A stretch of 64,000 nucleotides of DNA from Mytilus trossulus (Eukaryota), in NCBI RefSeq assembly GCF_036588685.1, contig NC_086385.1, positions 27,861,216 through 27,925,215 on the forward strand, written 5' to 3'. Below, piece by piece: positions 1 to 64,000 of the stretch; positions within the stretch are counted from its first letter, which is position 1; the number at the start of each line of letters is the position of its first letter. Under the pieces are notes generated by a model, which was given only the letters and a program-made list of their open reading frames with translations, was not told the origin of the DNA and searched no databases. Made by a program: the position numbers and the translations under genes.

Positions 1-301
1 TTTTTATATTAACAAATAATGTTATTGATCAAGTTATCTATCACTGTGATGACATTGTATTCGGTATAAATCTGTTGGATTATGTGTGTCATTCTCATTT
101 ATGCGATCACAAATGCAAATCACAGCCCCATTTGTGAAATTCTAAAACTCTAACAAGGTTGTGAATTATATAAAATAACCCTATTTCGATATAATTTTTG
201 TCCTGCCAGTTTTTAAAGATACACATAATGAATGTCTGAATATCATTTTATTTTATTTGCACGAAGAAAAAAGATAAACATAAAACAAAATGTACACAAA
301 C

Positions 302-533
302 CATTTCTCTAGACGTTAATATAGACATGTGTTCTCTCCAAATACTTTTAAGTTTCGTTTGGCATGCAGTTGTACCCATAAACTGCATTAGCTCATTATT
401 TGCAGAAATCTTCATTACAGTCTTCATTGAACAACCATATTCCTTTACAGGTTGAGTAAGTATTTTCTGTGTCAGGACTCTGTCATTCGAATACATTTGT
501 GCTACACCATTGCAGGCTAAAATCTCAAAAAAC
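302..533 (-). CDS. TRPM-like exon (pre-S1 region)
   Basis: Coding core of ORF 248..664; acceptor aaatcaag|G, donor ATG|gtttgt. Confidence 0.75.
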
Positions 534-3500
534 CTTGATTTAATAAAAAAAAACGGCAATGCAGGTAGATAGTCAATTTGTAATATTACAATTAACTGAA
601 AAATTTGCAAGTACAGTTTTTTGTCTGTGAATCTTAAAATGTGAAAACCTAAATGAAGGAGCAAGTAAATGATAATAGCTTTATATAGTGTTATTCCTTT
701 ATAGCTGACCCTGTATTTTTTTTTGTTTTACTGAACACTGTCATGTTTTTTATTATTCATTGAACATTTTACAGAATAACCTCACTATATGCTGTAGCAT
801 AAACGTATTACCAGAATCTTGATAATTAAGGCGAAACAATGGGCAAAGTTTCAACAAAAAGCTGTGAAATAGCTCCTTTAGTTGTGCGTGGCCTTGTTAT
901 ATATTAAAAAATTGAATAACACAAATTTGAGTATCGGCTTCATTTCACAAATAAATGGATTTGAAATATCAAAACAACTATTTCTTTTTTATAATGTGTC
1001 ATTGCAGTCTATAAAGTACATGTACATAATCAAGCATTTCAGCTTGCACTGTATTTTTTTAATTAAGATTATACTAATGACAAGAAACTCACTAAACAAA
1101 GCCTGTTAATTTACCTCGAATTTTCCATAAATGATGCTCCAAGATCCATGTTTTCTTCAGCATCTGCTAGCTTGGATAACACCTTCAACATCGCACTAGC
1201 AAACAAAGCTGCATCTGTTTTAGAATACACTGATCATGAAAAGTCAAGCGAATAATGATAATCATATATGAATACTACAATATACATATACACACTTGTG
1301 TATCTGTGCATTCTTTCGTACCTTGTTAGCCTTCGGCTGTTATATGCTCTTTGGTCGGTGTGTTGTCTCTTTGACCAAATCCCCATTTGCATTCGAAATT
1401 GTTTGTAAACAACAAATGATTTGTTCATCAAAACACATAATACTTCATGAGATGTTCCATTTACTATACTCGCTAATTGCTACCGCGACATTTGTTGTCT
1501 GGAATTCTGATGTATTTATATCGATAGATGATGTGCATGGTTTGGCATCATAGGAAGTTATTGCAATTCCTTCAGATGTATTCTACTGGGTTGTGCACTC
1601 GAAAAGGTTTAACAAGGACTGATCATGTCTTAAAAATAAATTCGCCGCTTGTCTATTCTATGGTCGGGTTGTTGTCGCTTTGACACATTCCGCATGTCGA
1701 TTCTCAATTGTATTGGGGTCAGTTTTATTGTTCCATCCTCATGTGTTTTTGGTTTGCTACGGTTCAGGGTGAAATATTGTGTACCACATCAACCTCTTTT
1801 GTTTTTGTTTTAGAAAACTGACGATGCTTTTAATCTATATTGCACCGATAATGTTGAATATATTTAAGCATACTTACATAAACATGTCCCTTTGGTATGG
1901 TTGGCATCCTCTGTCAATCCATTTTTCAATAAAAACATTACATCGTCACGTTTATTAAGTATGACAGACCAAATAATTACGTCTCTTCTTTTTATTTCAT
2001 CGCTCTCTTCTATATCTGCAAAAGGTTAATGATGTTTACTTGATGTCATCTTTGAAGAGGACAAATAACAAAATGGAAATATAAATCATATATGCTGATA
2101 ATTATCAACAAAGAATAGAAAAATTCAATGTAATTAATTCTGACCTTTTTTTGGGAAGTGCTTTCAAAAGATTGAAAATCAATATAAAAAAATCAATAAT
2201 TCGGGTCACTATCGTTCTTGTACCGATTAAGACGAAACTTGCACAATGAAAGACAATTTGCGATCGATGCTAATTTGTCGGCGTTTTTTTTTTTTTTTTT
2301 TTGCGTATAAGCCTTGCAGATCTATTTTGTAAATACAATTGAACTTAATTTATTTTAGACCAAATATGAAATATTTACCTTGTGTTGTTTTTGTTTCACA
2401 ATTGAAATGTAATATTGATAAAACTGTGTTGGTATAGTTTTTCGAAACATCAATCACTTTGTCAAAAGTTCTGTAAAGTTATTCAAATCTTTGATGGCTT
2501 GAAGTACTTCTAGAATTTCAGAACACTCTTACACACACAAAATAGAACTAAGAAAATGTGGTGTGATTGTTAATGTGATACATTGCTTTCAATGACCACA
2601 TTATATTGAAGTAAGAAATTATACGTCACCTTAAAGCCTTTCGCAAAGAGAAAAGTCCAAACCACACGCTAAGCTATAAACAGCCTCATTATTGAAGTAT
2701 AAAATCAATTGTATATGAGAGAAACCGAATGCATTTATTTTCTTTTTTTCAAAATATGCAAATTAATGAAACGTTAACTAGGTCAATATTTGAAACTTTG
2801 TGGTAAAATTTTAAAATATGAGTACTTTTATCGATGCCCTTTCAAAACGATATTAATGAAATGAGACTGATTGAGAACATGTTACTTTTACAATGTTTCT
2901 TTTTGATATATACCTTCGTAATACTGATAAACATGTAAATTTTGGATTTTTTTTTATTAACAACAATTTTCCGTTTTCGCGCTAATTACCGCACTCAGAC
3001 TAGGCCAAGATCACACAACGATCTTTAAAAAAAATGCAAATTTTGACGATCGTAGAACGATCGCATAGGTTGCAGTAAGGTTAGTGTACGGGCGAGGTTT
3101 GGTCTTTTTGATTGCTTTGAGCGTGTCCAGCTGTGAACAAAACAATCGTGGTGCTGTCGTGGCGAAATTGGGTTGTGGGGAATAACAGTGAGGTCGTATC
3201 AAGTTCGTGGTAAGATCAAAGTACAATCGTAGTCAAATCGCGATTCTTGTCGGAAAGATTGCACTACGATTTCACAGCGACGTTACTTCGACCTCACTAC
3301 GACCATCACGTTCTCCCCGCGACCTTATAACGCTCCTACTACGACTTTACTACTATTAAAGACCATAAAACGATTCTTGCACAACCATGCTTTCCTTACA
3401 CGCTCATAATATGACCTTACTACGTTCATTCCACAACCATGTAGAGTTCTAGTTTTGCTCATTGTTATTTTCACAATAATTAAATGAAAGCTCTCCAGGT

Positions 3501-4838
3501 TTTTTGTTTGTATGTTATGTGGACCTCATGTCCATGCATGACTTCCAACAGTTCAATCATATCTGTAGTATTCCCACCATGTTTTTTTTCATAAGATATC
3601 GTCATTTGATCTTGATGGATCAGCAATACAATGTGATTCAAGTTGGATTGATTGATCCAACATCTCTAATGGATCAAGATTTGTATCAGAGGCCAATCTG
3701 ACTCTACCCCTACCACCACGCCCACGAGTTCTTATAGAATTTAATGGCATGCCTGTGTTGTTTTCGATAATACTACGTATAAATGACATGTAGAAAGATT
3801 GGAACAGTATTTTATATTGAACACTATGTTGTCGTGATTTATGAGAGCGTAGTTAGATCGCGGTCAGTTTGGACGTGGTAAGATCATGGTAACAGCGTGA
3901 TAAGATCGAGTTAGAAGATGATGATAATCGTAATGAAGCAAGATAATAAGCATGGTTTGAACGTGGTATAATCGTAGCAGGATCGTTATTGAATCGTAAT
4001 GCAGACGTAGTAGCATCGTCGAAACAATGAACATCTACACTTGAATGCCGCTCATAGCGCGACCTCACCACGATCTCAATTTAATTCAAATCGCGGTGAG
4101 CGTGACGCGGTCGTCTAGTGGGACTAGGGCATTATCATTATTGTTGATAATGTAGATATCTGTATTTAACTACATATGTTATTATACTTTGTTATCATCA
4201 AAACAACTAGTATATACCAATTAATAGTTTATCTTTTTATGTTTGAACTGGTTTACACTAGTCGTTTTGGAACATTTGTAGCTCGTTGATGACCATACTT
4301 TGATCCATAATTGTTAACGTTTTAAACGTGATGGCTACTTGAAAGGTGGGTTGTCTCATTGACACTCATACCACACCTTCTAAGATATACAATTGATTTT
4401 TTTGTAAAGGCACTGTGAGTTGACATAATGTTATATGTCGTTGTTGTATAAGGTTCTTTCTCTTAAACGAATACCGCTAATGAATAAGTTACATATAACA
4501 TATATATATTACAATGCCCTAATTTTTGGGAATTTGTGTTAGTTGTGTGAAAAATATAGCGAAATCCTATATAAAATTAAAAAAAAAATGATTTAGACCC
4601 GCGAGCCCCCTTACGTGCTATTGGTGGTTTCACTGATGATAGATAATTGATATACACGTACAGTTCGTAAACTCTATACAATACACTGGAATATCAAAAT
4701 ACTGGAATACCATGTTTATAGTAAAATTCCAATACAATTGTATGCTAAGTATTAGACTAAGTTTGAAACGGCTACTCACCTATGTAAACATCATACGATT
4801 CGTCCTTTAAGATACGTTTCAGGAGTTTACCAATGTCT
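302..4838 (-). CDS. TRPM-like cation channel, partial (internal exons 4838-4780, 2015-1878, 1214-1115, 533-302; possible extra exon 6478-6451)
   Basis: Four GT-AG exons join in compatible phases: DIGKLLKRILKDESYDVYI/DIEESDEIKRRDVIIWSVILNKRDDVMFLLKNG...CL/YAALFASAMLKVLSKLADAEENMDLGASFMENS/RFFEILACNGVAQMYSNDRVLTQKILTQPVKEYGCSMKTVMKISANNELMQFMGTTACQTKLKSIW. This follows the TRPM MHR3/4-to-pre-S1 motif order (DIG, W(A/S)VLxNR, AALxASxxL, FE..LL, CQxxLxxIW). Recognised by eye, not by HMM. Confidence 0.75.
1115..1214 (-). CDS. TRPM-like exon (AALFASAMLK)
   Basis: acag| ... |gtaaat, 100 nt, phase 1 to 2, open frame. Confidence 0.75.
1878..2015 (-). CDS. TRPM-like exon (DVIIWSVILNKR)
   Basis: ttttgcag| ... 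|gtaagt, 138 nt, phase 1 to 1. Confidence 0.7.
2985..4133. mobile_element. non-autonomous DNA transposon, probably PIF/Harbinger-derived
   Basis: CpG-rich island in AT-rich DNA. It has dense ACGATC/GATCGT motifs in opposing orientations, a right end ...gggactagggca-tta and a weakly complementary left end. Confidence 0.45.
4780..4838 (-). CDS. TRPM-like exon (DIGKLLKRIL)
   Basis: tttttttag| ... |gtgagt, 59 nt, phase 2 to 1. Confidence 0.6.
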
Positions 4839-5054
4839 CTAAAAAAACGTTTTACACATTTTTGGTCAGAATATATCATATCTCGAGTGTGTCGCCCGCA
4901 ACACCATTTCTATTTTGAAAAAAAATGCATATTTGTAATACTTTAATGTTACAAAATATAATTGTCTGAAAAGGGTTGAATCATTTGATTATATATTGTA
5001 TAGTTTCGTATATAGTACACTGACGAACTGAATAAATACATACATTACCTGAGG

Positions 5055-5290
5055 TAATGATAGTTATCAAAGGTACCAGGATTATCATTTAATACGCCAG
5101 ACGCGCGTTTCGTCTATATAAGACTCATCAGTGACGCTCATATCAAAATATTTATAAAGCCAAACAAGTACAAAGTTGAAGAGCATTGAGTATCCAAAAT
5201 TCCAAAAAGTTGTGCCAAATACGGCTAAGGTAATCTATGCCTGGGATAAGAAAATCCTTAGTTTTTCGAAAAATTCAAAATTTTGTGACA
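5055..5290 (+). repeat. dispersed repeat family A
   Basis: ggtaccaggattat...gacgcgcgtttcgtct...tgccaaatacggctaaggtaa recurs inverted at ~39787-39892 and ~48580-48990. Confidence 0.8.
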
Positions 5291-6450
5291 GGATGAAACT
5301 TTCCAGATCATTGACGTTGCGCGAATTACTTAAAGGAGCAATATCCGTCGAATAACTGGATCCATGATTAGTTTGAACTCATCTCATAGATTTAAAGGTT
5401 GTATAACCAGGTCAGCTTGATTTAAAACAAAAATTATGTAAATCATGGTCTGAACATGTTAAAAACGATAAAGGTGGTATAGTAACGGGTGCAACTGAGG
5501 TTCAAATATTGACTTGCAAGTGAATAATGTATTTGAGTTGTGTTTAATCTTATTTTAACCTCATTGACCAAGTAAAACATACTGCCATGAGCTCAGACTT
5601 ACTTCATCATTCCGCTTTAAAATATATTTGCATTTTTAAATGATAATTGTGCATTTCTATATTACTGCAATTGATTAAGAAAAATATGAAATAGGCCGAA
5701 TGGAAATTAAATAAATTTAAAGTCAGAATGTCCACTTATTATTCTTATTACAATTAAAAAAGTAAAATCACAAAAATACTGAACTTCGAGGAAAATTCAA
5801 AACGGCATGTTCCTTATCAAATGGTGAAATCAAATGATAAAACACATCAACTGGATGGACACAAACTGTCATATTCCTGAATGGGTACAGGCATTTTCTA
5901 AAAGGGAGATGTGATATCTAATAGACCATCCATGACAAGATCAATGTTTTAATACAAGAACATGCCAATGAAATGTGATAACAAACGGGATATGCGAAAC
6001 ATGTATATGACATTTGCGTCAACTGGTAATCAAATGCAAGTCGTCAAATGAAATGATAGACAGATTGGCGCAATGCAGGTTTACCATATACTAATTAAAT
6101 TTGATGGCATGGCAAACAATAACATATTTCTTGACATAATACACAAATCAGCTGATCTGCAAGGTATCTACTTTATGCTTGATAATTCGTGTTACAACCA
6201 TATATAACGCCGACTGATAAACATCCATATTAATCTAGTTGGTTTAGGTGGTATTGCCAAGAATTCTTATTATTGGGGTACAATCCCTTTAAGATAATGA
6301 GGAACATTTGCTTATTTGCAGCTTTTCATAGTTGTGCTAAATAAAAAATGAATTATATGTTAAGCAGGGTTTAAGTCCCGAATAACCAAAGGCTATAGGA
6401 TGGCGAACAGTTGTCGCAAATAGGTCACTTAAATAGGTATGCATACATAC

Positions 6451-6478
6451 CCGTTTTGTATGATATTGTAGTCTTGAC
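6451..6478 (-). CDS. possible TRPM-like microexon (QDYNIIQNG)
   Basis: cttttaag| 28 nt |gtatgt, phase compatible with the DIG exon; short, so it could be chance. Confidence 0.35.
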
Positions 6479-9400
6479 CTTAAAAGAATCCCCGCGCTGT
6501 CATCACTTTTCATATACTGAAAACATTTAAAAAAACGTCCTCAATGAGGTTACTATTGATTTATTGTTATTTTTGGTTAGTGCAAGAGGTTTACTAGTAT
6601 TACATTTATAATAGCGTGGAGATTCCGTGTTCATCAATAGTTAAATTTACATTTGAAAAAAGATGTTTACATGCGTTCGGTTAGATTTCCCGTATTCGTT
6701 ACAGTAATTCACATTGGCAATCATACAATCACTCCTTTTTTTATTTTTTAATGTGTGTGTAGACGGATTACATCAGTACAGATCATTACCAAATTTATTA
6801 AAAAAAATTGTTCACATGATTGATTTAATTTAATAGTAACCGTACACCCTTCGTTTTTTTTTTTTGGGGGGGGGACTACTTTCAGTTTTAGCTACAAGAG
6901 GACGTCATCTGTGGTGTCATTTTGCAGTGTTTTAAATCAATATTCACTGTTCTAATGCTAATTACTGGATTTGTTTTTCGTTTTATTTCTATTTTTCATA
7001 AATCAGTTTGTTAGTTTTATGAATATTTTTCAATTTGCCATTTCGGAGCCTTTTTTAACTGGCATTTTTATCATTGTTGAATTCTGTAAGATGACTCATT
7101 GATGTTACCCTCCTAAGTCAGTTGTTTTCTTTGGGTGATATTTTTCTCGGTGGCAATTATACCACATATCCTTATTTATACATAACTTACAATATTGCAT
7201 AGTGTTTATTTTTCACCAAAACAGAAAATGGGCAATATAAACTTCACTCGCTTAAACGACTTACCACATGAAATTGCATGAAAGGCAGATATCGATTAAA
7301 AGCTTTTCGAGATCGACCCAGGAATTTATTTCAAAATGTTCATTTATGTCATGAAACAAGCAAAATACAGCGATTTTGTAACAAATAGGACATATAACGA
7401 CGTCAATATATGTTTTTCAATTATGTAGTACTGATATCATGTATCACTGCATTCCTCGCTATATCTATAATCTGTTTTATTTTCAAGAGTATTTATGAAT
7501 ATCTATGAATAAATTTGTTACAAAAATCTGTATTTGTTTGAATTTGTTCCAATTTATAATCTATACTAGTTTTATCAAAACGTTACCAGCTTGTAATTTT
7601 GCCGGAGTTTTTTATATGTCCATGATTCCCAAGTTGTTATATCAATATCTTCTATTTTGCCATCGTCTTCCTCTTTTGATAACTGCATGATTAACTCTAC
7701 AAGGGAAATAATATAAATAATGTAGTTCCAATAAAAAAAAGAATCTATAGTTAGATAACAAACACGTGTTTTTTGTACTGCATTCTATAGTCACATGAGC
7801 AATGAACGCTATAGTTATAGAGTTTAACCTAAAACTGATTTCCAATAATCATTTACAAATTTTAAAGCACAAAAATAAACACATTAAATTCCGAATGAGT
7901 GTGATTTATATATATTTTTTTATTTTTCATCTCATTTTATTAAACTTGAAAAGATTTCACTCAATGGAATTCTCCTTTTACTTAACAACTAACAACGCCA
8001 TAGTTACTATAGAAAATTAAGTTTAAACTTTCATAATATCATCAAAATCAAAATCAGTGTGTTAAAACTGGTTTGATCCAGTGGTAACACTGCTATTTCT
8101 AAAGCTAAATAAGGGGCATAACTCTTCGTCAGTAAATGTAAAAGCTATCAGAAACAATGTTGACAAGATTTTTTAGGCGTCACGTGTTTATATCTATTAC
8201 AATGCGAAACTAGAAAAAAAAGACATAATTTACTGAATAAACCAATGACATAAATACATAAGAAGTGATATCAATCAATTTATGCATGTACAAAAATGTA
8301 CTAGGTAAATATTAAGTAAACAAAGTCTTAAAACGGTATTACATGAAATCCTTGAAGTCAGTACATATGGCATTATTACTTATAACTCAAAACATTTCCC
8401 ATGGGAAGGTTCTCAACAAATGCACATATTGTGTGTTTTATCTGGTATTAAATGTAAACAACGATTTATAATACAGAGAATAAAATCGTGTCATAAAAAT
8501 TCAAATATAAATGTAACTTTACCATGGTTACAGTGTGGCAATTCTTTACCTGTATATATTGCATTGTCATGGAGAAAATTAAATATAATCTCGATTAATT
8601 TTTATATTGCAAAACAGTGATTATTTTATTTAGAAATAGATGAACAAACTGTATGTGTTAGTGTAGTGTAGTGTAAATAAAAAGAAAATACCTTTAAAAT
8701 CAAAATAACTAAGACTAAATTACACAGTTATTGCATTCACAAAATAAGTCAATAATATCTAACCTCGGGAAGGTACGACATTTATGTGCTATCTGATGAC
8801 AGCAGGACTAAAGTACAAACACATTAGGTTTTACATGACTGCATTTAGATTTCAGATAAAACAAAATCATATTCTTAAAATACAAGTTACGATACATATT
8901 AAATATAGGCATACGATGATCTTTTTTTATTAAATGACTGAATTTCGATTTGAGATAAATCAAACTTATATTTGTAAAAATTAAATTAGCAATACATATT
9001 ACATTTAGACACAAACTATGATCATGTTTAAATTCAATTTCATTAGAACTAAGCATTATCACATTCTTTATAGTAAATTAACGCGTTTACAAATTCTGTA
9101 TATTGAATTTCAATTCAATTCAATATTTTATTTAAGTCTCATCTCTCAATAATATTTAATACAACATTACATTAAATGTAAAAAATATATAAATATAAAA
9201 AGAGAGCCATTCTGTACAGAAGTACAAGAGACTATAACATCTGTATTTGAATGATTATATATAGTGATCAAATAAGAAATTGTAAGAGAATATTTGTCAC
9301 TCAAATTTCCATTTCAAGTACAAAGTTAAGACAGAAATATTCGTTTAAAGTGAAGCACAAGTTTTTCAATTAATTTCTTTGATATAATGTTACAAATACA

Positions 9401-9576
9401 TAAACTTACCTTTTATAGTAGCTTATTCATTCACAAAGTCACGTTATTCCTTTAATACGTGAACAGTGTGTCGTTTGTTTCAAAAGGAATCAGCCATGAC
9501 CAAAGTCATTTAAAACTCCTTAAACACGCACTAAAAATTTTGAATCATAATGACATTGTAGAAACACAAATTATAA

Positions 9577-12500
9577 TTAAAAACCAATTGTTCAGAGAAC
9601 AATTGAAGGTCTTTCCACCAAAAAAACAGTATTTTAATATGAAAGGTGTAAAATTAAGTTTAAAATGTCATTTCCTCAATTGATAGCTTATTGTATGCTG
9701 ATTCCAAAAATATATGGTTTCTATACAATATTTTTAAATAAGGGAGATAAGTTCTTACTTCCGGTTTTAAAAATGCTATTTCCGATAATATTTGACTATT
9801 TACTTGACACTGATTCTAAAAATATCTTGTTCTATATACTTTTATATCAATAAAGTACAGTAAGTAGCTACTTCCGGTTAACACAAGGTCACTTCCGGTT
9901 GTTTTTTTCAAGGTTTAATGGTTTGATACCGTTTGTGAAAAGTCTTACGGCTTTATCATGTATACACATGAGGTAAAAGCAAAGGTCAAAATCTAGAACG
10001 TCAAATTAAGCTATAACCAAGAACATCAAACCAAAACACCATAGGTCTTGATTATGTTTGGTTAATGAGTTATATCACTATACGCATATTTTTAAATACA
10101 ATAGGGGACAAAATTCCCTTTTACGTTCAACGTACCCTTGTAATTTTCTTGTTACGACATGTCGCAAATAACAATTCAGAAAAAATAATTTGTCGATATC
10201 TTATACGGTTTCTGAAAATGAGTGGAAAGAAGCAAAATTCAAAAATAAGAATATGACCTTGACCTTTGACCTTGACCTAGTTTTCATTTTTTTAGACCAA
10301 GGACCTCAAATCAAAAGATCCTTTGTCTCTAGCACTTATGGTTTACAAGATAGAAATGCATATCACTTATATCAAATAAATAAGGGGAAATAACTCTCAT
10401 ATGGAGCGTGCATATCACTTCGGTCAAAATAGGACAAATCATGCGAAGGATATAGCAATTTTGTAAAATAAATTTGTCATCATATTTTACGGTTGCAAAG
10501 GAGTTGCGCTCACAAGGAAAACAGTGTTTGGGGAGATAACTCCTACAAAGAAAAGTATTCGGTTACGCAGGGTAAATTTCAAAAGCGCATAAACTGTTCG
10601 ATATCATATACCAAATATCTAAGCGACATATTGCGAAACAAATGTTTATCGCCAGAACAAAATTAGGTGGAAGAAAAAAAAAATTAAAAACCAATTGTTC
10701 AAAGAACAATTGAAGGTCTTTCCATCAATAAGTATCTATTTTGATATGAACATATTAAAATTCAGTTGAAAATGTCAGTTCCTATGGCTTAATGATGTAT
10801 AAATATGAATTTCAAGCAAAGGTCAAAATCTAGAACGTCCAATTAACCTATGACCTTGACCTCAATTTTAGGGTCATAAACCAAGGATTCCAAATCAAAA
10901 GACCCTAGGTCTGTATTATGTATGGTTCATGAGTAATATCCCTTTACGCATAATTCTAAATATAAAAGGGGCAAAAACTCCCATTTATTGTCTACGCACT
11001 CTTCCAATCAAAATTTATCAGTTACGACATGTTGCAACTAACAATAAAGTAAAAATAATTTGTCGAAATCTTATAAAGTTAATGAAAAAGAGTGAAAATA
11101 AGCCAAAATCAAAATTTAGAATTTGACTTTGACCTTTGACCTTGACCTAATTTTCATTTTTTGGACCAAGGACCTCAAATCAAAAGATCCTTGGTCTCAA
11201 GCACTTATGGTTTACAAGATAGAAATGCATATCACTTATATCAAATGCATAAGGGGAAATAACTCTCATATGGAGCGTTCATATCACTTCGGTCAAAATA
11301 GGACAAATCATGCTAAGGATATAACGAGCAATTAGGTAAAATAAATTTGTCATAATATTTTACGGTTGCGAAGGAGTTGCGCTAACAAGGAAAACAGTGT
11401 TTGGGGAGATAACTCCTACAAAGAAAAGTATTCGTTTATGCAGGGTAAATTTCAAAAGCGCATAAACTGTCTGATATCATATACCAAATATCTAAGCGAC
11501 ATATTGCGAAACAAATGTTTATCGCAAGAACAAAATTAGGCGGAAGAAAAAAAAAAAATAATCAGAAGAAAAACAATAGGTCTTTCCACAGAAAAGTGGA
11601 AAGACCTAATTAAAAACCAATTGTTCAGAGAACAATTGAAGGTCTTTCCACTGAAAACAATGTATCTTAATATGAAAGTTATGAAATTAAGTTTAAAATG
11701 TCATTTCAATCGTCAACTGATAGGTTATTGTACGCTGATTCCAGAAATATATGGTTTCTATACAATATTTTTTAAATAAGGGCGATAATTTGTTACTTCC
11801 GGTTCGAAAAATGTTACTTTCGATAATATTTGAATATTTAATTGACACTGATTTCAAAAAGATCTGGTTCTAAATACTTTTTTATTAATAAAGTTAAAAA
11901 AATAGCTACTTCCGGTTTACAAAATGTCACTTCCGGTTGTTTTTTTCAAGGTTAAATGGTTTGATACCTTTCGCCAAAAGTCTCATGGCTATATCATGTA
12001 TACATATGAGCTGAAAGCAAAGATCAAAAACTAGAACGTCAAATTAATCTATGACCTTGAGATCAATTTCAAGGTCATAAACCACGGACCTCAAATCAAA
12101 AGACCATAGGTCTTAATTATATTTGGTTAATCAGTTATATCACCATACGTGTATTTTTAAATACAAGAAGCGAGAAAACTTCGGTCAAAATAGGACAAAT
12201 CATGCGAAGGATATAACGAGCAATTTTGTAAAATAAATTTGTCATAATATTTTACGGTTGCGAAGGAGTTGAGCTAACAAGGAAAACAGTGTTTGGGGAG
12301 ATAACTCCTACAAAGAAAAGTATTCGTTTACGCAGGGTAATTTCAAAAGCGCATAAACTGTTCGATATCATATACCAAATATCTAAGCGACATATTGCGA
12401 AACAAATGTTTATCGCAAGAACAAAATTAGGCGGAAGAAAAAAAAAAATAATCAGAACAAATACAATAGGCTTTCCACAGAAAAGTGGAAAGACCTAATA

Positions 12501-12600
12501 ATCAGAAGAAAAACAATAGGTCTTTCCACAGAAAAGTGGAAAGACCTAATAATTAGAAGAAAAACAATAGGTCTTTCCACAGAAAAAATGGAAAGACCTA
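9577..12600 (+). mobile_element. three head-to-tail copies of a ~1-kb Helentron/HINE-like non-autonomous element
   Basis: Units start with ttaaaaaccaattgttc-nn-agaacaattgaaggtctttcca at 9577, 10684 and 11610. The 3' hairpin taggtctttccac-agaaaa-gtggaaagaccta shares the subterminal motif, and the 3' 51-bp module is present three times (~12445-12600). Confidence 0.75.
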
Positions 12601-12659
12601 TTTACAGACAGTAAGAATTTTTGGGATATATATTCGCTCCTCTTGTTTTTGGATGTTTG

Positions 12660-13085
12660 CGGATATTCGGACTGCTCAGGTTTTATCCATGTAGTGTCAT
12701 TAACAGATTTTGTTCTTATGTTGTACTGTTATAGCACTGTGTCAGGTTAGGGGGAAGGTTGGGATCCCGCTAACATGTTTAACCTCGCCACATTATTTAT
12801 GTATGTGCCTATCCCAAGTCAGGAGCCTGTAATTCAGTGGTTGTCGTTTGTTTAGGTGTTACATATTTGTTTTTCATTCATTTTTTACATAAATAAGGCC
12901 GTTATTTTTCTCGTTTGAATTATTTCACATTGTCTTATCGAGGCCTTTTATAGCTTACTATGCGGTAGGGACTTTGTTCGTTGTTAAAGGCCGTGCGGTG
13001 ACCTATAGTTGTAAATATTTGTGTCATTTTGGTCTTTTGTGGATAATGTCTCATTGGCAATCATACCACATCTTCTTTTTTATAT
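12660..13085 (+). repeat. dispersed repeat family B
   Basis: cttatgttgtactgtta...gggatcccgc...ctcattggcaatcataccacatct also occurs at ~23560-23910 and ~60770-61010. Confidence 0.75.
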
Positions 13086-26034: not shown

Positions 26035-29000
26035 TTAATTCAAACCATCCGAAATACATTGACTGTAACAATGACTATCGTTTCTGTCAAGAACAAGCGG
26101 CTGATACATATTTTCATAGTCATTGCGGTGCATGTCTGTTGGTCTGGTTTCTACTTACTGCATTGATGTATTACTCGTAGTATCTGTTACATTTGGCCTT
26201 GAAACACTATTGTCAACAAAGTTACCTTCCAGGCTTTGCTCGTTAACTTCATCTTCAGATTGATGAATTTTGTCCAATTCATAAGATACCACGTTTATTT
26301 CATCGTAAGAATGTTCTTGCTGAATAATTTCTAATCCTTTGGATTGCGTGGATCGGATGTAACAATATAAATGACACACGCCAATGTACATCACTAAAAG
26401 GGTTAAAATACTAACAGATACCCAGAAATGAACTTTCATATTTTTGCCTTCATTTTCCGTATCTGCAAACAAGATGACATATTAATATAGGTAAGACAAT
26501 CCTATATGTGCAGGTCATTTATAATATTTATTTGTTTGATGTGTTTAAGGTGGTACCCAACACTTTCACTAAAATTAATTTGGCTCGTTTAATTTTCATA
26601 AAATTTTGTCAAAGTATTTACTTTGACCCTTTAACAAAACTATAAAAATTTCAAAAAATTTGAACCAACCGTTTTGTCAGAAAAATTACACTGGTTATAT
26701 AGCAGTTTGACAAACAACAATTTTGATCATTGAGAAGCTTTATATTCCTTTTACAACACAGCGTCATTAAAACGTCTAGCTAACTTTACAGAGTTATCTC
26801 CCTGTACTGTTAATTCCACCTTAAGCTTTTGATATTGTCAATTGATTAGGACTTATAATAGATATTGACCCTGAGGGTCGGTTGAAAACTAAACTTTACG
26901 ACAAAAGAGATTTTATGGACGTCATCACGAGTTGGTTGACCTTTATTGAATATCTGTTATACAGATGATATCGGATATGTTCTGTATTTCGTAACTACGA
27001 TCCGTTTCCTTTTCATTAATATGCCCTACCGAATTAAACTATTTACCGGCCTTTTAATAATATGAGCAACACGACGAGTGCCACATGTAGAGCAGCACCT
27101 GAAATCGCACCCATTTTTGGTTTGGTTGGTGTAGTTGTTGTATCCCTATTTGTGACATTTTGTTCATGCATGCTTGTCAATATATTGGAATTTGATGCGA
27201 CTGTGGGAGATTCAGCGTTAAAAAACCAGGTTCAATACACCATGTTTTACATGTGAAAATGCCTGTACCAAGTAAATATGACAGTTTTTGTCCATTCGTT
27301 TGATGTGTGTGATCATTTAAAATTTCCTCGGAGTTCAGTATTTTTTTGTAATTTTCTTTTTATGGTGCAGATTATAATGTTGATACTATTTTTAATATTT
27401 TTATATCACACCTATTCATTCTATTTTCGTTTTAAATGCTGTAAACAAGAATGCAGTAACAACCTGAAATGAATATTTGTTTTGTTTTTTACACATTTTT
27501 ACCAAAGATAATCATATCCTATTTAATCTTGTAAATACCTACACGGTAGGAGAACCCACGTATATTCCGTTCGATAACTGTCCCTCAATATACATGATTT
27601 ATGAAGAAAGTTTGTTTCATTGTCAATATTTGTTTAAACTATGTGTATTTTCTTCTCTGATGGTCAAAATGGCAGAAGTATGTGGGGATTTTTTACAACG
27701 GTCATCTAAGTTTTTGAAAAAAATCAATTGGCCCATTAAAACCATTACAAATACATGCTTTTTTGTGATGAACTGCTTTCGTTACACTTTAAGTGTGTTA
27801 TCTATTTTCAAACTATTCGATTGTGTAATTACGTACCTAAAGCTATAATCTTGTACGTATAGAAAGATTCACCAAAACTATTTTTTGCCCATATGTTGTA
27901 AACAGTAAAATCTTCGTTTATCAAAAGATTTGTTTCGTATGTAATTGCATAGCCTTGAATCGTTTCCTCTGTGTCATGTTCTGTATATGATAAACTGCTT
28001 TCTATGATTTGAAACGATTCAACATTATGAATCGTTGAATGATTAACAAATTTCTTCTGAAGTCTCAATTCCTTTAAAATCGGGAAGCTGTATATCATAA
28101 ATGTCATTAAGGATGGCTGGCCTAATTCTCCATATACAGCATTAGTATTTTCGTTTGAAAACACCGGTAATCCTGCAATTATGTAATGTACAACCGTTAC
28201 CGTATGTTAAAATAAACAGAGAGATGCATATACATCATGTTTAGGATCAATCAAAACTATCATAAGTATAATATATTGCAATACCTTTGTGACGGACAAA
28301 CAAGAGAAGGTGTTAAGATGTGAGCCTTAAATAGAATGCTCATATGAACAGCTACTTTTCCAGTGATTTTGTTATTCTGTTACATACTAAAAAAAATAAA
28401 CGAAAAAAGGTGGAACCAGATTAATTTAAGAAATAATAATAATATGTGTAAATTTCACACATGGTCTGGGCAGTGATATTCTAATTTAAACCGAGCATTA
28501 AAAAAACAGAATACTCTGTTTGAACATCAGTGTTTAGTTCACTATTATATATGTTTACAGATTTACCAATTCATGGTTAATTTGTCATAGTACCGAATAA
28601 ATAATAAATACAAACGAGATCAATACCTGAATTTTTAAAATCGTAGATTTATTATGCATTGCAAATCCATCACTGTCAGCTACACCGTTAATAGTTTGAC
28701 ACACATATATTCCGTTTGTTTCATATGGAATATCCGATTTTTTTAATAATAACTGATTACTCAATAATGATTTGTTTCCTCGAATGTGAACACCAACAGC
28801 AGACTGATGCTCCAATTGGAAAAGAGTGATTGAAGCGGGAATTCCTGGCTGTAAAACGCATTCAATGAAATCATCTGATACTACTAGTTCAATTGTAGGC
28901 GGATCTAATTAGAAAAATATAATCTTAAATTTGTTATCGTTATTGTTTTGGATTAGGAAATTGCAAATTGTTCGAGACCTTATGATTGTTATGGTAGCTT

Positions 29001-32000
29001 AAAACCCAATGTCAACATAATCATCATGGCATTTATGACGGAAATTGTAATATTCGATGAATAAACAAAAAACGAAAAACAGAAAACAAGAAATATTTTG
29101 ATTCCGTTTAAACCGTTAACAACACAAATTGAACAGGAATGTGTCCTTAGTACACGAATGCCCCACTCGCACTATCATTTTCTATGTTTTGTGGACCGTG
29201 AAATTTGGGAAAAATCTCTAATTTGCAATTAAAATTAGAAAGATCATATCATAGGGAACATGTCTACCAAGTTTGAAGTCGATTTGACTTCAACAAGTTG
29301 AACATCAAAAACTACCTTGACCAAAAACTTTAACCTGAAGCGGGACAGACGGACGAACGGACGAACGAACGGAGGGACGAACGGAAGCACATACCAGAAA
29401 ACATAAGCCCCTTTACTATCGTAGGTGGGGCATGAAAATAAATGTCCATAACTTTCTTGTTTAAACTTTTAAACCAATTTCAAATATGGGTCGGTTTCTT
29501 TTAATTGTCAGGTGTTGAATAATTATATAGTGTTTATGAAAAAAATTCCCGAAGACGGTATACAGACAATTGTTAGGGCAATTATTGAATATTAAAATAA
29601 ACTGTAATGAAAAAGAAAACACCCTATGTGATTTAAAAATAAAAGCATTTGTATTATTATGTTAAATATACATGTTTGACAATATTATCACATGTGAATG
29701 AAAATGCATTTTGTTAAGTAGATAAAATGAATGCGTAATCATTATAAAGAAAGGAAAAAAAGCGTAAGTTGTCAAAAGAAATTAAAAGTATTATGATTTT
29801 ACATTGAATGGTAACGTTAATTGTTGAACTACTGTTTCCAATTCTGTTGGTTGTTCGGCATTGGTATAGCCCAGCATCTTGTCTGGTTACAACTTGTAAA
29901 ATCAAAGTTGTGTTTGATTTGTGTAAATTTGAAACGTTGCCATTGGTATCTATATAAAACCATGCAACATCAATATTCGTAATATCGTCAACTGTACATG
30001 TTAAATTCAAGCGATTACCGTCTGCTATTTGTAGGAATGACCCTTGTGCAATGTCCACTTTTGGATAATCTGAAAAATATAAATTGACAATGTATTCAAT
30101 GTTATAAAAAATATCCAAATGTCAGTTAAAAAATCTTCGGTAATCGGATTTCATTTGAGGAAAAGATCTTCATAAACAATATCAACATAACAAACCAAAA
30201 CTACTGTTGTCCCCAACATCAATTTTTCATGATTATAGTACACACTTCGTTATCAAAAGTACATATTAATCTCAAATTCCATTAGCTTTTCTAATTTTGT
30301 ATCTTGTCTTAGTATATTCGATTGAAAACTGTTTTTCCTCTTTAACGATGAAGATATTAACATTTTTCATTTTTTTCTTTGTAAATCTTCGGTACATCGT
30401 TAGGTCTTTAATACTTGTTTGTTGCTCGTCTTTCATTTCTGCCATTTGCTTTTTCTATATGCTTTTTTGTGTTTCTTTGTTACGTATATGACGTGGCTCT
30501 GTACTTATACATCTCGTCATTGTATTATTTTACCACGGTGAATTTGTCTTTAAAGTTTTATTAATAGGCTTGGTCTTTGCATCGGAACTAAACACATTTA
30601 TTAAAAAAACAGTTGTTGGCATTACACTGATTATGCTCTTCTCATATATGTTATGATGGTATGATAATAAACCCATAACGGGAAGGATTGTGCCTGATGT
30701 TCATTTTATCAATTCATAATTTTTCAGTCAGTTTTATTGAAGTCTTGAGTTGGCATGTCAGATTACTGCTAGTATTCTGTTGTGATCTATGTATTATTGT
30801 CATTTTGCTTAATATTTTCTTTGGTTACATCTTCTGACATCATACTCAGACTTCTCTTGAACTGAATTTTAATGTGCGTATTGTTATGCGTTTACTGTTC
30901 TACATTGGCTAGAGGTAGAGGGGGAGGGTTGAGATATCACAAACATGTTCAACCCGCCGCATTTTTGCGCCTGTCCCAAGTCAGGAGCCTCTGGCCTTTG
31001 TAAGTCTTGTATTATTTTAATTTTGGTTTCTTGCGTACAATTTTGAAATAAGTATGGCGTTCATTATCACTGAACTAGTATATATTTGTTCAGGGGCCAG
31101 CTGAAGGACGCCTCCGGGTGCGGGAATTTCTTGCTACATTGAAGACCTGTTGGTGAATTTTTACTGTTGTTTTTTTTCTTTGGTCGGGTTGTTGTCTTTT
31201 TGACACATTCCCCATTTCCATTTTCAATTTTATTTATTGGATTGTTTGCCAGTTTTTGCTTCTTTGTTTCATGTGTATGATGGGTTTTTTTATTGATTGG
31301 GATTATAGCACAATGTTTACTACTGCATTATTGACAGGTTTACCTATTATGTCTGTTTGTATTGTTCAAGCATCATTGTCAATATAATGGAATTTGATGC
31401 GAATGTCATATAAATGAGATGTTTTGCTAACTATAAAACCAGCGTTACAAAATGTCTGTACCAATTCTGGAATATGACAGTTGTTGCACATTCGTTTTAA
31501 GTGTTTGAGCCATTTGACATAGAGACTTACGGTTTTGAATTTTCCTTGTAGTTCAGTATTTTTATGATTTAACTTTGTATTAACTTTATTTCAATTATGG
31601 CTCGCTTAAGCAAAATTTATTTAATTTTACCACAATATCTGTATATTCCATGTATGTATATTTGAAACATGTATGCTTATTTATATAATTGTAAATGCCC
31701 GATGAAAGGCCGTTTGTATGTGTTGTATGTTGTACTATGATTCATTTTCGGGTTTCAGGCAAAGTGATTTTAGCTTTTTTCATGTACTTTTTCATTCGAT
31801 TGTATCATTTAACAGTTTGTTCCAGAGATACATACAATTTGTTTCTGGTCTTAAACCCGTAATTTCATTCATGAATCTGTAGACGATTGAAAGATGACCG
31901 TAGTTCGACTTTCTCTTTCTAGATTCTGGTGTATGACATGTATGATATGCAAGGTATAAATTGCTTTTGCTGTCATACAAGTGATATAAAACAATGTTAA

Positions 32001-34799
32001 TCCACCATTTTATACTTAATATAATGCCAGTAAAGACTATGCCAGTAAAAAGTCAGAAATATGACAGTTGGTAGCAATTCGTTTGCCTTTTTGAGCTTTT
32101 GATTTTTTTTTACTTTTTGTTTTGAATTTTCCTCGGAGTTCAATATTTTTTTTATTATACTTTTCATATACAAGTATAACTTTCAATTGAGTTGTCCATC
32201 ATTCAAGGACCAGACTTTTTCTGAGGGTATATATTTGAACCGTTTTACACACGTAAATAATGTATCATTGTGATTCAACTTTTTGATAAATATAACAAAA
32301 ATTATAATAATTGAAGAAACTTACTTAATACATGTAATTCTATATCATATCTGGAACTGTCTAAAGACCATTTACAGACATAAGTTCCAGCATCTTCTAA
32401 TGTTAAATTTATAATTTGCAGTTGAAACCACTTTGAATTTTCTATATTGAAAATCCGATGCTTTCGTGTATCTCCCAAGTTGATATATCTCCCATTTTGA
32501 AATTGGAATATAACATCGGAATGTAAATATTTTTCGGAATCAAATAAACACCATCCGTTTCCTGTCCTATGTTTATCTTTAGGAAATGTTAGCAGTGCTG
32601 TCGATCCTTCTTTTTGGTAAATAATATCTACAGCACTCGTAATAGCTTGAAAATAATTAATTCGTTGCAAAATGATGAAAAATATTTATTTTGCTCATAC
32701 AATGATTAGATGTATTTAAATAGACCTGACATTATATTTAGAAAATCAGTATTCTAAATAAATTATGTAAATGCAGAAACAGTGAAAACCCGCAAAAGTA
32801 CAGTTTTGTTACAATTAAAAAGTGACAGCGTATACATTCCTTAGGTTAATCAAATTTGTCACCACTGTTTTCAAACATTTACAATATCTAACGCAAATGT
32901 TTAAATCAGTTGAATTTGTGTATTTGATTGATCGCAAAACTTTTTAAGTGCTTTTAAGTATAAAAAAACATTAAATAGTTAATTTTCAAATCGTTATTTT
33001 CATTTGAAAATGCCTGTACCAAGTCAGGAATATGACAGTTCTTGTCTATTCTTTTTGATGCGTTTTGTTATTAAATTTTGCCATGTGATTATGGACTTTC
33101 CGTTTTGATTTTCCTCTGAGTTCAGTATTTTTGTGATTTTACTTGTTTTTGTTGTGTGGCTCGAAAAATCTTCGTGTATATTGCTTTCCTGCATTTTGAA
33201 TAATGTTCAACTAGTAGCAAAACAATATCTTAACAACTCATCGGTATTGACCGTTTATATTATGTGTTTAATTTATCCACTTTTTATATTCAGAACGTGA
33301 AGAATAAGCTAACCATCTAAGAAATAAATATAAAAGGGTTAAAGAAGTTATACTATTATCTATATTCTTCATCGCACGTTATTAATACAATTTGATGTTA
33401 CGTTATTTACACTTTCGTGATAATAAAAATAAGTGTTGTACATCGTCAAAGCAGGCATATACATATACATGATATACCAGGTTTCGAATGTAGTTGTCAC
33501 CTCTTTTGTGTAGGTATACTTGAGGTCAAGTTTGTTTTTATCATATCTTAAAAGTTTTTAATAGATTTATGATATATGATATACAAGTATTTCTCACTTA
33601 ACAGAATATAAATTAATCGTCCAATATCAACTGAAATTATATACGAAGCTTTAAGCTTATAACTTAAAAGTGCTTAGTTGGATATTATTAAGTACAAAAG
33701 CATCAGAAAGATTTTGTCAAACACAGCTCAGACAATATTTATTTCTGGGTATAAAATCCAGGTGGTACAGTTGGTTTTGTTTATTTATTAGAAATAATTA
33801 ACGTTGAATCTTTTTGTTCAACGCAAATATATATATATATGTAGCGCAACTAGCTGTCTGAAACCCAATTTTATCTTGAGACTATTGTATCGATGCAAAT
33901 GGAAACTCGATGCACATATAGCATGCAAACAAATGTTGTACATCACATACCTATAATTAGATTCAGCCATATCATTTGGTAGGGTGTTACCTAAATAAAT
34001 ACATAATGATGACTGTATTCACTATTGAAGAATTAAAATCATTCTGATGAATAGATTATTTGAAAACAAAGTAACAAACAACATAATCCCGTTTGACGTA
34101 ATGTCAACTTTAAATTTGCAAATGAGAATTATCACAGTCATTATGTACTAAGGTATTACATGTTAGCATTTGGTGTGAACTTTATATCATATACATGTAT
34201 TCCTAAAACAAGCTGGATTTACAAAATTAAGGAAACATTTAAGTTAATATGTTTATGCTTGGCGGTTTGATTTTAGTCTGTTGAATTTTAATTTCGTTTA
34301 ATATGTTTCAACTTTAAATAATATTTGTAAACTTGGATTGCTTTGATTCTCATAATTAGACTGGAGATATTTAATTAAATATTTTGTTTTTATAAAAAAT
34401 GAATGACATATACATATTTACCATTATAGATTCTGTTGTGAGAGGGAACAATGAAGTTATCATGCCAAGTATTTCCTTTTAACATGTTTAATGATAATTG
34501 TATGTATGAAGGATTTCCTGTATTCATCGGAAATTGAACCGTTATAATGTCCTGTGATGTTTAACCTAATAGTTATTATATAAAGGAAATAATCGACTTT
34601 GATGAATCGTGAACATTTAGAAGAATAGAATGACTATTTACACTAACAAGAATCTCATGAAAAACTCAGCCAAGAACTTAATAAATGTCCATATAGCATT
34701 CAAAAATAACAAACAGCTATCGTCTATATTAAGAGTAAATTTGAAGGAAAAAGACAAAGATCAGATATTCAATTTTAGATACAAACTTACACGTTTCAT
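26035..34799 (-). CDS. immunoglobulin-superfamily type I membrane receptor (signal peptide, 4 Ig domains, TM, Tyr-motif tail); apparently disrupted allele or pseudogene
   Basis: Exons: 34799-34791 (MKR), 33990-33951 (VTPYQMIWLNLII), 32645-32325 (V-like, LTLEDAGTYVC), 30069-29803 (LNLTC..VAWF..QDAGLYQC), 28904-28627 (IEC..NGIYVC), 28172-27837, 26462-26155 (TM VHFWVSVSILTLLVMYIGVCHLYCYI; SYDEI). There is a phase mismatch at 28627/28172 and an in-frame TAA before DYENMYQPL. Confidence 0.8.
26155..26462 (-). CDS. transmembrane and cytoplasmic exon of the Ig receptor
   Basis: ttgcag| acceptor; hydrophobic segment followed by an acidic tail with SYDEI. Confidence 0.8.
26549..26820. mobile_element. 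MITE with TTAA TSD (Kolobok-like)
   Basis: ttaa-GGTGG...CCACC-ttaa; a degraded inverted copy ends at ~16848. Confidence 0.7.
26864..27130 (+). mobile_element. Penelope-like retroelement remnant
   Basis: 26864-26911 encodes IDPEGRLKTKLYDKRD, a motif typical of the C-terminal part of PLE reverse transcriptases. Confidence 0.6.
27837..28172 (-). CDS. Cys-less Ig-like domain exon 4
   Basis: LPVFSNEN..YGELGQ..IYSFP..EDFTVYNIWAKNSFGES. Confidence 0.8.
28627..28904 (-). CDS. Ig domain exon 3
   Basis: YPPTIEL..IEC..PGIP..NGIYVCQTING. Confidence 0.8.
29132..29438 (+). mobile_element. short pearl/HINE-like element
   Basis: 5' aacaggaatgtgtcc, internal GACG/AACG microsatellite and 3' hairpin gcccc..ctatcgtag..ggggc; inverted copy at 61015-61317. 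Confidence 0.7.
29803..30069 (-). CDS. Ig C2/I-set domain exon
   Basis: LNLTCTV..VAWFY..LILQVVTRQDAGLYQCRTTNRIG; phase 1 to 1. Confidence 0.9.
30560..31230 (+). repeat. dispersed repeat family C
   Basis: Matches 56470-56600 plus 57775-58175, where the copy is split by an insertion. Confidence 0.75.
32325..32645 (-). CDS. Ig V-like domain exon
   Basis: FQLQIINLTLEDAGTYVCKW motif; caag| ... |gtaagt. Confidence 0.85.
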
Positions 34800-35183
34800 A
34801 AATGCATGCCTGAGTGATCTATATACTTATAATATCGACGGGATTTTGGGTTTGATTTCTTAACGACACCATACATATTACAAAAAAATGAAAAAAGAAC
34901 AATTTCATTGAATATTTAGAAATCAGTTCAGATAGCTATATTTTTCATGAAACAAGTTCAATTTCAAGTTAGGCCGTGTTCACACCAAATTCCATGTACA
35001 GTAAACTTGTTTACAATTAGTTTAATGAACTGGACATTGGTTTCACATTAAATTTGTTCACATCTATACACCTTGTTTAATTACCTGTACATCAGATTTG
35101 TTCACATTTGTAAACTCTATGTCATTTAAATGTTCATTTCGTAGAATCGAATGAAACATTTTCCGACAACTTTTCTAGCAGTA

Positions 35184-35464
35184 AGGGAACGACCATTTAA
35201 CTCTAAATAGGGGGGATGGAAATATTCCGAACCCCAACTGGATAAAGAAAACAATTCTGGTTCTACAGATGATAAAAAATATTCTGAATCAAGAGTTTCC
35301 CCATACATTATAGTGTTAAATGTTGAAGAAAAAAAAAATTGATTACCAGCATCGAAAAAAACAAAAAATAAACCGGAATAAAACGTTTGCGCGGCAAATT
35401 TCTGACTAAAATAAATAAACAAAATACCCCCCCCCCCTTTTTTTTAAGTTAAGTGGTTACTTCT
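35184..35464. mobile_element. MITE nested in the Harbinger-like element
   Basis: Imperfect TIRs agggaacgaccatttaact / agttaagtggttacttct with G-run and C-run subterminal tracts. Confidence 0.5.
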
Positions 35465-36130
35465 TTCTGAAAGCCATTTTGATGATTTGCAGTAGTTTAA
35501 AGATACTAAAGATGTCTCGATTAAGCATTAGAAAACGTAGGCTGCAACAGCGTGCTTACAGACGAAGAAGAAGGATTGATATTTTAGGGATCACTATATT
35601 TCTGTCTTTTCTGTTTGTTCAAATAGTATTTCTTCTCCAAGAAGTATTTGGCAAAGGGAGTGGGTAACTTTTTTTTCTTTTTAAGTGTAATTTCACGGAT
35701 CCAAGATACTAGACAAACAATACATTTACCTCACACTTTTTAAGTAATTTTATGAGTGAATCGTTGTTTGAGTAAAGACCAGTGGCAAATATTTCTGTGT
35801 AAGTTAAGTCAATTCGGAAAGACTTTAATTTTCAAATGAATTATGTGTTCAGCAATGATGCTGCTCTGGGTCTTGATAATGGCTTAATTAAGATACGTTA
35901 AGTTTTATTTCTAAACAAAACAAATAAATATATCAAGTTGAGACAAATATTTCTGTAAAGAACTTCATAAATAATTGCTATAAATATCAATTTTATTAAA
36001 AAATCGTTTCTTCCTTAAATATGCACGGTGAAACTTGTGTTTTAAATGCCTTGTTTTGTGTACACTTAATCTACACAAGGCCTACACCGAGCATCGACTG
36101 CATGTAGACAAAACATGATTTACACTACAT

Positions 36131-38681
36131 CACCGTGTAGAACGCCACATACGGGGTGTCGGCTATGTTTGACACGGGGTGGCAATTTCGAAGCGAAGAG
36201 AATCTGTCAAAGTAAGTTCAAGTATCAAAATTTCTTTATTTAGAATTCTTAGTACCATATAATGTACTGCACGGAAGGAACTGAAACACAATCTATTTCC
36301 TGCGAGCAAAATCAGTCGTTTTCATTGCTCTGTTTTCTCAAACACCTCTCCCTAGTTTTCCGAGTTGCGGATTTTGAGGTTTCATATGCAAATTTCTGGA
36401 TAAAAAGCTACTTTAGACGACTTCTCTCTGCATCATTTATATAGAATTGAATTCCTATTATAAAATTTAACAAAATAACAGCTTCATACTTAAAACTAAT
36501 TGGTTTTAAAACTAGTTTTTCATCAAAATATAAAGTGTCGCTCGGGGTGTCAGATTTTGCATCTCAAGGGGTAGAGGCTTCCAATTAAAAATGAATAGAT
36601 TTACATATGATCGTGTAAATCTGTCTTTTGTCGGATCCTTTTTAGTTCAAACAAAACTACTATATTATGATAACAAATAAAAACTAAAAGTATTTCATTT
36701 TGTCTAGTTTTTTTAGTCATATAAGACATGTGCTTTTGATTTCATAAATAGTAAAAAATGACTAAAATATATTTTTAAAGGTGGAAGAAGATTTCTTTTC
36801 CTTTTCAGTTACTATCACGGTCAGAAAAAAGTCACTGATGTGGCTCAATGCACCAAAACATGGTGGAAAATCACAGAGCAGACCTCCAATTAAGATTTTA
36901 CCGAAGCCACCAACAGTCAAATTCTTCCAAAGTTCATAATCAGGCTCCTATCGAAAGCGGACGTACACACCGCAATAAGCTCTCGCTCCAAAAAGAATTC
37001 GGTTACTCTCGTCAATGAAACACTCACCGGCATCTTTATCAACAAATGGCAATACAGCTCTGAGGAGACCTGCAGACGATGACACTTCTGTTCTTGTCTA
37101 ATTCAAATCAGCGATTCAAAATATTGAGAAAAAAATCAATTTGCCTGCTGATTTCCTAATTTTGATCCAAATGGTAAATTTGATAGGTGGACCAAAAAGT
37201 ATTGAACATATTTCAGAAAGCTTATGTGAGCGCAGAATGGTCAACCCTCAAGACGAAGAAATAAGTTTTGCAGTTCTAAATCGTAAGATACTATCAGACT
37301 TTATCGCCATGGACTTTGATACTTAGTATCCTAACGTCTTACCTCTGTGTAAGATATATTGGTTCTAAGATTGAAACATTTCATCATGTTCCAAGCGGCT
37401 GACATGGTTTCGTTGATACAAAATGTCTACTGTGCTTTCATTAACATAATGGGAGTTTGTTCCAAATATGTCACTGGCACTAGAAAGAACAGAGTTGATA
37501 CGAAAAAGGCAATTTCCACAAAGTTCCGTTAGCTGAATCATTGATCACAAACACCAATCTCGATTGATGCCAATTGTCACCCGCCTTTCCTTAAAATTGT
37601 TAAAGACCAAATTTTTGGCGGATGGCGAGCTCTTTACGGCCTTTCAATCGTAAACCTAAATCTGTAGGCGCCTCATGTGCTCTTTGACAAAGAAAAGGTT
37701 CCAAAACATTGTCTCTATCCAATAAGTGTTTGCTTTGTATTTATTTGGTCTTCCAGGATGTTTTCTTTCCTTGATTTTTTTTCAATCTTCCAAACCATCA
37801 ACACATAACATAAACTAATGCCTGGTCACGCGTTTTAGAGGAACATGATGAAGACCTTTGATACAAATGATAGAGTTTGACTGTTGGTGGCTTCGGCAAA
37901 ATCTTATATGGAGGTCTGCTTTATAATTTTCCACCATGTGTCGGTGCATTGAGCCAAATCAGTGACTTTTTATCTGACCATGATAGTGACTGAAAAGGAA
38001 AAGGTATCATTTTCTAGCATCAAATTAAAAAATATTTTGATTCATGTTAACTAATATTTTGATTCATGTTAACTTTTTTATGAAACGTTTTATATGACTA
38101 AAAACAGACAAAATGGAGCCCATCAGTTTTTTATTTGTTATAATGATACAGCAGATTTGTTTGAATTAAAAAGGATCAGACAAAAGACAGATTAACATGA
38201 TTCATATGCAAATATAATCATTTTTTGTTGAAAGCCTCTACCCCTTGAGATGCAAAATCTGACACCCCGAGCGACACTTTATATTTTGACGAAAAACTAG
38301 TTTTAAAACCAATTAGTTTTAAGTATGAAGCTGTTATTTTGTTAAATTTTATAATAGGAATTCAATTCTATATAAATGATGCAGAGAGAAGTCGTCAAAA
38401 GTAGCTTTTTATCCAGAAATTTGCATATGAAACCTCAAAATCCGCAACACGGAAAACTAGGGAGAGGTGTTTGAGAAAACAGAGCAATGTGAACGACTGA
38501 TTTTGCTCGCAGGAAATAGATTGTGTTTCGGTTCCTTCCGTGCAGTACATTATATGGTACTAAGAATTCTAAATAAAGAAATTTTGATACTTAAACTTAC
38601 TTTGACAGTTTTTCTTCGCTTCGAAATTGCCACCCCGTGTCAAACATAGCCGACACCCCGCATGTGGCGTTCTACACGGTG
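36131..38681. mobile_element. 2551-bp foldback DNA transposon, CACCGTG termini, 5-bp TSD (Transib/RAG-like signature), non-autonomous
   Basis: TACAT-CACCGTGTAGAACGCC...GGCGTTCTACACGGTG-TACAT; ~450 bp of near-perfect inverted arms plus ~350 bp of diverged inverted arms. Confidence 0.85.
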
Positions 38682-38934
38682 TACATGTAAACATTGAGTT
38701 TTATCAATGGGAACGTAATTTTGTTTAGTTTACGTGTGAGTTGCACTTACACAACACCGAGTTTAGGTCAATGTGAACACGGTCTTATTCATGCTTTTTT
38801 CATGTTATTGGGGATTATAAATAATACTGTACATGGTACTTGTAAATACGTCAGTGTTTAAGTAAGATTATGATGCTTTGTTGTTTGATAACACAACCTA
38901 CACAATTGCAACAATTCTACAAATAGATAAGATA

Positions 38935-39143
38935 CTGTGGATTTATTATTATTAGTTGGATATCAATTTTCGTGGTTTTCGTGGTAACAGATGAACCACG
39001 AATTCAAATCTTCAACGAATTACACATTTTCTATAGGCTTTGAATGCAGAGATTTTCTAAACCACGAAATCAAATACCAACGAAAATACAAGTTTTCCTT
39101 TATCCACGAAAATTGATACCCTCGAAAATAAATGAATCCACAG
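38935..39143. mobile_element. MITE with TA TSD
   Basis: ta-CTGTGGAT...ATCCACAG-ta; internal ttcgtgg/ccacgaa inverted motifs. Confidence 0.75.
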
Positions 39144-41312
39144 TACTCAAATCTATATTATAATGTTACAAATCAAAAGGAAAAGACAAAATATGTTGTT
39201 TGAAAGCAGAGAAGATATCTTGTATTCATGTGTGCTGTGATTTAGCAAATAAATGTAATATTGTCAAGGTTAAGTAAGATCTATTGGCTTATTTCACTAT
39301 TTGCATGATAAAGAAATATAAAGTACTCCTGCTGACATCTATCGAACAAAATATAGGCTCTCAAAGAGTCAAACATATAACTTAACACATATATAATACG
39401 CATTATAATCTGTGTACATAGTTTTATCCTTTTAAAACAGTGAACGTTAACTAGGCCTGAACACATCAAACTTATATTTACTGGTTTAACAACATTCTTA
39501 TGTCATTCAAGTGTACTAGACATGTCAATAAGCATTTTAAATATGACTATTACTTCGACAATCAGTGCAGCTATAAAACTTTTTAAAGATTTCAAATTGA
39601 TGTGAATTATGAAATGTCAAGAGCATTTGCGTGAATTGAAGGTTAAAGTTTCAATGTTTAAACGGTTGAATATGAACACAAAAGGTCGCACCGCCATTTT
39701 GATATATGCTTAGACTTTTAAGACATATGCAAAGAAAGCGCTATCAAGGCAAAAATAATTTAAAACAAACAAAAGGAAAAACACGGTTACCTTAGCCGTA
39801 TTTGGCACACCATTTTGGTATTTTGGGTCCTCAATGCTCGTCAACTTTGTATTTGTTTGGATTTATAACTTTTTTTAATCTGAGCGTCACTGATGAGTGT
39901 TAAGAAGACGAAACGCGCGTCTGCCGTATTAGATTATAATCCTGGTACCTTTTAAAGATTGAGCAATATTTACGCAACCTTTACAAGCATGAACTCGAGT
40001 GATCTGGAAAAATAAACAGTTCCAAGTTGCATAATAGTTTAATGTTTACGTAGTACAGTATCTTTGTAGTACATGTTGATCTTACTGTTTGAGACATTCT
40101 CAATTTCCATTCTCAACTTTGTTTTTATAATAATACACGAACGAACAAAAAACATACAAAAATCAATAACGATAATATTTATAATAATATGGATTTAACA
40201 AACCAATTGGTTTCTTATTATACATTATATATAACACATTGCAATCACAGTGTTTCATATTTCATTATATTCAATAGATAGAAGCCAAGACCATTTGTTT
40301 TCTGTATTTATAATAATTAATAAATATATGTTTTATGGAATAATTCAACTATGCTTGCCGTTGTTCGAATGCTGATTGTCATCTTCAATAATTAGATGTA
40401 AAGCAAAAATATTACAAAATCCTTGTTCCCTATTAATATTTTAAAAATCCTGCTCAAAACTAATTTATTATCACTAAGTTTCATTAATGTTAATTGTGTT
40501 CGTTCAGGAAATATCTTTTGATTTGATAAGTTCTTATAGGTTCTTACTTTAACCGTTTATATGTAGCATTCCATAAAAATCATATCTAAATTGCATGTAC
40601 CTCTTACTTAAACATCTTGAATCTCATTTAAATTGAGATTATTAATATTAACAATCTGTTAATTGGCAAATAATAATAAAAACAACCAATACATATCTTG
40701 TACGTATACTGTTTTTGTGCATATCAAAATGATTAATCCTACCTGTAATAGGTTGACCTAACAAATTACTTGTATGCAGGTTTTTGATTTTGCAGATAAT
40801 TTTATTAATAAACAAATAACAACAATATGTGGTAGATTACGACCAAGGTCCTCATAAACTGCTTACATTGTGACATTGCTATAAACTGCCAGTATATACT
40901 TATAACGTTATAGGCATGTATATATTTGTGATAATTTACAAGTGAATAAAAATAAGGTTAATCTTTATCGTTCAAACCATAATATATTAGTTTTTGTTAT
41001 ACTACATCGCAACAGTATGCCAATGGTGTGAGAAGTTTTATATGCCTTTTTCAAATTGTTTTTCGTCATACTCCAGCTAGCATTCATACATGGATGTTCG
41101 GTTTAGAATGATCCTTGGTCTTTTAATTGTGAACTGAAAAAATAAACAGAAATATTGATAAAAAAAAATAAAAATAAACAACATCGTGTATGGTTGTATA
41201 CTTTCGGGAAATAACTTATCAAAGAACTAATGAAGGATATCTTTATTTTATTTTGAATTCGACATGATTTAATGACAACATACAGCTCACATGTTATCAT
41301 CAACCTTAAATA

Positions 41313-41315
<3 letters not shown>

Positions 41316-41358
<43 letters not shown>
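41316..41358. repeat. (CT)n microsatellite
   Basis: about 21 TC units. Confidence 0.95.
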
Positions 41359-41361
<3 letters not shown>

Positions 41362-41498
41362 CCATTGGAGATTCTCTCATGTTTCTCACCTCTTTTCCAT
41401 TAAACATTTCTGTACTTTGATACCACGGAGACATCAACACTTCACCTTCATTAATCATATAGTCAGTATTCGTATAAATCTGAAAAAGAACATATATA

Positions 41499-42705
41499 CA
41501 CATGAAAAAAAGTATTGCAACACCTTGATTTTTTTAAAACTTGAAAAATTAACCTCTTTTTTTGGATGAAATATAGTAAAATATTTGTAGAATATTCTTC
41601 AAATATAGTTTATGATAACATTGGCATTTAAACGAACAAAAAATGTTTTAAAAAAAATTATTTATATGACCACAATTTTGATAACAAAATGAAGTGTTTT
41701 TTGTACAAAAAAAATGCATTTTACAACTATTACTGTAGTCGAACATTACAATGTCAGACATTTTAAAATTAATCTTCCGAAGACTGTTCACATCATGAGT
41801 GATCGTTTTACGCCAAAGACTTAGTACTGTGTGCGCAGCCTCCATTCAAACGGATAACCGCATCAAAACGTCTTCTGATTCCTGCCATAAATCGACTAAT
41901 TTGATTCTAAGGTAGCAGCAACCATTTCTGATGAAGGACATTGTTTATTTCATGGTGTGTTTGAACTGTGGTGTCCTTTCGCGCACTTTACGCCCAATAA
42001 TGTCCCATATATGCTCGATATAGTTCAAATCGGGCCAAGAAAGATGAACCGAATTCTATTGATCAATGGATTTTCCTCCACAATGCTAATTTTCAACTTT
42101 GGCGAGCTCTGCACTACATGGGATATGGAAAACTGTGTTTCTGTTCGTAAGAAAAGGTATCAGAAATGGTCTTATCGAACGATAACCAGTAGCGATGAGT
42201 CGATCTCAAACAGTTCTTGTTAAAAGGCTCCTGTATACCCACCTCTCTCTTTTTAGAATTGTATTGTTTGCAATGGATTTCCTTCTGACCAACCTTCATT
42301 ATGCCTAAATTTCCCTAGCAAATGGTATAGTGGAATGGTGATGACCAACAATACATGCAATTGTTACAGCGACATCCCTGCTTCGCTCATGCTGATAATC
42401 TGCCATCTTGCTGCAGTTAAGAGTTGTCGAGGACCCATTACAAGGTGTCAATCACATAACTTCAAAAACTTGGTTATTTAAAGTGTTGAAAACAATGAGG
42501 ATTAAAACACCTGTTTTGCTGTTTACGGGTACAGTAGCTGCATGTGCAAATAATAACTTATCGAGTCGATATTTATTGAGTAAACTCAGGTGATATTTAA
42601 ATAATGTTTAACTAATTCTATTGTACCAAACTATATCACAAAAAAATAAAAAGTGTTTTCTAAATTCTAATTTCAATTTGGTGTTGCAATACTTTTTTCC
42701 AGGTG
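41499..42705 (-). mobile_element. decayed Tc1/mariner element
   Basis: TA-flanked 26-bp TIRs (cacatgaaaaaaagtattgcaacacc / ggtgttgcaatacttttttccaggtg). The minus-strand remnant reads PDLNYIEHIWDIIGRKVRER...KWLLLP*NQISRFMAGIRRRFDAVIRLNGG, i.e. the Tc1 SPDLNPIE motif and C-terminus with a frameshift and a stop. Confidence 0.85.
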
Positions 42706-43400
42706 TATATATACTTGAGATATTACCTGTTTTAGCATGTGTACTTCGAAACTCATTCCAAGATAACATGGCGAACACAATGTATTTATGTGACTTTGAT
42801 TATACAATCTAACATAAAACAGATAGGTTGTAATGTGCAAAGATTTGCAAAGATTTATATTTTATACTTTCATGAATATCAAAATTAAAAATATTAACAA
42901 AAACTGTTGTTGTAGATTTTTAATTAAAACATGTAAAAGACAATTTAAATCATTTTCAAAAATGCAAAACACTCACAAAAATATGCTTCGGAAGTCATGC
43001 TCATGAAACTTCCATATTTTGGGTCCACCCGAACATATATTCCTAAACCACAACTGTTTCGTTTAGCAGCTATAGTTAAAATCTTATCACCAGTTTGGTA
43101 GACACACATGGATATGCCTACAACATCTTTGTTTTTGCCTTAATAGTTTATCAAGTGCATTAGCGATTACACGTATGTTTCCATTAATAATAACTCTTTG
43201 TGAAAACGACTGTATATTTAACTCATTTGACAAATCAAAAAAATATTATGTTAACTATTTATTTCTATGGAAAATAGCATGTTGGTTTGTATTTCATTCA
43301 TTTGTCGCAAATTATATTGACAACATTAATTATGTTGATAGCAATGTGAAGATACTAAGATGTAATTGTATGAAAAATATCGTGGGTGCTTATATATACA

Positions 43401-46400
43401 TCAAATGCAACGTACTTTGTTTGTGCAATCATTTGAAATATCAATCTCCTTCTGGTGTTTGGATTCTTTATCTTGGCTTTTATAAACAGACGCATACATA
43501 TCCATTGGATTATAAAAACTTCCTCTAATACTACTCGGACGAAACTGACTCATATCCTCTACATCGCCACTAAAAAAATGTTTTGTAAATTGTGAAGATC
43601 AAGCTGGAAACATTCATATGATATCATGGTTATATAATATGTTTGTTCTACATTCTACATAATATACATGCTATAGTCATCACTGTAGCCTTAATCAGAA
43701 CATAAGAAGGTTATTCACTGAAGGCAATATTTGTTTTTCTTTTTAAATATCACGGACTTTTAACACGTAGGACATGTAGGAAGAGTAAAAGAAGGAATAA
43801 TAATTTTTCAATAAAAGTCATAGGTGATTTTTTCAAAAGCCAGCTGACTTGTTCCAAACCAATTGCTATCATTTGTATGCATGTTTACATCATAGAACAT
43901 AAAAATACGTACACGGACTCAATGGCCTTTGTCATACTTTTCACTTTTCGTCTCTTTAAATAGTACAGAAAACAAGTAATCATTATTACAATACTAAGGA
44001 CTGTACCGATAGTAGCAGTTATAGCAATTATATACTTAGACTCCAAAGCCAGCTTTTCTGTTTGAATTTCACATTTCGATCCAGAAATGATGAAGTCTCC
44101 AATCTGTGAGCATCTGTGACAATAGAAAAGATATAGTTTGTTAAAATTTCACAAACTTACCTCGTTAGTTCGTTAAATTTGATTACCATCTGCTGCACAT
44201 TGCAACTGCGTAAAATGTGAATACTACAAGGTGCATGCTCGTTTTGGTTTTTAGTTGTAATCTTTCTTTTTTTACAGATACATTTCTATTAAAACATTGC
44301 CCTAACCATTTTGACACATAATTTTAACTTCTTCGTCCTCACTTAAACTGTGCCATAATAAAAGGTTAAAGGAAAACAATGCGATAAAAAATCACACTCT
44401 ACTGAAATAATAAACAACACATGTTCCCCATTAATTCAAAACACATGTAACTAGGGGCGGTTTTAGGCATTGCGGAATTATAGAGGGTGATAAAGGGGGG
44501 TTCTTGCACGAAAAAAAAAACGTAAAATAAAATATAGTTTCACGTTAAACGTGAAATAATTTATGTAATGAACATTGCACGTAAAATAAATACTTTTATG
44601 TGAACCTTTTGTGACTGAGTCACTGTCTCCTTTTATATATTAACTCTTTGTTTACTTGATATTCCCGATTTAGTATACATGTACACATTTATGATATAAT
44701 TATTTTTCGACTTTTAAAAAAAGTATTTATTGACAACCCCTGCCAAGTGTTTGAATTTTATTTGGAAAATACCGAGCCCGCAAAATAAGACTTTGAAAAT
44801 CACGATGCACGTAAAATTAAATACTAGTAAGCAGAACACGTTGAACGAGGCATCCGTTTTGCACGACTGCACGTCAAATAAAAAAGTAAAAACACGTTGA
44901 ATGTGAAATAAAAAACGGCGATCACGTTGCACGAAGATAACCCTTTACCACTTTACAATTTTTATATCTATTCATAACATGTATAAATTTAGGAAAAGAA
45001 ATTCACCGATTGTGCAATGATAATTTATAAGATGGCAGTATACCATGAGTGTATCCTAATTAGTTCTTTAAATTATATTTTCCGTTTTTAAATATTTCTT
45101 TTAAAGATTAAACTTCAGTGTTAGATTCGTAAACTTTTAGAATAAGTGTTAACAAAGGATCGATAAGGTTATCCGGCTCGTATCTAAATATCTGGGCACA
45201 GTAAACAACGTCGTTGTTAATAAAAAAAAAATGTACTATCCTTTCTACAAATACAGTCTAAAACCGTTGCTTTGGTCATCTTATTACATGCACGATTGGT
45301 AAACAACTTGAGAGGTATGTGGTACACAAATCCATAAACCAATGCCTTTTTGTTAAAGATGATATTTAATATATATTTGATTTGTTAATTCTTATTTTGC
45401 GATAATTGATTATTATTTCATTGATGGTTTACATACCGACACAATGCTTGACCTTTGTTGTCAATAAAACAGTGCCCATCATGTTCACATTCAACTCCAT
45501 AGCAGTTTGATATGCACGTATTAGTTTTTAAGTAATACCCAATACCACACAATAATTCATCCCGTTTGTCAGTACTGCTTTGTTTCTTTATTTCTAAAAT
45601 AATATTGATTCATTTATATAACAGATAAAACTAAACGCGAACAAACTATATTGTGTGTTTGCTTTACAGTTTCCATTGTAGTGATTGCAAAAAAGGTATC
45701 ATAGTACAAATCTTTTAACTCTTTTCAAGCAAATGACAATTTTCAGTTTTTAAAAAATCATTACTAATTTGGTATTGAATTGCAAATAAATAATTGAAGT
45801 TAGGAATATTATATAAACTTTGCAATGCTAAATAAAATTGAATCATACTTTATGTTTTGTCATCTAAAGCAGAAATACATTTATTATAAATTAGCAAGAA
45901 CAAAAGAAAATAAAAAGCAAAACAAGGAACACATGCAACTTGAACAGACATACAAATATAGATAACTTTTTTTAAGTGATACCTTGAGTATCATAAATTA
46001 CTTTATGCATTGTGTATATATATCTTACCTGATTCCATTCTACTTTCCGTTACGTTTTCTCCAGTTATAGTAAAATCCTCAAATGTCCCATTGATAAGTA
46101 TTTGTTTTGTCTCTTCAGCTATGTCTAAAAATGTTTGATTACCGAAATCATGGGTGAATGGTTCAACTTTTACTTTGTATCCAACTTCTAAACTGAAAGT
46201 GATATATTTACATTCAAAAACTTCATAGATGATTTAACAACGTTTCGCTATTAACTGAATGCAAAGATAAAGTGAATAAATTGCGAAAACGGCGAAAATG
46301 TTTTAAGTAGATGCAAACACATTAACTACATTGGGATTTTATAAACCAGAAGGTTTTATATGTAATAACATTTCCGTTACCTTATTCTGCACCAGATTCA

Positions 46401-49400
46401 ATTTATAATGAATATATTATAATGTGTGTTCATTTTTTCTTCTGATTGATGTCACATTTTCATTGTTACAATCGCACTTGTTGAATGTTTTCTCCATGTC
46501 CAGTGTATTGCAAATGTAATGATTATGTTGTATATTGCTTTATTCTATGCAAGCATCTGTATCAATATCGGTTAACATATTGGTGTTTAAAACTGCTACA
46601 AGCTGGTTCAAAATATTCGGTAACGACCTCTGCCAATTTATGACAAAGTTCAGACTAATAAATTTTACAAATTGATTTGTCCACACGAATACAGTCGGAA
46701 AATGTCATGCATTTTCATTTGAAAAGCAGCAACAAAAGGCAATTTACTTTACATAAATGATCATTAAATTCATTAAATAATTCTGTAAATTCAAATTAAA
46801 TCAAAAGTTAATATTTCTTGATTGATGCATTTAAAATGGTTTTTTTAAGAAATGCCTATATCTATTCAGATATATGAAAGTTGTTATCCGTTCTATTGAT
46901 GTGTTTGAGCTTTAAATTTTGCCATTTGATTACCCAGTTTCCGTTTTGATTTTTCCACGGAGTTCATTATATTTTTGTGATTCTCTTTTTGTTTATATAA
47001 TTTTTCGAAAATGTAAGTTTATTATTTTCTAAAACTTCGAAGAAATCCTTGATATAACGGAGGGCAAACTTTAATATTTTGTATTTCTGTACTTACGTCG
47101 GATTTGTGTTTCTTTTTCTCCGTTTTACAGGTTTGTCAGGCAGATATCTATTCGCATTAAATACAAAAATCAAAATTAATACATATTTTCATTTTATTAA
47201 ATTCAACAGTATGTTAAGGGTTTTATAATCATTTATAAAACCCTTAACATACTGTTGAAGTAAAAAAACACACGAAAAAACAAAAGATATCTTCTTTTTT
47301 ACTTTTTTAACTATATAGTGTCAGCTTCACTGAAGATTGCGAGCTCTTTATATCTTCATGTGCAGATGGCATATGACATAGTTTAAATGTATGAGTTGAC
47401 GTTGTTTGCTTTCAGTTTTAATAAGTGAGCAATACAACATTGTATTTTAAGCCCCAACGGCATCTATTAGTGATTTTATGATCACAAATACACGTTTACT
47501 GGCGGCTCTAAGACTAGATATGCAACCATTCAACACCCAATTAGTGTCGTTTGAGCCCAAAAATCAATACAGTTATCGCATAACTAGCTGTCACATTCAA
47601 TCAGTACGATTTGATTAACATTTTAACAGTTGATCTATACTAACTAAAATTTATAACTAATAACTAAAAATCAATACAGTTATCGCATAACTAGCTGTCA
47701 CATTCAATCAGTACGATTTGATTAAAATTTTAACATTTGATCTATACTAACTAAAATTTATAACTAATAACTAAAAATCTAAACTAAGCAATATATGGGC
47801 TCGATCATATTTGAGCTGTAAAGGTTTTTATTAATATACATACGTAAATCTGTATATGTTTACGTCTACAAATCCTAATATACTACTATACTGGTTGAAC
47901 AACTACAAAAAAATGGACCACATAAGTTATTTATTATCTGAAGTGTAGGCATATTGTATGTTGGATTGCTGTGGGGAAGCTTTTTTTTCTACTAATTACA
48001 ACTTATCATATAGAAAAAAAACATATAATATCTGGGTATCTTTTTATGAAACGACATAAGTACGTCCACAGCATAAAATATAACACCCAAAAGCCAAATG
48101 AACATAGTTATGCTGTTCTTTATCTCAAAATCAGTGAGTGTTTTCCGTTGATTTTAATGAATGCTGATAATATGTTGGAGCTTCTAATAACATCATCGTC
48201 ATTTGTTGATAGTTTGATCATTGGCAATGATGCCACTACTCACTAGATAAATTTTACAAAAAGTACTCCTCTAAAACTACTAGGCAATATTTTAGCGTGA
48301 AAATGCCATTTTTTGTCTATTACTTTGACAGCTGTTTGAAATAGAGAAAATCTGACAGGGCCTCAAAATGTTTAAAAATAAATTCCGCACAATTTTGTGC
48401 AAATTTAACATAGACTAATATGGACAATCAATGGTGGTATTACGACTATTTAATGATGAAATACATTTTTTCTTCATTTTTACTTATTATCCCTAAACTA
48501 TGATAGATGGAGAAAAAATAAATGCAAAATATATCATCAAGACAAGTTCCACAAATAAGTCAGCATGGTCGAAATAGTAAGTCGGCTCCTCATTAAAGTT
48601 GTTACGCGCGTCTTGTGTACTAAATTATAATATTGGTACCATTGATAACTATTTACACTACTGGGTCGATGCCACTGCTGGTGGACGTTTTTCCCCCAGG
48701 GTGTCACCAGCCCAGTAGTCAACACTTGTTGACATGAATATTAATAATGTGGTAATTTTTATGAATTTCCAGTTTACAAAACTTTATTTCTTTTTTAAAC
48801 TAAGGATTTTCTAATCCCAGGCAATGATTACCTTAGCCGTATTTGGCACAATTTTTTGGAATTTTTGGATCGTCAATGCTCTTAAATTGTGTACTTGTTG
48901 GCTTTATAAATATTTTGATATGAGCGTCACTGATGAGTCTTATGTAAACGAAACGGGCGGCTAGCGTATAATCCTAGTACCTTTGATAATTAGTTTGATG
49001 ACGATGTTTATTAATCACATGTACATGTACGCACAAAGACCAACATGACCAATGTGAACGAGACAGACCCGTTACTCCTTGTATATATATTTTGAGACAA
49101 TGCATGTTGTTTCATATGTATAAAATAAATGTTGTGACACTGATTTAACTCTACTTAATGATAAATATCAGCTTACCGGAGGAGTAAGTTTAATTTTCAT
49201 CGTTATGAAATCGCTTGATGTAGAATCATTTAGCGATCCTGGAAAAGTCCCTTGCAAGAATATATTAATTTCCACCTCTACTTGTACACCTTAAAATAAT
49301 AAATGGACGATTACTTTAAAACTGCTCTCTTTTTTACGACGTGTATTGCAGTAAATTTACACAATCCAATGCATACTAGTAAGCAGCTGCATATAAACAT

Positions 49401-52400
49401 GTAAAGAAAAAAAGGTTAAAAAAAACACTCCCGGTTAATTGTGTGTGTGTTACATAAATTATGATTCCAATTATAAGACAAACGGAAAATCATAGAAATC
49501 GTTTCATTGCGTGTACAGTATTATCATCATAGGATAATGGACTAATCTTGTAACTTCAAAGCTTCATAATTTAGAATGGAATTTATATCGTTCTTATGTA
49601 AGTTAACATTTGCAAACCGAAATTATAAAAAAGTCCATTGTAAGAATAATACACTTACTTGTATCTGGGGGTTTAGTAGATGGTTCGGGATCAGTTGTTG
49701 TCGGTATAACTGGTGATGTAGGAAAAGTAGGCTTAACAGTTGTTGCAGTTTTGGACGGTGCTGTGTGGGTAATAGAGGAAGTAGATAGAGATATTCCTAC
49801 TGATGTACCATCATTTGTTACAGATTCCGTAGTCGAATAATTTACAGATGATGTGCCTGTAGAAGTTACTGGTGTAACAGATGCCGTTAGTGTTGGTGCT
49901 ACAGCGGATGACGTTGTATGTGTTTGAGGTGACGTACTCGTATGTGTTTCTAACGATGTACCATCATTTGTAATATATTCCGTAGTCTTAAAAGTTACAG
50001 ATGATGTGTCTGTGGAAGTTACTGGTGTGACAGATGCCGTTAATGTTGGTGTTACAGAGGATGACGTTGTATGTGTTTTATGTGACGTAGTCGTATGTGT
50101 TTCTAACGATGTACCATCATTTGTAACAGATTCCGTAGTCGAATTATTTACAGATGATGTGCCTGTAGAAGTTACTGGTGTAACAGATGCCGTTAATGTT
50201 GGTGTTACAGCGGATGACGTTGTATGTGTTTTATGTGACGTAGTCGTATGTGTTTCTAACGATGTTCCATCATTTGTAACATATTTCGTAGTCGAGTAAG
50301 TTACTGGTGTAACAGATGCCGTTAATGTTGGTGCTACAGCGGATGACGTTGTATGTGTTTTATGTGACGTAGTCGTATGTGTTTCTAACGATGTACCATC
50401 ATTTGTAACAGATTCCGTAGTCGAATAATTTACAGATGATGTGCCTGTAGAAGTTACTGGTGTAACAGATGCCGTTAGTGTTGGTGTTACAGCGGATGAC
50501 GTTGTATGTGTTTGAGGTGACGTAGTCGTATGTGTTTCTAACGATGTACCATCATTTGTAATATATTCCGTAGTCTTAAAAGTTACAGATGATGTGTCTG
50601 TGGAAGTTACTGGTGTGACAGATGCCGTTAATGTTGGTGTTATAGCGGATGACGTTGTATGTGTTTTATGTGACGTAGTCGTATGTGTTTCTAACGATGT
50701 ACCATCATTTGTAACAGATTCCGTTGTCGAATAATTTACAGATGATGTGCCTGTAGAAGTTACTGATGTGACAGATGCCGTTAATGTTGATATAACAGAG
50801 GATGATGTTGTATGTGTTTTCGGTGACGTAGTCGTATGTGTTTCTAACGATGTTCCATCATTTGTAACAGATTTCGTAGTCGAGTAAGTTACTGGTGTAA
50901 CAGATGCCGTTAATGTTGGTGCTACAGCGGATGACGTTGTATGTGTTTTCGGTGACATAGTCGTATGTGTTTCTAACGATGTACAATCATTTGTAACAGA
51001 TTCCGTAGTCGAATAATTAACAGATGATGTGCCTGTAGAAGTTACTGGTGTAACAGATGCCGTTAATGTTGGTGTTACAGCAGATGTCTTTGTATGTGTT
51101 TTAGGTGACGTAGTCGTATGTGTTTCTAACGATGTACCAGCATTTGTTACAAATTCCGTAGTCGAATAAGTTACAGATGAAGTGTCTGAATGAGTTACTG
51201 GTATAACAGATGCCGTTAATGTTGGTGTTACAGCGGATGACGTTGTACGTGTTTTCGGTGACGTAGTCGTATGTGTTTCTAACGATGTTCCATCATTTGT
51301 AACATATTTCGTAGTCGAGTAAGTTACTGGTGTAACAGATGCCGTTAATGTTGGTGCTACAGCGGATGACGTTGTTTGTGTTTTAGGTGACGTAGTCGTA
51401 TGTGTTTCTAACGATGTACCATCATTTGTAACAGATTCCGTAGTCGAATAAGTTACAGATGATGTGCCTGTAAAAGTTACTGGTGTGACAGATGCTGTTA
51501 ATGTTGGTGTTACAGCGGATGACGTTGTATGTGTTTTAGGTGACGTAGTCGTATGTGTTTCTAACGATGTACCATCATTTGTAACAGATTCCGTAGTCGA
51601 ATTAGTTACAGATGATGTGTCTGTAGAAGTTACTGGTGTGACAGATGCTGTTAATGTTGGTGTAACAGCGGATGACGTTGTATGTGTTTTATGTGACATA
51701 GTCGTATGTGTTTCTAACGATATACCATCATTTGTAACATATTTCGTAGTCGAGTAAGTAACTGGTGTAACAGATTCTGTTAATGTTGGTGTTACAGCGG
51801 ATGACGTTGTATGTGATGTACCTTCATTTGTAACAGAAGACGTAGTTGTCGGTGTTTCTAATGATGTGCCTTCATTTGTAACAGAAGACGTTGTTGTCGG
51901 TGTTTTTAATGATGTAACGTCATGTGTAATAGAAGACGTAGTTGTCGGTGTTTTTAATGATGTAACGTCATGTGTAATAGAAGACGTAGTTGTCGGTGTT
52001 TCTAATGATGTGCCTTCATTTGTAACAGAAGACGTAGTTGTCGGTGTTTCTAATGATGTAACTTCATGTGTAATAGAAGACGTAGTTGTCGGTGTTTCTA
52101 ATGATGTAACTTCATTTGTAACAGAAGACGTAGTTGTCGGTGCTTCTAATGATGTTACTTCATGTGTAATAGAAGACGTAGTTGTCGGTGTTTTTAATGA
52201 TGTAACAACATGTGTTATAGAAGACGTAGTTGTCGGTGTTTCTAATGATGTAACGTCATGTGTAATAGAAGACATAGTTGTCGGTGTTTCTAATGATATA
52301 CCTTCATTTGTAACAGAAGACGTAGTTGTCGGTGTTTCTAATGATGTAACTTCATTTGTAACAGAAGACGTAGTTGTCGGTGCTTCTAATGATGTTACTT

Positions 52401-55400
52401 CATGTGTAATAGAAGACGTAGTTGTCGGTGTTTTTAATGATGTAACGTCATGTGTTATAGAAGACGTAGTTGTCGGTGTTTCTAATGATGTAACGTCATG
52501 TGTAATAGAAGACATAGTTGTCGGTGTTTCTAATGATATACCTTCATTTGTAACAGAAGACGTAGTTGTCGGTGTTTTTAATGATGTAACGTCATGTGTA
52601 ATAGAAGACGTAGTTGTCGGTGTTTCTAATGATGTGCCTTCATTTGTAACAGAAGACGTAGTTGTCGGTGTTTCTAATGATGTAACTTCATGTGTAATAG
52701 AAGACGTAGTTGTCGGTGCTTCTAATGATGTACCTTCATTTGTAACAGAAGTTGTTGTGTGTGTTTCCAATGATGTAACTTCATTTGTAACAGAAGACGT
52801 AGTTGTCGGTGTTTCTAATGATGTAACTTCGTTTGTAACAGAAGACGTAGTTGTCGGTGTTTCTAATGATGTGCCTTCATTTGTAACAGAAGACGTAGCT
52901 GTCGGTGTTTCTAATGCTGTACCTTCATTTGTAACAGAAGACGTAGTTGTGGGTGTTTCTAATGATGTAACTTCATTTGTAACAGAAGACGTAGTTGTGG
53001 GTGTTTCTAATGATGTAACTTCATGTGTAAAAGAAGACGTAGTTGTCGGTGTTTCTAATGATGTGCCTTCATTTGTAACAGAAGACGTAGTTGTCGGTGT
53101 TTTTAATGATGTAACGTCATGTGTAATAGAAGACGTAGTTGTCGGTGTTTTTAATGATGTAACGTCATGTGTAATAGAAGACGTAGTTGTCGGTGTTTCT
53201 AATGATGTGCCTTCATTTGTAACAGAAGACGTAGTTGTCGGTGTTTCTAATGATGTAACTTCATGTGTAATAGAAGACGTAGTTGTCGGTGTTTCTAATG
53301 ATGTAACTTCATTTGTAACAGAAGACGTAGTTGTCGGTGCTTCTAATGATGTTACTTCATGTGTAATAGAAGACGTAGTTGTCGGTGTTTTTAATGATGT
53401 AACGTCATGTGTTATAGAAGACGTAGTTGTCGGTGTTTCTAATGATGTAACGTCATGTGTAATAGAAGACATAGTTGTCGGTATTTCTAATGATATACCT
53501 TCATTTGTAACAGAAGACGTAGTTGTCGGTGCTTCTAATGATGTTACTTCATGTGTAATAGAAGACGTAGTTGTCGGTGTTTCTAATGATGTACCTTCAT
53601 TTGTAACAGAAGTTGTTGTGTGTGTTTCCAATGATGTAACTTCATTTGTAACAGAAGACGTAGTTGTCGGTGTTTTTAATGATGTAACGTCATGTGTAAT
53701 AGAAGACGTAGTTGTCGGTTTTTCTAATGATGTGCCTTCATTTGTAACAGAAGACGTAGTTGTCGGTGTTTCTAATGATGTAACTTCATGTGTAATAGAA
53801 GACGTAGTTGTCGGTGCTTCTAATGATGTACCTTCATTTGTAACAGAAGTTGTTGTGTGTGTTTCCAATGATGTAACTTCATTTGTAACAGAAGACGTAG
53901 TTGTCGGTGTTTCTAATGATGTAACTTCATTTGTAATAGAAGACGTAGTTGTCGGTGTTTCTAATGATGTGCCTTCATTTGTAACAGAAGACGTAGTTGT
54001 CGGTGTTTCTAATGATGTGCCTTCATTTGTAACAGAAGACGTAGCTGTCGGTGTTTCTAATGCTGTACCTTCATTTGTAACAGAAGACGTAGTTGTGGGT
54101 GTTTCTAATGATGTAACTTCATTTGTAACAGAAGACGTAGTTGTGGGTGTTTCTAATGATGTAACTTCATTTTTAACAGAAGACGTAGTTGTGGGTGTTT
54201 CTAATGATGTACCTTCATTTGTAACAGAAGTTGTTGTGTGAGTTTCCAATGATGTAACTTCATTTGTAACAGAAGACGTAGTTGTCGGTGTTTCTAATGA
54301 TGTAACTTCATGTGTAATAGAAGACGTAGTTGTCGGTGTTTCTAATGCTGTACCTTCATTTGTAACAGAAGACGTAGTTGTAGGTGTTTCTAATGATGTA
54401 ACTTCATGTGTAATAGAAGACGTAGTTGTCGGTGTTTCTAATGATGTAACTTCATTTGTAACAGAAGACGTAGTTGTCGGTGTTTCTAATGATGTGCCTT
54501 CATTTGTAACAGAAGACGTAGTTGTCGGTGTTACTAATGATGTACCTTCATTTGTAACAGAAGACGTAGTTGTCGGTGTTACTAATGATGTAACTTCATG
54601 TGTAATAGAAGACGTAGTTGTCGGTGTTTCTAATGATATACCTTCATTTGTAACAGAAGACGTAGTTGTCGGTGTTTCTAATGATGTAACTTCATTTGTA
54701 ACAGAAGACGTAGTTGTCGGTGTTTCTAATGATGTACCTTCATTTGTAACAAAAGACGTAGTTGTCGGTGTTTCTAATGCTGTACCTTCATTTGTAACAG
54801 AAGACGTAGTTGTCGGTGTTTCTAATGATGTACCTTCATTTGTAACAGAAGACGTAGTAGTGAGTGTTTCTAATGATGTACCTTCATTTGTAACAGAAGA
54901 CTTACTGGAATAAGTTACACATGAATTGCCTGTAGCAGTTACAGGTTGAACATATTCTGCAGTTGTCAGTGTTACAGTAGATGACGCTGTCGATGTTTCA
55001 GAAGACGTAGTTGTAGGTGTTTGCAATGATGTACCTTCTTTTGTAATAGATGACGTCGTTGTGTGTGTTTCTAATGATGTAACTTCATTTGTAATAGATG
55101 ATGTAGTTGTTGGTGTTTCTAATGATGTACCTGCATTACTTCTAATATTGCTTCCAAGTATTGCTGTCACTATAAGAAAAACAAAACGCTCATTTTTTTT
55201 AAAACAAGACGAGAAAGCTTTTATTCGATAATCTGATGAGATTGTGAAGCTTTCCATACAAAAAAGGAATACGGAAAATAGACGTACTTTTTTATTTTAA
55301 AAGTCCTAACAAAATTAAATGATTTTGTTTTAAATCATAAACCCTTTTCTGACCATTTAAATATCATTATAACACGTTAAAATGTGTACATGGTGTATAT

Positions 55401-56024
55401 TCACTTAAATGCCGAATTGTTGTTTTTAAGGTGTTTTTTTTAATAAAGGTTCGCCTATCTGGGGAGTCTAAACACTCGACGATCGTTGTGCACTTCTTTG
55501 AAATACTTCTGGTAGATGCATCTATTTTATCCCCTTGATTTTTTTTTATATAAAAACTAAGGGTATCAGACCTTAAAATACATTGAAATTGTCAAACGCA
55601 AGGTTTTGTATATGTTTTATAATCGGAAAACTTCAATAAAGAGGAATACAGACGCTTAAATATAGAAGTAAAACATTTTGTAAGTTGTCACTAAGCGTTG
55701 TTGTGATTTATTTTTTTATTATTGAAACTTAAAGTATTTATGAATTATTATACTTCTTTACACAAACTAAAATATGACACAAGTATCAATATAGGTGGTG
55801 AATATAGGAATATTTCAGTGTTATCATTTCATATTCTGTCAAAAATGTTTTATGAGGTTAAAATGACTTTTGAATGAACAAATATAATTTTATAAACCCA
55901 TAAAACTTAAATATTACCTGGCTAAAACAAGTCATTATATCAATGAATATTTTGATTTATGCTCACCCAGTGTTAAGATCAGACTAAGAGTTTGAGGTAT
56001 ACAGCAATTCATTTGTGGTCGCAT
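43401..56024 (-). CDS. membrane-tethered mucin-like protein (~2160 aa): signal peptide, Thr/Ser tandem repeats, SEA, EGF, TM, cytoplasmic tail
   Basis: Phase-compatible exons 56024-55967, 55169-49659, 49289-49177, 47902-47844, 47147-47097, 46192-46029, 45593-45437, 44113-43913 and 43569-43401 (end uncertain). SEA-like: FPGSLNDSTSSDF..GFVDVNIYRF..LEVGYKV. EGF: CYGVECEHDGHCFIDNKGQALCRC..GSKCE. TM: YIIAITATIGTVLSIVIMITCFLYYL followed by KRRK. Confidence 0.88.
43913..44113 (-). CDS. mucin EGF end plus transmembrane exon
   Basis: CSQIGDFIISGSKCE...TM...KRRK. Confidence 0.85.
45437..45593 (-). CDS. mucin EGF-like exon
   Basis: Cys spacing as in EGF; attttag| ... |gtatgt. Confidence 0.85.
47097..47147 (-). 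CDS. 51-nt mucin exon encoding YLPDKPVKRRKRNTNP (furin site)
   Basis: gaatag| ... |gtaagt, phase 2 to 2, in frame between two SEA exons. Confidence 0.7.
47202..47259. repeat. perfect 27-bp inverted repeat with 4-nt loop
   Basis: ttcaacagtatgttaagggttttataa-tcat-ttataaaacccttaacatactgttgaa. Confidence 0.95.
47559..47779. repeat. 107-bp tandem duplication
   Basis: Two near-identical copies, period 107. Confidence 0.9.
49659..55169 (-). CDS. 5.5-kb mucin repeat (PTS) exon
   Basis: Core of ORF 49603..55257; ttttcttatag| ... A|gtaagt, phase 1 to 1. Confidence 0.92.
49790..55135 (-). repeat. coding VNTR: 48-nt (16-aa) units at ~51820-55135 and 153/129-nt (51/43-aa) units at ~49790-51820
   Basis: TSLETPTTTSSVTNEG repeats and TSLETHTTTSPKTHTTSSAVTPTLTASVTPVT...TNDG repeats. 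Confidence 0.95.
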
Positions 56025-56605
56025 GATTTTTTTAATCAAACCTGCAAGGATAAAGGTATACAGGTACACATGTAGTAGAAAGCAATATGTCGCTATCTTG
56101 CATAAATGCAAATGATAATTTAAAACAATTGAAAGAACTAAATCATAACTGAAATAAAATGGCCTGTAAATTAAAAGAAACAGTTTCGATGCATTGAAAA
56201 AACAAATAGAGAATTATGGTTTATTAGATGCAATAAACCTAATTAATCAGATTATCATAATAAATTAAAATCCAATTGTTGACAGAACAGTTGACGGTTT
56301 CCCGCCTACCTTAAATTTACTTGTTAATCAGAGTGTTAAAAAAGTGTCGTAGCTTAGATAAATAAGAGAGTGTCAGAAATACGTCCGTGTAGCTAAATTC
56401 AATTTTATCGTACAATATGTTAAAAGTCAAATGTAATTTATATTTTTTCAATTGATGTAAAACATTGTAAAATCAGTTAAATGCGCCTGATATTCATATA
56501 ATGAAGACATTATCTTTCAAACAATTTAATTGAGGTCTGGAGCTGGCATGTCAGTAAACTGCTAATAGTCTGTTGTTATTTATGTACTATTGTCATTTTA
56601 TATAA

Positions 56606-57774
56606 TTAAGTCTCCCAAACAAAGTTTGGAGACTTATTGTTTTTGGTCAGCTCTTATTATTTTTATTATTCTTCTTTTTCCTCTTCTTTCACTTCTTCTT
56701 CCGCCACTTTAAAAATGAACTTGTCGGCAGCGGTTCTCCAAATATAAACGGCTTGTCAGATTTACTGCAGATTTTATAATATGTTAGACTAAACATGTCT
56801 AGGGGAGCCATCAATCTTTCGTTTGTGCATTGAAGTCTGTTAAGGGGTATTTTGAGGGGCATAAAGAGGGGAGGGGTTAACTATAGAACCCTCTGGGATT
56901 TTATTTAAAAAAAAAATCAAATGACTTTAACTTGAAAACCGTAAGAAATAAACACATACCGTCTTCAGAAATGATCACAGGCCAATAAAACAAATCAAAT
57001 GAAATAAGGGGGAGTCCCTTGGGGTAACCAACACCCCTTCAATTTGGGAATGTGCTATTATTGTGTAAACGGCCCAGATCCCCACCCCTAAACCATATAT
57101 TATCTTGCAGGGGACAATAAATCAAATCAAATGAAATAAAAAGGAAGTCCCTGGGGGTCACCCCCTTTTCAATTTGGGAATGTGCTATTATCGTGTAAAA
57201 GGCCCAGATCCCCACCCCTAAACCATATATCTTCTTACAGGGGACAATAAATCAAATGAAATAAAATGGAAGTCCCTTGGGGTCACCCCCACCCCCTTTT
57301 GTTTGTTAATATGTAAATGGTCGAGATCCCCACCCCTAAACCATATATATGCTTGTATGGGACAATTAAACAAATCAAATGAAATAAAAAGGAAATCCCT
57401 GGGGGTCGCCCACCCTCTCATGTTTTAGAACTTGTAAACAGTCCAGATCCCCACCCCTAAACCATATATATTCTTGCAACCATATCAATTTTTGTATGGG
57501 ACAATAAAACAGATCAAATGAAAGAAAAGGTAAGTCCCTATGGTTCACCTACCCCCTCTTGTTTGAGAACTTGTAAACGGTCGAGATGCCCACCCTAAAC
57601 CATATTTTATTATTGTACGGGACGAGTCTATGGGGTCACCTCATCTCTAAACCTTATATATTTTTGTATGGGATAATAAAACAAATCTAATAAAATATGG
57701 GACCATGGAAATGGCTAATAATGGGAGTTTTGTTTGGGAGACTTCGTAACAGCATCCTGTTACAATTACTTCTT
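56606..57774 (-). mobile_element. Helentron/HINE-like element with an internal ~120-130-bp tandem array
   Basis: Terminal hairpin aagtctcccaaac-aaa-gtttggagactt, with the matching subterminal gtttgggagactt and a gtaacag/ctgttac hairpin at the other end. About 6 units carry agatccccacccctaaaccatat. It splits a family C repeat. Confidence 0.75.
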
Positions 57775-60700
57775 GGCATCGGACTAGGACTTCTTTTGAA
57801 CTGAATTTTAATGTGCGTATTGTTATGCATTTACTTTTCTACATTGGCTAGAGTTATAAGGGGAGGGTTGAGATATCATAAACATGTTTAATCGCGCCGC
57901 ATTTTTGCGCCTGTTCCAAATCAGGAGCCTCTGGCCTTTTTTAGTCTTGTATAATTTTTAATTTTAGTCTATTGTGTATAATTCGGAGCTTAGTATGACA
58001 TCCATTATCACTGTACTAGTCAGTATACATTTTTTTAAGGGGCCAGCTGAAGGACGCTCACGGGTGAAGAGGTTTCTCATTACATTAAAGACCCATTGGT
58101 GGCATTCGGCTGTTGTCTGCTCTATGGTCAGGTTGTTGTCATTTTGACACAGTTCCAATTTCCTTTCTCAATTTTAAAAGTATCTATGATTCTATGCAAT
58201 TTAGGTATTTTGTCTAGTGTTGTAGACTATATAAAGCAATCCAAAGAATTGTGAAAATAAAGTCCTCATATATGTCAATTATATTTTCTTTCTTTTTGGG
58301 ACTGTTTTATATTCATACCGATAGACACGAAGAAAAAACCACACATCAAATGAACATTATTTATCGGTAAATACAAGAACATAGCACAAAATACCAATAA
58401 CATAGAAAAACATTGTTCATTGTTATAAAAATACAAAATGGATTTAATCATACCTTTCAAAAATTGGTGCTCTTTTCCAACTATCATATACGAATTTGTC
58501 GATACACATTTCTTAAATGCTATAACTTAAAATCTATGCGAAAAAAAATGATTTATTGCTAGTACGGTGACCGAGTAAGGAAAAGTCGCATGTGTACCGA
58601 GCTGTATTGTCATTCGGACTTTATTGCTATAAATTATAATATTGGTAGTTGAAATGCTGAAGTTTACATTTTGACTTGTCGTCAAACAATCGTCTGGTGC
58701 ATTTTTGTTGTTGTAAAATGGTCTATACAGTACGATAGCTTATTTTTCTGATTTTGATCAAATTTGTCCGTTTTTGAAGAGTGGCATTACCAACTATTCA
58801 AGCTTAATCTTTAGAGTTATTATTTAAAGATAATTTTCTTCCTCTTAAAGAAACATATACATGATATAAAAAAGTTTGATGTGGTGCACAATCGACATTC
58901 AAATACTGAAATATGTTTCCTGGAGCTGTAGACATTTTGCTATGAAACATAAAGGTAATTGGTCACTTCATTTGCTAATGTCATATTAAATCTTACAACT
59001 GTTTTTGTTGTACTTCATATACTTAACTTTCCAGACACAATCGGTCATCATTTATAGGTGGCGACTTAGCTTTTATACAGCCATGAACATTTAAACGGTA
59101 TGTGGAACAAAATGGCAACAGAAACAATTTAATGATTTCAAGGAATCAGGTGGCATTGTAGGTATTTAAAAAAAAACATAAGTCTGAACTCGTTTCATTG
59201 ACACTTACATACAACCGAATTTTTTTAGCATTCCTTAGTGGTGCTTCAGTATTGCTGCCAATAATGCAAGTTAACAAGAGAAAACAAGATAAAAAAATAT
59301 GACAAGAGGAGTTGAACATTTTATTGCCATAGTGAAGCATCTGAATCAAATCACGACTTGAAGGTCAATTTTTGAGTTTTTAATGACAAAGGTAAAGAAA
59401 TTTTAAAATATGACCTAAAACAAACCGTATCGGTATTAGAATTAAAATCCAAAGTCTCTTCTGCACCTTTTATACCTTGTATTGGTTCAATCTATTGATG
59501 CAAAGAAAAAATAAAACAGTTGGTGACCTTGCAAATAACTATTATGAAAATATCATTTACTAGAGCACATACAACAACTCTCGTGTTTGACCTCCACGAC
59601 ATAAAAATAAACCTCTATAAAGTCTACTGAAATAGGTTGACGCACAAAGACAGGTAATAAAAGGCAGAAGTATTCTTGACTGGACGAAATTCATGTATGA
59701 TAAAGAAACTAAACATACTCTTCTTAATGGAACATGTAGTTTTATTCTTCAAAATTTTGATCCCCTCCCTATAATTCTACCGGATTGTCAGCTTTACTTA
59801 GCTTGCACGGGTTTTTTTCAAATCCTGAAATTGTCATTATTATGATAGTAGTTTCAGAGACTTTTTTTAATTACTGTCGTTAATGACTCAGATATGGATG
59901 AGAATATTCTGTGTGTACACTGGTTAACAAACAGATTACAAATTTAGATGATTTTTTTTATTTCTTGATGCAGATTGGGAACATTACCAGAAAATTAATT
60001 TTTGGTCACCCTTCTATAAGTAATAAAAATTACATGAAAACATTGACATGAGATTTGACAACTGAAATTTATCCCTAAAATACAATCATAGTTACTTTTG
60101 TTTCTGATTATTTTCACGGCGGGTCTTGTCCATAAAATAAACACAAATAGCGTCTAGCGTGTATTGTTATTTTGTTAAATTATTAATGAGGTGTATTCAT
60201 AATACCATTGCGCTTCTTAGATAACCTTGTTAACTTATATTGAAAACTTTGCTTAACTTGGCGTCCGTCGTCCGTTGTCGTCTATTACCTTTTGAAACAT
60301 CTTCGAAGTCCACTTAAACTGTTGGGCATTATTTAAACCAAACTTAATTATTGTGGTAACTTGTAAAAACTATATTATATTACCCCACCTGCCAAACAAG
60401 ATAGTGGTAAGTTGCATGTATTGTCTATTATTTTGAAAACCGCTACATACTGCGAAATGCCGAAATTTGAAAAAAAAATAGGCAGGACAGGCGTTTTGAG
60501 TAAAAAAAAAAGAGGGCAGGATGAGATACTTGAAAAAAAAAAGTCAGGATGACAATTTATGTAAAAAAAGTCAGGATAAACTAAAAAAAATATACCGACA
60601 GCCTCGAGTGCCGTTTCTCACTCTCTTATATACCCCAGAGCGAATATACTATTTTCTGGATAGGGGTGTTTTAGAAAACACCATTTCCTTGAACCTAACC

Positions 60701-61014
60701 ACCGACTTTCCCGCCAAACGTCTAAATCCACTTAACGCTTCTTTTCTATGTGTATCCAACTAATGAATAAAGTATTTTTCAACTGATTTTTAGTTCGTTC
60801 TTATGTTTAACTGTTACACCACTGTCCCAGGTAAGGGAGAGTTTGGGACATGCTAACATTTTTGTATGTATGTGACTGTCCCATGTCAGGAGCTTGTTAT
60901 TCAGTGGTTGTCGTTTGTTGATGTGTTAGATATTTGTTTTTCGTTAATTTTTTGTACATAAATTAGGTTAGTATTTTCTTTTGAATTGTTTTACGTTTAG
61001 TCTTTCGTATTCTT

Positions 61015-61317
61015 TATTGTTATGTCCCACCGACAATAGTAGAGGGGCATTATCTGTTCTGGTCACTGCGTCCGTTCGTTCGTTCGTCCGTCTGTTCGTC
61101 CGTTCTATCTCGTAGTTCAGGTTAAAGTCTTTGGTCAAGGTAGTTTGTAATGAAGTTGAGGGGCAATTAACATGAAACTTTATACATATGTTAACTTTGC
61201 TATGATCTTCCAAATTTAAATGGTGAATTAGATTTTTTACCTTATTGTCACAGTCCGATGAACATAGAAAATGATAGTGCGAGAGGGACATCCGTGTACT
61301 TTGGACACATTCTTGTT
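61015..61317 (-). mobile_element. short pearl/HINE-like element (second copy)
   Basis: Reverse complement of the 29132-29438 family, with a CGTT/CGTC microsatellite. Confidence 0.7.
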
Positions 61318-64000
61318 CTATGTTGTGTTGTGTATACTATTGTTTGTCGGTTTGTCCTTTCTTTTCTAGTCATGGCGATGTCTGTTTATTTTTTTAGTTT
61401 ACGAGTTTGAATGTTCTCTGGTATATATCACCTCTCTTTTTTACTACTGAAGGTACAATGTATTACTACATTAACAGTAGTCTTTTTTTCCAAATGAGGA
61501 GGTCAAGCACAAAATTACACAATACCAGCTGTAACATCCTAATAGTTATGTAAAATACACACAATATATAATTGAATATGATTAAATACATTTTCAAAAA
61601 CAAGTTGAAAATGGTTAAATTTATGTTTGAATAAGGCAATACGTATAGATAGCTGTGTAGAAGTACTTATAAATGCAAATATATATATTATATATATATG
61701 TTTGATCAGGTGTGTGCAAGTGGATTTGAAGTTATGTTCAGATTACATGTAATACATAGAGAACCGGTGTATATTTAATACAAAATCTACCATTCCTACT
61801 ATAGGTGATATAAAATTGAAAAGATGTGGTATGGTTGCTTATGAAACAATTGTCAACAAGAAATCAAATGACACCAAAACAAATCAACTATATAAGGTCA
61901 ACGTACGGTCTTCGGCTATACGCTAAGACCATAAAGCTCAGTTTTAGCTATACAAGATCCCGACATGATAAATGTAAAATAATGTTAACAAGAAATCGCG
62001 CTACATACAAAATGTACTTTGGTAAACGCTTTTACAACCCAATGAAGTTACAAAAAGAAGCATTCAATACTTAAATTGTTGCTCCAGTAATGATTGGTAT
62101 GCATGGAATACTCAGTTACTATCATCTAGCTTGGGGAAAACAAAATGTTAAGTTTAGAAACGGAATAATGTAATTGTTCACGTGATAATTACTGTAAAAA
62201 TAATGTATCTTAAAAAATTTCAAACTTTCAAATTATATTCACAATATGAAATATCCTGAACTGTAACCAGACTTTCGATGTGTAAAAAAAGTGTAACTCG
62301 GTGACAATGAGATCATCAGTAGAATATAGAAAGTAAAAAAGCAACAAATTCAATTTACTAAAAAAAATATTTACAATGATAGCGATTGGACAACATTATA
62401 GTTTTATCCTAAACAACAGTCTTTAAAGCCAAAGGGGTGTTTCGAAAAATTATTCCTACGTTTAATTCAAGATTTATAAACAATCGTATCATTTAAGAAT
62501 TGAATGCTATTTTTGTAATATCATTGGGGTGTAAAAGCGTTGACCGACGTATATTTTGATTTTAGCCCGGGTGCGCTTCATTCTAACTCATTGTTTTGTT
62601 TTCCTTCGATACATTATAAAACAGTTTGCCCCATTACAACGATTTAAATTTACGCAGGTTCAAGATTTCTTTTAATAAATTTGATACCCAAATGAATACC
62701 AATGTAAATATCAGGTAAAAGTCATGGTCAGTCTTTAAGATTTCTCGCATTTTTTTAAAACTTGTATACATGTACATGTATCTCGAAAAGGAGCTCAATT
62801 ACCTATCAATATTTTAGCTTATTTTTTTCCTTAACTAATGCTTTTTGACTTTTATTACCAATTCAAAGTTCTAGTTTTTTTTTAATTTCACCCAAGTACA
62901 AAGCCATTTTATAAGTTGATGTTGTTCAAACTTCAATTTGAAGCTAGCTACTTCTCCGCAAAACAAATACAAAACACAAACTTGTATAAAACAGATTCTG
63001 AAACTTTTAATGAATTAAACGTATTATACATTTTGTACGTGGATCTCAAATACAAATTGTGTATTTGGGAATGCTTCTATTATTCCATTTATTTTTTGTC
63101 TTGTCTTTGATAAATGGGAGATAATCTAATTATGCCCACACGTAGCAATGTTTAACCGGTCTGATGTTTTTATGTTAAGTAAAATGTCAGTGAAAAGATG
63201 TTGCAAGGTTGACTGTAGATTATAAACATGATCACTCTTGGTCTTATAACCGATAGTAAAGCCATTGCTAAAGTGGGGTGTCTGCTTGGCTGTTCTAGAT
63301 GTATAAATTTGCAACAAAGTCCGGTCAGAATAAGGACGACGAAAATAATGCAGAATGTCAAGAAGAGGGGCGAAAGGTATCAGATTAACATTCAAACTCA
63401 TAAATAACCGGACAATGTCATGGGTAATAAAGAATTAAGACAAACAATCGTACATCAAACACAACATGGAAAAATAAAAACTAAGCAACACAAACGTACC
63501 AAATTTGGGAGTGATCTCTGTTGCTTCGGAGAGGAGATATATCTTCACATGTTTAGCAACTAGCAACCAATCAACCCGTATTGCCAGATCATCTGTATTT
63601 GCGGGTCATAATTATTCGTTCAATAAGTGCCTTTTCTATAGAAATTGTGAAGTTCTTACTTGTAATATCATAAAAACCCATGATACAATAATAATATTCA
63701 CCTTGACATAAGACTAAGAGGGAGTACACAGCTAATAATTTATAGAGACGTTTAGCAATAAATGACGTTTTTCGTCAATATTGCAGTAGTGTTTTCACCA
63801 TAGTGAATCGCTTCATATCATGGACAAACATATAACGGAAGGAGCTTAAACAAGGGCATTAAATTTGGTTTTGAAATTTGTTATAACACTGCATGTCTTT
63901 CATGGCATCATCGAACTAGCAAACAAGGAAATAACAAAGTATAATGTACATGTAGTAAGTAGTAAAGACAACTTCTTTTTCTACACATTTAATTAAAACA

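Follow-up and report, generated by a model that had tools for sequence, protein, structure and literature searches.

SEA domains carry either a GS self-cleavage motif or a furin site in the loop that links their second strand to their third (beta2-beta3), according to the accessible portions of PMC6954182 and bioRxiv 10.1101/2025.08.18.670743. The same portions describe Notch2 and GPR126 as cut by furin in this loop, with halves that stay associated after the cut. The available part of PMC6954182 gives R-x-K/R-R as the furin consensus and reports that GPR110 and GPR116, close relatives of GPR126, keep GS. It also reports that the alternatively spliced exon 6 of GPR126 encodes a linker before the SEA domain, and that R468A abolishes cleavage in both isoforms; a dedicated exon for the furin site of GPR126 or Notch2 is not described in that part. 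KIAA1549, as presented in excerpts of PMC13570299 and bioRxiv 10.1101/2025.08.18.670743, is a mucin-like, O-mannosylated membrane protein with three SEA-like domains and a furin site. Membrane mucins as a class are defined in PMC1552070 (partial text), and MUC1, MUC3, MUC12, MUC13, and MUC17 combine a large single-exon PTS domain, one SEA domain, EGF-like segments, a transmembrane (TM) helix, and a tail.

The window analyzed here, a 64,000-nucleotide stretch of the Mytilus trossulus genome (contig NC_086385.1, positions 27,861,216 to 27,925,215), contains on its reverse strand a gene, referred to below as gene A, that is a mussel membrane mucin with the order PTS-SEA-EGF-EGF-TM-tail. This order is shared with MUC1, MUC3, MUC12, MUC13, and MUC17, a likeness of domain layout that does not imply orthology to a vertebrate MUC gene. 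In contrast to those mucins, gene A lacks GS and has a furin motif in the same loop, encoded by a separate exon. GPR126/ADGRG6 and Notch2 (S1 site) likewise have GSVVV replaced by R-x-K/R-R in the beta2-beta3 loop, but they are receptors, whereas gene A encodes a PTS mucin. KIAA1549 resembles gene A in being a mucin-like membrane protein without a self-cleavage motif and with a furin site in its membrane-proximal SEA domain; however, that site is in a different loop according to the accessible portion of bioRxiv 10.1101/2025.08.18.670743, and its glycan type and family also differ. The same domain order and loop register are found in SEA-EGF-TM proteins of the molluscs Haliotis, Patella, Lymnaea, Solemya, Liolophura, and Mytilus, where relatives are labeled mucin-3B-like, mucin-17-like, or SEA domain-containing. 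Most of these relatives, and three paralogs in the genome (E, F, and L), keep GS, while gene A does not. The closest named proteins to gene A are from Mytilus coruscus and M. edulis.

All features of gene A are given as window positions on the reverse strand. The PTS (mucin repeat) exon (49659..55169, with an approximate 5′ boundary) has ~1836 codons in repeat units of 48, 129, and 153 nt and belongs to an open frame (55296-49603) of 1897 codons with 57% Ser/Thr/Pro, a composition that suggests dense O-glycosylation. A candidate first coding exon with a signal-peptide-like stretch lies at 59209..59340, although its phase does not fit the PTS exon directly. The SEA domain begins with exon 1 (beta1 and alpha1; 49177..49289, phase 1-0), which matches the SEA profile of relatives, and continues with exon 2 (end of alpha1 and beta2; 47844..47902, 59 nt, phase 0-2), found in a contig and the same size in the paralogs, and exon 3 (beta3, alpha2, and beta4; 46029..46192, phase 2-1), placed by contig and alignment. 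Exon 3 of gene A is without the x-G-S codons that begin this exon in GS-type paralogs. Downstream are a cysteine-rich linker with the first EGF-like exon (45437..45593; a weak Pfam EGF match, E 0.076, under the cut-off) and an exon holding a second EGF-like segment, the transmembrane helix, and basic stop-transfer residues (43913..44113; weak transmembrane-type Pfam matches). Two cytoplasmic tail exons, at 43415..43569 and, in the spliced model, 41390..41478, together account for contig letters 445-688 (244), and the contig also places the last coding exon (18 residues and the stop) with the start of the 3′ untranslated region at 40873..41133. Gene A thus has the large PTS domain of a membrane-tethered SEA mucin and a single transmembrane helix and tail after its SEA and EGF-like segments.

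Between SEA exons 2 and 3 sits a mini-exon (47097..47147; 51 nt, phase 2-2) that encodes the beta2-beta3 loop with the furin motif. It runs from 47147 to 47097 with an AG acceptor, a GTAAGT donor, and phase 2 at both ends, and is translated into 16 residues that include RRKR (codons 47111..47122). This predicted furin site is the only R-x-K/R-R in the modeled ectodomain, PTS exon included. The neighbors of the mini-exon are the 59-nt exon ending at 47844 and the 164-nt exon starting at 46192; coordinates, phase, and residues all agree with the preliminary description of this DNA. Joining the exons at these coordinates, from the last part of the PTS exon through the tail, gives a frame free of stops with or without the mini-exon, and the SEA domain has no GS-hydrophobic motif in either form. 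The introns flanking the mini-exon and the region near the 3′ end of gene A contain a tandem duplication of 107 nt and several interspersed repeats of high copy number (47559-47779, 46884-46932, 48414-48970, and 41450-42700).

A transcript search matched three runs, none of them on record as RNA, and two behave as DNA. The remaining run (X1), which is putatively RNA and whose source may be a related species or population, gave one 1544-nt contig at a depth of 6.97 that is confined to exons. Its joints include 46192/47097 and 47147/47844, both with canonical ends, so that both mini-exon junctions occur in a single spliced contig and the transcript inclusion on which the original proposal depended is borne out. 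Relative to the genome, the contig has 0 differences in the mini-exon and 4 in 164 and 3 in 60 positions in the neighboring exons. The skip joint 46192/47844 was not listed among the assembled contigs of this one run, a type of data from which rare forms drop out. The mini-exon is likely included in nearly all transcripts. Shared-word homolog searches, which found one protein each, returned neither an annotated skip isoform nor a full-length ortholog.

The fold was assessed with an AlphaFold model of the M. coruscus relative P0028, built from a 32-row alignment, with gene A placed by alignment. P0028 is the M. coruscus counterpart of paralog B and has a complete SEA domain that is collinear with that of gene A (46 of 126 SEA positions identical). 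The model (mean pLDDT 71, with domain blocks mostly at 80-97 and the loop at 57) folds as beta-alpha-beta-beta-alpha-beta, with strands at 74-84, 121-134, 152-164, and 198-201 and helices at 98-115 and 176-191. The RYKR of P0028 (146-149) is inside the loop between the second and third strands (135-151). The first seven rows of a Foldseek search with this model were SEA-bearing chains, and VIA-align matched it to SEA5 of MUC16 with a Z of 11.2 (rmsd 2.6, 115 aligned), compared to 6.4 from rank 9 down. On a profile built from GS-type relatives only, the N-terminal half of the gene A domain scored 21.8 bits (≤10.6 for 500 shuffles), while its C-terminal half gave no score. Pfam SEA matched 4 of the 13 relatives scanned but none of the single exons of gene A, nor P0002, P0003, or P0028. 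The assignment of this region of gene A as a SEA domain, made in the preliminary description, is therefore supported by the model and the profile, with Pfam SEA itself silent. Alignment and the P0028 model also put the furin motif, as had been proposed, in the beta2-beta3 loop that holds GS in relatives. Gene A accordingly has the R-x-K/R-R of furin-cleaved SEA domains in this loop and lacks the G-S-hydrophobic motif that self-cleaving ones have in a tight beta2-beta3 turn.

A paralog search with the EGF-TM exon and Pfam SEA recovered a total of 12 loci, including gene A. Two of the 12 (I and J) were excluded, having no beta2 exon found between the PTS and TM exons; these near-identical PTS-EGF-TM genes (C38:93700-98700 and C13:56969600-56974600), in which no SEA exon was found, are possibly a duplicate assembly or a recent duplication, and their layout is reminiscent of HEG beside MUC13. 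In each of the 10 remaining loci, a phase-2 intron follows a phase 0-2 exon of 53-65 nt, although for K and L the layout is known only around this shared intron. In six of them (A, B, C, D, G, and H), the intron contains an open phase 2-2 cassette with R-x-K/R-R and no GS follows it; three (E, F, and L) have GS opening the next exon and no cassette; and K (C2:100107700-100108800) has neither and likely encodes an uncut SEA domain, judging from its sequence. None of the nine loci with either motif has both. This mutual exclusion supports the earlier proposal that the mini-exon replaces the GS loop. The six and three paralogs are related and do not amount to nine independent events, and a Fisher test of cassette versus GS (P = 0.012) ignores this kinship and is not relied on. 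Transcript support is for gene A, with the other paralogs being gene models. Locus E (C13:28348470-28352740) is a probable pseudogene: an in-frame TGA interrupts its TM exon, its donor is weak, and we found neither a SEA nor a PTS exon upstream.

The cassettes vary in length from 27 to 69 nt, and the basic motif is their sole common element. Gene A (51 nt, RRKR) is joined by B (69 nt, RYRR; ~84 kb from A, at about 27.82-27.83 Mb on C13), C (51 nt, RRRR; PTS exon at C13:28285364-28301419), D (57 nt, RKRR), and G and H (both 27 nt, with RRK completed by a split-codon arginine). The cassettes of B and P0028 have two cysteines that could form a small disulfide loop N-terminal to the cut, and those of D, G, and H have one cysteine each. 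A detector with a 30-nt minimum and no split codons, which would have missed G and H, found cassettes in 1 to 14 of 300 dinucleotide shuffles per intron and in 1 of 19 other introns of the family. After G and H had been seen, the detector was loosened, and the corresponding values were 1 to 12 of 300 shuffles and 0 of 24 other introns (27 kb). For the intron span of gene A, cassettes appeared in 5 of 300 shuffles with the stricter detector and in 2 of 300 with the looser one, and the matching intron has a cassette in five paralogs besides gene A. G and H were themselves found after the exclusion between mini-exon and GS had been proposed.

Of 56 database matches, the 32 covering the SEA region were aligned with paralogs A to F, and short EGF/TM fragments and unrelated matches were left out. 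A short GS-type turn is present in 22 of the 32 rows (GT or GC in two of them), including those from Patella, Haliotis, Lymnaea, Physella, Solemya, Sinanodonta, Mizuhopecten, and a sea urchin. Five rows have a furin loop (P0002, P0003, and P0028 from M. coruscus, P0044 from the chiton Liolophura, and P0029) and five have neither motif (P0009, P0014, P0037, P0045, and P0054); P0009 was considered as a furin type and rejected, with its basic run lying before beta2. Conservation of RxKR, which had been put forward as a check, holds in the three M. coruscus proteins: P0002 retains the six residues VKRRKR of the gene A mini-exon unchanged but just 3 of the 10 others, P0003 has VKRKKR, and P0028 has the motif noted above. 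The element common to A to D, G, H, P0002, P0003, P0028, P0029, and P0044 is R-x-K/R-R followed by a small or acidic residue. The models of P0002, P0003, and P0044 start within the intron that immediately precedes the mini-exon; two of these models are labeled MEP1B, which looks wrong for a mucin fragment.

Since GS is found in 22 of 32 relatives, it is likely the ancestral state. An intron occupies the same position in human MUC1. A plausible history would start from an old phase-2 intron directly preceding the GS codons, in which an in-frame exon encoding a basic motif would have arisen. This exon would have made self-cleavage dispensable, after which GS might have decayed (G and H) or its codons been lost (A, B, and D). 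Trees of 38 rows and 217 columns, with the loop masked and without G, H, K, and L, are compatible with the Mytilus furin rows as one clade (p-AU 0.29), and a single clade of all furin rows is borderline (p-AU 0.06, from 2000 replicates only). They are thus compatible with one or several origins of the furin-type loop, and we regard a repeated origin as about evenly balanced against a single one. The same balance applies to the idea that a furin mini-exon was recruited repeatedly at the self-cleavage loop of mollusc mucins, which would cover Mytilus A to D, Mytilus G and H, and the chiton protein; the further idea that some of these exons are skipped under regulation is improbable.

The sequence comparisons support well the view that a furin site has likely replaced self-cleavage in gene A and the cassette-bearing paralogs. 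The best overall reading, which we consider probable, is that gene A has a SEA domain without GS and with a mini-exon-borne RRKR in the same loop, that furin cuts there as predicted, and that the halves remain bound until pulled. Furin would act after RRKR in the Golgi, the halves would stay together at the cell surface as a non-covalent heterodimer because each contributes two of the strands of a single sheet, and the mucin would come off only under shear or a pulling force. In the P0028 model, the sheet combines beta1-beta2 from one half with beta3-beta4 from the other. Both cleavage and the association of the halves are argued by analogy with Notch2, MUC1, and GPR126, and genes with a convertase P domain are present in the genome. 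Furin prefers a small or acidic residue after R-x-K/R-R, and the pattern common to the furin-type rows fits this preference. That fit, and the appearance of the basic motif where GS is missing, argues against cleavage by a different protease, whether a trypsin-like extracellular enzyme or some other convertase, and against a loop that stays uncut as a charged binding patch. We consider these alternatives quite unlikely even though the genome, with 40 matches to the proprotein convertase P domain (furins and other genes together), offers many candidate enzymes. It is very unlikely that the furin cut releases the ectodomain constitutively, giving a secreted mucin and a membrane stub. A long open loop that stores no strain would favor such release, and the authors of the KIAA1549 work state that furin processing likely leads to ectodomain secretion (PMC13570299, accessible part); however, the halves share one sheet in the P0028 model, and furin-cut GPR126 SEA resists separation according to the available part of PMC6954182. 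The preliminary description had cast the outcome of cleavage as shed versus tethered mucin, a contrast that calls for revision. Both furin-cut and self-cut SEA halves stay associated until pulled in the accessible text of PMC6954182, and since cut halves stay bound in known cases, cleavage is not shedding. By analogy, the distinction would be better put as breakable versus unbreakable.

It had also been proposed that the symmetric mini-exon is a splice-controlled switch, which some tissues or states would skip to make an uncuttable mucin. The frame-keeping part of this proposal stands (51 nt, phase 2-2). However, an exon that originates within a phase-2 intron will be tolerated only if it is phase 2-2 and its length is divisible by three; symmetry is thus forced on any exon in this host intron and is no evidence of regulation. 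The pyrimidine content of the mini-exon acceptor (0.53) is among the weaker of 26 acceptors (range, 0.53 to 0.82), yet equally weak acceptors belong to ordinary exons (the EGF exon of A and the beta3 and EGF exons of B). A perfect 27-bp inverted repeat with a 4-nt loop (47202..47259; z of -8.9, 0 of 200 shuffles) forms a strong hairpin that ends 55 nt upstream of the mini-exon acceptor and might control skipping in gene A if such regulation existed. In a genome search that skips common words, it matched only itself; it is missing before the cassettes of B to D, and as a shared regulator of those paralogs it was rejected. Relatives with neither motif (locus K and the five rows listed above) indicate that such uncut SEA domains can exist, and the inclusion evidence comes from one contig set in which rare forms may be lost. 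On the other side, no skip joint was listed for run X1, all three M. coruscus models that span the loop include the mini-exon, and the geometry of a skipped product is unfavorable. After skipping, the anchors in beta2 and beta3 would be separated by 14 residues in A and B and by 12 in D, in comparison to 17 in 24 of 24 GS-type rows, because the downstream exon has lost the x-G-S codons in these three paralogs; P0003 has a gap at the anchor, and the 14 of P0044, whose 5′-truncated model had to be fitted to the beta2 columns, was not counted as a natural short turn. The gene A skip product, with a hairpin three residues shorter than in all 24 GS-type rows, would be without its turn and is likely unstable. 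Regulated skipping of the gene A mini-exon is therefore unlikely. The spacing after skipping is 17 in C, and G and H keep the positions in altered form; in these three paralogs, skipping could give a folded domain, making them better candidates for real skipping. The excerpt of PMC5074479 on MUC1 isoforms describes no cleavage switch.

A furin site in place of GS in this loop is already known from Notch and GPR126, while we found no published description of a mucin family in which a mini-exon delivers it, in the literature covered, which was mostly outside subscription journals. The reason for cutting SEA domains in the first place remains a matter of debate. Here, sister genes with the same exon layout have one of two motifs, self-cleavage or furin, at this position, and the finding that none of nine has both suggests that selection keeps the break rather than the chemistry. 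The GS-type paralog F and the furin-type paralogs A to D, G, and H form a natural paired set in which the release forces of a strained, self-cut domain and a relaxed, enzyme-cut domain could be compared. Gain of an exon in the intron at the cut loop may also represent a simple route from a MUC1-type SEA domain to a Notch/GPR126-type one. Elsewhere in the genome, the PTS exon of paralog C is a single open frame of 5352 codons (16 kb) with 74% Ser/Thr/Pro, and many of the P-domain matches lie in tandem clusters (C2, C3, and C10), an apparent expansion of convertase-like or P-domain genes.
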